Assembly: GCA_000004985.1 (NCBI GenBank)
Contig: GG738860.1
DNA: 64,000 bases
Source: Naegleria gruberi
Lineage: Eukaryota
Direction: 5' to 3' (one strand)
The notes under the pieces: generated by a model
What the model saw: only the letters and a program-made list of their open reading frames with translations
Database searches by the model: none
What the model was told of the DNA's origin: nothing
Made by a program: the position numbers and the translations under genes
Shown here: piece by piece, positions 1 through 64,000 of the stretch
Numbering within the stretch: the first letter of the stretch is position 1
Layout of the letters: each line of letters begins with the position of its first letter

Positions 1-1143
1 ACAATAGGCAATGACACCACTTGCTGAACTTCCATGAGCTAATTTTACAAATACTCTATTCATATTGTTGCTTTTCATGACTTCTACCATTTCGTCATAA
101 TTTCTTACATTATAAAACCCTCTTGGAACAGGAATTCCATGTTTTACCAACAGAGAGTGACACATTCTCTTATCAAATGTTGATGAAATCTCATCTAGAG
201 TGCTTGAAAATTGTCTGATACCATGTCCTCGAAGGATATCAAAAAGTTGTTCCAGAGCATTAATAAAGCCAAGATACCATTGTCTCACATATCTTACTTG
301 CCCCAAATCAAAGGCCAGAATATTATTGATATCATACTCGCTCACTCTAGTTCCAAACTCTTCTTGGTTTATACCTTCACATCCCAATGATAATAAACCT
401 CTTTCCACAAAGAAATTTTCACCTGGTGAGTCAATTCTCACAACAATATCCCCAGTTTCCAATTCTTCTCCTGTTTGTTTGAAATATTTTCTCTTCATCT
501 TGTCAATGATTTGTTGCCAATCAATTGGTGCAATTTGATTATTATCAACCACATTAATTTGATGATTATGTGGGTTGACTATTCCAGTTGAGAGTAACAT
601 TTCCCAAGTAACACATTCTCCTGGTGGCAATCCAAAGGATGACAAGGCAGCTTGGAAAAATCCAACTCTTCTATTTTCTTCATTTCCTATAATTAAAAAT
701 CTTTGTTTAATACCTTTTACTGGTGCAAACTGAATCATTAAATTGTTAACAATACAAATGTTCCAAAATCGAATTAAACATACCACAAATCCATCAAATT
801 TATTTCCTATCACTGTCATTCTATGAACATCAAATCCGATCAAGAATTTATATTTAATTAAATCCTTCAATAATTGTCTCCATTCTTTGCAAACCATCGA
901 TAGGGTATGCACAAGATTTTTACGTTCATTCCTATCCTCTTCCGATTCTATAATGATAGAGAATATGAAACTCTTCACTCGTGAATGAATCAAGTCAAAT
1001 GTATCCCTCGATAATTGCACTGGTAATTGTCTAATTCTTTCAAAGCATTCCTGAGTGAAGGAAATATTTTGTCGATTTTCTATAGAAGTAGTATTGATGG
1101 TGCTGTCTTGTTGTGTGGATTCTTGTTGATGGTTTTGCAACAT
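1..1143 (-). CDS. ATP-grasp domain protein (RimK/glutathione-synthetase-like), 3' end outside window
   Basis: Minus-strand ATG at 1143-1141. The ORF stays open to the window edge, so the six-frame track did not list it. C-terminal part carries FDKRMCHSLLVKHGIPVPRGF...RVFVKLAHGSSASGV, resembling the ATP-grasp substrate/ATP-binding region. Confidence 0.4.
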   Translation of the reverse strand, partial: MLQNHQQESTQQDSTINTTSIENRQNISFTQECFERIRQLPVQLSRDTFDLIHSRVKSFIFSIIIESEEDRNERKNLVHTLSMVCKEWRQLLKDLIKYKFLIGFDVHRMTVIGNKFDGFVVCLIRFWNICIVNNLMIQFAPVKGIKQRFLIIGNEENRRVGFFQAALSSFGLPPGECVTWEMLLSTGIVNPHNHQINVVDNNQIAPIDWQQIIDKMKRKYFKQTGEELETGDIVVRIDSPGENFFVERGLLSLGCEGINQEEFGTRVSEYDINNILAFDLGQVRYVRQWYLGFINALEQLFDILRGHGIRQFSSTLDEISSTFDKRMCHSLLVKHGIPVPRGFYNVRNYDEMVEVMKSNNMNRVFVKLAHGSSASGVIAYC

Positions 1144-1506
1144 TTTTTTGTAATGTTTTAAATAGTAGAATAAATTGAAGATATATTTAATCTATAAACT
1201 AGAATAAACCATTACCACCAAAGACATTATGATTAAATACATGATTAATTTGCTTTAATAGAGATGAATTAGATTTTTGAATATTTTCTCCATTTGGAGA
1301 GACGAAACTGAGGCTTCTTGTTCTTGAACCACCGTGATGATTTTTTGATTATTTTACTCTCGGAATTTTTTCAAAGGTATGGAATATGCTTACTTGTTAT
1401 TTTCAATATTGATTGAGACTGAGCCTCCTAAGAACATTAATCACACCTCTCTCAATAGGCTGAGTTTAATGCAAAATACATCTTTGCCCTGATATGAACA
1501 AAAAAG

Positions 1507-2161
1507 GTGAATTTTAATGTGGTCAACTTTTTTACAATTCGAAAAAAGAGCCAAATTAACGATAAAAAAAATAAGATGAGCACACCTTTGTATAACATTT
1601 ACTATCGTCTCAACCCATTCTCCCACAGAGAATATAATGGAGAACTTACTCAAGAATTACCAGCTCTCCCAGTCAACAGATTGATCCAAAAGTATTCCCA
1701 ATACTCTTTCTTGGGTACTAAGAAGATGTTGCCAGATATTAGATTCCCATCAAACAACTCTGATTTCTACAAGAAGTGTTATTTGAACTTCTCAGTCTGG
1801 AGAAAGTGTTTGGGCGAACACGCTGCTGATGGTGTCGATAAGGAAGATCCAAATGCTGCTGTCTGTAAGAGATACGAACAATTGGCTAGATTCTCTTGCC
1901 CAATGAATGACGTAGGTTTAATAATTTAAATAATATTTAATAATGATGATGAAAATTTAGTACGAAAATATGCTCGCTCAAGTTGAAAAGGACTCTTTTG
2001 TTGCTACAATGGGTTTCGAAGCTAAATATGAAGGATCATCACCAACAGTTTTGAAGGTCGACCATCACAACAAGGTCGTCAAGGTTCTCCACAAATCCAA
2101 GAACAGTCAATACAATGAAGGTGATACTTACTCTAGAATCAGACAATACTACTTCTATTAA
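1507..2161 (+). CDS. COX6B/COX12-like twin Cx9C-Cx10C (CHCH) protein, 2 exons (1507 or 1576..1911, 1961..2161)
   Basis: IRFPSNNSDFYKKCYLNFSVWRKC...AAVCKRYEQLARFSCP matches the COX6B signature RFPxxN..Cx9C..CxxYx6CP. GTAGGT donor at 1912 and TTTAG acceptor at 1960 give a 49-nt intron. The same strong codon bias continues into the 1961..2161 frame. Codon bias starts at Met 1576, so that is the probable start. Confidence 0.5.
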
Positions 2162-2372
2162 ACTAATAGTCATTTCTCTCTCTACTGACTAACGACGAAT
2201 AAAACCAAGAACACTCTGGGTGTTTGAACACAGGGAATATATTTTATATTGAAAATGTATTTCGATTATTATGAAATTCATTACACGGTTACTATTTGAT
2301 GATTTAAGCCAATAATAATTTAATTAATATTAATTACATATAATTTAATAATAATATTAAAAAACAAATAAT

Positions 2373-3641
2373 TTATAAGGATGTTTCTGCAATAATTCTA
2401 TCGAGACTGTGGGCGAAAGAATTCAAGGTAAAGTTATCGATCACTCTCTGTCTTGAACGTGTTCCATAGTTGGCTCTTTCTTGAGCGCTCATGGAAAAGA
2501 ATTGAACAATGTTGAGGCCAAAGTTTTCGATAATTTCATCCTCGTTGAGATTATCCATAACGGCCAATAGACCTGTCGATTCATGAACAATACTTTCCTT
2601 TGGTCCTCCACTTCTCAATGCACAAACACATCTTCCACAATACATGGCCTCAACTGGAACAATACCAAAATGTTCTCCCTGTGGAGTGTAGGCCACTACA
2701 GTGCAATATTTCAACAAGACATATCTCTCAATTTCATTAAATGATGGAACATAAATTGCATTCTCTTGGACATTGTACTTGGCTACCAATTGTTTCAATT
2801 CATCCAAAACTTGAATATTTTCAGGAACTCTTGGATCATAACCTCCAGCAAGAATGAGTAAGGCGTCTGGGAATCTAGGCTTGACATACTTGGCAAATGA
2901 GTGAACCAGCAAGGCAATATTCTTCTTCTTTTCAAATCTATTGATGGATACAACACTGAATTCACTGTCCATTATTCTCTTATAGAATGAACACTTTTCC
3001 AATTCTTCCTCAGATGGTTGAACATCGTAGGATGAAACATTGATTGGTGGATATAAAATTTCAACTTGCTTATTAGAGAGCTTTTTAAATGATTCATAGA
3101 AAATTTGTTTGGTAAATCCAGAATTTACACTAATAGAATGAGCCATTCCAGTTGTAATTTCCTCAAAATAATCGAATGGAATTCTATATAATTTCTTCAA
3201 TAATGACAAGTTACTGTCCCATCTCACCAACAATTTATCAGGAAAATGACAGTAAAATACAATTTTAGCCTTTGGAAATAATAATTTCAAGAGTGGAATA
3301 TGATAACTAATTTGATCAACAATAATCACATCATAATTTTCATGAGAATGATTCAAATACATTCTAATAGTACAATAAAACATTCTTAAAATTGCAAAGA
3401 AAATATGAAATAAACCAAATATTGTTCTCGGAAGAAAATCTCCATATGAAATTACATCCAAAGTTCCATCATTGGTTTCTGAGAAGGAATGTTTAGGATC
3501 GTGATGAGAGGTAAATATCGTAACCTTGTGTCCAATAACCTTTTTTAATCCAACAGCAGCATCCACAATCAATCGTTCAGCTCCTCCGATACCCAAGTCC
3601 GGATGAGTAAAGGCAATATTAAGTGATTTGTTCTTCTTCAT
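2373..3641 (-). CDS. ALG2: alpha-1,3/1,6-mannosyltransferase ALG2 (GT4)
   Basis: NIAFTHPDLGIGGAERLIVDAA, ...VFYCHFPDKLL..., RFEKKKNIALL... and EHFGIVPVEAM are near-collinear with yeast Alg2p. Start assigned to MKKNK (3641) by alignment with the yeast N-terminus. The track's longer ORF to 3683 reads into the retroelement TSD. Confidence 0.85.
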   Translation of the reverse strand: MKKNKSLNIAFTHPDLGIGGAERLIVDAAVGLKKVIGHKVTIFTSHHDPKHSFSETNDGTLDVISYGDFLPRTIFGLFHIFFAILRMFYCTIRMYLNHSHENYDVIIVDQISYHIPLLKLLFPKAKIVFYCHFPDKLLVRWDSNLSLLKKLYRIPFDYFEEITTGMAHSISVNSGFTKQIFYESFKKLSNKQVEILYPPINVSSYDVQPSEEELEKCSFYKRIMDSEFSVVSINRFEKKKNIALLVHSFAKYVKPRFPDALLILAGGYDPRVPENIQVLDELKQLVAKYNVQENAIYVPSFNEIERYVLLKYCTVVAYTPQGEHFGIVPVEAMYCGRCVCALRSGGPKESIVHESTGLLAVMDNLNEDEIIENFGLNIVQFFSMSAQERANYGTRSRQRVIDNFTLNSFAHSLDRIIAETSL

Positions 3642-3655
3642 TTTTTTTAAATTTG
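3640..3655. repeat. 16-bp target-site duplication, 5' copy (ATTTTTTTTAAATTTG)
   Basis: Identical 16-mer recurs at 6442..6457, flanking the RT/RNaseH element. Confidence 0.55.
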
Positions 3656-6441
3656 AGCTCAAACGAAAAGTCAACCCAACCAATCAGACTTCCAAATTCA
3701 CAGAAGAATCAACTCACTCCCAATACATAGACTCATCAAGGAAATCAATGTACTCACATTCGAATATTCAAATAATAATAAGCAACAAACACTAGATGAA
3801 CTGAATAAGAAGAAAGATGAACTGAAATACAAACAGAAGGAATTTTTTAAGAAAGAGAGAGATAGATGGCTACATATGATTAACAATACAAGTATTGGAT
3901 TTCTATATAGATTTGATGCAGATCTGAACACCAAGAATATCAATTGGAAAAATCTACCAGACAGCGTAAACAAAGATAGCACTCTCCAATTCTTCACACA
4001 GAAATTCAAGAAAGAATATGAAGAAATCAAAATCAAACTCCCAACATCAACAGTCAAAGAAGGTCCACAAGAGATCACAATTAACAAAGATGATATTCTA
4101 AGCACACTCAAGAGACTCAAATCTAAATCTACAGGCACAGACTTTATTACAAATGACTTACTCAAGGAAATGACAGAGACACAAGCAACACAATTAGCAA
4201 TAGAATTTAATAAGATGATTAGTGAAACAAAGGATATACCAATAATAATGAAAGAAGGTTGGATCAAATTAATCCCAAAGAAAGACTCTATTGTAACACA
4301 CAAAGACATTCGTCCTATCACAATAATGAGTACACTATACAGACTACTATTTAACATCATAGCAAGGAAAATAGGTAAATGGGCAAAAGATAACATCAAT
4401 ATTAGACAACAAGCATTCACATCTAACAGAGAAGTTAACAACCATATTCTAGTAATCCAAGCATTAAGAGTCAAATACAAGAAAACAAATGCATTTGTAA
4501 TCACCAACTTGGACATAGAAAATGCATATGACGGTGTAGAACATTGTGTCCTTAGATTAGCTATGAAACATTGTAAATTCCCACTAATGTATAACACAAT
4601 CACCCAAATTATAATAGATTACCAAATCGAGAATTGGAAAATACCTGGCACACCATCATTTAAAATTGAAGAAATAGGAACTCTTAATTTTGCTGATGAC
4701 TGCTCATTAGTAACACAACCCAACAAGAAACACAATACCAAACTCAAACAACTGAACAAATGGATAGGGAATCTCAAAATGAAAATCAATGCTTCTAAAT
4801 CAATAACTTCTGTCACACCGGAAAGAATAGCCCTTAAAGACTTCACAGTTAAGCTTGACGATACGTTAATACCAAGACAAACCAATCAAAGAACATTAGG
4901 AAACTACATCACAGAAGACCATCTCTTCACAAAAGAAATTGACAAAAGAGAAGCTAGAGTAACACAAATACTAAAAATACTTCCAATCCATTTGATAGAA
5001 CCAGAAAATCTCAAAAGAATCATAATGGGCAAGACAATTAGTAGTTTTATCCATCTAGCAAGAGGAAATTCAATTTCCAATCCTCGCCTACAAACAATTG
5101 ACTCAACAATTAGGGGTAACCTAAAAAGATCACTGAAGATCGATGCAAAGGTAAAACCATCCACAATGTATGCACAATTCGAAAGAAAAGGACTAGAAAT
5201 TCCAAACCTCGAATACATAGCCAACTCAATCCTTTGCAATAACTTAATCAACAAATTCCACTCAAGTAACCCACTTGTCAGAGAAGCAGTACAGTACGGA
5301 ATTAATAACTGTAACACGAACAAAACAAAACTACACAACATATTTGAAAAATTCCACTACATCCTAAAACAACAACACAAACTTACCACAACAATATGTA
5401 ACACCAATCATCAACTTCTGGAAAAGGAAAAAGATGAACAATACTCCTACTCAGAATTCACAATATGGACTGATGGATCCAAATCAGAAAACAAAGTAGG
5501 ATTCAGTATAATCATTCAGAACAACGAATTTACAAAAGGATACAAATACAAGCTCCACTCATACCACTCAAACAACATGGCTGAATTATCAGCAATTACA
5601 ACAGCACTACACATCATACCACCAAACAGCAATGCAAAGGTACTCACTGACAGTGAAATAGCAGTCAAAATAATTAACAACACAAATTACAAAGGTCAAT
5701 TTAAGCAAATCAAAGATGAAATTACCAACCTCATCAGCACTAAAAAACTTCAAGCATCCATCGAATGGACAAAAGCTCATACAGGAATAACAGATGGAAA
5801 TAACTACGCTGATAAGAAAGCCAAACAAGCCTCAAGAATAGGACATCGAATTGCACCCCAACATCTACTAACTCAAGGGCAATTAATTATCACCAATTCG
5901 AAAAAAGTTTGGAAAAGTAGAATCAAAGGAGTACTTAGTGAAAAGCTCTACAATCAAGGAACATCCGAACTCATCAACAGAACAAATCTCAATTACCTCA
6001 AAGAACATACCACCCCAGCTCACAAATACTCAATCTGGAGGCTCATGATAAATGGACACTTAAGAAGCCTCATAGTAGACAACCCACAATGCCCAACATG
6101 TAACAAAAACCTTGACACAGAACACCTCTTCATAGCATGCCCAGAAATGAATTCAGCTAGAAACTGGATGATTGAAGAAATCAAAAAAAATACCAATCTC
6201 GAACCAGTACTAAGCACAGAGAGGACAGAAATATTAACACCAAACTCATTCCAACTAAATATCTTTGATATTCTGACGGAACCTATTCAAGGTATTATCA
6301 AAGAACAATGGCCCAAGATACAAGGAGGCCTCTCACTTTTTGGAGGAAGAGTACAAAAACAATACAACAAAATCTTAAAAATTCAATAAGACGTTCCAAA
6401 TGGACGAACCCGTCGGGTTCATTCGATTAATAAACGTTTAA
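3656..6441 (+). mobile_element. 5'-truncated non-LTR (LINE) retrotransposon with RT + RNase H + C-terminal zinc knuckle
   Basis: ORF 3876..6389 carries RT motifs (RPITIMSTLYR, LDIENAYDGV, NFADDCSLV), an RNase H domain (IWTDGSKS, AELSAITTAL, TDSEIAV, WTKAHTGITDGNNYADKKAKQA) and a CPTC...HLFIACPE zinc knuckle. No AP-endonuclease domain, so it is 5'-truncated. Bounded by the 16-bp direct repeat. 3' end is ...AATAAACGTTTAA with no poly-A. Confidence 0.8.
3876..6389 (+). CDS. retrotransposon pol-like ORF2 (reverse transcriptase / RNase H)
   Basis: 837-aa ORF with RT and RNase H motifs as listed for the element. Confidence 0.85.
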   Translation: MINNTSIGFLYRFDADLNTKNINWKNLPDSVNKDSTLQFFTQKFKKEYEEIKIKLPTSTVKEGPQEITINKDDILSTLKRLKSKSTGTDFITNDLLKEMTETQATQLAIEFNKMISETKDIPIIMKEGWIKLIPKKDSIVTHKDIRPITIMSTLYRLLFNIIARKIGKWAKDNINIRQQAFTSNREVNNHILVIQALRVKYKKTNAFVITNLDIENAYDGVEHCVLRLAMKHCKFPLMYNTITQIIIDYQIENWKIPGTPSFKIEEIGTLNFADDCSLVTQPNKKHNTKLKQLNKWIGNLKMKINASKSITSVTPERIALKDFTVKLDDTLIPRQTNQRTLGNYITEDHLFTKEIDKREARVTQILKILPIHLIEPENLKRIIMGKTISSFIHLARGNSISNPRLQTIDSTIRGNLKRSLKIDAKVKPSTMYAQFERKGLEIPNLEYIANSILCNNLINKFHSSNPLVREAVQYGINNCNTNKTKLHNIFEKFHYILKQQHKLTTTICNTNHQLLEKEKDEQYSYSEFTIWTDGSKSENKVGFSIIIQNNEFTKGYKYKLHSYHSNNMAELSAITTALHIIPPNSNAKVLTDSEIAVKIINNTNYKGQFKQIKDEITNLISTKKLQASIEWTKAHTGITDGNNYADKKAKQASRIGHRIAPQHLLTQGQLIITNSKKVWKSRIKGVLSEKLYNQGTSELINRTNLNYLKEHTTPAHKYSIWRLMINGHLRSLIVDNPQCPTCNKNLDTEHLFIACPEMNSARNWMIEEIKKNTNLEPVLSTERTEILTPNSFQLNIFDILTEPIQGIIKEQWPKIQGGLSLFGGRVQKQYNKILKIQ

Positions 6442-6457
6442 ATTTTTTTTAAATTTG
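6442..6457. repeat. 16-bp target-site duplication, 3' copy
   Basis: Exact copy of 3640..3655. Confidence 0.55.
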
Positions 6458-6728
6458 TTTTTAGAATTTAAATTGTTGATAAAATTGTGAATTGAATTGT
6501 AAAATTTGAGAGGAAGGAATTTCGTGTTTTTTAAAATACGTGTTTTCAAATGATCGTTTTGAAAATGAGTTTTAAATGATGTGAAGTGAACTTGAGATTT
6601 TTTGTAAATCTTATTAAGGTTGTTGAGAAATTGCCTTATTCGTTATTAATTTAGTTTTGTTATGTTCAATTTTAAAGATAAAAGTAAAAAGTACCAAATA
6701 TTCAAGATTTTTATTTCAAAATTAAAAT

Positions 6729-7193
6729 CTATTTAGATTCGAATTCCTCAGGATAGTTCTCTTTACAAAAACATAAATTAGATGGTTTTGGAGGATTAAT
6801 CGGCGACTTTTCTGTAAATTCATCCAACAATGATTCGATTTCAATTGCTCTAACAACCTCATCCTCCTTAACTTCATAACAATTTTCCTTATTTTGTACA
6901 TGAAGAGTGACAGTTGGCGGCTCTTTAGTTATCCACAGAAAGATTGAATCTCTATTTCTCAAATCCCTCCAAAATCCATCCTCTGTGAAATTCTTATTGT
7001 TGATAATATCTTTCCCTTCATGAACTCCCAAACTTTGCAAGAATTCACTAACTTTCTGTGTTGTTTCAAATGAAAATTTGGCTAATAAGGTATCGCCATC
7101 ATTAGCATGACCTCCGTATGCTCTAACGAATCGAAAATATCTCATTCTATTGGTCCATGATACAAGCTCTTCCTTTGAATGAAAACGATACAT
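6729..7193 (-). CDS. hypothetical protein (154 aa)
   Basis: Complete ORF with an A at -3 of the ATG and non-repetitive composition. No recognisable domain. Confidence 0.35.
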   Translation of the reverse strand: MYRFHSKEELVSWTNRMRYFRFVRAYGGHANDGDTLLAKFSFETTQKVSEFLQSLGVHEGKDIINNKNFTEDGFWRDLRNRDSIFLWITKEPPTVTLHVQNKENCYEVKEDEVVRAIEIESLLDEFTEKSPINPPKPSNLCFCKENYPEEFESK

Positions 7194-7516
7194 GTATTGT
7201 TCAAATTGATTGACTTGAGAAGATTTTTCTTGATTGGAACGACATGAAGTGGAGAAGAATCGAAGATTTTTTAAGAAGAAATGCTCTTATGAGACAATGC
7301 TCGATAGATAGCAACGTGATGATTGCTTTTTATCATTTTTTTTTGAAATTGCAACAGATTAATTGTTGATAAGGCAACTCTATGGCAACTCAGTTTGATA
7401 TTACTCAACATCATTGAATGGATCACGCAAGAGTATATTGCGTCTATTTACAAAAGCACACATATTGTTGTTTTTGTAAAAAACTGTTCCCAGTTGAATT
7501 ATGTGTAACAGTGTTA

Positions 7517-7589
7517 GGGGATGTAGCTCACATGGTAGAGCGCTTCTTTAGCATGGAAGAGGTACGGGGATCGATACCCCGCATCTCCA
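7517..7589 (+). tRNA. tRNA-Ala(AGC): tRNA-Ala (anticodon AGC)
   Basis: Cloverleaf folds by hand. Acceptor GGGGATG/CATCTCC carries the G3:U70 Ala identity pair. D arm GCTC/GAGC. Anticodon loop TTAGCAT. T stem CGGGG/CCCCG. Position 54 appears to be A rather than T, which is unusual. Confidence 0.8.
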
Positions 7590-8754
7590 CTATCTTTTTA
7601 TTTAGTAAATGAATTCATTGTGATTGCAGATAGGTGCAATAAGGCTTAAACATATGGTGCCATACTTTTTCCAAGGAGAATACATGAAATGACTTTATGT
7701 AATGGAGTAAAACAAGTTAGAAAAATTAGAATATTGAGCTAATAACTTTGGAAATTAGTTTTCACTTATTTTGAATTGTAATATTATTGTTTTTCATTTT
7801 GTAATTTTGGACGGGAAGCCTGCCAGGAATATGGCGACAATCCCGCTACAGTCTTTGACTGTATGAACAGTGAAGGCAACTAATCTATTGATTGTTGGTT
7901 CAGTAAGTTATTGTTTAGAAAAGCTTGCTACGTGACCCTCTGTTTATCATCTTTGAATTTTATCTATTTAGAAAGAGAAACTTGTGGTTGATCAATAAAC
8001 GATCAAATTTCGAATTTGAGTCTTCAAATAATACTATTATTATTCAAAAGAAGACAAACACTACACTGAAGGAACGGTTGCTTGGCTAGTCATAATCTTC
8101 ATAATGTTATGATCAATTACCACATAAGGAAGGTGTTGTGATTTTTCTATTAATTGAAAAAAGAAGGAACATTCGTTAACAATTTTCTATGGATTTCTTG
8201 ATTAATAAAAAGAAAGTGTTGATAATGTTCTATTAATTGATAAAAAGTTAAGGTACCAATCTGCATGTTCACAAATCCCCCATTCACTAACCATGGCTGG
8301 TAAGGAATGCAGCAATCATCTATGAACGAGGAAACCTACAACGAAGCATGTTTCCAGTTCGATATCATGCTCAAGATATGTGACTACAGAGTCTTCATCT
8401 TGGTTAACCTCAAAGGTCAGATTGACTCAAAAAAGTCGAGTTTATGTATTCCTACAGAAAAGATCCTGTAGAAGTACAGTCAATGGTTTTAGCAATCTTG
8501 CATCCTCAATGATATTATATCGGTTTTGAAAGTGTGGATTGTTGTCAGGAAAAGTTATGGTAAAAAAATTCAATGAGAGATTCAAGAAAATATTTGAATG
8601 GACAGTATTCCAGTGAATTAGCACCTATTATTCTGATAACAAAGGAATCTCAACTTACTTCATTAACAATTCAGACTCGTTATTTCTGAAATAATAATAT
8701 TGAAACAATATGTGTTTTCATGAACAAAAGGAGAAATTTTAATACATTAGTATA

Positions 8755-8827
8755 GCTGGCGTAGCTCAGTCGGTAGAGCGTTGGTCTAATAAGCCATTGG
8801 TCGCCGGTTCGATCCCGTCCGTCAGCA
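8755..8827 (+). tRNA. tRNA-Ile(AAU): tRNA-Ile (anticodon AAT)
   Basis: Acceptor GCTGGCG/CGTCAGC. D arm GCTC-AGTCGGTA-GAGC. Anticodon loop CTAATAA. T arm GCCGG-TTCGATC-CCGTC. Confidence 0.8.
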
Positions 8828-8887
8828 TCTCTTTTGGCTTTTAAAAAAGGGAAGACATTCCACCCCATTCGAAACCCAAGTAAGATT

Positions 8888-8906
8888 ATTTTTTTTGGAA
8901 ACATTG
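8888..8906. repeat. 19-bp target-site duplication, 5' copy (ATTTTTTTTGGAAACATTG)
   Basis: Exact 19-mer repeated at 13758..13776. A G7 run of probably untemplated Gs follows immediately, typical of LINE 5' junctions. Confidence 0.7.
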
Positions 8907-8937
8907 GGGGGGCTTCAAAAAAATATTTTAAATCAGA

Positions 8938-9032
8938 AATGAATAACAACAAGAGACGAATTAATCGTCAAAAATTCACCAACCAGAATCTAAACAACAG
9001 GAACAACACTGGTAATAACAACAACAATATTA

Positions 9033-9077
<45 letters not shown>

Positions 9078-10252
9078 TAATTGTGAATAAACAATCAAAT
9101 AATAATAATACTACTAATAATAATAATAATAATAATAGTAATAATAGTACATCTAATAATGGTCCAAAATTAAATAGATACCAAACTAAACACAGAGTCA
9201 TCATTTGTAATTACGACCAAAATGAATCAATCAACAAATTGGCAAATTATTTAAAAATAAGTCCTAATAATGTATTCGGAATGAAGGTAGATAATAATTT
9301 GAAATTAGCTATATTATACTTTAGAAACAAACAACTAGCAGAAAATTGTATTAACAAAAATTCTAATCTTGCTATATGCCATCAAACTACTGTAACTGAA
9401 TTTAAATATAATATTAAATTAGAAATTAATGAAGAAAATATTAAAAAAGTTTGGACAGAATTTAATAATTCAGAAAACCATGACAATATGGGAGATGAAG
9501 CAGATAAACCAAATACTAAAATTATATCTATGAATATGGTAACATCTACTAAATATTGGTCAATCCACACCAACACCCTTGTTAGCGAAACATTAATGAA
9601 AAAATTGGAATTAACTAGAGACCTAGATAAATCAGTGTCTTTCGTTATTAATTTAGGAGATAATATTAATATTAGACATGATGAATTGGAAAAAACTATT
9701 GAAGAACAATGGAAAGTTAAACCAAGAGTAACTTGCTCCAATGATAAAAAAATGTTCGCTGTTGTCCCAATTAATCAATTAGCTACAGCCTCAATCACTA
9801 GAGAGATTTATTTTGAAAATCATATCCTCAAAAATCTATCCTATAGCTATTACAAAAAGAAAAGTTTTAAAATTAAATTTAAAAAAATGGAAGAAGAATT
9901 AAAAAATCGTACATTGGAAAATGAAGTTCTTACTGAAAGTTTGGACTATTTGGAAGATAAATTTGAAACTCTCAAAACGAACATCAAAGAGGATTTTACA
10001 TCTAGAATTACTTACCTAGAACAAGAAACAATTACCAAATCTATGCTGAAAGAAGAATTTGAATTAAATAATTCACAAATTTCAGTTCAATTTGATAAAC
10101 ATAAAATTGAGATGAAAGAATCTGTAACTAATCAACTAAAAGAAAATCATGATTCTATCATCAATCATATGAATATAACTATGAAACAAAATTTTGCGGG
10201 TTTATTTGAAGAATTTAGAAACCTAGGGGTACTTCCAACACCCAAACAATGA
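8938..10252 (+). CDS. LINE ORF1 protein (poly-Asn tract plus coiled-coil region)
   Basis: First Met inside the element. The track ORF begins at 8834 only by read-through of flanking DNA. C-terminal half is heptad-rich (KKMEEELKNRTLENEVLTESLDYLEDKFETLK...). Confidence 0.55.
9035..9076. repeat. (AAT)14 microsatellite encoding the poly-Asn tract in ORF1
   Basis: Perfect trinucleotide run read directly from the sequence. Confidence 0.9.
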
Positions 10253-10773
10253 GTCTAAATAATCATATTCAATTAGCTACATGTAATCTATCGTGTTTTA
10301 ATCTCTCAAAACAAACATGTTTGCTTAACAATATAGATAGACACAATCTGCACGTTATTGCAGTACAAGAGACTCACTGGGACATATCAAATAACGAACA
10401 ACTCAGATTAGCAACAAATTTATTTAACAATTGTTACGTATTTAATAGTTTCAAACAACCAAGTGACCATTTTGGAGGAATATTAACTCTAATTAGAAAA
10501 GACACTCAAATTAACCTCCTTTCATATGAAGAATTAATCAAAGGCCGATTAACAAATGTTAAAGTAGAACTTAACAACAAAACTATTAATTTTGTTAATT
10601 GGTATGGAAGAATTAAAATGGACAATATATATTTTGAAATTTTTAATATACTAACAGAACTAATTCAATATTGTATGGTACACAATGAATATTTATATAT
10701 ATTAGGTGATACAAATATGACAACAATACCAAGCACCAAATTTAGCAGACTTTCTCCAAAAGATAAAAACTAA
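10249..10773 (+). pseudogene. LINE ORF2 N-terminal AP-endonuclease segment, frame-disrupted
   Basis: Contains the APE motif HVIAVQETHW. Terminates at 10773, and the remaining APE C-terminus (RPDHII) continues in the next frame. Confidence 0.6.
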
Positions 10774-10796
10774 TACAATGGATAAGCGAATATAGG

Positions 10797-13706
10797 TTGT
10801 ATGATTTTAATTCAACAAACATTCAACCATCTTTCACACAATTCAATGGATCATCAGTATATGCTAAATCACGACCAGATCATATTATTGCTAATATTAA
10901 CAATCACATATCTAGTAAAGATATTGACACCTTTACTCAACATAACATAGTATGTGCTACTGTTGACCTACAATATGAACCAAAAACTTTCTCTCTACCA
11001 TTTACAAAAAATATATATAATTGGGAAAAAATTAAAGATAATATTGAAAATATTAAATTAAAAATTTTACAATCCAATTACAACACGGTAGAAGATATTC
11101 AAAATCATTTAATTACAATTTTACAAGAATTTACCTATCAAAAAAGAAAATCAAATAATGTAACAAATTGTAAAGAATATCAAGAATTATTCAAATTAAA
11201 AAACGATATTAACAAATATTATTTAAAAAAAAAGAAAAATTTAAATAAGAAAAGTATTGAATTATTTAATAATAATAACAACCCTTCCAGAGATGAAATC
11301 AAAGTTAAATTAGTAGAACTTGATGATAAAATGGATTCAGTTATTAAAGTTAAATTAAAGGAAAGAAAACAAGCATTCATTAATGAAGTTAATGATTTAA
11401 CAACGAAAAAACCATTTAGTTACCCATTTAGAAAAGAATCTAAACACTCATCTATCTTCAATGTAACTAACTCGGTCAATTTTGAAAAAGAAATAATAGA
11501 CCACTTTTCTAAAATGTTCAATACTGAACTCCCCAACTCTGACATTGAATTCACACATATAATTAATGATATCAACAATAATAATCAAATCAACCTATTC
11601 ACATCAGAATCATTATATGAAACAATCTCAAATACGAAAAATTCAATGGCAGGGTGGGATAATATACCCATAAAATTCCTGAAATTGTTAGATGAAGAAT
11701 GTATAGAAAAATTTGTAATTCCATTTAACAATATTCTTGAAGGAAAAACCCAAATACCACAATCATTCAAACAAGGTCTACTTCTTCCCCTTCCAAAAGT
11801 TAATAATCCTTCAAAATTGGGAAACTTTAGACCAATAGTGGTATTACCAACTCTATATAGAATTCTCTCTACTTTCATTAATTCTCAAATAATGAACATA
11901 ATTAACACTAATAATAATTTATTAAATGAATGTCAAAGAGGATTCTTGAAGAATAGTTCAACAACAGATAACCTATCAGTAGTGAAAACAGTATTGAATT
12001 CATACTTGAACAATAACAAATCAATATTCATTTCTACATTGGATATTAAAAATGCTTATGGTTCTGTAATTCACTCTAAACTGATAGATATTTTAGAAGC
12101 AAAAGGATTTGATAGTCATATATGTAACCTTGTGAAAGACATGATCACCAATCATAAAATTAAGATTCTTGCTAATAATTCAGTGTCAGCAGAATTTAAT
12201 TCAACACTTGGTGTTCCTCAAGGTGACCCTTCAAGCCCTATTCTCTTCAACCTATATTTCGATCTAATAACGCAAGTTATTAAAGAATTCAAAGGAATCT
12301 CATTTGGAGATATTAACGTGGTAATCTTATTATATGCTGATGATATAATTATTCTCAGTGAAACAGCATATGAAATGAATGCAATCCTAAAAAGATTAAC
12401 AGAAATAGGAAATCAAATTGGATTACATTTCGCAGAAGAAAAGTGTAAAGTAGTAGGTATCACACCTGCAGGTAACAGGTCAAAAGCAAAAATCTGGATG
12501 AATAATATTAATATTAATAACAAAAAACATGACTTGGAGTACCTTGGAGCCATTCTTAATGGTAGTAATTTCAACTGGAATACACCATCCAGTGTATTAG
12601 ATAAAATTACATTCAGAACTCAATCTTTCAAACCAAAAATGTTAAAACTAAACACTGCAAGAGTGGTGTTTCAATCTAAAGTAATATCAATCCCCAGATA
12701 CTTATGTAGTGTCGGTTGTTTCCCAAAATCTAAATTGGAGAAATTGGATAAATATATTTCAGGACAAATCAAAATGAAAATGGGATGGGATTGTAGACTG
12801 TCTAAAGCAGTAATGTATGGAGAAAAATCTATTGGGGGTCTAGGACTAATATCACCCTCAAATATTTACTATATAGAACAATGTGCTGCTTTATACAGAT
12901 TTGTTAACTCATCATCGTCTATTACTCGTTATGTGATGAGAAAAGCATTACTAGATGTGGAACAAGCATTAGACAGCAACAACTATTTAGAAGAATTTAT
13001 TTTAAATTTAATTAACAACAACTGGAATTGGATCGAACCAAGAAATCTAGATTCTTCAGAATGGATATTAATCAAGCAAAACAAAACTTCACCAGACATC
13101 AGGCAAGAATTACTAGCTCATCTTAGAAGTAAGATGACACCTAGCTTGATGGGCAATTTAGATAAAAATAACGAATGGCACAGATTGACATTAAATTTCT
13201 GGTCTAATCCAACACTTTCACTATACCAACAAAAGATATGCTTTGCAAACTTGCACAAAGCAATTAGAATCAATAATATTGATGACAAAGAACCAATTAT
13301 TTGTGAATCCTGTAATACCAGTGCAACTTGGGATCACATATTTTGGGAATGCTCTCGATGTATACACGAACGTACTGAATGTCAACGGTTATATGATGAA
13401 ATCTCACTCACCTATAACCTTAATAAGATTGAAATCAACACAACATCAAGCTCCCCATCAACTCTTACTTTCTCTCCAAATGGAATCATCTTAAAATCAA
13501 ATTACAAAATATGGAAAAAGAAAAAGATCGTTAAATCAGAAGTTCTAAATCAAATTTATAGAATTTACGTTCAATATGTTGAAAATTGTTACAAAAATTC
13601 TGATTGGAACTCAAAACTAGGTCCAAAAAGGAACTACTCTATCTCAACAAAACAAAAAAACCACCCTACATCATGGCAAATCCACCAACAACTAAGCCAA
13701 CGATAA
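10797..13706 (+). CDS. LINE ORF2 reverse-transcriptase segment with C-terminal CCHC-like zinc knuckle
   Basis: RT motifs 1-7 including YADD. No RNase H. Confidence 0.8.
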   Translation: MYDFNSTNIQPSFTQFNGSSVYAKSRPDHIIANINNHISSKDIDTFTQHNIVCATVDLQYEPKTFSLPFTKNIYNWEKIKDNIENIKLKILQSNYNTVEDIQNHLITILQEFTYQKRKSNNVTNCKEYQELFKLKNDINKYYLKKKKNLNKKSIELFNNNNNPSRDEIKVKLVELDDKMDSVIKVKLKERKQAFINEVNDLTTKKPFSYPFRKESKHSSIFNVTNSVNFEKEIIDHFSKMFNTELPNSDIEFTHIINDINNNNQINLFTSESLYETISNTKNSMAGWDNIPIKFLKLLDEECIEKFVIPFNNILEGKTQIPQSFKQGLLLPLPKVNNPSKLGNFRPIVVLPTLYRILSTFINSQIMNIINTNNNLLNECQRGFLKNSSTTDNLSVVKTVLNSYLNNNKSIFISTLDIKNAYGSVIHSKLIDILEAKGFDSHICNLVKDMITNHKIKILANNSVSAEFNSTLGVPQGDPSSPILFNLYFDLITQVIKEFKGISFGDINVVILLYADDIIILSETAYEMNAILKRLTEIGNQIGLHFAEEKCKVVGITPAGNRSKAKIWMNNININNKKHDLEYLGAILNGSNFNWNTPSSVLDKITFRTQSFKPKMLKLNTARVVFQSKVISIPRYLCSVGCFPKSKLEKLDKYISGQIKMKMGWDCRLSKAVMYGEKSIGGLGLISPSNIYYIEQCAALYRFVNSSSSITRYVMRKALLDVEQALDSNNYLEEFILNLINNNWNWIEPRNLDSSEWILIKQNKTSPDIRQELLAHLRSKMTPSLMGNLDKNNEWHRLTLNFWSNPTLSLYQQKICFANLHKAIRINNIDDKEPIICESCNTSATWDHIFWECSRCIHERTECQRLYDEISLTYNLNKIEINTTSSSPSTLTFSPNGIILKSNYKIWKKKKIVKSEVLNQIYRIYVQYVENCYKNSDWNSKLGPKRNYSISTKQKNHPTSWQIHQQLSQR

Positions 13707-13757
13707 CTTCATAGTCAGAACCGTACCGGTTCTAACTACCAAATAAACAAACCCTAC

Positions 13758-13776
13758 ATTTTTTTTGGAAACATTG
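13758..13776. repeat. 19-bp target-site duplication, 3' copy
   Basis: Exact copy of 8888..8906. Confidence 0.7.
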
Positions 13777-13852
13777 AAAAAATTTACAATTTAATGAACT
13801 CGAATTTAAGAACATACAACCACTATAACAACAAAAAAACAACTGATTATCA

Positions 13853-14284
13853 ATGGAAGCACCATCATCATCAATATTACCATCAACCATCATTGAATAC
13901 TTGCAAAAAATTGAGAGTGCAAATCCCTTACTAACAGACAAAACATTTGTGTATGATCGGGATTTGGAAAATTCAACCACAGTCAAATATCATAACATTC
14001 CTCACGAATTTAATGCTGACACACTCGTACCAGTAGCCCATGGATCGGAATATCCCAATGAGATGTTTTTTGCTCGTACCTTTGAAAATGATCCCCACAA
14101 GAGCAATAAATACCTTGCAGAATTGGATAGGTTGTGTGATGAGTTATTAGGTAAGAAGTTGAAATGTTCCTATAGTTATGCTGCTGGTGGATTTGAGAGT
14201 TACTTTTGTGAGGTTGGATTTCATTATTATGGCATTGAGGGATTGTTTTTGCTGGTTTTCAAAACGGAATTTCAAAAGGATTAA
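13853..14284 (+). CDS. hypothetical protein (143 aa)
   Basis: Complete ORF with no recognised domain. Confidence 0.3.
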   Translation: MEAPSSSILPSTIIEYLQKIESANPLLTDKTFVYDRDLENSTTVKYHNIPHEFNADTLVPVAHGSEYPNEMFFARTFENDPHKSNKYLAELDRLCDELLGKKLKCSYSYAAGGFESYFCEVGFHYYGIEGLFLLVFKTEFQKD

Positions 14285-14497
14285 TAAGCAAAACAACCAA
14301 AATAAAAACTGAATGTATCTTTTTATCTGAATTTTAGATAATTTGTTGCGAAGCAACATTTAAAAGTCTTATTCGAGGATTAGTTACATTCAATATTTGT
14401 ATGTAAACACAAAGTGAACTTGTTCCTTTTTTTAATCTTTAAATAGCGCACAATTCATTGGGCATTTAAGAATTCAACACTAAAAAAATAACTCAAA

Positions 14498-14830
14498 ATG
14501 AATAACAACAACAGATTAGTAGGAGAACAAGATTTAAACCCACTATCTGGTAGTTTTAGACCCATCAATAGTAATGGCCCTACCCCAATGAATGGTGGAA
14601 TTGGTGGAAATCAAGTTGGTCCAAATAACCCAATCTTTAATCCAAACATTCCATATTCAGCACCACCTATTAGACCTCAAATTCTTCCAGGTTCTAGATT
14701 TGATCCAATCAATCCAACAATTGGACCATTTGGAGGTGGTGGCAATGGAGGAGGAAATACTTCATCCTCATTTGGTAATATTAATCCTAGTCATCACAAA
14801 CCTCCACAATTTGAAGATGAGGATTTTTAA
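14498..14830 (+). CDS. small Pro/Gly/Asn-rich protein with a PI31-like C-terminal motif
   Basis: A-rich start context. ...ILPGSRFDPINPTIGPFGGG...PPQFEDEDF resembles the PGARFDPFGPIG proline-rich C-terminal tail of the proteasome inhibitor PI31, as I recall that protein family. Confidence 0.4.
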   Translation: MNNNNRLVGEQDLNPLSGSFRPINSNGPTPMNGGIGGNQVGPNNPIFNPNIPYSAPPIRPQILPGSRFDPINPTIGPFGGGGNGGGNTSSSFGNINPSHHKPPQFEDEDF

Positions 14831-15136
14831 AGATATTCTCAATGAATAATAATACTAAGTTTTGAATAATAGTATTGAATATAGTACTTCGCGAGTGTAA
14901 ATAAACAAGAATATTTGAAGGTTCATTCCCATCAAGTGTTATTTCCAAGGTGTTATCATTGATAATAATCTTGTTCTTTGAAGGGAAGAAATGGAAAGAA
15001 ATAACCTTAATAATTGCTAAAAGTACCAAACAGATCCAGAAAAAATTGCCTTTGGTGACTGACTGAGAGCACTCTTCCATCGTTAAACTATTCCAACTGG
15101 AGGAGCGTCATACAGTGAGCGATGGTTTATTCAAAT

Positions 15137-15511
15137 TCATTTTTCTTCAACTTCTTCATCATCCTGAACATGTAATGTCTTTGGTCCTTCGAGTCCAATC
15201 GAACAATATGTGGTCACTTTTAACGTACGTTGATCTCCACTGTTCTCGTATTGATTAAGAGTCTCGATAAATCGATTGTAGGCTGCTAAATTCTCCACCT
15301 TGAAGTGAATTTCCTCTCCTTCATCATTCAACACAGCAATCATGTGAGTTTCCCTGTCCAAATTCACAAACACATACTCCTTCTCTGAAACGACAGGAAC
15401 AATTAAATCACTTGATGATGGTACAACAATTTGATGTCTTTCACCAGTGATGATATCATGAGCTGTGATGAACATTTTACTTCCCATCTTGGTTTTTGTT
15501 GGTTTGGACAT
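15137..15511 (-). CDS. hypothetical small protein (124 aa)
   Basis: Complete ORF with an acidic C-terminus. No domain recognised. Confidence 0.4.
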   Translation of the reverse strand: MSKPTKTKMGSKMFITAHDIITGERHQIVVPSSSDLIVPVVSEKEYVFVNLDRETHMIAVLNDEGEEIHFKVENLAAYNRFIETLNQYENSGDQRTLKVTTYCSIGLEGPKTLHVQDDEEVEEK

Positions 15512-15960
15512 TTTGCTCTGTTAGTGTGATTCCAGGGTGTTGATGTTTTTTAAGGTAGATCCTGCTGTACAGGTTACTTTTCAAATCACTACTCCTGCCT
15601 TGTTCACAAATTGTAATAGGTTCAACAATCCTTACAGACAACATGACACAGTACAATCATGATCACTGTTTATTCAACTTTTGTTGGATAATTGTGATGA
15701 GGTGTGAAATCTTGGTGTTGTCTTCCTTTGGTTAATTCAGACAATAAAAACCTCTTTTGGGAGGGAGACATTCATTTCCACTGTTTACAATATTGAGACT
15801 ATTCTTTAAATGTAAAAATATCAAATGAATAGAGTGGGAGGTGATTGTGGAAGATTTGATTGGATTTCTATATGATGTGCATCATGTCGCCATTCTTCCA
15901 ATAACTTTCTCATCCTTTCGTTTGACCTTCTCAACCTTTCGAATACATCCTTCAAATTAA

Positions 15961-17433
15961 TTAATGTTTGAACCTGAACTGCATTTCTTCCTCACATGTT
16001 GCACTATCAATCTTGAATAGAATTTCCTCCCTCAATAGGTGAATATTTGGCATATTCAACTCATAAACTCCACCAAACGTCAGATAATTATCAACAACTT
16101 GAAATGCCAGTAATTTCCTCTTTTTGAAAGTGCTAGCTAATTTGAATTTGGAAATGTCTTTGTAAACAAGGACACCTTCAGGACAGAATGATCTCCTTGA
16201 ATATTCCAGTAACATTTCACAAGTTTCACTCTTATTTAAAGCCCATTCCAATTCAGAATCGAATACTTCCACCTTTTGATATCTCTTCATAATAGAATAA
16301 ATTACTGGAAGAGTCACTGTAACAATTATTTCCAAACTCAAGTACAGAAACATGATCAACCCAGCAGGTATAATATGATCCACAACTCTATAAAACGATT
16401 GACCTAAGGTAATATATAGTCCTACACAAACTACTTGAAGAATCAGTATCAAAATAGACTCCACCTTAATAAAGTATGTGTCCTTCTCAGTTTTCAATAG
16501 AAGAACCAAACACACAAGTTGAATAATCAAATAGACACAATAGGTGATTCCACCAATGTATGTAATGGATTCTAATGCATAACATCCCTCAAAGGAAAGC
16601 ATTGATTCGTCCTCCATTAGAAATCTCGAATTTGGATGTAAAGAATCTTCAAAAATTGCTAATGAAAACCAGAATATGATATGAAATCCATAAACGGCTA
16701 AAAATATAGAAATTAACCATTTGTGGGATTGTAAAATGTAATTGGAATAAATGAAGAATTTCTCTATTTGTTTTAGGTTTTGATGTGAGGCGATTTTGTT
16801 TCTAATAGTTTTCAGAACGGGAGCTCTATACACCATTACTGGAATCAAAGTATTTGGACTGTTCGGTGAAGAATAAACTGAACTAATCACTGTAACAATA
16901 TCATTTTGCTTTTCATTTTCTCTGAATTTTGATTCTTTCAAAAGGTTGAATCTCCATTGTACATACACTCTTAGACATCTAATAATTGTTGGAATGGAGA
17001 AACATGGTGGCATTAGAAAGAAAACTAAACTAAATAAGATACAAGGGAAGATTTCTCTACCAATAATAAACCTTAAAGAAAAGATGGTAAATACAAAGAA
17101 ACTTGAAACGAGAGTAAAAAACATGCCAGCAATTGTCCTAGCTCTGATATGATCCGAGTTTCTGTTCCATACGAAACCAATTATACTCGAAACTACAAGC
17201 ATCAAATAAACCCCCAAACACAACCCTGACAGAATCGGGACTGACAATACATCAGGACACTGCCCAGGAAAATTCCTCATGTCGTTTACCATTTTCAAGG
17301 AAAAAAACCAGCTTGGACATTGTGTATTATTGAAATGGGGTAAATGTGGTTGTTGTTCCGTTTGCTGAAAAGCAAGAGAATGGAAGAAGAGGGAATATTT
17401 GGGAAATGTTGCAGTGATTGGTGGGTTGTTCAT
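15961..17433 (-). CDS. 7TM receptor with C-terminal RGS domain (fungal class VI, GprK/AtRGS1-like)
   Basis: Seven hydrophobic helices in the N-terminal 380 aa. C-terminus EMLLEYSRRSFCPEGVLVYKDISKFK...KRKLLAFQVVDNYL...YELNMPN fits the RGS-box pattern (FSEENLEFW..FK..A..IY..F...EVN). Confidence 0.6.
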   Translation of the reverse strand: MNNPPITATFPKYSLFFHSLAFQQTEQQPHLPHFNNTQCPSWFFSLKMVNDMRNFPGQCPDVLSVPILSGLCLGVYLMLVVSSIIGFVWNRNSDHIRARTIAGMFFTLVSSFFVFTIFSLRFIIGREIFPCILFSLVFFLMPPCFSIPTIIRCLRVYVQWRFNLLKESKFRENEKQNDIVTVISSVYSSPNSPNTLIPVMVYRAPVLKTIRNKIASHQNLKQIEKFFIYSNYILQSHKWLISIFLAVYGFHIIFWFSLAIFEDSLHPNSRFLMEDESMLSFEGCYALESITYIGGITYCVYLIIQLVCLVLLLKTEKDTYFIKVESILILILQVVCVGLYITLGQSFYRVVDHIIPAGLIMFLYLSLEIIVTVTLPVIYSIMKRYQKVEVFDSELEWALNKSETCEMLLEYSRRSFCPEGVLVYKDISKFKLASTFKKRKLLAFQVVDNYLTFGGVYELNMPNIHLLREEILFKIDSATCEEEMQFRFKH

Positions 17434-17597
17434 ATCATTGAATTGTATTTTTTTGAGAGAATGATAGGGTTTGAAGTGAAAGATATCTCATGCTCATATT
17501 AAAGGGAATAAACGATATTTCAATCTTTGCCCATTAAGGAGATTATGAATTAAAGTTAAATTGATGATTAAGAAATTAAGATAATGTTAGTCATGAG

Positions 17598-17671
17598 GCC
17601 GTCATAGCTCAGTTGGATAGAGCACAGGACTTCTAATCCTGGGGTCGTGGGTTCGAGCCCCATTGTCGGTA
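17598..17671 (+). tRNA. tRNA-Arg(UCU): tRNA-Arg (anticodon TCT)
   Basis: D arm GCTC-AGTTGGATA-GAGC. Anticodon stem CAGGA/TCCTG with loop CTTCTAA. T arm GTGGG-TTCGAGC-CCCAT. Acceptor stem has 6 of 7 pairs. Confidence 0.75.
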
Positions 17672-17716
17672 AATGTTTTTAGTTTTTTATTTTGAAATAT
17701 TTGTGCTTAACGTTAC

Positions 17717-19378
17717 TTATTTAACTCTTGCTGTTGGAGGTGATCTTGAAGAAACTGGAATATTATCTTTTTCTTTCCACTCTTGCAATACCTTTCTAAT
17801 CTTCTCATTAGCATATCTCAACCTTTCCAAAACATCTTGCAATGTGAGAAGAGCTTGAAATTGGACCTCCTCAAACAAGTCGTCTGTCAATTCATCATTA
17901 CACATTGCACTATTGATTTTCAACAAGATGTCTTCCCTTATAACATTCATATTTGGTAAATTCAGCTCGTAAACTCCACTAGATGTCAAATAACACTTCA
18001 CAATGTCCAAGGCAATGAGTTTTCTCTTTTTAAAGCATCTAGCCTGTTTAAATTTGGTAATATCCTTATAGACAAGAACACCTTCAGGACAGAAAGATCT
18101 TCTCGAATATTCCAACAATATTTCACAAGTTTCATTCTTATTAAGAATAAACTCCAATTCATTACTGAATACTTCAATTGTTCTCAAATCTTTCACAATG
18201 GCATACAGAACTGGTAATGTTATAGTGATGAATATCTCAGCTCCACAGTAATAAATCATAATTAGGCCAGTTGGGAATACACGATCATATACTTTGAAAA
18301 AATCCATTGTACAACAAATATATATAATGGCAGCTGTAATTTGAACAATGATTGTAATAATTGTTTCTCCTTTGATAAAGTATGTATCCTTTTCAGTCCT
18401 TAATAACCAAATAAAAGCCACAACTTCAATAATGAAGTAAAACACAAAAAGAATGATAATTACAATATTGATTGGCGGTTTTGTGTAGCAACCTTTCAGT
18501 GATATCATTGAAGCTTCCTGCATGAAAATCATTGTCTCTGAAAAGAAAGATTCCTCCACGGCTGCCAAACTAAACCAAATCAAAGATTGAATTCCATACA
18601 CGCACACAAATATGAAAGTTTTCCACTTTTTTGAATGGAAAATAAGATTTGCTTTTCTATAAATGTTTTCCTTCTCCTCAATCTTATTGTGAAGATCTAG
18701 ATATTGTTTAAATTCTGTCCATTTGTCCTGATTAGTTTCCAATATTCGATTTGGAAATGTTAACGACCCAGTCAATATTGGACTCGATGGCGTTCGACAC
18801 ACAACACCACTCCCTATCAATTCTCCTTCACCACCTCCATTCATTTCTTTACAATTTTCATCCAATTCATTCTTTCTCATTTCATTTTCCTTAAAATTCT
18901 GAGCTTTAAACCAATTCACTCTCCACTGAGTATAAACTCTCAAACTCCTCAACGTATTTGGCACTGTAAAACTTGCTGGCATCATGAAAAACATGAAACT
19001 GTATAATAAACATGGAAATTGCTCTCTGGAAATCATGTACCTCAATGAATAGACGCTCACTATGAAAATACTTGAGAAAATTGTAAAGTGCATGCCAGCT
19101 GTTGATCGTGCCATGACGTGGGTGGAGTTTCTCTTCCAAATGAATCCAAATATTGAGAGAGAAACCAGGCAAATATAAAATACGAAAGATAGTCCTGAAA
19201 TTATGGGAACGGAAATGGCATCTGGACATTGATCAGGGATGTTTCGATTACGAGGGACGAGAGTAAGGGAAAGTAACCAGGTGGGACATTCTGTGGAATT
19301 GTTATTGGAAGTAAGATTAGTTGATGAATTGCTTTCGTATAATGTTTCGAATAATGTGTTTGATACTTGATAAAACAT
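17717..19378 (-). CDS. 7TM-RGS receptor, tandem paralog of 15961..17433
   Basis: Collinear with its neighbour: (C)P(S/T)W(L/F)(L/F)SL, QCPD..SVPI.SGL, the same TM layout, and RGS box ILLEYSRRSFCPEGVLVYKDITKFK...KRKLIALDIV. Confidence 0.6.
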   Translation of the reverse strand: MFYQVSNTLFETLYESNSSTNLTSNNNSTECPTWLLSLTLVPRNRNIPDQCPDAISVPIISGLSFVFYICLVSLSIFGFIWKRNSTHVMARSTAGMHFTIFSSIFIVSVYSLRYMISREQFPCLLYSFMFFMMPASFTVPNTLRSLRVYTQWRVNWFKAQNFKENEMRKNELDENCKEMNGGGEGELIGSGVVCRTPSSPILTGSLTFPNRILETNQDKWTEFKQYLDLHNKIEEKENIYRKANLIFHSKKWKTFIFVCVYGIQSLIWFSLAAVEESFFSETMIFMQEASMISLKGCYTKPPINIVIIILFVFYFIIEVVAFIWLLRTEKDTYFIKGETIITIIVQITAAIIYICCTMDFFKVYDRVFPTGLIMIYYCGAEIFITITLPVLYAIVKDLRTIEVFSNELEFILNKNETCEILLEYSRRSFCPEGVLVYKDITKFKQARCFKKRKLIALDIVKCYLTSSGVYELNLPNMNVIREDILLKINSAMCNDELTDDLFEEVQFQALLTLQDVLERLRYANEKIRKVLQEWKEKDNIPVSSRSPPTARVK

Positions 19379-19876
19379 TGTTCAAGAAGATTGTTGTTTT
19401 TTCTTTTTAAATTACATCATTCAGTATCTCTTAAAATTAAAAAGAATGGTACTTTTAATGACAAGGATTGACTTGAGAAACTATTAAAGACAAGGATAAT
19501 CATCTTGAGAAAAGGGAAAATATTTTACAATAGAGATTTCGATAAAATTGAAAATGTTTAGAATTTGTTTTTCTTCTCATTTTCTTTGTTATTCGAAAGA
19601 TAATTGGTTAAATACGAAACTCAATGAAATAGTCAATCTACAACATGCTTTGAAACACCTCAAAAAATTTTGAAACAAACATGACAACAATTCAAGCTCT
19701 TTATTCGTCAGGAAATGTCAAAAGTCTTTTCGTTATTTTAGTGAAAGGTATTAAAATGCCACATTTCATTTTCATGCTTGTTTCTGTCATGCTATCTGTC
19801 AAATCCTTCCAAATGCAAACAAGTTTCAACCACTGGCTCTTTGAAAATTAATTGATCAAAACGAAATTATAAAAAA

Positions 19877-21456
19877 ATGACAGTTGGCACCTCGGTACTG
19901 TCAACACAAAGCTACTTGACAGAGTGTGATCAATTTTCGATATTCAACTTGCTATCTTCAACAGCAGAAAACAATTCAACAACAAATTCAACTCTAAGAG
20001 ATGAACTGCCATCATTTATTTCAAATGTCAGTTCTCTGTCAAACTCTGCTTTGTTTCTAATGTCATTTTCCATCTTTTTAATAACAGTTGGATATTTATT
20101 CTTTGTGAAAGGAAGAAAAACATTGATTAAGAGAAATCAACAAATTTTAATTGGATTAGTGACAGCTTTTGTCTTTATTCAAATGATTGCTTTGATATTT
20201 CGTGTCATTTACAATGGAATATCATTGAATTATAATTTACATCCGGAAATCCAAGTGGAAATTGATGGATTATTCATTTTTACACAAATATGTGCCATGT
20301 TAGAAACTGCAATTGTTGAAATTCAGTCCATTACAATATTTGTATTGATGGGTTTTATTATGAATGTGTTGTAAGTATATAAATATATATATAATTGGAT
20401 AAATATTTACATTTTTATTAAAAAATTATTGTTTAATATATTTAAATACTTTACAATAATATATTTAATATTTAAAAATATTATAATAGTTTACAAACGG
20501 TTCATCATGCAGGAAGTATGTCGAAAAAACAATTTACCATCATGAAACTCCTCTCCAATCTCCTCACACTTGCCAGTTCTCTCATCACTCTCATTCTTGT
20601 CATTATGATTGCTGTCACAAATTTTCTTGTAAAAATTCATGCAGCTCAATTCAATCAGACAGTTCTCTATGTTTTGACATTGGTTGTGTTTATAATAGAA
20701 GTGACGATTCAGACTATTCTGTATATTTATTTTGGAGTGAGGGTTTTGAGAACAATTAAGAAACGTTCATTGAAATTGAAACAAGAATCGAATAGAAATG
20801 CATTTGTGAATTCTATACAGAAACCATTGACCAAAACGTTTGTCTTGTTGATTTCGATGGGTATTTCGACGGTTTTACAAGTTTTGGCTGCTATTGCTTC
20901 AGTGTTGGCTTCGTCTTTCAGTTCTGACTCAAATGTGGTTTCGTATTTTTTGAATTCATTTGGAATTTTACTATTCGCAGGATGTGTTGTGTTAATGTAC
21001 AATCCACTCCTCTCAGATGAATATAATAACATTGATTTGTATGAAGCTAAAGAAAGAGAGAGACAATTATTATTGAACGAAACTTCATCGATGGGATCTG
21101 AATTGAGTAGTCCAAGACAATCATTCTTTACCAACTCACCACGAAATCATAGGAGAACTAGTCAACAATTTCCATATGAACATTCGAATGCCATTAGTAG
21201 AATTGTGAGTGATAGTTCAATGACAAGCTCAGCAACAATTACTCCAACCACAAGCTCAGTAAATCTTCCACAACAAGAAGAATCGGCAACAACAATGAAT
21301 GATCAATCAGCAATTGAGGAAAATAGAAAATCCATTGTGGTTAGTCTAGTCAATTTGAAAGATTTAGTTACATCGCCACCAGAAGAAGTTCAAACACTAC
21401 CAAGTGTCACTTCACCATCCACAACCATTGAAAGTTGTGAAAATCAACAATTTTAA
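19877..21456 (+). CDS. 7TM receptor-like (GPCR-like) protein, 2 exons (19877..20370 and about 20517..21456)
   Basis: Exon 1 has 3 TM helices and ends at a GTAAGT that overlaps the stop of the first ORF. Exon 2 has 4 more TM helices and a Ser/Thr-rich tail. Only the AG at 20515-16 keeps the frame, so the acceptor position is tentative. Confidence 0.5.
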
Positions 21457-21542
21457 TTTCACGCACATAGTAAGATATAATTAATCCATACTAGTATTCT
21501 AATGAATTTATTTTTCAATTAAAATAAAAGAAAATAAACTGC

Positions 21543-23142
21543 TTAATGATCCCACCACAAAATTCCTCTGTGCTTTTCATTTCTCTTCAAAGCAACACAA
21601 TGTTGCAAATTATGATACAAAGCTCCAAAGAAACTCTTTGAAGTTTCATCCTTATGATAAACTCCGAGTTTAGTTCTAATAGCTCTAGTAGCTTCTTCAG
21701 CATGATAGAATGGAATCTTTGAGAAAATGTGATGACAAACATGAGTGTCAGTAATGTGATGGAGTTTAGAATCCAAGAATGAACCAAATGAACGATCTAC
21801 AGTACAAATAGCACCCTTCAACCAATTCCATTCACCTTCATCCAAATGAGGAATGTCATCATGAACGTGTTGTAAGAAAGTAAGAGTAGTAAGGAAGAAG
21901 AATTGGACTAAAAGTGGTAAAACATAAGTAGTGACCATAACTTGCCATCCAAAAACTTGGAATAATTGATAAACAATGTATAACATGGCAATAACACCAA
22001 AATTGGACAAGTGAATCTTGAAAAATTCACTCTTATTGAAAATTGGTGAAGATGGTAAAAAGTGGGAAGTGAAACTGATTGGGGACTTTTTAGAAACTTG
22101 CTTGTAATCAGAATATTCATTTTCAGCATCATGTTCTCCATTGTCATTAATCATTGCTGGTTCATAACGAATACCCTTAGCATAGTAAGCATAGAAATTT
22201 TCCTTAATTGGTCCAGAAATATTGACCAACAAGTGAAGTGGCCAACCAATAGTAGCCATGACAATCATATCAACAACTGCAGAAAAGGCTGATTCAGATT
22301 TTGGTTTCATTTGAACATTCTTAGTTTCTTCTGGCTTTTCAGCTGGATTATGGGAAGGAACTGGTTGAATGTTTTGTGGAACCCAAGTTTGATCTCTGGT
22401 CATGTGATTAGTATTGGCATGGTGAATGGCGTGTGATTTCTAATAACAGTACATAGTATTCAAAAGAATTAAGTTTTAACACATTCACAGTTTCAAAACA
22501 AACTTACTTGCCAAGCAAAGTATGGAACCAACAAGGCACTTCCAATAAGATAACCAACAATATCACAAACAAGTGGACTATCAGCAAAGGCATAGTGACC
22601 ACATTCGTGCTATTTAAATTCCACACACAAGTTATATTAATAATTTTCACAAATTCGTTCGGTCCGAAGAATTCACACGTACACAATAAAATTCAAAGAA
22701 GGTAAATTGTGTGAAAAGGGTAAAATTAACTTACTTGAAGAACCCACAAACCAGTAAAAGTAACACCTTCAATGAAAACATAACTACAGAATAGAATACT
22801 TTGCAACAAGTAATAAATTGGACTCAAAACCAACAAACTTGGATTAGAAAACCACCAACTTTCCAACAAGTTTGAAAAGTAATAATAGGCAACAGTGTAA
22901 GCAACCAATTGAACCAAGTCAGAAATAACATGAAGCATACTAGTCATGACTGGTCTTTGGAAACAATGTTTTGGAATGGCCTCTTTCAAATCACGAAGTG
23001 TGAACGGAATGGCATCACCATGATAGAGTGATGAGAGAGTTTCATACTTTTCAACACCATTGGTTGATGAGGCAACTTGTTGTGCACTCGATGCAGATGC
23101 AGCTGACATTTTTTTCTTCAAGTAATCTTTGCAGTTTTGCAT
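21543..23142 (-). CDS. delta-12 (FAD2-like) fatty acid desaturase, 3 exons (23142 or 23109..22735, 22609..22508, 22439..21543)
   Basis: IPFTLRDLKEAIPKHCFQR N-terminus and His boxes HECGH, HAIHH and HVCHH. Introns of 125 and 68 nt with GTAAGT donors and TAG acceptors, all phase 0. Confidence 0.85.
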
Positions 23143-23434
23143 TCCATCCGCAATTATTATTCAATCATCTTCATAGTCACCTCATTCCCCCAAACACAAA
23201 CTCCCCAGAATGATTGAATGCTTCTTCTTTGAGGTTAATACGTGTTGTACAACAACGGACGGTAGAAAATTCAAAGAGTCGGGATTTTCCAACACGGCAC
23301 TCCCATTAGCTCCGAATTTAGTCATTTTATTCTTCCATGTGTACAATTCGCAAATGCATGTGTGTGGACAACGAAAACAAGCTTGTTTCATTACATCTTG
23401 TTTTGGAAAATAAACACACAGACTATGGGAAGAT

Positions 23435-25987
23435 TCATCTTCTGTTCGTTTCAATGTTGTTGTTGGAATTTGAATTGTTCATCATCATCATGGCTTGTTG
23501 CTGTTGTTGAAATCGATTGCTGCTGGCTAAACTTCGAACAGGACTATGAGCATGTCCCAAACTCATTGTTCTCTGGAGTTGTTGGAGTCGTTCAAAATTT
23601 CTCCTCAATTCCATTTCCTTCTTTTGCTCCTCTGTTAATTCAATATGCCATGGTCGAATGATACAAATAATGATTGAAATCATTAGACAAATAACTAACA
23701 AGACAAAAAGTAAGGAACTTCCAAGTGTTGCTGAAATGATAATAATGTCATTCAAGGAAGGAACAATGTAAATTTGATTACAATCCTCTGATTGACATCT
23801 TAAACCTACCGCTCTGACAGTAGCAGTGACATTGAGGGTCAATGAAGAGGAGGAGAATAGTTTAGAGTAGGCGCTTTGAGAAATACCTACTGCAAACTTG
23901 GTATCCTGAATCGTTTCATAATTTGCTTTCTTCATGGTGCTGTCAGCTTCGAGAGAGCAAACTTCCAATTCTGCTGTGGTTGGTTCAACAATGGAGGCAT
24001 GATAGGTCCACAATGGTTGTCCAGTAGTTTGAGAGAAGGTTGGGTTGGTTAACCTGAGAATTAATCTGTACATTGTGTTTGTTTTGATTTCGTTGCAGAT
24101 TTTTCTGTCAGTTTCCAATTCTGACTTTCTCGTAGCAGTCATAAGATCACCTGGGAGATTAGGATAAATTTGAATTCTGACTGGCTTTCCAACACCAAAT
24201 TGAGATACTTGTGCTTGGAGGTAGTATTTTCCATCGGTAGACATGAGCCACAACTCGAAACTATTTCCCATAGATAAATCATCGAGAATGAAATCTGCAA
24301 ATGCCACCACATCACTAATGATATTATCTTCAATGCTTAGTAGGGAACGTCTTTCATTGGATGTTGTAGAGTTGAAGGTTGAAACTGCCTTCAAGCATGT
24401 TCCTTGAGCATTATTCACAATGGAAAGGAGAGGAGCACCTGTTGTGAGTGGAATTTTAGTATCGTAGGGAATCATTTTTGAATAGACATCATTCATCGAT
24501 TGGAATTGATTCAAAAATTTGGATCGAACATTTCTGTTTGACAGTGGTGAAATGAATTTCAAGGCAATTTTCTCCTCCTCAATTGAACAATCCATTCGAT
24601 TGTATCCATAATTGAAAGCAACACATTTATATCCCTCACTGCATGATGAAGAAGGATTAAACCTAGAATGTTGAACCAATGTTGCACAATTAGTGGAATA
24701 TGAAACTCCAATCAAGTGGCCGAACAAATCCTTTCCCTTCATCTTGATATTAATGGAGGAGAGTTCAGGATTGTATTCCTTATTTTCTATCGAGGTGATT
24801 TTTGGAGAAATTCGTCTTATAACATGTCCGTTAAAGGATTTCTTCTTTGAGACTATTGAAAACTGTTCAGATTTTGGAATGATAATCATTTGATCATTTC
24901 CAAAAAGAAATGAATCTTCTAGAGTATCATAATGTTCAACAATTTCAATAGAGCTTGTCTTTCCAATTTCAACCCAAGAATCAGGTAATATTGAATAAAT
25001 CACCATAACTCCTTCTCTCTTGTGTGTTAAGATTACTCTTGTTTCAGAGTTTGGACCATTGAATAAGGTGAATTCATTGCAATCAATAAGAGGATAGAAA
25101 GTTTCCTTTTCAATTTTAAAAGAATCTTGATTAATTGAAATTTCCACAATTTTCAATTTCTCATCCTCTCTAACCATGCATTCCACATTGTTTCTTCTCG
25201 TTTTGAATGTGCAAGATAAATCCTTCATTGATCTCAAATCTTTCATGAGCAAACTTCCATGATTAAGTATTATATTGGAATTCAAAGAAATAGTAGATAA
25301 TATTATCCTCTCTTCCGCATCCAATTCAATAAGGTAGACTCTCTGAGTTGACTTTGAATGGAAAATGTTGATGAATTTACTCTCAAAACTTGAGGGAGTA
25401 ATAATCATATTGAGGATACTTTTCGAATTTGCCTCTAGTGAATATTTGCTGATTAGATACACTCCTTTACTCTCCACTAGTTGATATAGCTCATCATCTT
25501 GACTCAAATAGGATGCAATTACAATAGGGGATTCGACAACTATTTCATCACTTTCCCTACTACTTGTTTTGGTGGCAACACTCGAGGAGTGAATAATAGA
25601 GTTGGAATTATCCTCCACTACATGTAATTTGGTATTATCTAGATATAACATGTAACGATCTGTTAATTTCGAAAGAGTCCTGATGGAGCAATTTTCAAGT
25701 AATGTACAATTAGTGTGCTCGCAATAAGGACCATAATATCCTTCCCTACACTCACATAGGGAACTCTGTTCATTAGTTTGGAGTAATGAAGATGGTTGAA
25801 AACCCCTTCTTCCAAGAAAACATTTATATTGCAGCTGTTGCTGATGTCCCGATGCTGCTACCTTAATATTATTACTTAACAGTTGAACAATTACTACCAC
25901 CAATATACACAACAGTACCAAACATAAAGACACCCTCGGCCTAGAAATACCATTACAACTACTCTTGTTGTGGGAGGTTTTCATCAT
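23435..25987 (-). CDS. type I membrane protein with an N-terminal EGF-like module
   Basis: Signal/anchor segment, then CECREGYYGPYCEHTNC (EGF-like). Single TM near the C-terminus (LLFVLLVICLMISIIICII) followed by a short cytoplasmic tail. Confidence 0.5.
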   Translation of the reverse strand: MMKTSHNKSSCNGISRPRVSLCLVLLCILVVVIVQLLSNNIKVAASGHQQQLQYKCFLGRRGFQPSSLLQTNEQSSLCECREGYYGPYCEHTNCTLLENCSIRTLSKLTDRYMLYLDNTKLHVVEDNSNSIIHSSSVATKTSSRESDEIVVESPIVIASYLSQDDELYQLVESKGVYLISKYSLEANSKSILNMIITPSSFESKFINIFHSKSTQRVYLIELDAEERIILSTISLNSNIILNHGSLLMKDLRSMKDLSCTFKTRRNNVECMVREDEKLKIVEISINQDSFKIEKETFYPLIDCNEFTLFNGPNSETRVILTHKREGVMVIYSILPDSWVEIGKTSSIEIVEHYDTLEDSFLFGNDQMIIIPKSEQFSIVSKKKSFNGHVIRRISPKITSIENKEYNPELSSINIKMKGKDLFGHLIGVSYSTNCATLVQHSRFNPSSSCSEGYKCVAFNYGYNRMDCSIEEEKIALKFISPLSNRNVRSKFLNQFQSMNDVYSKMIPYDTKIPLTTGAPLLSIVNNAQGTCLKAVSTFNSTTSNERRSLLSIEDNIISDVVAFADFILDDLSMGNSFELWLMSTDGKYYLQAQVSQFGVGKPVRIQIYPNLPGDLMTATRKSELETDRKICNEIKTNTMYRLILRLTNPTFSQTTGQPLWTYHASIVEPTTAELEVCSLEADSTMKKANYETIQDTKFAVGISQSAYSKLFSSSSLTLNVTATVRAVGLRCQSEDCNQIYIVPSLNDIIIISATLGSSLLFVLLVICLMISIIICIIRPWHIELTEEQKKEMELRRNFERLQQLQRTMSLGHAHSPVRSLASSNRFQQQQQAMMMMNNSNSNNNIETNRR

Positions 25988-26037
25988 TTCTTTTGTTTTT
26001 TTGTTGTATTAATACTGTAAAGGTCGTAGCTTGTTTA

Positions 26038-29000
26038 TTATTCGGAAGGAACTGTATTTTTCATAGCAGAATTGTTGTTAGAACCATTGAATGGTGTAGA
26101 ATGAGATTGTTGAGGAGGATTTGAATTAGAAAGACCTCCAAGATTCATATTGGAAATGTTACCATTATTTCCCATAATTGGATTCCATGAGAAAGATCCA
26201 TAACCTTGGAATAAGGACCAAGATGCATTTGAAGCTTGTTGTTGAGGAGCTTGTTGAATGGTGTTAGTCATTGGGAATGAACTGGTACCACCAAATAAAT
26301 TAAAGCCTGGATAGAGGCCATTACCCATTCCTAAATTGTTTGTTGGGTTGTATTGTGGCATCATATTTGGATTGCCATATTGCATGCCCATATCAAAAGG
26401 ATTGTAAATGAGAGAATTTGCTCTTGGAGAATTGCCATTACCGTTAGATGGTGATAAATTATTCTTGGCAATATTTCCAAATGATGACGAATCAAATAGA
26501 GTATTGGATCCGCCAAACAATGAATGTTGATTTTGGAATGGTTGTGGATTTGGTAAGGCGTTTGAACCACTTCCAACACTATTTGGTGATGATGTGCTAG
26601 CTCCACCAGTGGTAGACGGAGTGGTAGAACGCTTAAGTCCTGAAAGCATTAAATATTCATCCTCATTCAAAAGTTCTCCAACAACACTTGAAACAGTGCT
26701 ATTACCACTTGGTGTTTGATTAACAAATGGATGCATTGGTGACTCCAAACTTGTACTAGTATTATTGCTACTAACACTGCTACTACTCTGTTGTCTCGAG
26801 TGCTTGGTAATCTTACTATTAGCTCCGTTGACAGCACTCGGAAGAAGAATAAATCCTCCTTGTTGTTGAGTTTGTACTGGTTGTGGTTGTTGAGTTTGTT
26901 GTTGAGTTTGTGGTAATGGTTGTAAAGTAGGAACTGGAACTGGGAGAGGTGTTCCAGTAGTGTTACCATTTGAAGAAATAATTGTTGTAGAACTTGTTGC
27001 AGTCTTTACGTGTTGACTATGGAATTGATGACTTGCTTGATGCTTCTCATTACTAGTAGGCGTGTTCTTTGAAGGTTGATTATTGTTAGAAATAGAATAA
27101 TAGGATGATAGTTTCTGAGGAGTGTTACCACCAGTAATATTGCTTGTGGTTACCTTTTGAGGAGTGCTACTTGTTGATACTGGAGTTGTTACCTTGGAAG
27201 GAGTACCTGGTGTAGCAGTAGTAGTGTTAGAATTACTAGTGCTAGCTGGTCTAAGGGATTGGGTTGTCATTGTATGAGGACCACCTCTGCCACCCCTAAC
27301 AGATGAGCCACCTCTGCCTCTGTTAGAATAGGTGCTATAGGTTGTTCCTCTTGGTGTTGTTGTGCCAGACACAGATCCGGCAACAGCTTTTGGTTGTTTT
27401 GGCTTTTTAGTAACAACATTCCAATCTTGAACAGCTCCTCTATTCTCAAAATCATCATCGTAATCATAGTCCAATGAATCATAATAATCATCCTCTTCTT
27501 GTTCTTCAGTATTGAGATAATCTTGTTCATAATTTTCATCAGCAGAATCATAATCATTATTTGTACTACCGATACTTTGGTTTGGTGAAGCAACATCTTC
27601 GGAAGGTTTAGCCTTAGGTAATTCAGTAGGCTTTTCTGGAGTCTTGTTTTGATTGGAATTTGATTTCTTAACTGGAGTTGCAAGCTTTTCTTCCTTCTTC
27701 TTATCCTTATTCTTTTTAGATGATTTCTTATTATTCTTAGAATTCTTGGATGTGGTTGCTTTCATTTCTGATTCTCTTTCAAATTCTTCGAGGAGACATT
27801 TTTGCATTTCCGAGGCACATAAATCATTATATGCTACTCTAATATTATGTGAAAACAATCTGGCAAGATAAATTTGGAATAATAACTTGCTTTCTCTCAT
27901 ATTAGATGCTAGAATTTCATTCTTTTCGTCTTGCTCTTTTTGATTATCCCCTTCTTTTTGATGTCCATGTCGTTTATCTCTAGAAATTCTTCTCTTTGAA
28001 TAATATTGGTCATCATGATCGAAAGATCTATTCTTTAAACGCATTTCTGAATGATTAGTAGAACCCTTATCATTAGAAATTTCCTCATCTGTATCTGATT
28101 GTGAATATTCATCTAATGTTTCCTCGTCATCTGTTTCACTCTCGAGATCTTCTTCGTCACCTTCTTCATCGTCCTCCTCTTCTTCCTCTTCCTCTTCGTT
28201 TTCCTCATCAATAGCTTCTTCATCATCCTCCTCCTCCTCTTCATCATCGTCATCTTCTTCATGTTGCAAGTTATTGAGAACAACAGTGGCATTTGTATTC
28301 GATTCACCACCTCTAATAAGATCCTTAACATTTCCTAAATGTACCATAGCAATAGAACCATTTACAACTTTCATATTTTGAGAAGATCCTGATCCTGTTG
28401 ATGTCATATCAATGCTACCACTCACAACAAGAGCTGCTGTTGAAGAGGTTTGAGAAGATGATGAATGAACCACAACGGATGATTTTTGACTGGTATGTGT
28501 TTGAATAGTTGATGATGTTGCTGTTATTGTTACAGAGGGTGGAACTTGTACTTGCAAATGGGAAGTGGAAAGGGATGAATTTTGGGAATTAGTTGGAGTT
28601 GTTATTTTGCTACTCTGCTTTGCATTATCCGTAACCATTTGTACATTTACATTATTCAAAACTGTGCCATTAGAACCAAGTGTTAATGTTGCTGTAGCAC
28701 CACCTTGCTGTTGTTGGAATAAATTCAAAATTTGACTAGTCATTACGTTTGAGTTAGTAGGATTCGTCTGGTTTTGTGTTTGTGGTGATGTAAGGCTATG
28801 ATGATGATTATTGTTATTATGATTATTTGATGAAAAAGCTTTCTTTGCATTCTTCAAGAGTATTTTCTTGATATTAACTTCGCTATTGGCTGTACAATAA
28901 TTTATGAGAGTGTGAATATTCTCTGGCACTGGAAATTCATTCGGTCCTAACTTTAAATCATTTGGAAAAGCTTCTTCACACTTTTGTATTACTTTCAAAA

Positions 29001-29954
29001 AGTGCTCACAATTATCTCTTCTAACATAGTCATCAATTACCGTAATCTTTCCGTTTTTCACAGTCAAATACCTTCCAAAAGGTAATGGTACTTCATTTTG
29101 TGGTGAAGTAGAATCGCTAGTAGCTATAGTTGTTTGACTTGTTTCACTTGTAGTTGTACTACCTGTAGAGTTTGTATTATTGTTATTTGCCTCGTCTTCA
29201 ATCAAGAATTGTGTTTTTTCGGATATTTTGGAAAGCTGTTTACTAACAAGAACATGATCATTTTCACTGAGTGTTGTTGTAGCCTGTTGAGTATTGTTAG
29301 TAGGAACAGGTTGTTGTTGCTCTGCTGTTGTAGTTGTTGTTGTACTATTATTGGTAGTACAATCAGAGGAGATTGCGAGTGGTTGTTGTTGTTGTTGGGT
29401 TGGAGTAGTGTTTTTAACTTAGAGTGTTGAAATGATGCGGTTTTCCTTCTAACTCATTCACATAATCTTCAAAAACTAATTAAAATTGAATAAATATATA
29501 CTTCTTCAATATTATTAAACATACCTGCAATCACTGCATTGAAAATAGCCTTCTTTTTTCTACAGGCAGGGCATAAACACGAGGAAGGTTTACTCAAAAA
29601 AGCTGGTTTATCACCTTCTTTTGTAGTGTAAGGTGATGAACAACGAATTTGGTCAAGAACAAATTTACAATCCATTTGCAATAATTGGAGCTTCTTTTTA
29701 ATTGGAGCTTCCAACCAAAAATCTTGAAGGGTGTGTGGTATCACACCTTGTCTTTTTGACTTTTTAGATAAACCCTTAGGTTTATGATCATCACACAAAA
29801 AACATGAATCCAAATTTACAGGTTGTGTAAAAATATTTCTCACATTTGTAATATTTTGATTCGAAGCAGCAGCAACCACCGAAGATGATGAGGAACCATG
29901 ATGTCCCGAGGTGGTTGAAGTAGACTGCTTTTTACTTTTCTTCTTGTTCGCCAT
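26038..29954 (-). CDS. large low-complexity protein, 2 exons (29954..29525, 29417..26038)
   Basis: Exon 1 is Cys-rich (CFLCDDH...CLCPACRKK). GTATGT donor and CTAAG acceptor give a 107-nt phase-1 intron, and the frame is confirmed open through to the long ORF. Exon 2 is S/T/Q/N-rich with a poly-acidic block (EEDDDDEEEEED...). Confidence 0.5.
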
Positions 29955-30346
29955 TTTTTTTTGAACAATTTAGCGCCATTATCAATTTTAATGTAGTGAA
30001 AAAATATCAGTGTTTTGTCTCAGATTTCCGAAGAGAGAAATTCTTCTGCAGAAGAATATTTGAATATTAAATCAATCACTCTAACTTACAATATTGATTG
30101 GAATGTCCATCACTTATCATTTGAAAATTAATATTCTTCTTAATTATTTGATTGAAAATGAGATGGCCATTCCGAAAATCAATTAATCAAGTTGTTGGTT
30201 GTTGGCCAATAATCATTAATATGTGTGGATGTTTTAAAGTGGCTGGGTGATTGGGCCAGACGATTCGAAACGCTCACTAAAGATGACCAAAACAAGAAGT
30301 GAAAGTTTATTGATGAGAGAACTAAAAAATTGACTGAATTATTACT

Positions 30347-33175
30347 TTGCCTATTCACAAAGTTGTTGTATTTGCCAACATTAACTTTAGAATAAAGGAA
30401 GAATACGAAGTCAATAGAATAATAATCAATAGTGGAATGACAATTACTAGAAAGATAAAACGAATTGTTCTCCTCAAGAGGGAGGAAACATCAGATTCGA
30501 ATAAGAATAATGGAAGTGATGGAAATAACAACAATACAATGACACAACAAAGAGGAAGAAGCAGCAGTGCAACAAGCACACCTGATTTGGCACCTCTCAT
30601 TATTAGTGCATCATCGAGTACATCATCAATTCAAGATTCATCCTCACCAATGTCTGCTCCAAGCCACCACAGTTTGAATTCGCCTGCAATGGATTATGCT
30701 GTTGTGAAGGCAACTAGAGTTTCATCCATTCCACTAAATAATAGTGTAGATGAACACAACATGTTTAGACCTTTTATTTCAAAGACTCCGAGAGGAGCTC
30801 TTCAGTCAACACCAGGTTCAAGTAGCAGCATTTCATCTTCACCTAATGTTGGAACAATAGTGGATGATTCGTGTATTATTGAAACGAGTCAGCCAAGGGA
30901 ATATGTCCCATCTCGATCGAATACAGTAATTGGAGGAAGGGCTCCAATGGAAAAGGTAGCAAGTGCCATCACACCTGTTGAAAACGACCTCTCAATGAAC
31001 AAACTGGAAAATTTCGAACCAAGATTAAAGAAAACTAAAAGTGCCTCCACTATTACAGTCAAGAAGAAGGTTGTTATTTATACTCAGCCTCAAAAGAGTG
31101 AGATAACTGCCCCTCCAGTTCTGGAAAATGCAGCCAAGTTTTCACTCATTCAAGCTGTTAATAATGAAGAAAGATTGCAAAAATTGAAAGTGGAGGAGGT
31201 TGAAGAATCTCCTCTCGATGAGGAATCAACACGATCTTCCTTCAGTAATGGAAATATGGCTTCACCAGTGAATGTTTATAGCCCTCGAGCCTTTGAGAAT
31301 GGTCTTCATTTGACACCCTCAAATTCAAGACCTTCTTTGGATGAAATTGGTGGAAATCCTTCGAAATTGTATGCATTTCTGGAAGATGGAGACTTGAGGA
31401 GGTCAGCCTCTCCTAGGAGAAGTACAATCGATGAAAATAGAAGATCTACCATCACCAAATCAGACATTGGAGAAGACTTGTTCAATAATGGTATTGAACT
31501 CGCTATTCCACCAGAATTAGAAAATGTTGGAAATTATGGACATGTCTCTTTAGAAAAATTCATGCAGGAAAGGAACAAGAAGTATAGAGGAAGTTTACGT
31601 GGACTACACTCACTAAGTCAAAAACCATCACTCTCTTCTATTGAAGAAGAAGGCCAACACGAACAGAGTTCAATACAGCCAAACGTTCAAATTTCTCATA
31701 ATGTTTATGAAACAGATGGAGAATGCTCAAAATTTACCTCTTACAAATTGTCCAATTGCTGCAATGTACAATCTTCCCTTGACCAATCGACACTACTCGA
31801 ATCGTTTTATCCTCTACCTGAAGGATCTTTATCATTTGAAATTAAATCCCTACCAGGTAATCAAGAAAGACAATTGAAAATTTCATTCAAGGCAAAGAAA
31901 TCTATCAATGTGGATTTACACAAAATCATGATGGAAATTATTACTCACGATACTTCTAATGAAAGGATTCACCAGTTAGAGGACTATGAATGGTCAATGG
32001 TGATGGAAACGAGCAGTTATTTTCCAACGTCTAAGGACTTGCTGAGGAGAATCATCTCTGAAAATCAAAAGGATACATCACAAGGATTTCAATTTAAATC
32101 CTTTTCCCATTTATCGAATTTTATTGGAAATGCAATTCAAGAGGAGATTAAAAGAAGGTTACCACATTCATCATCAGGTATTAATGGGGAAAATCTTAGG
32201 TTGGCTCTTGTTTTTACTCAAAACGATTTTATACCCAACACAATCAGTTCAATTCCAGAACACAATCATGATAGCACAATTCAGGAATTGTTAAAGAATG
32301 AAAAAGTCGATTTCAATTTTACAGATTGTTTGGAAACACATTTTGGTAAGGAGATAGTATCTTGCTCAAGTAAGCTAATGTTCCTGTGCGTTCAGTTCTA
32401 TTCGCCGCTGTTAGATTCAAATATTCAATTCAAACTACCTCTATTACCCAACAATGTCACAGGGGAAACACAGAGGGAGCAAGTTATTCAGACACTGGAA
32501 GAACAAGTTGCCCAACTAGAATCAGAACTTGAGGAGATACTATACCAAAAGTATATGTGGGAATTTTTAATGAAGTACACTTTCAAGGTTTTTGATTCAC
32601 GGATTATTGATACAACTAGAGTCTCAATAATGAATCAAAAGAGGACACTCAAATATATTGGTGGAGAAAAGGCAACCTGGACCAGTTGTGTTTGTCGATG
32701 TCCCATTACACCAGGAAGATTTGTTGATGGCAACTTGGAATCGAATAGTGTTCATGGAGATTTGTCTTCACTCAAGACGAATCACATTCTCTCATTGAGA
32801 TTGGACTCATTCCCAACAGGATCTGATATCTTTATAGGTATTATCAATGCAAACCATACAGCCGAACAAATACTTCAAAATTATGTAGTGAGCGGAAAGA
32901 GTGATTCGCACACCTTCTTCCTTAAGGATAAACAATTCAGGCATGGATCTCTAATCATCAACTCAATCTCGAACAATGCAGATAGTGAATATTCATTCTC
33001 AGACGGAGATGTCATACAAGTTGTTTTGAACTACTCGAACATGAACATTAATGTCTATAGAAATTACCAACGCATTTTGCCTTCATTTGCTCCAAATGCA
33101 ATAGATTTGGAAAATACGGAATGGTATTTTGTTGTGGGATTAAGCCAAAATGGGCAGCAAATTACTCTAATATAG
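30347..33175 (+). CDS. SPRY-domain protein with Ser-rich N-terminal half
   Basis: C-terminal ...GDVIQVVLNYSNMNINVYRNYQRI...WYFVVGLSQNGQQITLI matches SPRY core strands. Start Met uncertain. Confidence 0.5.
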   Translation: MPIHKVVVFANINFRIKEEYEVNRIIINSGMTITRKIKRIVLLKREETSDSNKNNGSDGNNNNTMTQQRGRSSSATSTPDLAPLIISASSSTSSIQDSSSPMSAPSHHSLNSPAMDYAVVKATRVSSIPLNNSVDEHNMFRPFISKTPRGALQSTPGSSSSISSSPNVGTIVDDSCIIETSQPREYVPSRSNTVIGGRAPMEKVASAITPVENDLSMNKLENFEPRLKKTKSASTITVKKKVVIYTQPQKSEITAPPVLENAAKFSLIQAVNNEERLQKLKVEEVEESPLDEESTRSSFSNGNMASPVNVYSPRAFENGLHLTPSNSRPSLDEIGGNPSKLYAFLEDGDLRRSASPRRSTIDENRRSTITKSDIGEDLFNNGIELAIPPELENVGNYGHVSLEKFMQERNKKYRGSLRGLHSLSQKPSLSSIEEEGQHEQSSIQPNVQISHNVYETDGECSKFTSYKLSNCCNVQSSLDQSTLLESFYPLPEGSLSFEIKSLPGNQERQLKISFKAKKSINVDLHKIMMEIITHDTSNERIHQLEDYEWSMVMETSSYFPTSKDLLRRIISENQKDTSQGFQFKSFSHLSNFIGNAIQEEIKRRLPHSSSGINGENLRLALVFTQNDFIPNTISSIPEHNHDSTIQELLKNEKVDFNFTDCLETHFGKEIVSCSSKLMFLCVQFYSPLLDSNIQFKLPLLPNNVTGETQREQVIQTLEEQVAQLESELEEILYQKYMWEFLMKYTFKVFDSRIIDTTRVSIMNQKRTLKYIGGEKATWTSCVCRCPITPGRFVDGNLESNSVHGDLSSLKTNHILSLRLDSFPTGSDIFIGIINANHTAEQILQNYVVSGKSDSHTFFLKDKQFRHGSLIINSISNNADSEYSFSDGDVIQVVLNYSNMNINVYRNYQRILPSFAPNAIDLENTEWYFVVGLSQNGQQITLI

Positions 33176-33508
33176 ATGTTATATTGATGACTAGTCATCC
33201 AACTTTGGATTGAATATGCCATTGGTCTCCTCCAAATATCAAATAAGAGACTTGAGGAACATTGCGCAAGAAGAAACAGATAGTATTAATAATCCGAATA
33301 CATCTCGTGTTTTGAAAGCAATCTCGTCATTAGAGCTTAAAATCACCAATTAAGGCTCTATTTTTGGACAAAGATATTATTAATCCAATATTCATTTTTT
33401 TTAGCGGAAGGGACCAATCAATATTGCCTTATGTGTAATTGATCAATTATTTAAGAGGAGGCGGGTAGGTTGGTTTTTTGGCTCAACAACAAACAAAAAA
33501 AACACACA

Positions 33509-34246
33509 ATGTCTACTCAAGCCGATATGCAAAGAAGAAGAGCCAGAAGTATTTCAGTGCCAGAAACAGCTTCGCTATCATCATCGCTGCGATCAATTGA
33601 TATTCTGTATGAGAAATTAATGCACTATCTGCAGGAAAATGATCAATTGAAAAAGCAAATACATACACTCAATGAAGAACATCAATCAGAAATTACCAAA
33701 CTGAAAGAAATCAACTCTAGTCTCGTTTTTGAAAATACCCGATTAGAAAAGGCTCTGTATAGTATGAATGAAAATGACAATAAGGTCGATCAACAAGCTT
33801 CCATTCAACAAATCAAATATTCTCAACAGGATTCGTCGACCCTCCAACAACAACAAATGACCATTTCAAATGAAATTGAAGAATTAATGAGAAAATGTAC
33901 AGAATACCAAACCGAGTTGAACAAGGCAAGAAATGAATTACAAGACAAGAATATACTGATACAATCCCTTAACACACAAGTCAAATTAAAGAAGGAAGAA
34001 AACGATCAATTATTAGAAGCATGTAACAGTATGAAATCCAATTTAAAGAACAATCATCAAACTATCAATGTGCTGTCGACCAATGTTAAAGAACTCGTTG
34101 ATGAATGCTCGCAGTTTAGAAAGGATTGTACTCTCAGTATGAATAATATTCAGGACAAGTTTAGAGAACAATTCAAACACGTTCTGCTGAAACGATCTCA
34201 GAGAGAAGCATCCCATTCTGTATCACTAAGCCAATCCAATCTGTAA
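33509..34246 (+). CDS. coiled-coil protein
   Basis: A-rich start context. Heptad-rich throughout. SIDILYEKLMHYLQENDQLKKQIHTLNEE motif shared with the next gene. Confidence 0.5.
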   Translation: MSTQADMQRRRARSISVPETASLSSSLRSIDILYEKLMHYLQENDQLKKQIHTLNEEHQSEITKLKEINSSLVFENTRLEKALYSMNENDNKVDQQASIQQIKYSQQDSSTLQQQQMTISNEIEELMRKCTEYQTELNKARNELQDKNILIQSLNTQVKLKKEENDQLLEACNSMKSNLKNNHQTINVLSTNVKELVDECSQFRKDCTLSMNNIQDKFREQFKHVLLKRSQREASHSVSLSQSNL

Positions 34247-34547
34247 ATAAATGTATACATGTAAATAATATTGTAAATATGTTGAATGAATCTTTTATGG
34301 AAGAACTGTAAATGATTGTTTTGAACAATTCTCTTATTTTGGGAAGATAAATTTCAATTAGATCATCTCTTCTTATTAAGGTGATGGAATCAATTAGACA
34401 TACTTGAATAAAGCTTATGCCTTAATAAAATTTTAGGGATTAGACAGTGACTGTTATTGAAACTGGCGCACCAGAAACAATTATAAAAATTCAAGAGATA
34501 TCAATTAGATCACTTTACAATGAAAAGTACCTATTGAATGCCTATCC

Positions 34548-35783
34548 ATGTCACTCAATGTCAACTCAACTCTAAGAAAAATGCACAAATTATATCAACA
34601 ACAATTAGAGCAAGCTTTAGAACAATTAGAATTTCCCTCCTCATCTTGCAACCCTTCACTTCTTCATCCAAATTCTCATCACTCTCTTCACCAACCATCA
34701 ACAACATCATCATCCTATCATCACGCCACTAATTCAGCTAGGAAACAATTCTCCCTCTCACCTTCTTCCTCATCCTCTGATTATTACCCAAGGAAACGAT
34801 CTCAAAGCGTTGTTGATTCTTCGGAAAATCAAATCGATGTTGCCTCATCACTCACTGCACTCGATGCTTTGCATGAAAAGCTGAAAATGTTAAGTCAGGA
34901 GAATAAACAAATGAAAATGCAATTGGATGGCTGCACCTGTAGAGATAATATGAAAAAAAAGGGTTTTGGCGGGAGTTTTGAGGGAGCTTCGTATCAAGAG
35001 TTGGATTATGAGAATTTTATATTAAAGAAGGAGAAGGAAGAGTTGGTGGCGAGAGTGGGAGTATTGGAGAGGAGAATGAGAGAAATGGAGAGTAGGAAAC
35101 GAGATTGGGAGAATAAGGAAGTGATAATTGAGGAAAATGAAGCGGAGGATTCGAGTAATTTTGACTGCTTGATTGAGGAAAGTAATGAACAGGAGATTGT
35201 GGAAGATTTATCTATTTTATTAGAGAATGAAGAAATTGTAAACGAGAGAAAATCAATGGAAATGAGAACAACAGCAACTTTGGATATTTCAATCCAATGT
35301 GAATCAATTGAAAAAGAAGATAAAGAAACAAATACAAATGAAACAGAACCAATGACTGTAGATAATGAAATTAAGAATAATATTCAATTAGAAATTGAAC
35401 AGAATAATCTGGTGCTTCCTTCTTTGGAAGATGAAAAAATAGCAAATGTTAAACTTGAAGAAATTGAAATGATTTCAGAAGAAATTCAAACTATTGAAGA
35501 TTATCCATCACCAGTTGTAGACAATTCAAAAATCATGCAACTTTCTGAACAAATTGAAAACCTAAAGGCAGAATTACAAGTCAAAACTGATTTAATTTCA
35601 ACTCTCCAAAAGGAAAAGGAACAATACGAAAAGAATGAACAAGAACATCAAAAAGTTATGAATCAACTCACATCCCATGTTAAGGAACTTGTTAAGGAGA
35701 GTGCCCTTCTCAGAAGAGAATACAATGAAAGCATTCGTAAATTGAAAGAAGAATTAATTGCTTGCAATGATGATAAACAGTGA
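34548..35783 (+). CDS. coiled-coil protein, tandem paralog of 33509..34246
   Basis: ALDALHEKLKMLSQENKQMKMQLDG and C-terminal ELVKESALLRREYNESIRKLKEEL parallel the upstream gene. Acidic heptad-repeat middle. Start may instead be Met 34581. Confidence 0.5.
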   Translation: MSLNVNSTLRKMHKLYQQQLEQALEQLEFPSSSCNPSLLHPNSHHSLHQPSTTSSSYHHATNSARKQFSLSPSSSSSDYYPRKRSQSVVDSSENQIDVASSLTALDALHEKLKMLSQENKQMKMQLDGCTCRDNMKKKGFGGSFEGASYQELDYENFILKKEKEELVARVGVLERRMREMESRKRDWENKEVIIEENEAEDSSNFDCLIEESNEQEIVEDLSILLENEEIVNERKSMEMRTTATLDISIQCESIEKEDKETNTNETEPMTVDNEIKNNIQLEIEQNNLVLPSLEDEKIANVKLEEIEMISEEIQTIEDYPSPVVDNSKIMQLSEQIENLKAELQVKTDLISTLQKEKEQYEKNEQEHQKVMNQLTSHVKELVKESALLRREYNESIRKLKEELIACNDDKQ

Positions 35784-35976
35784 ATTCCTTTTAGAGAGTA
35801 GCCGGTCGTAGAAAATCTATCCATAATTGATTGACAAAAAATGGTAAATTCCATTCTCTGCTCATTTCTATTATAAGAAATTGAATTGGTTGGTAAATTC
35901 CCAAATCTGAAACTCAATAAATTGATTCCAACATTAAAGTGTAAATGATCAAAAAATCATAACAAAAACATTCACA

Positions 35977-36165
35977 ATGAACGCTTCAAATCCAAACCAA
36001 AAGATGTGGCTTTTAGGTTCAGCAGTTGCTCTAGCTGCTGGTGCCTATTGGTACAATAATAAAAAGTCAATTAAGAAGAAGGCACAAAAGTTAGAAAAGG
36101 AAGCAGGTAAAACAATGGAAGATGTTGGATCCTCATTGAAAAAGGAAGGTAAAAAGATGCAATAG
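35977..36165 (+). CDS. putative small membrane-anchored Lys-rich protein (62 aa)
   Basis: Good start context. One hydrophobic segment (LLGSAVALAAGAYWY) then a KKKAQKLEKEAGK tail. Confidence 0.35.
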   Translation: MNASNPNQKMWLLGSAVALAAGAYWYNNKKSIKKKAQKLEKEAGKTMEDVGSSLKKEGKKMQ

Positions 36166-36235
36166 ATGGTGATTTAGCTCTTGGCCAAGTTGAAATTTGT
36201 GTTGATTTTTTATATTACAAATATATTACACTCTC

Positions 36236-36801
36236 TTAAACACTGAACCAATTGAGACAATTAATAAATTCTTGGAAGTTAATCTTTTCATCTCCATTCT
36301 TATCCAATTCAGCTAATACTTGTTCAATAGGATCCATGTCTTCATACTTTTCAGAGAGTTTTTGATGGAATGATGTGAATTCGGGAATGGAAAGAAGCTT
36401 GCTATTGTCCTTATCATATTGTTTGAATAATTTACAAGCAGAAACGAGGAGTTTCAATTTATCAGCTCTTAAAATCCCCTTTTTAGAAGCCAAAGCTTGC
36501 CAACATCCAAAGAATTCATCAAAAGTTAAAGTGTGGCTTCCGTCAGCATCCAAAAACAAGTGAATAGCTTCCAATTCCTCAGCATTAAGCTCAAAGCCCA
36601 TATCTGCAAATAATCTATCTAATTCCTTCAAGTCCATTTCATTATTTTCATTCTAAAATTAAATATCAGATTAAGTTTCAATAATAGAAAAAAGAATTCC
36701 TCAATGATCGCATCAACATGATGAAATTTTAAACCTACCCTATCATACTTATTAAACAAGGCCTGAATAATATTCTTTTCTTCCTCAGTAATAGCGTGCA
36801 T
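36236..36801 (-). CDS. EF-hand calcium-binding protein, 2 exons (36801..36739, 36652..36236)
   Basis: Exon 1 MHAITEEEKNIIQALFNKYDR, then GTAGGT donor, an 86-nt intron and TTTTAG acceptor. EF loops DADGSHTLTFDEF, DKDNSKLLSIPEF and DKNGDEKINFQEF. Confidence 0.7.
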
Positions 36802-37218
36802 TCTTGGTGTGGTTGGTGGTGGAGATAATTTTTTTTAATTTATTGGTCTCTCTACAATTATCAAGGGTCACCATCATGAACTTGTGTGCAAGAGAAATTA
36901 AGGTCAAGATGAGTGCTGTTGGTTGACAATAACGAAAACGAAGAATTGACTATAATGAATAAATTAAGGGGATTGAATAAGTGGATTTGTCCAGGATTCT
37001 GAATGAAGAAATTAGTATTAATTTGCAGTAATTAAAACGATTCTAGAAGTTACTATTTTCTCAAATGATCATCCAACCCTTTATACAAACAGATTTACAA
37101 CATATTACAACATATTCACAAAAAGAAGATCATTGGTCCCAAGTTTACAACAAAGAAACATTTCCAATAGCTTGACCAATAAGAAGATTTTCAAAATCAA
37201 GAACATCATTATAAAAAA

Positions 37219-37875
37219 ATGTCTGACAACAATTTACCCATTCTCCACTCTTATTGGAGAGCATCCAGTCCATACAGAGTTAGAATTGCTCTCGGCTTGA
37301 AGAATATTGAATATCAATATGCACCTGTTAATTTATTGGAAAATAAACAAGCTTCCGATGAATATATGCAAAAGAATCCTGCCAAGTTACTGCCAACATT
37401 GGAGATTGATGGTCTCGTACTAACACAATCTGTTCCGATCATGGAATATTTGGAAGAAACTAGACCAAACCAAGGAGTACATTTACTTCCTTCCGATCCA
37501 ATTAAAAGACACACTGTGAGACAAATTACACAAATGGTTGCCTCTGATATTCAACCAATTCAAAATTTGAGATTGTTGAAAAAGCTTAAAGAGGATTTTA
37601 ATGTTGATGAGCAAGGAAAGGCTGCTTGGTCTAAACATTGGATTGAACTTGGATTCAATTCTATTGAAAAGGTTTTGGAAAAGACTGCTGGAAAGTTTTG
37701 TGTTGGAGATGATGTATCCATGGCTGATTGTTGTTTAATTCCTCAAGTGTATGGTGCCAGAAGATACGGTGTTGATATGAACAAGTATCCAATCATTGCC
37801 AGAATTGAACGTGCCTGTGCTGAAATGGAAGCATTCAAGAAGGCTCATCCAGAGCAACAAGTTGATAAATTTTAA
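37219..37875 (+). CDS. glutathione S-transferase zeta / maleylacetoacetate isomerase
   Basis: Zeta-class signature SSPYRVRIALGLK (compare SSCxWRVRIAL). Thioredoxin-like N-domain (LLPTLEIDGLVLTQS) and C-terminal GST helices. Confidence 0.8.
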   Translation: MSDNNLPILHSYWRASSPYRVRIALGLKNIEYQYAPVNLLENKQASDEYMQKNPAKLLPTLEIDGLVLTQSVPIMEYLEETRPNQGVHLLPSDPIKRHTVRQITQMVASDIQPIQNLRLLKKLKEDFNVDEQGKAAWSKHWIELGFNSIEKVLEKTAGKFCVGDDVSMADCCLIPQVYGARRYGVDMNKYPIIARIERACAEMEAFKKAHPEQQVDKF

Positions 37876-38018
37876 TTCATTTCAATTTATTCCCAATAAT
37901 TGATCAGCATTTACTGATATGGGTGATTTGAAAAGTTATATAATTACAAGTTAAATTATCATTTTAGTAGTTTAATATCTCGTTAAAATTGTCACAATAG
38001 ACCTCACTCAGTCCATTA

Positions 38019-39915
38019 TCATATTTCTTCAATACTTTCTCTGGCCTTTTGCTTTTCAGCAACAGTGAGTTTTTCAAGTAATGTTCCTGCTGTGGATGGA
38101 TTCAATTTATCAGATGCATTTTCCACAGCAGTTTGAACGAGAGAAACAATCTCTTCGTCGAAATGTTTCAGTAAATGTTCATCCAAAAACCAGAAAATCC
38201 TCTCAGTTGGTACCTTGCACGATACAAAGAGTGAAATAATTTCATTGGAAAAGTGCTCCTTGTACAAGTATCCACTTTCAATGTATTTTTTCAGAAAGTT
38301 TTCACTTTCGTTTGCTATTTTAGATTGTGTATTACTCCACATTGTTCCCATTATGAAAACCATTTGAAGAAAATTAGAATGTTCACCCTCATATATTGAA
38401 TCCAAGAGAGATTGATTAGGAAGTACATTGTTGATAAGATCCAATCCTTTACAAATTTCCTTTCCCATATGAACATCTCCTGATTGGTAAATTAGCTCAA
38501 TAGCACCAATTAATACATTCAAAAATGTGACATTTTCTAAATAATAGCAATAAAATACAGTAACACATATACCATATTTTTGTAGACGGTTAGAGAATGT
38601 ATTGAATAATTGAAACCTACTTGGATCTTTTGGTGTTTGCTCACTGATTAGGAATCGATAGGCTTGTAAGATGGGATGTTTAGATAATTGCTCGACTGAA
38701 ATTCTATCTGCAGGATTAGCTGCAATACATAAACTGATTAATGTGCGAAGGGATGGTAGTTTGATTTTTTCAAGAAGAGGTTGTAAGTCAACCATATCTG
38801 ATTGGAAAAATGAGGCAAATTGCTCGTGAGAAACTCCTGAACAAACCTCTAAAAATGTTATTCCCATACTGTGGTAGGTCAGTATTTTGAAGTATTCAAT
38901 AAAACTTACGAAAAGACATCAGCTTTAGAGCTGTATGCATTTCTGAAAGCAACTTCAGGTGATATATATATTGGACTGCCACAAATTGTGTGATTTTGAG
39001 TTAGTGTGACTTCCATTACAGATTTGGCCAAACCAAAATCAGCCAATTTTACAACACCACTACTTAATAACAAATTTCCAGGTTTGATGTCTCTGTGAAT
39101 GACTCCCTTTTTTTCAAAGTATACCAACACATCAACCATTGATGAAAACCATTCCACTAATTTCTTATAGGGCAGTCTCGAGGTTTGTCCCAAATCTATA
39201 ATATCTCCTAAGCTCCCTCCATCACAATATTCCGAAACAAGTGCAATAGCATCCTTCTTAATTTTTGGTGTAAAATCTTCAAGATTATTTTTTTTAATGC
39301 ATAATTGCACAGCTCACAACTTACCAATTTTCAAATAAAATTGATCTATGTATTTCAATACATTTTGGTGATCCAATGATTTTAAAATATTAATTTCATT
39401 GTCAATTTTAGCTTGTGCATTCACCATTTGTGTAGTGTTGGTTGTAGTTGAGCTAGTAGGAGCAACCATTACTTTCATTGCATAGAATTGACAGGAAGGA
39501 GTAGGTGATGAATAGGTCGCAGTGGATTTTCTAGTTGGTTGGTTGAAAACTGTGTCGAAAATCTTGCTATTGACAGCTGACAAAGGACTGTGAGCATTTC
39601 TCACACTCGGAGACCTGTCCTCTCTAACTCTCTTCACTTTAAACACTAACAGAATAATAATATTAGCATCACATTCATCATCATTTAAAACCTACCCTGT
39701 CCAAATGCACCTAAATAATTAATAGATCAATATTTCATCAAATATTTCTTCTTACCTTCTCCAATTTTAGAGACAACTTCATAACTTCCATAAACTTTTC
39801 CAATAGCACAAAACGTATTACCACTACTCGCTGGTTTACCATTAAATAACATATCAGAAGCTTCCCTATTGAGAAATCCATCCGAATCTTCACTCATAGA
39901 GGTTCTATTGCCCAT
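38019..39915 (-). CDS. Ser/Thr protein kinase (TKL-like), 4 exons (39915..39756, 39645..39325, 39276..38910, 38868..38019)
   Basis: MGNRTS myristoylation-type N-terminus. Kinase motifs YAMKV, HRDIKPGNLLL, DFGLAKS and DVFSMGITFLE. Introns of 110, 48 and 41 nt, the last with a CTGAC branch. Long non-kinase C-terminal extension. Confidence 0.7.
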
Positions 39916-40385
39916 TTTTTTAGATGTGAAAATTGATCAGTGTTGATTCCTTGTCTAATTTCCAATCAATTTAATTTATACCAATAATATATTATTATTA
40001 TTAATAATTTAATGATGACGATAGAGAAAAATCTCTTGGGAAATGTGAGTTTTCCCTCCAAAACACAAAATCGTAATTTTTTTAAATTTTTAAAAAAAAA
40101 AGAACTCTGAAAATGAATTGGTTAACCAGAGAGATTTAATCTCAAACCGGAATTAAAGTGTTTGATTGATGGAGCTGAATGTTGGACTTGCTCGTTTACA
40201 TAACTTGCAACCAATAGTAAAGTACCAAGAATTGATGTCAGACAATCCAATAGCTTATTATAAGGCAAAAAAAGAATAGTCCAACAAGCTTCTTGATAAG
40301 ACAAATAGCTTCATTCATTTTGTAAATCGAAAGAATAGTTCATAGTTTCATCAATATTTAGAAAGAATTTATTGAGAACAGTGAA

Positions 40386-42020
40386 TTATTGTTGCTTGAC
40401 TGCAAGACTACTTAATTTTCTTTCTGACTTATCTTCCTTCTTTCTCAACTTGCCCCTAAGCGCTTCCTTTTGGGTTTGTTTTTGGAATTCTACAGTTTGT
40501 TTGAAACGGTGATGAGTATCGAGCATGAGGATGCAAATTTCTGATTCAACTCCATCGAACAATTGATCTCCCAAATGCTCATTTTGGCCAGTTGCAAAGA
40601 AGTCTAACTGTTGCTTGACCTTATCTCCAACTTGTTTGTTGATATTGACCGATTTTTCACCATGAACATCCAAGAAATCGGTAAAGATTTCAAAGGCAAT
40701 TTCATACTTTTTCTTTTCAATTTCAGCAAGATCCTTTTCAGTATAGCCCTTTTTCTTCTTCTTCTTTTTGGTTTCAGTGGCAGAACTTGCTTCAGAAACA
40801 CCATCAGAAAGACTCAAGTCGCTGTCATAGAGGTAGACTTGAATGTCAAATGATTTTTCACAGAGACACTTGTAATCAGTAATCTTGTCCAATAGGAGAA
40901 AGTTATCCAAACTCATCTCTTGCTTGCAATGGTTCTTGAATAGATTTCTCAATTTGTCATCTCTAAAGGTATCCATCAAAAGGAAGGCTTTAATTTGCTT
41001 CAACTTCTTGGAATTGGTGGCATCCTTCTTTACAGAGAGAACAATTGAAGCTATCATGACAGGAACAACAATCAAAATTGAAACACAAATAACAATCAAA
41101 CAAATCGTGGTAATGATTACAGAAAAGTCCAAGCTATCTTTTGTCAATTGTTGGATATAATCAACGAGTGGTTCAAATTCAATATCAAAACCTTCGACAT
41201 AGTACTTGTATGCCTCACTTTCCAAAAGGTCCATAGCTATGGAGTAGTTTCCTTCTTTGGCATACTTGATAACTAAACTTTCAACTCCCATTGCCTTTGC
41301 AGTTCTTAAATCATCAATGCTAATATTGTGAGCTACTTGGTATTGGAGATTCTTTGGAACAGATGCCAAGATTATATTAATGTTGGCCATGAACCCCTTA
41401 TAGTGTCCTGAGTAATCTTCGATGAATCTTTCAGCAATCTCCTCATTGCCATTGCAAAATGCTGCTCCTCTTGCATCATGTATCATCAAGTGTCTATAGT
41501 ATGCTGTATCATCATCAATACCACTTAGTTTCTGACTATAATTGCTAGTCATTACAAATGATACAATAATGATAGCTCCCAAAATTAAAAAAGCCAATAA
41601 ATTGAAACTCAACGAGGACAAGTTCAATATTTTCAACCATGATAACTCCAAAGTACCACAGCATGTTCTCAACTTGATAGCTCCTTCAGATGAGGTTGTA
41701 CTCTTAGTTGTGGATGATCGAGGAGTTTTTGAGGAGGCAATGGAACCACTCTTGTCATGAGGCTTGTTTGCTGAAGGGAAAGATTTTCCATTATCTGAGT
41801 GATCATCTGATGATGAATTGTCATATTTACTCATAGCAATATTCAATTTAATTTGAGTTGTTCCTTCTCCAGTGGAGTACCTAGGTGAAGCAAATTTGAG
41901 TTGATGTTCTACAGATGATTTTTGAATACCTTCACTAGAACTGGCCACATCACTCAACTCTATCATTGTACTTCCTATTAAATTTGCTTGGGATGAGGAA
42001 GAAAAGCCTGAATCTGACAT
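40386..42020 (-). CDS. RGS-like domain membrane protein
   Basis: Ser-rich N-terminus and two TM segments. FKNHCKQEMSLDNFLLLDKITDYK is RGS-like. The 5' end abuts the assembly gap. Confidence 0.45.
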   Translation of the reverse strand: MSDSGFSSSSQANLIGSTMIELSDVASSSEGIQKSSVEHQLKFASPRYSTGEGTTQIKLNIAMSKYDNSSSDDHSDNGKSFPSANKPHDKSGSIASSKTPRSSTTKSTTSSEGAIKLRTCCGTLELSWLKILNLSSLSFNLLAFLILGAIIIVSFVMTSNYSQKLSGIDDDTAYYRHLMIHDARGAAFCNGNEEIAERFIEDYSGHYKGFMANINIILASVPKNLQYQVAHNISIDDLRTAKAMGVESLVIKYAKEGNYSIAMDLLESEAYKYYVEGFDIEFEPLVDYIQQLTKDSLDFSVIITTICLIVICVSILIVVPVMIASIVLSVKKDATNSKKLKQIKAFLLMDTFRDDKLRNLFKNHCKQEMSLDNFLLLDKITDYKCLCEKSFDIQVYLYDSDLSLSDGVSEASSATETKKKKKKKGYTEKDLAEIEKKKYEIAFEIFTDFLDVHGEKSVNINKQVGDKVKQQLDFFATGQNEHLGDQLFDGVESEICILMLDTHHRFKQTVEFQKQTQKEALRGKLRKKEDKSERKLSSLAVKQQ

Positions 42021-42070
42021 TGGTCCTAATGCTTGTGGAGTGAGATTGTTATCCTGATTTGAAGAGAAGG

Positions 42071-42418
42071 NNNNNNNNNNNNNNNNNNNNNNNNNNNNNN
42101 NNNNNNNNNNNNNNNNNNNNNNNNNNNNNNNNNNNNNNNNNNNNNNNNNNNNNNNNNNNNNNNNNNNNNNNNNNNNNNNNNNNNNNNNNNNNNNNNNNNN
42201 NNNNNNNNNNNNNNNNNNNNNNNNNNNNNNNNNNNNNNNNNNNNNNNNNNNNNNNNNNNNNNNNNNNNNNNNNNNNNNNNNNNNNNNNNNNNNNNNNNNN
42301 NNNNNNNNNNNNNNNNNNNNNNNNNNNNNNNNNNNNNNNNNNNNNNNNNNNNNNNNNNNNNNNNNNNNNNNNNNNNNNNNNNNNNNNNNNNNNNNNNNNN
42401 NNNNNNNNNNNNNNNNNN
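42071..42418. other. assembly gap (348 N)
   Basis: Run of N characters in the sequence. Confidence 1.
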
Positions 42419-43414
42419 GGATTTTGTCATGCTTGATTGCTGATATTTAGCCTATTGGCAATAGTGAACTTTAATCTTTCTAACTATGTTAATTGAGTAA
42501 TTAGGAATGATTCTCACATTGTAGGTGTCGCAAATGTTGTTTGTATTCAACTGAAATCCAATATGAAAAATCTTCGCTTTCAACCACTCAATGACCATTT
42601 ACAGCTTTGCCTTTTATTTTTGAACTTTGGATGGTTGCTCTATGAGAGCTCTTTTCTGTTGTTTTTCTTCCATAACATTGAGATAATGATTTAATGATTC
42701 AAAAAATAGATCATCATTTGGTCTCTCGGCTTCTTTTTGATTCCTCTTTCTATTAGTAGATCCTTAAACAGTCTATGATAAGTATCTTGTCTGTTTCTTG
42801 ATGGATGAGTAAAAGAAGTCTGCTTCTAACAGTCCCAATAGGTATATCTAGATTTGTTTTCTTCCTCAACTCAACCATGAATGAGACACTCAAATAAGAA
42901 CGTTTCTTTTCAACATCAAATCGACATCAATAAGCATGTACCATTCCAGTGAATTAATACACTTCATGTGCGATACCAGAAGCATGCTTCCCAACTTTTA
43001 CAAAATCTGACAGGTGTAACTGAACAAAAATTTGGATCCCTTAATGTAAAATACTCTGTATCCACATGTTGAAAAACAATTTCCTTGTTAGATTCAATAT
43101 TAAAGGTTTTACCATCTGGAAATTCATTTAAAACTCACTGATTGCAATCATTAAGATTTTCCAATCTGAAGTCATTGAATATTTGATTGTCCAAATTGAT
43201 AATTTCAGTACCACACTTTTCACAGAACACAACTCTCCAAGATTCTTTGCAATTCCATATCTTACTAGAACTGATATCATTTTTTTCAACAAATTTAAAA
43301 CAAGAGGGAACAATAGACTTATTTTCTCTCTTTTTAATTGCACACTTCATAAGCTCCAACAATTTCAAGTATAATCTGGATTTCAGCAGCATGTAAAATC
43401 AATCATAAAAAAAA

Positions 43415-44728
43415 ATGAGCAAACAATCAGAAGGACAAATTGATCATCACGAAAATCACAGAGATTCAGTTCTAATACTTCTCGATCATGATCCAAATAA
43501 TTATCTGAATCAAATGCTAAACGAAACCATGACCGCCAACAAACACTACACTCTCGGAAAGTTTAACTATTTATTTGAGATGAGTTTTTCAATGCGATAT
43601 CAACCAATTCCTATAGAATTTGCATTGGATAGAGAAGTGGTGTGCACTTATTTACATTTAAATTTATTTGGATTTTTGCAACAGAGAACAAAGGTTAGAG
43701 AATGGAATGCCAAGTCAATCATGTTGGAATTGGTCAAGTTTCATGGATTGCAATTGATGAATGTTGGAATGGAATTGAGAGATGATAGGGATATTGTGAT
43801 GGAGGCTGTCAAGAATTGTCCATTTGCTATAAAACATGCTTCGGAAAGGTTGCAGAATGATAGAGAAATTGTTTGCATTGCCATGAAACAAGATCCACTT
43901 ATTTATGAATATATTGGACATGACGCAAAGCACGATCCACAGTTTATAGAGATGGTACTGAGTAAGGATGGATTGTCATTGAATTTGGTACCTGGAAGTT
44001 TGAGTGTTAATGATCCAAATTTTGTGAATTATGTGAAAATTGCTATTCGACAGAATCCATGTGCTATATTGCTTGCCCCAGACCATATTCAACAAGATGG
44101 AGAAATATTTATGGATTGTTTGAGAAGAAATCCCTTATTGGTTGTTTTGATTTCAGATTCGAATATGAGCATCGACAAGAAAACTGCCATTTATTTAGTG
44201 AGTCAAGATGAGAGAACTTATCAATTCCTGCCCGAGACATTGAAACAAGATCAAGATGTAGTTATAGCCATGTTAAAAAAGAATATCAATGCAGTAGATC
44301 TGCTCGGACAAGACAACATGTCCAATGAGGAACTAATGATTCCAGTTTTGAAAATATTTCCACAATGTTTCAATCTTCTGCCATTCAACTTGAAAGTAAG
44401 AGATACAATCATTGAAGCAACACATAGTGGAGATGATAGTGAATTTTCAGAATATGACATTGAACACGAAGAATTTGCTGCACTATATTTGGAAAAGAGC
44501 AAAGTTAAATCATGGCTCTCCACTAGAAAAAATGTAGCCACATCAACTCAAGTTAATACCACAGAAATCTCCATAACAACGCCTTATAAGGAAAATGCAA
44601 GACTTATCATGCATTTTGGAAATTCCTATTTTCGAAATAGAGTAGTAAACCTCAATAATACTAAGTATACATCAAATCCAGAATCAAAATTTGGAAGATT
44701 TCCCATTAAAGTTGATACCATTGAATAA
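43415..44728 (+). CDS. DUF4116-repeat protein
   Basis: Repeats of the form DREIVxxAVKxxPxAxKxASExLQNDREIV (DUF4116-type). Confidence 0.65.
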   Translation: MSKQSEGQIDHHENHRDSVLILLDHDPNNYLNQMLNETMTANKHYTLGKFNYLFEMSFSMRYQPIPIEFALDREVVCTYLHLNLFGFLQQRTKVREWNAKSIMLELVKFHGLQLMNVGMELRDDRDIVMEAVKNCPFAIKHASERLQNDREIVCIAMKQDPLIYEYIGHDAKHDPQFIEMVLSKDGLSLNLVPGSLSVNDPNFVNYVKIAIRQNPCAILLAPDHIQQDGEIFMDCLRRNPLLVVLISDSNMSIDKKTAIYLVSQDERTYQFLPETLKQDQDVVIAMLKKNINAVDLLGQDNMSNEELMIPVLKIFPQCFNLLPFNLKVRDTIIEATHSGDDSEFSEYDIEHEEFAALYLEKSKVKSWLSTRKNVATSTQVNTTEISITTPYKENARLIMHFGNSYFRNRVVNLNNTKYTSNPESKFGRFPIKVDTIE

Positions 44729-44830
44729 ATGGATCATTAAGATCGATTACGATACTTGATTACCTACTAGAAAATTAGGAGGTTAATTGTATTTCAAGTC
44801 CTGATGTATATATTAAGGAATGTTGTTAAT

Positions 44831-46246
44831 TTATTGGAAAAATCTAAAATGTTTTCTACCAGTAATGCCCAACAAGTGAGCTGCTTCGGCAGTTGTCACG
44901 ACAGGGGAAGGATTGACCATTGTTATCCTAGAGTTACGTCTTACAGGAGCTTCAGAAGCTTCATGTGGATCAATGTCCATTGAGGGTGAAATGGCATGAT
45001 TTTGGTCCTCATCATCAATGTCCAAATCTCCGTGCAAAAGTCTACGTCTGGCAACAAAGTCATCGCCAGATGTATCTTCTGTTCTCTCTGATTTACTCTC
45101 ATCTACCTTGCTTCCATCCATTTTTCTCATTCCTCTATAACACAACCAAAAGACAGCAAGGAGTAAGAGGGCAGAACCTCCAATCACACTGAAAACCATT
45201 GTAATACCTCCCAAAACTACTAACAAGAGCAAAAATCCAGTCCAAGTACCAGGTGACTCAAAAACAAACACCTGTGAAGTTTCATTACAAAATGCCTTTC
45301 TTCTCAAAATGTCTGAACAAGTCTTGTTAGGATTAAGTTGCATACTTAAAACAAGATCAGCAGTGGAGATTGGAAAATCCTTAATTACAAAATTGTTATT
45401 CCATTGGAATTGATTGAAATAGAAACAAATTTGTTCCAGTGAGAAAAGTTTGTAATATTCCACAGTTGGATTTCCCTCCTTCTCGCTTGAATTTGAGACA
45501 AAGAAATCAAACGAACCAATGAAAATATAATCCAAAATTGTTTCACCAAACCCATTATCTTGAACTTGGGAAAGAGCAGTTGATTTGTACTTTGATGTGG
45601 CTTTCATACTTGACAAGGAAGTAATATTGTGAAATCTCAATTTGCCAAATCTCCATTCCTTGTGATAAACACTGTGATGGTCACCTAGATGGCCACTAGG
45701 ATAAAGCATATAATCAATAACAATTGTAGATCCATCAATGACATTAAGAGAAGAAAAGCTTGATGTTTGAATCAGTGAACTAGATTGATCAATACCTTCC
45801 GACCTAACGGGACAATGTCCAAAATTCCATGAATTTCCATCATGCCTCTTTGAAGGATTTCTCAAATATAAATGTTGAAAGAAGTGACCATATGTAAGAT
45901 TAGATCCTGTAAAATCACCAATCCATTCCCCATCCTTTTGAAATATTGATTGATTATCATCACCTAATAATTCTTTTCCTATAGAACTCTCTATAGAATT
46001 TTTAGAATAATAATATCCGAGTGTTTTCTCTATGAATGATAATTTTGAATTAATTAATATTGGTACATCTGATGAAAAGGCATTATACAATAATATTGAT
46101 GATAATATTCCTAGTAATAATGTAACAGAAAATAGAGTAGCAAATATACGGTAGAAGGTTGTTTTTGAACATTTTGTTGATGAAGTATTATGATGATCAT
46201 CCACAATATTATTGTTATTATTTGATGTTATTGTTGTATCCATCAT
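44831..46246 (-). CDS. hypothetical membrane protein (N- and C-terminal TM segments)
   Basis: 471-aa ORF. TM at FATLFSVTLLLGILSSILL and again near the C-terminus (GFLLLLVVLGGITMVFSVIGGSALLLLAVFWL). Confidence 0.4.
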   Translation of the reverse strand: MMDTTITSNNNNNIVDDHHNTSSTKCSKTTFYRIFATLFSVTLLLGILSSILLYNAFSSDVPILINSKLSFIEKTLGYYYSKNSIESSIGKELLGDDNQSIFQKDGEWIGDFTGSNLTYGHFFQHLYLRNPSKRHDGNSWNFGHCPVRSEGIDQSSSLIQTSSFSSLNVIDGSTIVIDYMLYPSGHLGDHHSVYHKEWRFGKLRFHNITSLSSMKATSKYKSTALSQVQDNGFGETILDYIFIGSFDFFVSNSSEKEGNPTVEYYKLFSLEQICFYFNQFQWNNNFVIKDFPISTADLVLSMQLNPNKTCSDILRRKAFCNETSQVFVFESPGTWTGFLLLLVVLGGITMVFSVIGGSALLLLAVFWLCYRGMRKMDGSKVDESKSERTEDTSGDDFVARRRLLHGDLDIDDEDQNHAISPSMDIDPHEASEAPVRRNSRITMVNPSPVVTTAEAAHLLGITGRKHFRFFQ

Positions 46247-46642
46247 CGTGTTATATATAATTAAATATTGATATTGTACAGGGCGTATATTGTTGTGTAT
46301 GATGAAAAATCACCAAATTAAAGTACAATAGTGATACAGAAAATTCAGAAAATAATATGTGTGTGTAAGCTACTCCGTTGCAACAATACAGTTTGAAAAC
46401 TCTCAATTCTCTACTAGGATGACTGTTTCTAGGATATAAATCGGAGTAGGAACGATAATGGTGCTCTCAAATTTTTTGCTTTCTGCGCAAGTTCAAGTTT
46501 ATTAATAAAAAATCTTTTCATCACGATTTTATTATCATGTCAGAATTATTGCATAGAAGTATGGATGTGTTATTCGTGATGGATGGTTATTATGTGGATT
46601 ACAATTGCTTGAAAAACAATAATAAATATAAATAATTAAAAG

Positions 46643-47292
46643 GTGCAAATGATGAACAATTATAACGGAAAAGAAAAAGGCGCCAAGTTAAAGTTTCAAA
46701 AAAAAATGCCTAGAAGAAAGTCTGCTGGAACTGCTGTCGGATCTGGAAGTGCATCATCGGGGGTAACGTCTTTTTTTTCTACTCCAGAATATCTCATAAT
46801 TCCACCATCTGTGGATCATCACACATTATTGGAACAATCTAGGAGAGGTGATTTAAATTCAGTAAAAAGTCTTCTTCAAAATAATCCTAGTTTGAGTGTT
46901 AATTATGGAGATGGAAGATTTGTATATGTATGTTAAAATTATTTTGGATTAAAAATTAATTGGAAAAATAGTACGGAATGACACCTTTAATGTGGGCTTG
47001 TGATAGTGGACATGTTCATATAGTTAATTATTTACTTTCAGTTCCAGGAATTGAAATTAATCGTGTTGATGAAATTGTAAGTTTTTCCTCATGAGTTCAA
47101 CAATTGATGAAATTGTAAATTTAGACTGGACGAACTGCTTTGCATTATGCTGCCATTAGAAATTATAAGGAAATTTGTGAAGTATTATTGAGACATGGAG
47201 CAGACAAGAATATTAAAACTTCTCTAGGAAGTGATGCTGAAGAAATGGCAATTGCAAGAGGTCAAATTGAAGCTGCCAGTGCATTCAAATAA
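46643..47292 (+). CDS. ankyrin-repeat protein, 3 exons (46643..46927, 46972..47076, 47125..47292)
   Basis: GTATGT and GTAAGT donors with TAG acceptors, all phase 0. Repeats MTPLMWACDSGHVHIVNYLL and TGRTALHYAAIRNYKEICEVLLRHGAD. Confidence 0.65.
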
Positions 47293-47474
47293 TGTAGATG
47301 AACCCCTAAAACTAGTGAATATATTCTCACATCTAATTTATAAATAATTACAAAATAAACAGAAATACCAATTCTAATAAGGATTGTTTATATTTTACAG
47401 GGTTATCAGAAGCAAATATATTTGAGGAAATTGAATGTTAATGCAATGATCAGAATAGGAAATGAAAATGCTGC

Positions 47475-47747
47475 TTATATTTTCTGTTCTCGGAATGGAT
47501 CTTTTTCAGTTGGATAATCTGTTATAGGATTTGTAGTAATATTTGTAAAGGTATTTGCAAAAACACGTTTACAAAAAGGACAAGTTAAACCTTCCAAAAC
47601 ATTTCCTTGGAATTCTTTCAAATAAGTTGATTTGTGACAATTAGGACATTCACAATTAACAAGATTACCAGCAGCAGAATGTTCCAAAGAATCAACAGTC
47701 AATACTACCAAATCTTTAACAAAATCTCCTGCAGTCAAATCAGACAT
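47475..47747 (-). CDS. small zinc-ribbon-like protein (90 aa)
   Basis: AAAATG start context. Two CxxC pairs (CECPNC...CPFC). Confidence 0.4.
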   Translation of the reverse strand: MSDLTAGDFVKDLVVLTVDSLEHSAAGNLVNCECPNCHKSTYLKEFQGNVLEGLTCPFCKRVFANTFTNITTNPITDYPTEKDPFREQKI

Positions 47748-48303
47748 TTTTTATAGTTAACTCTCTCTATTCAATAGACTTTCCAATTTCTACAATTATC
47801 TAAATTTGTACACACCACAATTTACTTTTCCTCTTCTTCTGGTAGCACAAAATCAACCGAGTCTTTAAAATTCAAAGCTTGTGACATTAATTTTGGTGAT
47901 AATACATCCACAGGTTCCGAATGATTATGATGAGTATTATTATTCTGTTCAATAGTACTATTATTAATCATTAGTGATGAATTATTATTATTATTTTGAT
48001 CGGAATGATGAGGTGAGAGTGGAGAGAGAGGTGATGTATCTTGCAAACCCTCCACTGCTTCAACTGCTGGATGTGGAGTGATAATTGGATTGAGTGGTGT
48101 TCGACGTGATAAAGACATTTTTTCTATCAATTTTGAGAACCAAATATTGATTGGAACTAAATTGTGCGAATTACAATGAAATTGATGAGATCTATTTAAA
48201 TCAATTTGAAAGGTGGTAGTTGTGCTGAGAGAGAGATAATGTATGTGAATGAAAATGTTGTTAATTTTTATTTAGAGTTGGAGATTAGTTTCTAATAATA
48301 TGA

Positions 48304-49017
48304 CTATTTGACTGTTCGTTTGGAAGAAGAATTAAGGTCTGGAGAGGAATATCCTTTTTCATTCCTACATATCTGTTCCACATTTTGCTCATTGAATTGA
48401 CAAATTCTCTTTCGTTTCTTTGTTTTTAAATCATTTCCATGCATCATTTTCTTAATTTCCATTGACAATGATGAAGATTTTTCACTATTTTCCATCGTGC
48501 CACCATTTGGTAAAGAATATTGTGTGGAAATGTTAGGAATGAATGGATTGGAGCTTTGCAAAGTGGAAGTGGTGATGGGAGTGTAATGTTTGTTTAACAA
48601 ATCTTCAATGCTTGAAGAAGAAACATTTGAAGAAAGTGGAAGAAAGCCCAGAGGTAAAGTTAGTGGAGAATCAGAGAAGGGTGATGATTGGTTGGTGATT
48701 GATTGGAAATCTACTTGTTGCTCATCTCTATTCTGTGTTGAAACATGATCACCACAATTATTAATATGAACGAAACTCTTCTCTTGTTGATCAAGTGTTG
48801 GTGATGACGATGTGAACTTTAAGGCCAATTGTTGTTGTGGTGAAGATCGGGTGATAGAACTCTTCATTGTTGAAGTAGAATACATGGAAAATATTGAAGT
48901 CTTATTTTTCTTACGAAGGCTTGGATTGTTTCGTATTTGATTAAGATTAGACGAATCATTGGCGTGTGAAGGCTTGAGGGATGACATATTTTTTTTTGAG
49001 GAAAAGTTGTAGAGCAA
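48304..49017 (-). CDS. hypothetical Ser/Asn-rich protein
   Basis: 237-aa ORF. Basic KKRKR near the C-terminus suggests a nuclear-localisation signal. ORF 47822..48130 may be a downstream exon or a separate gene. Confidence 0.3.
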   Translation of the reverse strand: MLYNFSSKKNMSSLKPSHANDSSNLNQIRNNPSLRKKNKTSIFSMYSTSTMKSSITRSSPQQQLALKFTSSSPTLDQQEKSFVHINNCGDHVSTQNRDEQQVDFQSITNQSSPFSDSPLTLPLGFLPLSSNVSSSSIEDLLNKHYTPITTSTLQSSNPFIPNISTQYSLPNGGTMENSEKSSSLSMEIKKMMHGNDLKTKKRKRICQFNEQNVEQICRNEKGYSSPDLNSSSKRTVK

Positions 49018-49300
49018 CTGTGTGGGATATTTAAGCCTTTGAAGTTAATCACATTGTTGCAGCAATCTGTCAGCGTTCAAAGTATCCTTGATTCCGTAGA
49101 CAAGCACCATTGTAAAGATAAAAGCAACTAATTTTTCCCGCCAAAAAGAAAAAGTTCACTTTCCCAATAAGCAAGATTTCATTGCTTCACTTGAAGATGC
49201 AATTTTTTGGTTGTATCAATAACAATTGCTGTTATGCGCTTTACAATAAAATTGTATTTTGATAGAATTGGAACTCTTATGAACAATTCCATTTAAAAAA

Positions 49301-51682
49301 ATGATTAGACACCTTCTGCATGGATGTAGGAATCGCCTTCTCACACCTAAAAGCAATATCTTCTTTTCTCTTCCGAAAGTAAATTCTTGTAGAAGAAACC
49401 TTTCTTCCATAATTGACAATCCAGAATATTTGAAAATGGCTACCACTGAAAATTCACTTGAATTTTTGCAACATTCAGATAAAATCGACATTGATCGTGA
49501 ATTATTAAAAGCTGCTCTTATGGGTCATGGAGAGAATTTGAAATTCTGCCCTTTCGAATATAGAAATGATATTGAATTGGTAATGTTGGCTGTGCAAAAT
49601 AATCGATTTGAGATTGCTTTAGAATTTGCCTCTGAAGAAATGAAGGATAATGAACAAGTAGTTGAGGAATCAATGAAAGGTGTTCCAAGTAGTTTCAGAT
49701 TTGCATCTGAAAGGATTCGAAATCAGAAAGAATTTGCATTGAAGGCAATTTCATATTTGCCATCAAATATATTCTATCTTTCGGAAAGATTACAAAATGA
49801 TTGGGATATTATTGAGAAAACTTTAGAATTGGATGGTGAATTAATTCTTTCTCTTCAATTTAGAAGAGAAGAAATGATGCAAAATAAGGAAATACTTTTA
49901 AAAATATTGAAATCGTGTTCCTTGTATTGCAGGAGATGTATTTTCAGATATTTGAAGAGTACTGATTCTGCCTTATTGAAAGATCAAGTAGTTTTGCAAA
50001 ATTTCGTACTTCCAAAGATATTAACTGATGGGTGGAATGTTAAAAATATTGACACTGGAAAAGAGGATGTTAAAATGGTTGTTGAAACTGGTAATTTGAA
50101 AATTGATGGTCCACTAATTCTCAAACAATTAGAGTTATTCAAATATGCACCCTTAGAAATACGATCTGATATTGAACTGGTTAAAAAATTTGTTTCAAAA
50201 AGAGGTGAATTGTTAGAGTTTGTTGATGAACCGCTTAAGGATGATTACAATGTGGTTTTACGTGCCGTTTGTTCTACTTATAATGCTCTCCGGTTTGCTA
50301 GTGAGAGGTTGAAAAACAACCAAGCAATTTGTCTTGCAGCAATGAAAGCCAATCCAAAACAGTTCATCCATGTGTCAGATAGCATAAAATCAAACAGAGA
50401 GTTCATTCTCGATTTATTAGATGACTGTGGAAATATTTTCCTTTTTAGGGGAGATTATTTTGGATCCATATTTGAGTATATGGACGACAAACTCAAATCA
50501 GATTTGAGTTTTGTAAAAGAAGTTTTTGGAAAGAATATTAACTCTATCGTGAAATATATTTCAAACATTGATGGAGAATTATTTGAAAGGATTCTTCAAA
50601 GCTGTTCATTACATTACATTCCAAAATCAGTTAATATTCAAGCGTACCGAGGAAAAATTGTTGAATATTTGAGTAAATACCCCTATAGGTATTCTGATGT
50701 TGTGAGTCATTTTCCAGATGATAGAGAATTAGCTCTCAAATTTATTGAACTCTCACCTAATTGTTTCAGAAAGTTAAGCTATCGACTTCAAAATGATCCT
50801 GAAATTGCAGGCATAGTATTCTCAGGAACAGGTTTTATACATTTCAAAGAAGATATGGACAGGGGATTAATTATTAAAAAGCTGAAGGAGAATGCCTACA
50901 GTTTGTGGTCATTGCCAGAAAAATATCACCAAGATAGAGAAATTGTTTTAAATGCAGTGAAAAAGGGAGGCAGCATTGCTATAACAAAATACTTTAGAGA
51001 AGATAGAGAAATTGTGATGGAGGCCTTAAACAACACCAACTTTGATTTGAGTAGTATTTCTTCAAATCTGAGAAAAGATAAGGAGATTGTAATGAAAGCA
51101 ATTGAAAATAATTCTTATAATTTTTGCTATGCTGACAAGGTATTCAGGTCAGATAAGGAATTTATTATGAAACTATTTGATAATCCAAAGTTTGCACTAC
51201 ATAGTCCATGTATTTCTTCCTTGGACATCAAGTTGAGGGATGACAATGAAATTGCCTCAATGTTTCTGAAACGATGTCCATCACACTTTGTCTACTTGAG
51301 TGAGAGATTGAGAAATGACCCTTCCATTGCAATTCCTCTCATTCTTGATAATCCCTACTTGTTGCCTCATTCTCCATTGTTTAGCCAAGACAAAAAATTG
51401 AAATTGCAAATTGTTGAAAATGGTTATTTCTTTCATTTATTTACAGAATTCCATGAAGATCTAGATATTCTTCGAGTATTCTTCTCCAAATATCCAAAAG
51501 AAGCAGCTGAATTCTGCCAACATTACAATTCAGAAGAGTGGACCAAACACAAAGACCTTGTTGCACTAGTTTTAGCTCATTATCCCGATGCTTATTATAA
51601 AGCAAGCAAAGAGATTCAAAATGATCCAGAAATTATTCGGCTTTATAATAAGAGCAGGAAGTGCCTTGTACTGCTGCAATGA
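49301..51682 (+). CDS. DUF4116-repeat protein (793 aa), paralog of 43415..44728
   Basis: About 15 tandem repeats with conserved RxDxEhVhxAV...ASExLxNDxEI. Confidence 0.65.
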   Translation: MIRHLLHGCRNRLLTPKSNIFFSLPKVNSCRRNLSSIIDNPEYLKMATTENSLEFLQHSDKIDIDRELLKAALMGHGENLKFCPFEYRNDIELVMLAVQNNRFEIALEFASEEMKDNEQVVEESMKGVPSSFRFASERIRNQKEFALKAISYLPSNIFYLSERLQNDWDIIEKTLELDGELILSLQFRREEMMQNKEILLKILKSCSLYCRRCIFRYLKSTDSALLKDQVVLQNFVLPKILTDGWNVKNIDTGKEDVKMVVETGNLKIDGPLILKQLELFKYAPLEIRSDIELVKKFVSKRGELLEFVDEPLKDDYNVVLRAVCSTYNALRFASERLKNNQAICLAAMKANPKQFIHVSDSIKSNREFILDLLDDCGNIFLFRGDYFGSIFEYMDDKLKSDLSFVKEVFGKNINSIVKYISNIDGELFERILQSCSLHYIPKSVNIQAYRGKIVEYLSKYPYRYSDVVSHFPDDRELALKFIELSPNCFRKLSYRLQNDPEIAGIVFSGTGFIHFKEDMDRGLIIKKLKENAYSLWSLPEKYHQDREIVLNAVKKGGSIAITKYFREDREIVMEALNNTNFDLSSISSNLRKDKEIVMKAIENNSYNFCYADKVFRSDKEFIMKLFDNPKFALHSPCISSLDIKLRDDNEIASMFLKRCPSHFVYLSERLRNDPSIAIPLILDNPYLLPHSPLFSQDKKLKLQIVENGYFFHLFTEFHEDLDILRVFFSKYPKEAAEFCQHYNSEEWTKHKDLVALVLAHYPDAYYKASKEIQNDPEIIRLYNKSRKCLVLLQ

Positions 51683-51733
51683 TTAAGCCACACCGAATAA
51701 ATAATATTTTTTATTAATATTTTATTTAAAAAA

Positions 51734-53605
51734 ATGGCGCCACTCGTTTTTATCGATGATGTTCTCCACCTCATATTTACGTCCTTTCTTGATGACGAGT
51801 CTATGGTAAAATATGGTTTTTCAGTCTGTAAACAATGGAATAATATGGTTAGATCAATTCCGATTGACTTGATATTGGAAAAGTATAAATTGGCTAGGTT
51901 GGTCAAATCCTCTCCGAATTTAAACCTTCGATCATTGGTTTTAAATCAGGCTATCGGTGAAGATATGCGGGAGAGAATTCAACAATGTAGTACCATGTCC
52001 ACTCTACAAGTACTGGTATTGGATGGTGTCATGGATTTTTCATCCATGATGAAATTAATTACGAGTCCGGTAATGTCAAATCTTGTGGATGTTAGATTTA
52101 ATGGTAGTTATAATAAGAAGGATAAGCTAATTGCTCCTTGCCCTCAAATGAAGGCTTTGAAGAGTTTGGGTTTAGATGGAACTGTTGATGAATTGTTAGT
52201 GTCCATTTCAAAAAACGAATACTTGGAAAATTTAACAGAGTTGGATTTGGATATGGCAAGTTATACAGATAAGGGAATTGTAGCTTTGGTTTCTAATAAT
52301 TCTCATGTTAAAAATTTAACAAGTTTGAGTTGTGAATCAAGTCAATTAACTGGTACAGCTATACGTGCTATTGCCAATTCTCCTAATATGAAAAATTTGA
52401 CCAAACTAAATATTGGCTACAATTACAAGGGAGTGGAAGGAATACGAGATATCATTCAAAGTGAATACATGAAGAATCTCCAAATTCTCCATCTCACTGA
52501 GGGTTTCGAGCTTCTTGTCTCTGAAAATTCACAAATCAAGAATTTGAAAAAGCTCAAAATGATGGGACATCGTTTGAACGAGGATATCATCAAAATTGCC
52601 AACTGCCCTCATATGAATCAAATTGAAAAATTGGGAAGATATTTTGGTACTTCTACTAGTGCTTTGGAAGCCTCAGGTGATACTGCTCTAGCTGAGAGTA
52701 AATACATTACCAAATTGAAAAAGTACTATTTGGAATTTGAAGAAACAGATGAACCAACCATGTTCATTACCAGCCCTAATTCTGAAAATGTGCAGAGTAT
52801 CTACGGAGCTGTCAACAGCTTCAAAATGGCTAAAGCCCTTGCCGAATCTCTTTATTTGAAAAATCTATCCCGTTTGCACATTTATGGACAAGATGAAGAG
52901 AATATTTTTGAAATATTATCAGAAAGCAAGAATTTGAAAGAAAATTTACAATCTCTTTCCTTTAGATATACAGGGAATGAAATGATGTCTTCATCTTGCA
53001 AGGTTATATCTCATATTGGAAAATTTTCAAAATTGAAAAAGTTAGATCTTGCATTTATCAACATTGGATTGGACGGAATGAATTTAATCATTTCAAGTGC
53101 ATTTATCAAGAATTTGAGCAAGCTCTCCCTGACTGAATGTTGTATTGACAGCGATTGCCTAAAGGCTCTTTCTGAGTGTCAAGATTTCCAACTCACTAGT
53201 TTATCCTTGGGAAATAACGAGAAGCTTAGAGGGCAAATTCATTTACTCTGTGAAATGACAAGTTTAACATGTTTGCAAGAATTAAATTTGAAGAGTTGCG
53301 ACCTGTCTGATGAGGACATTTTGAGCATTTCACAATGTAAATACTTGACCAATCTTAGACATCTCAACGTAAGATTTAATAATGTATCCAATGAAGCTTT
53401 AAAATTCATATTCCTTTCAGATAACATGCAAAAATTGTCCATGTTAGATATGTTCCGTAGCAACATAACCATGACACAGGAATTATCAGATTTAATACTT
53501 GAAAATGTTTCTAGATTCACCAATTTATCATTTTTAAGTATTCCAAGACAGGGCAAATTATCAAACAAGCTTGAAGAACAATTGGATAAATTTGGAATTT
53601 CCTAA
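51734..53605 (+). CDS. F-box / leucine-rich-repeat (RNI-like) protein
   Basis: N-terminal F-box-like FIDDVLHLIFTSFLDDESMVKYGFSVCKQWNNMV, then about 20 LRRs (NLTxLxL...). Confidence 0.65.
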   Translation: MAPLVFIDDVLHLIFTSFLDDESMVKYGFSVCKQWNNMVRSIPIDLILEKYKLARLVKSSPNLNLRSLVLNQAIGEDMRERIQQCSTMSTLQVLVLDGVMDFSSMMKLITSPVMSNLVDVRFNGSYNKKDKLIAPCPQMKALKSLGLDGTVDELLVSISKNEYLENLTELDLDMASYTDKGIVALVSNNSHVKNLTSLSCESSQLTGTAIRAIANSPNMKNLTKLNIGYNYKGVEGIRDIIQSEYMKNLQILHLTEGFELLVSENSQIKNLKKLKMMGHRLNEDIIKIANCPHMNQIEKLGRYFGTSTSALEASGDTALAESKYITKLKKYYLEFEETDEPTMFITSPNSENVQSIYGAVNSFKMAKALAESLYLKNLSRLHIYGQDEENIFEILSESKNLKENLQSLSFRYTGNEMMSSSCKVISHIGKFSKLKKLDLAFINIGLDGMNLIISSAFIKNLSKLSLTECCIDSDCLKALSECQDFQLTSLSLGNNEKLRGQIHLLCEMTSLTCLQELNLKSCDLSDEDILSISQCKYLTNLRHLNVRFNNVSNEALKFIFLSDNMQKLSMLDMFRSNITMTQELSDLILENVSRFTNLSFLSIPRQGKLSNKLEEQLDKFGIS

Positions 53606-53837
53606 TTTTCCAAACAAATTCTATTAGAAGTTGTTCATTTATATTTCTTAGTTGTTGGCAGCACTTGGTGGATACGTATACCAACCCAACAATTAACCAA
53701 TCATTCATTGTAAAATCAATTTCCGTCGTTCGCTTAAATTGACAATTCCCAACCAGTATCAATCTATCAACACCACTGCCAACTCTCAATTCCCAACCCA
53801 AATAATCTGAAAAAAACTAACCACACACAACAGTTAG

Positions 53838-56774
53838 ATGAAAAAGCACTCATTATTGAATTTCCTGAAGGAATCACAACAAGCTCTCAAGAACAGAAGA
53901 GAACAAGACAGCAAGCCTAGTCACAGGATTCAACCATCCATTGAAGAGTTAGAAAAGTATGCTCACACACCACTTGGTGCATCCTATTTGAAAGCCAGAT
54001 TATTTTTTGATGAGGGAAAGAAGGAATTCTTCTCTGGACATCAAAAGAAGGGCCTTGAATTGATCAGGAAGGGTTTTTGGGAAGATGAAAAGGCATGTCC
54101 ATTTTCTGAAGATGAAGGAGATGCAGTATTGAAATATTGTTGGGATCAAGTGACTCAGAAATCAAGTCCTGATGTCGAGCTTCAAAACACATGTGGCTTG
54201 GTAATTGCATTAATGCATCCTGCCATGGAACCAAAAATCATGACATCTCCATACTTGCTCCAAGAAGGTTCCTTTAGAGCTGTTACATTGGTAGCCTCAT
54301 GGTTGGCATCTGCAGGGGAATGGGAAAATGCACTCCCATTATTCATGCAAGGTTATCAAATTGACCCAACAGATGTGGAGAATTATTATGCTATTGGTGT
54401 GATGTTCAAGTTTCTAAATGATTGGACAAGTGCTCGTGCATGGTTGGAACGTTACATTCAACATTCGGACATTCAGGGTTTCAAGAGACCAGCAGCTCAC
54501 TATGAATTAGCTGCGATTGCACTCGCAGAAAATGATATCACTGAAGCTGCAGAACAAGCCAAACTTGCTAGAATAACTCTCAAAGAGAGAATACCCTACT
54601 TGCCTCCTCTATCTACCTCATCCCAAATGATGGTAGAGAGCATGCTTGGATTAATGGGTGAAACAAACTCCTTCCCAAAGAATGCAAGAAAGGCCGCTGA
54701 AAAAATTGGCAAACAGCATGCATCCAACAATTCAACAAATGCATCATCCTCATCTTCATCAACAACCTCAACAAGGGTTGTTACTGTTCCACCTCCATCA
54801 AAGGAAGCATCAGACTTGAAAGAGAAGGGTAATCAATTGTTTGAAAAGAAAAAGTATAAGGAAGCAATTGAATGTTATTTGAAAGCACTTTCTCTTGGAA
54901 AGAGCAGTATTGATGCAATCTTGCACTCGAACATTTCTGTTTCATATGCGAAAATGGACAATTATGTTGAATCTCTAACGCATGCCGAGAGTTCAATCAT
55001 TGTAGATCCATATCTTTCTAAAGGTTATGCAAGAAAAGCGTTTGCCTTGATGAAATTGAACAGAACTCAAGAGGCCCGTAAATTCACCATTATTAGTAAT
55101 GCATTGGGAATGAAAATTGTAAAGGGTCATGAGCTACACTCACTCTTACCTGATTCCCAAATTGTACTTGTTAAGAATTCATACAATTTGAAAAAGTCCA
55201 TGTTGGAGCAAAATACCACTCAGAGACTATTCATTGTAATTACAGATGAAGACTCCTACAACTTTTCCACTGATATTACTAGACCATGTTCTCTTATTGG
55301 AATTGGAAGAGAGAAACCCAAGTTTACAGGCATGTTTGATACTCTATTTTGGGTTTCCTCTCCTGATTGTCACTTTGATAATCTCAGTATTTCACACTCG
55401 AGAACTCAACTTGTCTATGTTCGTGAAAAGGGTTCATTGACAGCTAGGGATTGTCATTTCTTCTCTTCCAGTAATCCAATGCCACTCGTTGCATGTGGAG
55501 AAGGTGGAAAGTTAACACTTTTGGATTGTGAAATTTATGGAGCTATGGAATCTGGAGGAGTGATGGCTCATGATAATGGATCTATTGTTAAAATGACAAA
55601 TTGTAAGATTCATGATTGCAGTAGGGCAGCTTTAGAAGTGGTGACACATGCAAAAGCTGAAGTTGACAATTGCGAGTTTTATGAATGTGGACAAGGCATA
55701 ATTGGATACAATAGAGGAAAGAGCATTCGTGTGAATAATACAAGAGTTTACCAACATGCAAAGGAAGGAGTTTTGATAGCTATGGGTTGTTCAGCAACAT
55801 TCTCCAAAGTTTCCATCTTTAAGAATAATCATTTTGGATTGAGCGTTGATAATACTGGAACTGCAAAGTTGACCGAATGCGATATTACTGACAACTTGTT
55901 CTATGGCGTGAGTGTGAAGGGAGATTGTCCATTCGAAATGAATAATTCTACCATTAGTGGAAATCAATGTGGAGGTGTTAGAATTGGAATTAATTACACC
56001 TCACCAATCATTATATCTGGATGTAAAATTGTCAATAACACAGGTCCAGGAATCCACAATGAATCTGACAAGTTGAAAATTCCACAAGAAAAGAAGAATT
56101 TCATCAATCAAATGAAACAAATGGGATTGTCAGATAGAGATACGTCCAACAAGGTTTTCAAACAAGTTGCCTCAGCCATAGGAGGAAGCTTAAAATTGAC
56201 CATTACTGATTGCATTCAAGAAGGAAATGATTCACGTGCTGTAGAATCTTCTCAAGCTGATAAGTGCTCATTTTGTCATGTTTCTGCTGAAAAGTGTTTC
56301 AAATGTGCCAAATGTAAACAAGTAATGTATTGTGGCACAGCTTGTCAAAAGAAGGATTGGACCAAACACAAGATATTTTGTGATAGCATGGCTGAAAGCA
56401 ATACAGTTACGATAGACATTTCAAGCAGTTCTGTTGAGGGAAAATTGGTTAGAAATTCAGACCTTTCCTCCAAATATAAGAAACGTCAAGAAGAAAAGAA
56501 GGGAAAATACATGGATGGTGATGATTTTGTTGTGAAAATTCAAACAATCGAATTGGATAGCTCACCAGATCAAACATTGACTCTCTATGATGAAAGTAGG
56601 GAGTTGGTACTCAATTTTAGTAATAGAGATATATTCTATTTGATCATGAAATATGGCACATTGGGAGAAAATCAAATGACATCAAAAAAGATTTTCGTCA
56701 AGGCAAGATTTAATAAGGAAAATAATCAATTGAATGTCTATACTCATAAGGTTTTGCCCATTAGATTGTGGTAG
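53838..56774 (+). CDS. TPR + parallel beta-helix + MYND zinc-finger protein
   Basis: TPR triplet (DLKEKGNQLFEKKKYKEAIECYLKAL...). Beta-helix (PbH1-like) repeats (CHF...NCKIHDCSRAALEV...NCEFYECGQGI...). CSFCHVSAEKCFKCAKCKQVMYCGTACQKKDWTKHKIFC is a zf-MYND. Confidence 0.65.
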   Translation: MKKHSLLNFLKESQQALKNRREQDSKPSHRIQPSIEELEKYAHTPLGASYLKARLFFDEGKKEFFSGHQKKGLELIRKGFWEDEKACPFSEDEGDAVLKYCWDQVTQKSSPDVELQNTCGLVIALMHPAMEPKIMTSPYLLQEGSFRAVTLVASWLASAGEWENALPLFMQGYQIDPTDVENYYAIGVMFKFLNDWTSARAWLERYIQHSDIQGFKRPAAHYELAAIALAENDITEAAEQAKLARITLKERIPYLPPLSTSSQMMVESMLGLMGETNSFPKNARKAAEKIGKQHASNNSTNASSSSSSTTSTRVVTVPPPSKEASDLKEKGNQLFEKKKYKEAIECYLKALSLGKSSIDAILHSNISVSYAKMDNYVESLTHAESSIIVDPYLSKGYARKAFALMKLNRTQEARKFTIISNALGMKIVKGHELHSLLPDSQIVLVKNSYNLKKSMLEQNTTQRLFIVITDEDSYNFSTDITRPCSLIGIGREKPKFTGMFDTLFWVSSPDCHFDNLSISHSRTQLVYVREKGSLTARDCHFFSSSNPMPLVACGEGGKLTLLDCEIYGAMESGGVMAHDNGSIVKMTNCKIHDCSRAALEVVTHAKAEVDNCEFYECGQGIIGYNRGKSIRVNNTRVYQHAKEGVLIAMGCSATFSKVSIFKNNHFGLSVDNTGTAKLTECDITDNLFYGVSVKGDCPFEMNNSTISGNQCGGVRIGINYTSPIIISGCKIVNNTGPGIHNESDKLKIPQEKKNFINQMKQMGLSDRDTSNKVFKQVASAIGGSLKLTITDCIQEGNDSRAVESSQADKCSFCHVSAEKCFKCAKCKQVMYCGTACQKKDWTKHKIFCDSMAESNTVTIDISSSSVEGKLVRNSDLSSKYKKRQEEKKGKYMDGDDFVVKIQTIELDSSPDQTLTLYDESRELVLNFSNRDIFYLIMKYGTLGENQMTSKKIFVKARFNKENNQLNVYTHKVLPIRLW

Positions 56775-57039
56775 TTTTGAATAATTCAATAATTAGCTAT
56801 ATATTCAAGAAATAGATCTATCAAGATATTTATTAATAGCAATAGATAAATAAAAACCTAACCTTTAGAAAACATTTAACTTTTGACACTTGGCATTAAT
56901 AACATGACAGCTGGCATTTGACACATGCTTACTGAACTCAATAATTCCTGTATCATTTATGATAAAAAAGAACTCTAAAATTGTTGAATAATTACTATTT
57001 CATTTATTCAAGTGTTAAAATGATTGGAAATTGAGAAAT

Positions 57040-58079
57040 TTAGAGTTGAGCCAAACCAGACCAAACATTATCCTCAATACCACATTCATCAGAACCTCTC
57101 AAGATCCAGAAGAAACCTTCTTGACCCCAGTTGGTATTCCATGAGTTGGCAACAATCCAGTATGGAGTATCCTTACCATCAGAGGTAACACCCCAACCAA
57201 CAATTTTGATGGCATGTCCACCTGCCAAAGATCCAGAAACATGTCTATAGACACCTGACTTATACGAAAAGAAATCTTGGTAAACAGAGAAAGCAGCTTG
57301 AACTGGGCCATTTGCTTGGATATCCTTTTGAATATCATCAATAGAACTCAATTGAGCAACAGAGGAAGACTTGGCCTTGTAGAGCTTGATAGCAGAACCA
57401 TCAGTACAAGAAGTTGGGCAAGAACCAACATCACCATTACCAGAAGTGTATGGATCACACTTATCAGATGGAATACCAGTACCAGCAAGGAAAGCCCAAG
57501 CATTGTTCAAATAACCACCATCACAACCATAATCAGTAGAGTCACATTGCAACATGTATTCTGGTGACAAGACAACATCAACTGAACCATTTGAAGCAAT
57601 ACAGAATCTATCAGACAAGACTTCAGAAGCAGAGAAAGCCCAACATGATCCACATTGCTTTAACATTAACAAGAAAATGTCAAATTAATAATTTGATTAT
57701 TGACATTTTGCAAAATAAATGTTAAAACTGCTAATTAAATTAATAAAAAACCTACTTGTTGATCTCTAATTGGATGAACACACTTGCCCCACTTGGTTCT
57801 AGCATCGAATGAGGAAGCAGCCTTCAAATTAGCTGGCATTGTCTTCTTTGGCAAATTGTTGATTGGATGAACCAAGACGGTACCCAACAATTTACGAGCG
57901 TCGCGCAAGGTCATTCCAGCGAATTGCGGATAGGCGGCGGCGGTCCAACCAATGCTAGAGTCAGCATTGATCTTTTGGATCAAGGTGTGATCGTGGACTG
58001 GTCTGTCGAGGGTGGAGAGTTGAGCAAAGGTGCTGACGGCAGCCAATGCTAACAATAAACAAATGATGGCGACTTTCAT
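57040..58079 (-). CDS. cathepsin B-like cysteine protease, 2 exons (58079..57756, 57657..57040)
   Basis: Signal peptide, then propeptide, then QCGSCWAFSASEVLSDRFCIAS with the active Cys, then GGHAIKIVGWG and NSWNTNWGQEGFFWILRG. GTAGGT donor, 98-nt intron, AAG acceptor. Confidence 0.85.
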
Positions 58080-58555
58080 TTTTTTTTTTGATTGATGAAA
58101 GATGGGAGGGTGGTTGGTGCGTCCGTTTTTATTGAAGAGAGTAAAGCAGAAGAGGAAAGAGAATGGCGGATGAGTGTTACAATGGGAGATTTGAACTCCT
58201 TGGGAATAAAAACAGCCGACAATGACGGAATGGATTGTTGTAAACTTGATGTTTATATTCGAAAGTTCAAAGAAGGTATTGTGGAGGAAAATGTCGTATT
58301 TAAAAAGTGGTTGTATATTCAGGAGTCTGATTTGAAAAATTTGCTGCGTGGATTAATAAATGATGATTGACCATTTGCAAAGTCAAATCATTGGTAAGAA
58401 TTGATGCTTTTGATAATTAATAGTGTATTTGATATTATTCAAGATTAAAAACAATTGTTTTAAGAAGCTCTCATGTGAATTCCATCTACTTTCAGGCAAT
58501 AAGGTAAAATGATGTGTATCTTATGATACGATGTTTTTAAAAACTTAATAAGGAA

Positions 58556-58636
58556 GTTGAGGTGGCCGAGTGGTTAAGGCGCCAGCCTGCTAAGTTGGTG
58601 GAGTAATCCGCGTGGGTTCGAATCCCATCCTCAACG
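58556..58636 (+). tRNA. tRNA-Ser(GCU): tRNA-Ser (anticodon GCT)
   Basis: Acceptor GTTGAGG/CCTCAAC. 3-bp D stem. Anticodon loop CTGCTAA. Long variable arm TGGAGTAATCCGC. T arm GTGGG-TTCGAAT-CCCAT. Confidence 0.8.
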
Positions 58637-59791
58637 TTTTGCTTGATTAATATTTTTTTATCAAACAAAGATTTTTATTGAGGACAATTGTCCTCCCAAA
58701 AAACAGAGCTGTCCATGACCCTTAATATTTTTTCCGATTGGGAGCTTGACATGATCTTATTCACGGAGTGCAATTGGTGAACATGTTCCTCACCTGGTCC
58801 TTCCTTTGAGTTGCTCCAAAGATGAGTTTAATACAAAATTAATATTTATTACAATGATAAAAATAGTGATGAATAGCTTGTTGGTTCGCTCTCAACAGAT
58901 CCATTTCCTCATTCTGACAATGCTTCTTGTCTTTCCAATAAATTTTTGATTGTGCATTCAATGAATTGAAAGTTCACAATCTGGTTATAACTCAACCTTG
59001 TTGTTTGTTCAATAATAAAGAGGAGTGGATTCTGTTGTATATACTGCATTTTACAACCACAATTATATTAGATTCCAAACTGATTACACTCTCCCATGTC
59101 TCACCGATAGGAGTAATGAAACCAAGTATCCATTCATTTAGATATTAGGAGATTAAGGTGAAACAGTCTCCCAACTACAGTTATGAGAATGCCCAAAGAC
59201 AAAGTTCTTTTAGGAGATGATTGGATTAAATGTTTAAATGTGATCCAGGAGTTCTGAGGCAAAAAGGAAAAGTTTAATCTCCGTTGATGCAACCAGATTT
59301 GAATATTCACTCTTGTTTCATTACATTTTTAAAATCATTCTAATTGGTATGAAATGTTATTGTTTCGATTGAATGTATTGTTATTAATCTTGTTGAAGTG
59401 TTTCTTTTTAAAATTGAATCCAAAATGTGTTAATTCACGACAGAGTGGAATACTGCTATTTTTAAAGTTGTGATAAATGATTGGTTGTCAATGAGGATCA
59501 GCCGACTCCGTGATCAAATTGTATATCAAATAACGACATTAATTTCAAGTCAATTTGTTTACCACATGAAGCATACCCAAAAATACAATATTCAATCTAG
59601 ATAACAATTTTATTGGTGTTGCATTTTCTTTTAAGTGGCTTCCTGCTGTTACTTGGAAGCTGCACTGAACGCTAAAAAGAACCAATTGTAAACTCGTCAA
59701 AAAACTCCTATCAACTTCCGGTCCGTTGCGTCTTCTAGAAGCTTTAAAAACACAGCCAACCGCAATTCCTCAACAAACAGATTAAAAAAAA

Positions 59792-60941
59792 ATGAAATCA
59801 GTCTTTATTGCTGCTTTGTTGTTGGTTCTTGCCACTGCTGCATTTGCCTTCGACTCTGAATTCTTGGCTCAACCAGTCCATGATAACACCCTCATTAACA
59901 AGATTAACACTACCCCAAGAGTTGCTTGGAAGGCTGGTTCCTACAAGCAATTTGAAAACATGACCTTGGGTCAATTCAGAAAGGTATGTTTATATTGTTT
60001 TAACTCGTGGTGCCAACAATATTTTATTATTTTAATTTGTTATTAATTTTTTTCGCTACTTGCTCTCTCACTTCATGATGAACCACCACAACAAACACAA
60101 ACAAAATAATAATAACAATTCCACTCTACTCTAATGATATAGATGCTCGGTGCTGTCCTCATTCAAAAGGGTACTGCTGAAATGATCAAGAAGAAGACTG
60201 CTACTGGTGCTGTTGCTGCTGTCCCAGCTTTCGATTCTAGAACTAAATGGCCACACTGTGTTCACCCAATCAGAAATCAAGAACAATGCGGTTCTTGTTG
60301 GGCTTGTAAGTATTTAATTGTTGTGAAATTTTGTGATATATATTTCATTAATAGTCTCTGCTTCTGAAGTCTTGTCTGACAGATTCTGTATTGCTTCTGG
60401 CGGTAAGGTTGATGTTGTCTTGTCTCCTCAATACATGGTTTCTTGTGACTCTACTGATTATGGTTGTGATGGTGGTTATTTGAACAATGCTTGGGCTTTC
60501 CTTGCTGGTACTGGTATTCCATCTGATAAGTGTGCTCCATATACCTCTCAAAATGGTGATGTTGCTGCTTGTCCAAGCAAGTGTCAAGATGGTTCATCTG
60601 TCAAGCTCTACAAGGCTAAGAACCCACAACAATTGAACGATATCCCATCCATCATGGAAGATATGCAACAAAATGGTCCAGTTCAAGCTGCTTTCTCTGT
60701 TTATAGAGATTTCATGTCCTACAAGTCTGGTGTTTATCATCACGTCTCTGGTTCCCTCTTGGGTGGTCACGCCATCAAGATGGTCGGTTGGGGTGTTGAC
60801 TCTGCTACTAACAAGCCATATTGGATTATTGCTAACTCATGGGGCCCATCTTGGGGTTTGAACGGATTCTTCTGGATCTTGAGAGGTTCTGATGAATGCG
60901 GTATTGAGGACAATGTCTGGTCTGGTCAAGCTCAACTCTAA
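59792..60941 (+). CDS. cathepsin B-like cysteine protease, 3 exons (59792..59983, 60143..60305, 60355..60941), inverted paralog of 57040..58079
   Basis: Signal peptide MKSVFIAALLLVLATAAFA. Introns of 159 nt (GTATGT...TAG) and 49 nt (GTAAGT...TAG). Mature region is about 80% identical to the paralog. Confidence 0.85.
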
Positions 60942-61609
60942 ATATCTCAATATTTGAGTTTGTTGACAATAAATGTACCATTATTCACAAAATATTCAAA
61001 TTTTATTATAATCGGAAATGATAATTTAAAAAGTATTAATTATTAATTAAGATTAATAAGAGATCATATCGAATTGAAAATATTTAAGAATGAATTTATT
61101 AAATAACTAAAGCCTTGAAATAGATTTCTCCCATGTGCCATTGGAAAGAGCTCCATCTTGTAGATGCAATTTGAAATGCGATGGAATGCGATGATTGGTT
61201 GGTATTGACAATTCTACAAGAGAGACTTAATGTTTGTGTAGATGAAACAATGAATTTAATTAATGTTTTTAAATATTAACTATCTATCATTTATTAAAAG
61301 TGGAAGTGATATGAGTATGATGATTCTTACAAGTCAGAAAATGATCTGATTGAATCTGAAAGAGAAATTCCCAAATTGAATGTTAGTGAAATAATTGAAA
61401 AATCTTCTCAGCCCTGTTTCATTTGATGGGTAAGAAATTCCAAGCTTGTAGGTTGACGAAGAATTATTGTTTAAATTGGACCTAAGTGAATATTTCATAA
61501 AAGAATTTGATCATTTTTATTTTATTTGAATGTTGGTCAACCAACTTGTTATCAAGGTTAGCGATTTTCATTGTAAAATTCGAAATTGATCTAAATTGTT
61601 AAAAAAAAA

Positions 61610-64000
61610 ATGGATGAACAGAGGGATCATCCTGTTATTGGATTAATTCAATTTTTACCTCTCGAAGTTTGGTATGAACATATTCTTACATACTTTCCAT
61701 CGAATTTACTTTTATCCACTCGATTGGTCAACCGAAACTTTTCGAATATCATCCTTTCATATTTTATCAAACTAAAAAAGGAGTTTAATTATTCTACCTT
61801 TCGTCTTTCTAAAAAACAATTGAAGTATTCACTCAATTTTCTATCTAGATTTGAAAATTTACAAAGTTTCTGTTTTGAAAATCCCATTATGATAATTAAT
61901 GATAAAAATGATGAACAAGCAATGAATAGTTTACTTTCGGATTTGGTTTTTCTTGAACATTTACAAGAAATTGATTTAACAAGTTGTAATCATGATGGAC
62001 AATTTATTGAAAAGTTGCTGGAAAGAAATAATTCCAATAGAATGATTGAGAATTTAACAAGTTTATCTATGAATGTTGTTGAAAGTGAACATTTCACACT
62101 CATTTTGGAACATTTCATCAATTTGAAGAGTTTGAAAATAGAAAATTTTGAATATTCTTCATTTAATAATTCAATAGCTATTAAGTTGAATGATAAATTG
62201 GAAGAATTATTTATTCATTCAGGTATTACAGCCGAACATTTAAATCAAATTATGAAACAAGGAAGAAATTTGAAAAAATTATTGATTAAAATGTCAGCAA
62301 TAGAAATGGAATATCTTGATGACTTGTCAGCATTTGAAAATTTGACAAGTTTAACAATTGAAACCAACTGTGATGTTTCCTATGTTGATATTGATCAAAT
62401 TAATTCTGAACCTGAATTTCATGCCAACTATTTCAGTTCATTGAAAAATCTTAGAAATTTGACAGAATTGGAACTTCCTTGGACAATTTCAAATGAAAAT
62501 TCAGATTCAGTCAGAGAATTCTGCCATTTGTCTCAATTATCATCTCTAAAAACTCTTTATTTAACAATATTGCAGGGAAATGATAATCAAATTGAAATGG
62601 AAAAGACTTTGGAAAAAATTATTGTAACTATTAGTCATTTATATAATTTAACAGATCTTTCTCTTGATTTCTTGGAAATATTTACAGATTTTGAAGAGAT
62701 TGATCAAAATGTACTTGATAATATTCCTCAATTGACCAAACTTGAAAAATTTACCTTTGTAGGAATACCCTATCAAGATGGAACACATGTAAAGAATCTG
62801 TGTGATTATTATTGTGTTCCAACTTTGAAATATTTGTCCGTTTCCATAAAAGATGGAATAATTCCAAGTAGAAATGACTTGAAAAGTGTTGAAAGCATTG
62901 AAATGGTTATTGAGGAGGAAAATGATGTTTATTATCAATTATTTAACAAGACAAATCTTTCAAATATTACATCATTGGAAATTGGTTTGGTTAAATTGAA
63001 AGATTTGGAATTAATTTCACAAATGACAAATCTCAAAGACTTGTCAATGAAACTTGGAAACATTTCATCTTTTAAAAGTGTGAAATTTCCCAAATCATTA
63101 CAAAGTTTAGTACTTGAGGATTGTAATTTCCTGACTGGTATGGAGAATGAACACTTTTTTGACAGCTTTGGATCTTGTCCATTCTTGGAAATTATTAATT
63201 TTACAAAATGTCCACTTTTACAAGATTCATTTGTGAGAAAGCTCAGTAAATGGATTGAAAATAGCTTGGATTGTAAACAGATTATGTTTAACCAATGTGA
63301 TGGTTTGACTAATGATTCAGTTTTCTATTTCAAAGATTTGAAAAATTGCAAATACGTACATTTTTATGAATGTAGAGAATTATACTTTACAATGGAGATT
63401 TCAAATCTTTTGATGCGTAATACTTTTATAGAAGTAGAAACAGCATGTATTGTACCAAAAAGATTCTTTGATAGGCTAAACAATACCGAATCGTATATCA
63501 TTCATGAAGAAGAAATTGTAAATTCTCTAGAAAATTTCGAAAATATGATTCGAAAATTATTGGAATTAAGGCAATTTCAAAAGGCATCTCTTTACTTGCA
63601 AGCAAACATGTTTGAGAATTGTAGTGAAGAATCAGGAAATCACAAGAAATTACATCAGTTGCTTCAAGATAAGTCTACATTATTCGAAACCAAATGGTTT
63701 TTCTATTATTCCTTTTTAAAGTGTCATGTTGAAAACATCACTTTTACAACCTATGCAGATGTTGAATTTATATATAATCAAGCAATTGAATTAATTTTCA
63801 CCCAAACTAACCAAAATGAAGAATTTATTGAAGATTTAAAGATTTTACTTGTTGAACTGTTTGAGACAGGTAAAGAGTTTGAATGTATGATGAATAACAA
63901 GTCATTGGAATATATTACAACATATCTGTATGAAAAAAGAGATTTTGACAAGTTATTGAAATGTGCTTTAACAGAAGAAAGTGCATTAGAGTTGGTTAAT
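61610..64000 (+). CDS. F-box-like / LRR protein, runs off the right edge
   Basis: ATG follows an A10 run. LPLEVWYEHILTYFPSNLLLSTRLVNRNF is F-box-like. LRR-type L..L..L periodicity downstream. No stop before position 64000. Confidence 0.5.
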   Translation, partial: MDEQRDHPVIGLIQFLPLEVWYEHILTYFPSNLLLSTRLVNRNFSNIILSYFIKLKKEFNYSTFRLSKKQLKYSLNFLSRFENLQSFCFENPIMIINDKNDEQAMNSLLSDLVFLEHLQEIDLTSCNHDGQFIEKLLERNNSNRMIENLTSLSMNVVESEHFTLILEHFINLKSLKIENFEYSSFNNSIAIKLNDKLEELFIHSGITAEHLNQIMKQGRNLKKLLIKMSAIEMEYLDDLSAFENLTSLTIETNCDVSYVDIDQINSEPEFHANYFSSLKNLRNLTELELPWTISNENSDSVREFCHLSQLSSLKTLYLTILQGNDNQIEMEKTLEKIIVTISHLYNLTDLSLDFLEIFTDFEEIDQNVLDNIPQLTKLEKFTFVGIPYQDGTHVKNLCDYYCVPTLKYLSVSIKDGIIPSRNDLKSVESIEMVIEEENDVYYQLFNKTNLSNITSLEIGLVKLKDLELISQMTNLKDLSMKLGNISSFKSVKFPKSLQSLVLEDCNFLTGMENEHFFDSFGSCPFLEIINFTKCPLLQDSFVRKLSKWIENSLDCKQIMFNQCDGLTNDSVFYFKDLKNCKYVHFYECRELYFTMEISNLLMRNTFIEVETACIVPKRFFDRLNNTESYIIHEEEIVNSLENFENMIRKLLELRQFQKASLYLQANMFENCSEESGNHKKLHQLLQDKSTLFETKWFFYYSFLKCHVENITFTTYADVEFIYNQAIELIFTQTNQNEEFIEDLKILLVELFETGKEFECMMNNKSLEYITTYLYEKRDFDKLLKCALTEESALELVN

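Follow-up and report, generated by a model that had tools for sequence, protein, structure and literature searches.

In human L1, a loose homopolymer-type target motif sets the landing sites, and most of the copies are 5'-truncated and dead on arrival. L1 insertions beside genes can rewire or disrupt transcription, including through antisense-promoter effects. Another kind of LINE is target-specific: R1 and R2 are found in rDNA, TRAS and SART at telomeres, and SLACS, CZAR and CRE in spliced-leader genes. The TRE elements of Dictyostelium, similarly, insert near tRNA genes. Here, a 64-kb stretch of DNA of Naegleria gruberi NEG-M (the window) is analysed, in which an ordinary kind of element, a 5'-truncated LINE copy, occupies a noteworthy position next to ALG2, a gene that is normally essential for N-glycosylation.

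The Naegleria element resembles the RNase H-bearing APE-type LINEs (I/Tad1/Ingi/Nimb-like and some L1-like), which insert by target-primed reverse transcription, in having an ORF1 and an ORF2 with an N-terminal APE-like endonuclease, reverse transcriptase (RT), RNase H and a C-terminal Cys/His motif. It also shares with APE-type LINEs a target-site duplication of variable length (13-16 bp), frequent 5' truncation, the lack of terminal repeats and a 5' end of the internal-promoter style. Unlike many of them, the Naegleria copies carry no poly(A) or simple-repeat tail, and the element group is isolated by sequence. The L1 target is TTTT/AA, whereas the Naegleria sites begin with T7-10 and the primer strand is an A-run, which is of opposite polarity. 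As in human L1, a loose homopolymer motif would guide the insertion, and the copy is 5'-truncated, dead on arrival and next to a gene; the difference is that the Naegleria motif coincides with the host start-codon context, so that insertions would come to lie on the ATG, always head-to-head. Like the target-specific LINEs, the element seems to insert non-randomly and in a constant position relative to a host feature. However, it is a simple A/T run that is targeted and not a specific multicopy gene, and one of the four sites that are readable on the 5' side lies off a start codon.

The insertion upstream of ALG2 and the element-free allele

The locus consists of the following parts, with positions given in the window.

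2373..3641, minus strand: ALG2 alpha-1,3/1,6-mannosyltransferase, a single intact ORF of 422 codons plus stop
3640..3655, plus strand: left 16-bp duplication copy, ATTTTTTTTAAATTTG, an exact repeat that is single-copy in the element-free contig L001
3656..6441, plus strand: defective LINE copy of 2,786 bp, recognised by its match to the full-length copy L002, its alignment with the protein P0121 and its Pfam domains; absent from L001
6442..6457, plus strand: right 16-bp duplication copy, an exact repeat of the left one
6458..6728, minus strand: native ALG2 upstream intergenic region of 271 bp, reaching to the stop codon of NAEGRDRAFT_65995

The ALG2 protein is itself ordinary, and only its upstream context is altered with respect to known ALG2. 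Like other members of this GT4 enzyme of the dolichol-linked N-glycan pathway, it contains the GT4 N-terminal domain (PF13439, 1.4e-12) and Glycos_transf_1 (PF00534, 1.2e-23), along with the EX7E motif EHFGIVPVE, which is invariant in the alignment. Homologs named ALG2 are 43-76% identical to it, the fungal and animal ones 43-50%, and its N-terminus is colinear with those of other Naegleria and eukaryotic ALG2 proteins. The reference annotation EFC46148.1 has the same start, and its UniProt entry (D2VAV7) is named ALG2. An earlier note on this DNA had described the ORF as intact, which the length of 422 aa, both domains and the colinear N-terminus corroborate; its head-to-head arrangement of element (plus strand) and ALG2 (minus strand) is borne out by the coordinates.

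The ALG2 start codon reads CAT at 3639-3641, and the left repeat covers its A and T. On the minus strand, 3640..3655 is CAAATTTAAAAAAAAT, that is, the 14-nt ALG2 leader followed by the A and T of the ATG. The insert between the duplication copies (3656-6441) has its first base at -15 relative to the A of the ATG, from which 14 nt separate it. The exact 16-mer was found twice in the 64-kb window against an expectation of 0.14, and a search of the same window with up to one mismatch returned no third copy. The exact 16-mer and the position of the CAT support the duplication over the AT of the ATG that had been proposed, and the worry that the repeat might be a common motif is answered by its two occurrences.

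Further evidence comes from L001, a metagenome contig of a ~98%-identical N. gruberi-like genome, in which the same locus has one 16-mer and no insert. The window without 3656-6457 is colinear with this contig to the base, at 98% identity over 2,453 bp. This establishes the repeat as a genuine target-site duplication and the insertion as polymorphic, with an element-free allele in another N. gruberi-like genome. The earlier note had advised looking for such an allele and had listed a polymorphic allele among the possible outcomes for ALG2; the search was positive, and the outcome holds at the level of the species. The intergenic DNA of L001 differs by 2-3% from that of the window, which makes it another strain with no bearing on the haplotypes of NEG-M. 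Since its ALG2 carries a 1-nt homopolymer deletion, it is also no proof that the element-free allele is functional.

It could be argued that the structure is an assembly artefact, or that an AT-rich match arising by chance has been taken for a 16-bp target-site duplication. The 16-mer is indeed of low complexity and AT-rich, and the reference, a Sanger draft from 2010, contains gaps, e.g. the Ns at 42071-42418. Against this, the 16-mer occurs in the window only at the two junctions, and homology to the full-length copy starts exactly at 3656, while past 6441 only ATTTTTT is shared, which is the first 7 nt of the repeat. Two other species show the same architecture. Both objections were rejected on the evidence of the empty site, to which the window is colinear to the base, and we find them scarcely credible.

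The truncated copy and its family

The full-length element is ~5.15 kb long and comprises a 13-nt 5' UTR, a coiled-coil ORF1 and an ORF2 with APE endonuclease, RT, RNase H and Cys/His motif. An ORF2 relative of 1,227 aa, P0121, carries the Pfam domains Exo_endo_phos, RVT_1 (E 5e-26) and RNase_H. The match of its residues 27-221 to PF03372 is marginal (E 1.9e-5, 25.0 bits against a cutoff of 24.5), and relatives carry PF14529/PF03372. The parts of the window copy that are compared with this plan are as follows.

3657..6389, plus strand: remainder of the ORF2 frame, uninterrupted from the 5' junction for 910 codons and then a stop
4577..4587, plus strand: deletion junction, an in-frame internal loss of 126 bp with the 4-nt microhomology CCAC
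6429..6441, plus strand: element 3' end, AATAAACGTTTAA, the same end as in L002 and in the further copy L003

The copy is 5'-truncated inside ORF2 and retains a partial RT, RNase H, the C-terminal Cys/His motif CPTC...H...C, the ORF2 stop codon (6387-6389) and a 52-nt 3' UTR. Its alignment with the full-length copy begins only at L002 position 2658. The first ~2.2 kb of the element are missing, and the copy starts at about residue 276 of P0121. Pfam identifies RVT_1 (E 1.6e-14, split by the deletion) and RNase_H; these domains and the alignment confirm the 5'-truncated RT/RNase H non-LTR element that had been recognised earlier. Because of the truncation, the copy is without the APE endonuclease domain.

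The copy is also internally deleted, a feature beyond the earlier description. The 126 bp correspond to 42 codons, PNLTTF...GVPQGCPLA, and the 42 residues missing with respect to P0121, including GVPQGCPLA, form RT motif B. Part of the remnant is annotated in the reference as a host gene (EFC46016.1, 'ribonuclease H', 536 aa).

Identity to L002 is 99.5% over its positions 2658-3589 and 99.0% over 3709-5573, or ~99.2% overall, and the insertion is for this reason considered young. There are 20 codon differences in ~2.7 kb, 11 of them synonymous and 9 nonsynonymous. The two copies of the 16-bp duplication are identical to each other.

At the 3' end, a canonical AATAAA lies 7 nt before the last base of the element, which is immediately followed by the T-run of the right duplication copy. 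A poly(A) or simple-repeat tail is absent from this end; the copies finish with AATAAACGTTTAA and target DNA follows directly. The relatives in N. fowleri and N. lovaniensis end with ...AATAAATATTTTT(T/A)CA. The repeat search of the window gave no long terminal repeats around the copy, and a hairpin fold of the 3' UTR was not significant (z = -1.5).

The closest relatives of the element ORF2 are heterolobosean proteins. At E < 1e-30, only 14 proteins among 1.84 billion representatives are related to it, and the named ones belong to Naegleria or Willaertia. The nearest solved structures for the RT are R2 RTs (E ~1e-13). Two other copies of the element are present in NEG-M (EFC46958.1 and EFC37826.1). 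The segment 3656-6441 is a dead-on-arrival copy of a heterolobosean non-LTR (LINE) retrotransposon, and it is very probably a genuine, young, defective insertion made by target-primed reverse transcription.

Exact look-up of the 837-aa element ORF and of the 422-aa and 436-aa ALG2 products, aimed at other assemblies or transcripts of the filled allele, gave no match, nor did a scan of JGI metagenome contigs for the element 3' end and ORF2 relatives. A 49-aa 'cluster member', P0138, was rejected as it sits on an unrelated tRNA-array contig. Within the literature library searched, there was no account of Naegleria LINE families or their target sites, and none on PRJEB11402.

Insertion sites across Naegleria

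The target-site pattern comprises only five sites, four of them with a readable 5' side, from three Naegleria species. All five 3' junctions open with (A)T7-10. At two sites, and probably at a third, the T-run corresponds to an A-rich leader together with the "AT" of a start codon, and element and gene are again head-to-head. Of the four sites that can be read on the 5' side, annotated start codons are hit at two, and at a third the insertion is on the first ATG of an ORF that is unconfirmed.

In N. fowleri (L006), the first base of the duplication ATTTTTTTCATGC, whose two copies are exact, is the A in the CAT of a 1,923-aa gene on the minus strand. In L002, the full-length N. gruberi-like copy, the 5' flank reads CAT+T9+CTAGA and then the element start, and the 3' flank ATTTTTT, although the element is multicopy and the assembly is a metagenome of short reads, so that these flanks may be chimeric. 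The homology search with the ORF flanking this copy yielded no database homolog, which leaves its start codon unconfirmed. The 3' flank of L003 is ATTTTTTTAATT. In N. lovaniensis (L007), the duplication is TTTTTTTGTTCTATT, and the T-run there is not a start codon. L006/L007 homology stops at the T-run, and the duplications of the relatives are 13 bp and 15 bp in size.

The window itself contains 47 A-runs of at least 7; 20 of these are followed by TG, and 13 open ORFs of at least 100 aa. Starts here usually have the context A7-ATG, and the odd position of the insertion is thus probably a result of target preference. It is probably no accident, given that the A-runs at which the relatives insert are, in Naegleria, for the most part leaders of start codons. 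Targeting of tRNA genes of the Dictyostelium TRE type was rejected, the nearest tRNA gene (7517-7590) being 1.07 kb away.

A route of insertion may be proposed from these junctions. On the sense strand of ALG2, the element endonuclease would make a nick at 5'-AAAAAAAAT/G-3', a sequence made up of the A-rich leader and the AT of the start codon; as the last base of the element is A, the nick can be placed only to within 1 nt. With the nicked 3' end as primer, the element RNA would then be copied into cDNA from its 3' end; this RNA has an AATAAA signal and possibly continues into a U-run. After 2.8 kb the copying would halt, and the opposite strand would be cut 16 bp away. Fill-in of the stagger would duplicate the leader and thus rebuild the ATG beside the truncated 5' end of the element, in antisense orientation. 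The element group would tend to land at start codons because A7-10-ATG is a common start context in Naegleria.

A broader proposal, which we hold to be doubtful though worth stating, is that this heterolobosean LINE lineage nicks the gene sense strand between A7-10(T) and G, a near-universal Naegleria leader plus start codon. A large share of its insertions would then fall on start codons, always head-to-head, and the duplication of 13-16 bp would rebuild the ATG and its leader. If such a start-codon niche is true, Naegleria genes must tolerate, or initiate transcription despite, loss of the DNA upstream of about -15. Should the A-run preference prove to be genome-wide, the location of these elements on start codons would be explained, and there would be a simple case in which a loose endonuclease motif and the start-codon context together produce a gene-proximal insertion bias.

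Possible routes to ALG2 expression

In the empty allele, 6458..6728 adjoins the ALG2 ATG directly. This region presumably holds the original ALG2 promoter, which is now 2.8 kb from the ATG. The earlier note had maintained that the promoter and 5' UTR were replaced by the element. It is correct that the native upstream region is no longer adjacent, but it has been displaced by 2,802 bp and not replaced, and the duplication keeps a 14-nt A-rich leader at the ATG. The reference strain of this model amoeboflagellate carries what is presumably a natural promoter-displacement allele of an N-glycosylation gene. An antisense promoter of the L1 style cannot be invoked, since the truncated copy is without the element 5' end.

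How ALG2 is then supplied can be explained in more than one way. We give almost an even chance to the insertion allele being a null or strong hypomorph that is heterozygous in NEG-M; the assembly would have taken the filled haplotype, and the element-free homologue would supply ALG2. An element-free allele does occur in the species, and the insertion is very young. Naegleria is described as mainly a clonal heterozygous diploid, so a new insertion is expected to remain heterozygous. Further, a single ALG2 is annotated in NEG-M (EFC46148.1 is the sole N. gruberi member of its cluster, and the next matches are at most 76% identical), and a read-through transcript would have 53 upstream ATGs. The empty allele of L001, however, belongs to another strain and is not a haplotype of NEG-M. 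It is also quite possible, if somewhat more tentative, that the insertion allele itself expresses ALG2. Its transcripts would begin within the preserved leader (3642-3655), a very short way upstream of it, or in the antisense element next to it; the core promoters or initiators of Naegleria would be tiny and AT-rich, and the insertion would be nearly neutral. In agreement with this, the duplication retains CAAATTTAAAAAAAATG beside the ALG2 ORF, a TTTAAAAAAATG-type context also precedes many genes of the window, and spacers go down to 51 bp (e.g. ORFs 49301..51682 and 51734..53605). The genes at L006 and L002 have open reading frames that are retained with an element at the same position, but those insertions look young too and do not demonstrate long-term tolerance. 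The element 5' UTR of just 13 nt ahead of A7ATG suggests that transcripts can start very near the ATG; nevertheless, a LINE has an internal promoter, and its short UTR says little on host genes. Moreover, young repeats of N. gruberi tend to be marked by 5mC/H3K9me3 and silent (PMC12344493).

Another reading is that the native promoter reads through the antisense element, which would be removed as a 5'-UTR intron with an acceptor-like TTTCGTTTGAG ending at the element/duplication boundary. On the minus strand, 3656-3666 does contain an AG behind a T-rich stretch. However, no donor site was convincing, and an AATAAA at 4148 on the antisense strand could terminate such transcripts; the idea is pure sequence speculation and highly unlikely. 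Our best guess is that in NEG-M, which is clonal and diploid, the insertion is heterozygous or otherwise recent, and that ALG2 function is provided by the element-free homologue, by initiation near the A-rich leader, or by both. With an element-free allele known, the locus could show how little upstream DNA a Naegleria gene needs. The LINE family has, in addition, been very recently active in N. gruberi, whose genome is described as TE-poor.

The insertion at ALG2 and its empty site

The 16-mer ATTTTTTTTAAATTTG occurs exactly at 3640-3655 and at 6442-6457, on either side of the insert. Its left copy covers the A and the T of the ALG2 start codon, and the first base of the insert (3656) lies 15 nt upstream of the A of that ATG. 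The reading frames on the two sides of this junction are as follows.

2373-2375 (stop) to 3639-3641 (CAT), minus strand: ALG2, a single 422-codon ORF
3657 to 6387-6389 (stop), plus strand: a single frame of the insert, open directly after the left repeat
3876-6389, plus strand: part of this frame, listed in the reference proteome as a host gene for a 'ribonuclease H' of 536 aa, EFC46016.1/D2VAV8

A search of both strands of the 64 kb with up to one mismatch found no third match to the 16-mer (0.14 expected from shuffles). The decisive evidence comes from L001, a 2,483-bp metagenome contig (ENA ERZ929261, run ERR1078381) of a closely related N. gruberi-like genome, which encodes a near-identical ALG2. 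Positions 1-1145 of this contig correspond to window 7599-6442 and positions 1130-2437 to window 3655-2347, and the 16-nt overlap between the two blocks is the 16-mer itself. When 3656-6457 is taken out of the window, the remainder is colinear with L001 at 98% identity over 2,453 bp, and the contig reads ...cttcttcATTTTTTTTAAATTTGtttttagaa... across the junction. This empty site shows that 3656-6441, together with one 16-mer, is the insertion. The repeat is a genuine target-site duplication; its origin by chance is rejected, as a single 16-mer stands at the empty site of L001.

The earlier note had described the repeat, the domains of the insert and the intact ALG2 ORF, and had read them as a retroelement insertion; both observation and structural reading were correct. 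It had also suggested looking for an element-free allele, which L001 now supplies. Out of the three outcomes it proposed for this copy of ALG2 (transcription from within the element, a polymorphic allele or a non-functional one), the polymorphic allele is thereby shown at the species level.

A young, defective LINE copy

The frame of the insert carries the RVT_1 and RNase_H domains and is 95-99% identical to P0121, a 1,227-aa ORF2 protein (Exo_endo_phos (APE), RVT_1, RNase_H). The P0121 gene is found on the contigs L002 and L003, where it follows a 462-aa coiled-coil ORF1. The full-length element starts TCGCGCCAAAAAAATG, with a 13-nt 5' UTR before the ORF1 ATG (L002 413-440; L003 1-30), and the independently assembled L003 begins exactly at its first base. 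The start context of ORF1 is an A-run, as for host genes.

The window copy aligns with L002 at 2658-3589 (99.5%) and 3709-5573 (99.0%). As its alignment begins only at L002 2658, the copy is 5'-truncated, and around 2.2 kb is missing, namely the 5' UTR, ORF1 and ORF2 residues 1 to ~275 including the endonuclease. Further, 126 bp have been deleted in frame at ~4581, with microhomology of 4 nt; the 42 residues lost include the RT motif-B segment GVPQGCPLA. The 5' junction of the insert was examined for microhomology and has none; the 3' end is ...AATAAACGTTTAA, without a poly(A) tail. Codon by codon, the copy differs from L002 by 11 synonymous and 9 nonsynonymous changes, and it has one additional codon. 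Judged by these few differences and by the identical copies of the duplication, the window copy is very young.

At least two other C-terminal fragments, EFC46958.1 and EFC37826.1, are annotated in NEG-M. Relatives of ORF2 are rare, with 14 of 1.84 billion representatives at E < 1e-30, and the named ones belong to N. fowleri, N. lovaniensis and Willaertia magna. In N. fowleri, at least 30 fragments of the family or its relatives are annotated. By its sequence, the element group is isolated, and no description of this heterolobosean LINE lineage was found in the searchable literature. The element is of an ordinary kind, a dead-on-arrival LINE copy of that lineage. A 49-aa protein placed in the ORF2 90% cluster lies on an unrelated contig, L005 (Logan SRR29074717); it was rejected as an element copy, as the contig is bacterial- or phage-like and packed with tRNA genes, and is an oddity of the database clustering.

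A-runs, start codons and a possible target preference

Insertion sites of the other copies

L006, N. fowleri: 13-bp exact duplication at 3049-3061 and 6841-6853, ATTTTTTTCATGC, beginning with a T7 run
L007, N. lovaniensis: 15-bp exact duplication at 2680-2694 and 7118-7132, TTTTTTTGTTCTATT, beginning with a T7 run
L002, full-length N. gruberi-like copy: 5' flank ...GCC-CAT-T9-CTAGA, then element base 1; 3' flank ATTTTTT
L003: 3' flank ATTTTTTTAATT

In N. fowleri, the left duplication begins with the A of a CAT, the initiator codon of a gene of 1,923 aa on the minus strand (L006 1-3050), so that element and gene lie head-to-head, as at ALG2. This copy is also 5'-truncated; compared with that of N. 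lovaniensis, its endonuclease region is short by ~270 bp. The CAT in the L002 flank is the first codon of an ORF of 132 codons or more on the minus strand, for which no database homolog was found. The 16 nt of the L002 5' flank, ATTTTTTTTTTCTAGA, equal the length of the duplication in the window, the L002 flanks being those of a short-read assembly. The N. lovaniensis site lies between genes, 40 bp upstream of one for Mitofilin, and not at an ATG. The copies of N. fowleri and N. lovaniensis cease to be homologous at the T-run.

An (A)T7-10 run stands at the start of all five readable sites, which implies that the priming strand for reverse transcription would end in A7-10(T). Such runs are rare, the two strands of the window having 47 of A>=7. 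A T follows in 34 (the AAAAAAAT sites), among them 20 with TG (AAAAAAATG), and an ORF of at least 100 aa begins at 13. Within this 64 kb, A>=7 runs of N. gruberi are mostly start-codon leaders, and thus an element targeting A-runs would often land on AT|G. Examples of this strong start-codon context are found at 43415, 49301, 51734 and 61610 (plus strand) and at 1143, 3641 and 29954 (minus strand), and TTTAAAAAAATG is common to several such sites. The context may represent an initiator-like element that goes with very short 5' UTRs. A7ATG is also present at the ALG2 of another Naegleria species. The window includes an assembly gap of 348 Ns (42071-42418).

From the anatomy of the junctions, in a small sample, we infer target-primed reverse transcription at A-runs. 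Such a mechanism would fix the geometry, with the element in antisense orientation, the regenerated ATG of the gene next to the element's 5' end, and the promoter side joined to its 3' end. Start codons, that of L002 being a probable one, are found at three of the four sites with a readable 5' side against a base rate near 0.43, which is unremarkable (p ≈ 0.2). Specificity for the A-run alone would suffice. What is noteworthy is a LINE copy on the ALG2 start codon in the reference genome, along with the hint that this position reflects an A-run target preference across the element family. Insertion targeted to tRNA genes shows no sign here, the nearest of the four in the window being 1.07 kb from the insert.

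7517-7590: tRNA-Ala-AGC
8755-8827: tRNA-Ile-AAT
17598-17671: tRNA-Arg-TCT
58556-58636: tRNA-Ser-GCT

Consequences for ALG2

The ALG2 protein has the Glyco_transf_4 and Glycos_transf_1 domains. Its alignment with the ALG2 of N. fowleri (75%) and Willaertia magna (64%), and with many proteins named ALG2, is colinear right from the N-terminus. The reference entry EFC46148.1/D2VAV7 is ALG2 with the identical start MKKNKSLNIAF, and other window genes match NEG-M proteins exactly (EFC46157.1, EFC46149.1, EFC46027.1), which puts the window on a NEG-M scaffold of 536,960 bp.

The insertion allele retains an intact ORF, with its EX7E motif, and an intact 14-nt leader, CAAATTTAAAAAAA. Transcription may begin at or near this preserved A-rich leader. 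The native upstream intergenic region (271 bp, 6458-6728) now lies 2.8 kb from the gene, and any read-through leader would gain 53 ATGs and one AATAAA from the antisense strand of the element. About as probable as a start at the leader is that the insertion has made this allele null or hypomorphic, with an element-free homologue covering ALG2. Naegleria is described as diploid, heterozygous and mainly clonal (PMC9928731), and young repeats of N. gruberi are silent and preferentially marked by 5mC and H3K9me3 (PMC12344493). Only one ALG2 gene is annotated in NEG-M. L001 is no proof of a functional empty allele, since its ALG2 is frameshifted by a 1-nt deletion in an A6 run at codon ~33 (window 3541-3546; L001 ~1240). 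The remaining 329 residues differ by one amino acid, and the frameshift probably reflects either faulty assembly of the homopolymer or a lesion of very recent date. Initiation at the leader and a null or hypomorphic allele are not mutually exclusive. It is improbable that the element is spliced away as a 5'-UTR intron.

Two gene models deserve mention. The EFC46148.1 model (409 aa) removes a 39-nt GT..AG 'intron' (window 2957-2995, minus strand) of 13 codons, KCSFYKRIMDSEF. As the ALG2 of N. fowleri, Willaertia and other Naegleria keeps this stretch as coding, the protein is probably one of 422 aa and the intron an artefact of annotation. The gene upstream of ALG2, NAEGRDRAFT_65995, is annotated with 154 aa (6729-7193, minus strand) and forms a continuous 227-aa ORF in L001; in NEG-M, two extra bases at ~7273-7274 break the N-terminal extension. 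Either the strains differ here, or an intron or a start has been missed.

Follow-up and report, generated by a model that had tools for sequence, protein, structure and literature searches.

A LINE lies just downstream of a tRNA-Ile gene in Naegleria gruberi, on the same strand as the gene, and the question that this locus raises is whether the element was directed to the tRNA gene or reached its position by another route. We addressed this question in a window of 64,000 nucleotides from contig GG738860.1 (assembly GCA_000004985.1), which is the whole stretch of DNA that was analysed; its GC content is 33%, and its intergenic DNA is AT-rich. The first-pass annotation had treated the host as fungal, which is wrong: the organism is N. 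gruberi, and three ORFs of the window exactly match EFC46027.1, EFC46158.1 and EFC46157.1. To our knowledge, targeting of the region downstream of tRNA genes by non-LTR retrotransposons has been reported so far only in dictyostelids, and our literature search found no link between Naegleria LINEs and tRNA genes. Our analysis indicates, with a probability of about 70%, that the locus holds a recent insertion of an APE-type LINE of N. gruberi, a copy disabled by a frameshift, and that a preference for T-runs, and not recognition of the tRNA, placed it there.

The reported geometry of the locus is correct, since the LINE starts 79 bp beyond the end of tRNA-Ile in the same orientation, with its target site 61 bp beyond that end. 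The coordinates of the features are compiled in the table below. The 19-mer that brackets the element occurs exactly twice in the window, and a pair of matches appeared in 0/100 shuffles. The bases that flank its two copies differ (T/C upstream, G/A downstream), which marks the duplication as a separate unit of 19 bp and not a piece of some longer repeat; its perfect conservation supports the proposal that the insertion is young. An empty-site allele, as it was before the insertion, would read ...GTAAGATTATTTTTTTTGGAAACATTGAAAAAATTTAC.... The 4,851 bp between the copies do correspond to a LINE with ORF1, an endonuclease domain, an RT domain and a CCHC motif, and its 3' terminus, ...AATAAACAAACCCTAC, directly abuts the duplication, which confirms the absence of a poly-A tail. 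The opening run of seven Gs, previously taken as an untemplated addition, has to be amended: a G-run is present, but its first G (8906) belongs to the duplication, so that the element opens with G6, and the run is not simply untemplated G, as G2-G6 followed by (N)yTTCrAAAAAAT is a 5' end conserved family-wide (the G-run plus CTTCAAAAAAAT in the relatives). Judging from their sequence and place, the two T4 runs directly past tRNA-Ile are likely its primary Pol III terminator.

Features of the tRNA-Ile locus and of the second LINE, in window coordinates
Feature	Position	Strand	Remarks
16-bp duplication ATTTTTTTTAAATTTG	3640-3655 and 6442-6457		Round the second LINE
Second LINE, 5'-truncated	3656..6441	+	RT, RNase H and CCHC; different family, unrelated to the first LINE
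tRNA-Ala (AGC)	7517..7590	+	ARAGORN and Rfam
U3 snoRNA gene	8255..8483	-	Rfam RF00012, 79.3 bits; between tRNA-Ala and tRNA-Ile
tRNA-Ile, anticodon AAT	8755..8827	+	ARAGORN; Rfam tRNA, 59.9 bits
Two T4 runs	8832..8842	+	8832-8835 and 8839-8842; directly past tRNA-Ile, read from sequence
19-bp duplication ATTTTTTTTGGAAACATTG, 5' copy	8888..8906	+	Begins A+T8
First LINE, 4,851 bp	8907..13757	+	Ends set by the duplication; both termini conserved in relatives
5' UTR, 32 nt	8907..8938	+	GGGGGGCTTCAAAAAAAT...
ORF1, 437 aa	8939..10252	+	N-terminal poly-Asn tract; no Pfam family
ORF2, first part	10249..10773	+	AP-type endonuclease; ends at premature stop
A5 run	10765..10769	+	ORF2 frame shifts by -1 (GAT AAA AAC TAA); uninterrupted in relatives
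ORF2, remainder	10767..13706	+	End of endonuclease domain (SRPDH), RT, Cys/His motif
RT domain	about 11802-12554	+	Pfam RVT_1, E 1e-36; YADD at 12333-12344
C-x2-C-x7-H-x4-C (CCHC) motif	13302-13352	+	Within ORF2
3' UTR, 51 nt	13707..13757	+	Stem-loop 13713-13737; AATAAA 13742-13747; ends ...CCCTAC without poly-A
19-bp duplication, 3' copy	13758..13776	+	

The element is an APE-type non-LTR retrotransposon (LINE), in which the endonuclease is followed by the RT within ORF2. As is general for LINEs, it has no LTRs, the duplicated target varies in sequence, and 5'-truncated copies exist (L001, the second LINE of the window and, apparently, L017). ORF1 is 68% identical to P0060; it matches no Pfam family at E <= 0.01, the Transposase_22 of L1 included, and no CCHC knuckle is visible in it. 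The stop codon of ORF1 and the start codon of ORF2 overlap as ATGA, with ORF2 in the -1 frame relative to ORF1. The endonuclease region matches Pfam Exo_endo_phos at an E value of 4e-4, which misses the curated cut-off. It can nevertheless be aligned with the EN domains of three relatives that carry PF03372 (P0001, P0002 and P0004), and it retains the QETH, GDxN and SRPDH motifs. The stem-loop of the 3' UTR folds at -11.7 kcal/mol (z -4.4; 0/200 shuffles equally good), and the last 57 nt are identical to those of L001 at 56 positions, the ORF2 DNA of the two elements being 69% identical.

The copy had been described as intact, which does not strictly hold. The first frame of ORF2 terminates at the stop codon at 10771-10773, after the A5 run, and this 1-bp frame change splits the endonuclease part. 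Adding one A to the run gives an ORF2 of 1,152 aa that is colinear with those of the relatives, and the frame change would most simply be a 1-bp deletion. Programmed -1 frameshifting at GAT AAA AAC TAA was also considered, and it is disfavoured because ORF2 is read continuously through this site in all relatives.

Relatives of ORF2 belong only to Naegleria, Willaertia and unassigned contigs (E between 0 and 1e-77); after a gap, the next database matches start at E 1e-27 and are mostly Exo_endo_phos_2 proteins, with or without RNase H. No dictyostelid protein is among the ORF2 database matches. Dictyostelium TRE3, a first identity suggested by the poly-Asn tract and the AT-richness, was ruled out by the N. 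gruberi protein matches and the heterolobosean relatives of ORF2. Neither ORF1 and ORF2 nor the second LINE's ORF has a match among N. gruberi proteins, so the elements are evidently unannotated in this species. A single-protein metagenome scan gave no matches, and an alignment-based one yielded nothing but LINEs from other clades (21-29% identical). When the masked window was searched for further copies or fragments by blastn and tblastn, only low-complexity matches appeared; an 18-nt exact match beside tRNA-Ser (E 0.02) was treated as chance.

We define here a heterolobosean T-run LINE lineage, whose members have the 5' end (G)2-6 N yTTCrAAAAAAT, a target that begins (A)T5-10, and a 3' end composed of a hairpin, AATAAA(C) and 6-12 nt with no A tail; the first LINE fits this description at both ends and in its target. 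The same lineage includes FDP41_006562 of N. fowleri and C9374_011797 of N. lovaniensis (ORF2 35-37% identical over 98% of its length), as well as the shorter ABK040_011805 of W. magna (36% over 50%). The loci of these three share the 5' end (G)nNyTTCrAAAAAATG and the T-run target, with duplications of 18-20 bp; they are diverged and represent different families, these copies are not near tRNA genes, and their annotation goes no further than hypothetical or reverse-transcriptase-domain protein. The element of the window is an ordinary one, which adds a member to an already known sort of element.

A second retroelement had been noted near tRNA-Ala. It exists, with its 3' end at 6441, which is 1,075 bp ahead of that gene, but the proximity is not mechanistic: the element occupies a T8 run where a glycosyltransferase gene has its start codon, and a further gene separates it from tRNA-Ala. 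Neither LTRs nor inverted repeats were found round it; it is a truncated LINE, to which a full-length relative, P0061, is 94% identical. The second LINE has the same T-run target, the same hairpin and the same AATAAAC 3' end as the first LINE. Before the insertions, the two target sites were 2,446 bp apart and flanked the cluster of tRNA-Ala, U3 and tRNA-Ile; the chance of such a spacing among long T-run sites is about 0.08.

The insertion sites of the relatives point to a common target. Our sample comprised 12 further sites, belonging to this family and to a second LINE family of Naegleria, from N. fowleri, N. lovaniensis, Willaertia magna and other assemblies. At every readable junction (13 sites, at least four species) the target begins (A)T5-10, the A being missing in one case. 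Seven insertions have a duplication of 15-20 bp that was confirmed at either end: the first and second LINEs of the window (19 and 16 bp), L002 and L018 of N. fowleri (20 and 17 bp), L003 and L017 of N. lovaniensis (18 and 15 bp) and L005 of W. magna (18 bp). All seven start with T5-10, and six have an A before the T-run. The one-sided junctions of L001, L004, L015, L016 and L019 likewise show A+T6-10; for L001 only the 3' junction was used because no target duplication was found. The length of the T-run is equal within each pair of duplications and varies among insertions, and therefore the run belongs to the target and is not brought in by the element. The 59-kb empty-site window has 159 sites of the type A+T>=5 over its two strands, about 0.13% of positions. 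Five of the 13 sites lie in an A-run leader immediately before the ATG of a gene; the second LINE is at a start codon, as are four copies elsewhere that have no small-RNA gene nearby.

Proximity to tRNA genes was tested on the loci of the relatives, the other copies of the family in N. gruberi not being among them. Within 150 bp of a tRNA we found the window copy and none of the 12 other sites. There is no tRNA within 10 kb of L002, L003, L017 and L018; the 162-bp upstream flank of L015, the closest relative with a 5' end, holds a protein-coding start and no tRNA, and the flanks of L001 hold none either. L004 and L005 have their nearest tRNA 0.3 and 1 kb away, in the opposite orientation; a part of L004 that resembles a tRNA (about 4727-4815) was discarded, as Rfam gave no match to it at a threshold as loose as E <= 1. 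In total, a tRNA lies within 1 kb at 3/13 sampled sites, a proportion that may exceed background. The proposed tRNA-directed integration, drawn from one copy and repeated at 0/12 related sites within 150 bp, thus finds no support. The T-run target is common to all readable sites and by itself explains the position and orientation of the element near tRNA-Ile, so this adjacency is most likely due to the T-run insertion of the family and not to the seeking of tRNA genes.

T-runs follow Pol III genes on the sense strand of the gene, and therefore an element that seeks T-runs will sometimes land downstream of a tRNA and in the same orientation. Such a landing would need no recognition of the Pol III machinery. 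With the target on the sense strand of the element, the endonuclease would nick the other strand immediately 3' of 5'-A(n)T-3', and reverse transcription would be primed at this nick. The RT would recognise the 3' end of the element itself, with the conserved hairpin, AAUAAAC and about 6-12 nt, and not poly-A, and a second nick 15-20 bp away would yield the duplication. In the window copy, the run used was the T8 that lies 61 bp past tRNA-Ile on the sense strand of this gene. Because Pol III terminators are T-runs, a simple preference for a sequence can in this way pass for tRNA targeting.

We consider it improbable that the element actively targets tRNA genes as TRE3 does, with the T-run serving just as the local cleavage site. 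The window copy does lie inside the 40-150 bp range of TRE3 and in the same orientation (PMC5911963), a random A+T-run site would lie no more than 150 bp downstream of a tRNA in just 4-6% of cases even in this tRNA-rich window, and a tRNA is also present 0.3-1 kb from L004 and L005. However, this is a single copy that was flagged for its tRNA neighbour, and the tRNAs of L004 and L005 are at the wrong distance and in the wrong orientation. The closest relatives, L015 and L001, are not flanked by a tRNA, the N. fowleri and N. lovaniensis copies lie more than 10 kb from any, and no LINE remnants were found by blastn and tblastn at the other three tRNA genes of the window. Just as doubtful is the broader proposition that N. 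gruberi LINEs prefer Pol III small-RNA genes, one family inserting 40-150 bp downstream of tRNAs, as a trait of convergent origin in Heterolobosea (Discoba). If tRNA targeting were true, a third eukaryotic supergroup would show convergent "safe-haven" integration at Pol III genes.

A regional hot spot or safe haven, where LINEs gather round small-RNA clusters owing to open chromatin or tolerance and with no distance rule, would fit the presence of two different LINE families on either side of one such cluster. Transposable elements reportedly account for just 0.28% of this species' DNA (bioRxiv 10.64898/2026.06.24.734286), and the short spacing of the two target sites may therefore reflect some regional preference. 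We nevertheless hold this reading to be slightly less probable still, given the chance value of that spacing, the start-codon position of the second LINE, shared with the four copies away from small-RNA genes, and the four relatives with no tRNA within 10 kb. That the insertion was random within intergenic DNA, with T-run and tRNA both coincidental, is very improbable: the AT-richness of this DNA would favour it, but it is contradicted by 13 sites that begin with a motif found at so few positions. The preference for T-runs is the reading that we retain.

Our results document a lineage of heterolobosean LINEs that has defined termini, no poly-A, a 3' hairpin that is conserved and has a putative role in recognition, and a strict T-run target, which often puts insertions head-to-head with a gene, 15-20 bp before its start codon. 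They also aid the annotation of Naegleria genomes, in which these elements are unannotated (N. gruberi) or appear as "hypothetical protein" (N. fowleri).

Among known systems, the human and mammalian L1 resembles the Naegleria LINEs in its APE, RT and C-terminal Cys/His motif, its nick site in an A/T homopolymer, and its TPRT signature of variable 5' truncation (seen in the relatives) and duplications of about 15-20 bp. In contrast, L1 nicks 5'-TTTT/AA-3' and primes on poly-A, whereas the Naegleria nick would follow 5'-A(n)T-3' with no poly-A, and an ORF1 of the L1 clade is of the Transposase_22 type (coiled coil-RRM-CTD) or carries zinc knuckles (type I), neither of which is seen in the window element. 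The original label "L1-like" is therefore not demonstrable, as ORF1 has no L1-type domain, poly-A is absent and the target polarity is opposite. In a PDB sequence search, the RT scored better with R2 proteins (E 1e-36 to 1e-24) than with human L1 ORF2p (2e-15).

Zorro3 of Candida albicans, a LINE of the L1 clade whose integration takes place at poly-A tracts and is biased to promoter regions, shares with the Naegleria LINEs the A/T-homopolymer target, the insertions near coding regions or promoters, and the compact genome of the host (PMC3956500). It has a sense-strand poly-A flank, a short poly-A tail, no clear duplication and an ORF1 with zinc knuckles, whereas the Naegleria LINEs have a sense-strand T-run, no A tail and clean duplications of 15-20 bp, and the ORF1 of the window element has no knuckles. 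The closest parallel in layout is TRE3 of Dictyostelium (TRE3-A/Tdd-3), a two-ORF APE-RT-zinc-finger LINE of a compact protist genome, with ORF2 placed in the -1 frame with respect to ORF1 and insertions that lie 40-150 bp downstream from tRNA genes and share their orientation, as in the window copy (PMC5911963, PMC5006619). Its host is amoebozoan, whereas Naegleria is heterolobosean, and its 3' end is oligo(A), whereas that of the Naegleria family is hairpin-AATAAAC-N6-12; and TRE3 always adjoins tRNA genes, while the 12 related sites of Naegleria and Willaertia do not.

The window copy is a real, young and nearly intact LINE with a perfect target-site duplication. The window holds exactly two copies of the 19-mer ATTTTTTTTGGAAACATTG, and two matches appeared in none of 100 dinucleotide-preserving shuffles. 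Because the neighbouring bases on both sides differ between the two copies, the 19-mer is a discrete duplication outside any longer repeat, a possibility that the first-pass annotation had raised against its own reading of a 4.85-kb bracketed element. That reading stands, as do the absence of a terminal poly-A and the recent insertion, since the duplication is perfect. The G-run said to open the element as G7 is present, but the duplication already includes its first G (8906), which leaves G6 as the start of the element. The start of ORF2 overlaps the stop of ORF1 (ATGA), and ORF2 contains an AP-endonuclease region, a reverse transcriptase (RT) domain (RVT_1, E 1e-36) and a C-x2-C-x7-H-x4-C motif. 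Coordinates are compiled in the table.

Features of the window LINE, its surroundings and the insertion sites of its relatives
Feature	Position	Strand	Size	Details
Window LINE (element 1)	8907-13757	+	4,851 bp	between the 19-mer copies
19-mer copies	8888-8906, 13758-13776		19 bp	
Leader			32 nt	
ORF1	8939-10252		437 aa	contains poly-Asn tract
3' UTR			51 nt	without A tail
tRNA-Ile(AAT)	8755-8827	+		ARAGORN and Rfam agree
U3 snoRNA gene	8255-8483	-		Rfam RF00012, 79 bits
Second LINE (element 2)	3656-6441			5'-truncated; RT, RNase H, CCHC
Element 2 duplication	3640-3655, 6442-6457		16 bp	ATTTTTTTTAAATTTG, perfect; start-codon insertion at 3640
Glycosyltransferase gene	2373-3642	-		
L002 (N. fowleri), duplication			20 bp	ATTTTTTGGAATTGGAAATT; start-codon insertion at 8762-8782
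L003 (N. lovaniensis), duplication			18 bp	ATTTTTCTTTTTGATGAG
L005 (W. magna), duplication			18 bp	ATTTTTTTTTCGCAATTT
L005, tRNA-Leu	14635-14714	-		intact
L005, tRNA-Leu 3' half	~14517-14560			degenerate partial copy
L001, one-sided junction				...CACTAC/ATTTTTTATTG
L004, one-sided junction				...CCCCTA/ATTTTTTTTG
L015, one-sided junction				ATTTTTTTATATTCAAATC/GGGGGACTTC; start-codon insertion at 161-181
L016 (element 2 relative)				start-codon insertion at 396-415
L017 (N. lovaniensis, element 2 relative), duplication			15 bp	TTTTTTTGTTCTATT
L018 (N. fowleri, element 2 relative), duplication			17 bp	ATTTTTTTTTGATATTA; start-codon insertion at 7370-7387

Before the insertion, the tRNA-Ile gene and the ATG (13853) of the following + strand ORF were only about 155 bp apart (8828-8887 and 13777-13852); the LINE now lies 76 bp upstream of that ATG and probably displaced any promoter present there.

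The element had been called intact; its catalytic motifs (QETH, GDTN, SRPDH, YADD) are indeed kept, but ORF2 is broken by a 1-bp frame change at an A5 run. The endonuclease frame stops at 10771-10773, the remainder lies in the -1 frame from 10767, and one A added to the run (10765-10769) yields a 1,152-aa protein colinear with ORF2 in all relatives, where it is unbroken (...FSRLSPKDKKLIQWISEYRLYDF versus ...FSNLTTKDKTLREWLNSHKLYDF). The copy is thus one mutation short of intact. A programmed -1 frameshift, which the near-slippery heptamer within GAT AAA AAC TAA (10762-10773), with a stop immediately after it, would suggest, is disfavoured, given that ORF2 is continuous in the relatives.

Three long window ORFs are identical to N. 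gruberi EFC46027.1, EFC46158.1 and EFC46157.1, which share a 536,960-bp scaffold, so the host is a heterolobosean amoeboflagellate and not a fungus as first supposed; the GC content of the window is 33%. A search of ORF2 against 5.8 billion proteins returned eight strong relatives, after which the E values jump from 1e-77 to 1e-27. They include a protein with 63% identity from assembly GCA_050043615.1 (short contig), N. fowleri FDP41_006562, N. lovaniensis C9374_011797 and Willaertia magna ABK040_011805, and the others come from metagenome or Logan contigs. The matches included no N. gruberi protein, so the LINE is unannotated in its own genome. ORF1 matches no Pfam family, and its sole relative (P0060, 68% identity) comes from GCA_050043615.1. 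The L1-like label is not supported by these sequence comparisons: the RT scores much better with R2 proteins (E 1e-36 to 1e-24 against solved structures) than with human L1 ORF2p (2e-15), and both a poly-A tail and an L1-type ORF1 are lacking.

The second retroelement of the window was also found, and proved to be a LINE of a different family (RT 22% identical to element 1), with a 3' hairpin and AATAAAC as in element 1. A full-length relative 94% identical to it (P0061; 1,227 aa, endonuclease domain included) is encoded on a metagenome contig (L016).

The genomic loci of the relatives were fetched and their insertion ends read. At every readable junction (13 insertion sites, at least four species) the target begins with T5-10, preceded by A in all but one; among these, L016 and L019, both relatives of element 2, show A+T7-10 at the junctions present. 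The T-run is equal in length in the two copies of one duplication and differs between insertions, which identifies it as target and not element sequence. Such A+T-run sites are rare: the 59-kb window, reconstructed in its empty state, has 159 across its two strands.

This conserved T-run target best explains the position of the window LINE next to tRNA-Ile. Of the A+T-run sites in this tRNA-rich window, 4-6% fall at most 150 bp downstream of a tRNA gene, so adjacency is unremarkable for a T-run-seeking element, and the shared orientation follows from Pol III terminators being T-runs on the tRNA sense strand. Integration directed by tRNA genes, as originally proposed, was tested by proxy, on the insertion sites of relatives in place of other N. 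gruberi copies of the family. No tRNA gene lies within 150 bp at any of the other 12 sites, and four (L002, L003, L017, L018) have none within 10 kb on either side. L015 carries the complete 5' end of the closest relative, and its 162-bp upstream flank holds the start of a protein-coding ORF and no tRNA gene. A tRNA-Gln gene is located about 300 bp from the 3' end of L004, and a tRNA-Leu gene 1 kb from L005; both have the opposite orientation. At L005, the degenerate tRNA-Leu copy and the intact gene are about 75 bp apart. The T-runs just downstream of the other three window tRNA genes are free, with no LINE remnants.

Genuine tRNA targeting by this family, for which the resemblance of the window copy to the dictyostelid downstream profile speaks, is therefore unlikely in view of the 12 other sites. 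A looser regional preference of LINEs, which we regard as slightly less likely still, would draw on the U3 snoRNA gene between tRNA-Ala and tRNA-Ile: these form a small-RNA gene cluster with LINE insertions on either side, 2,446 bp apart before insertion, in a genome with a reported TE share of only 0.28% (bioRxiv 10.64898/2026.06.24.734286). Some probability is kept for both because of that share and the roughly 8% chance of such spacing among long T-run sites.

The T-run target also accounts for insertions at start codons. Five of the 13 fall on CAT+T(n), where an opposite-strand gene has its A-run leader and ATG (AAAAAAAT^G), including the CAT+T8 context of the glycosyltransferase gene hit by element 2. 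Such events are expected from the target preference, as C precedes 9 of the 14 A+T>=8 sites in the window. Naegleria LINEs thus repeatedly insert head-to-head, 15-20 bp before start codons, and only those 15-20 bp of original upstream sequence are left beside each gene.

All full-length copies share the 5' end (G)2-6-N-yTTC-r-AAAAAAT, and all end in AATAAA(C) followed by 6-12 nt without an A tail. A stable stem-loop lies 5' of AATAAA (z -4.4 in N. gruberi, -3.9 in L001, -4.8 in W. magna), with 0 of 200 shuffles folding as well in each case. The last 57 nt (hairpin, AATAAAC and tail) of the window LINE (13701-13757) and L001 (4182-4238), the relative from assembly GCA_050043615.1, are identical at 56 positions, versus just 69% for ORF2 DNA and 63% for protein. 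The 3' end is constrained much more strongly than the proteins, which points to a putative cis-acting 3' recognition element. From these sequences we infer that the opposite strand would be nicked right after 5'-A(n)T-3', that target-primed reverse transcription would start from the structured 3' end, and that a second nick would fall 15-20 bp away; the hairpin's role and the form of the RNA 3' end are likewise presumed.

Downstream tRNA targeting is reported only in dictyostelids (PMC5911963, PMC5006619), whose LINEs the window copy matches in profile. Insertion at homopolymer tracts near gene starts recalls Candida Zorro3, an element with a promoter bias whose integration sites are poly-A tracts (PMC3956500), although the Naegleria LINEs have the opposite polarity and no A tail.
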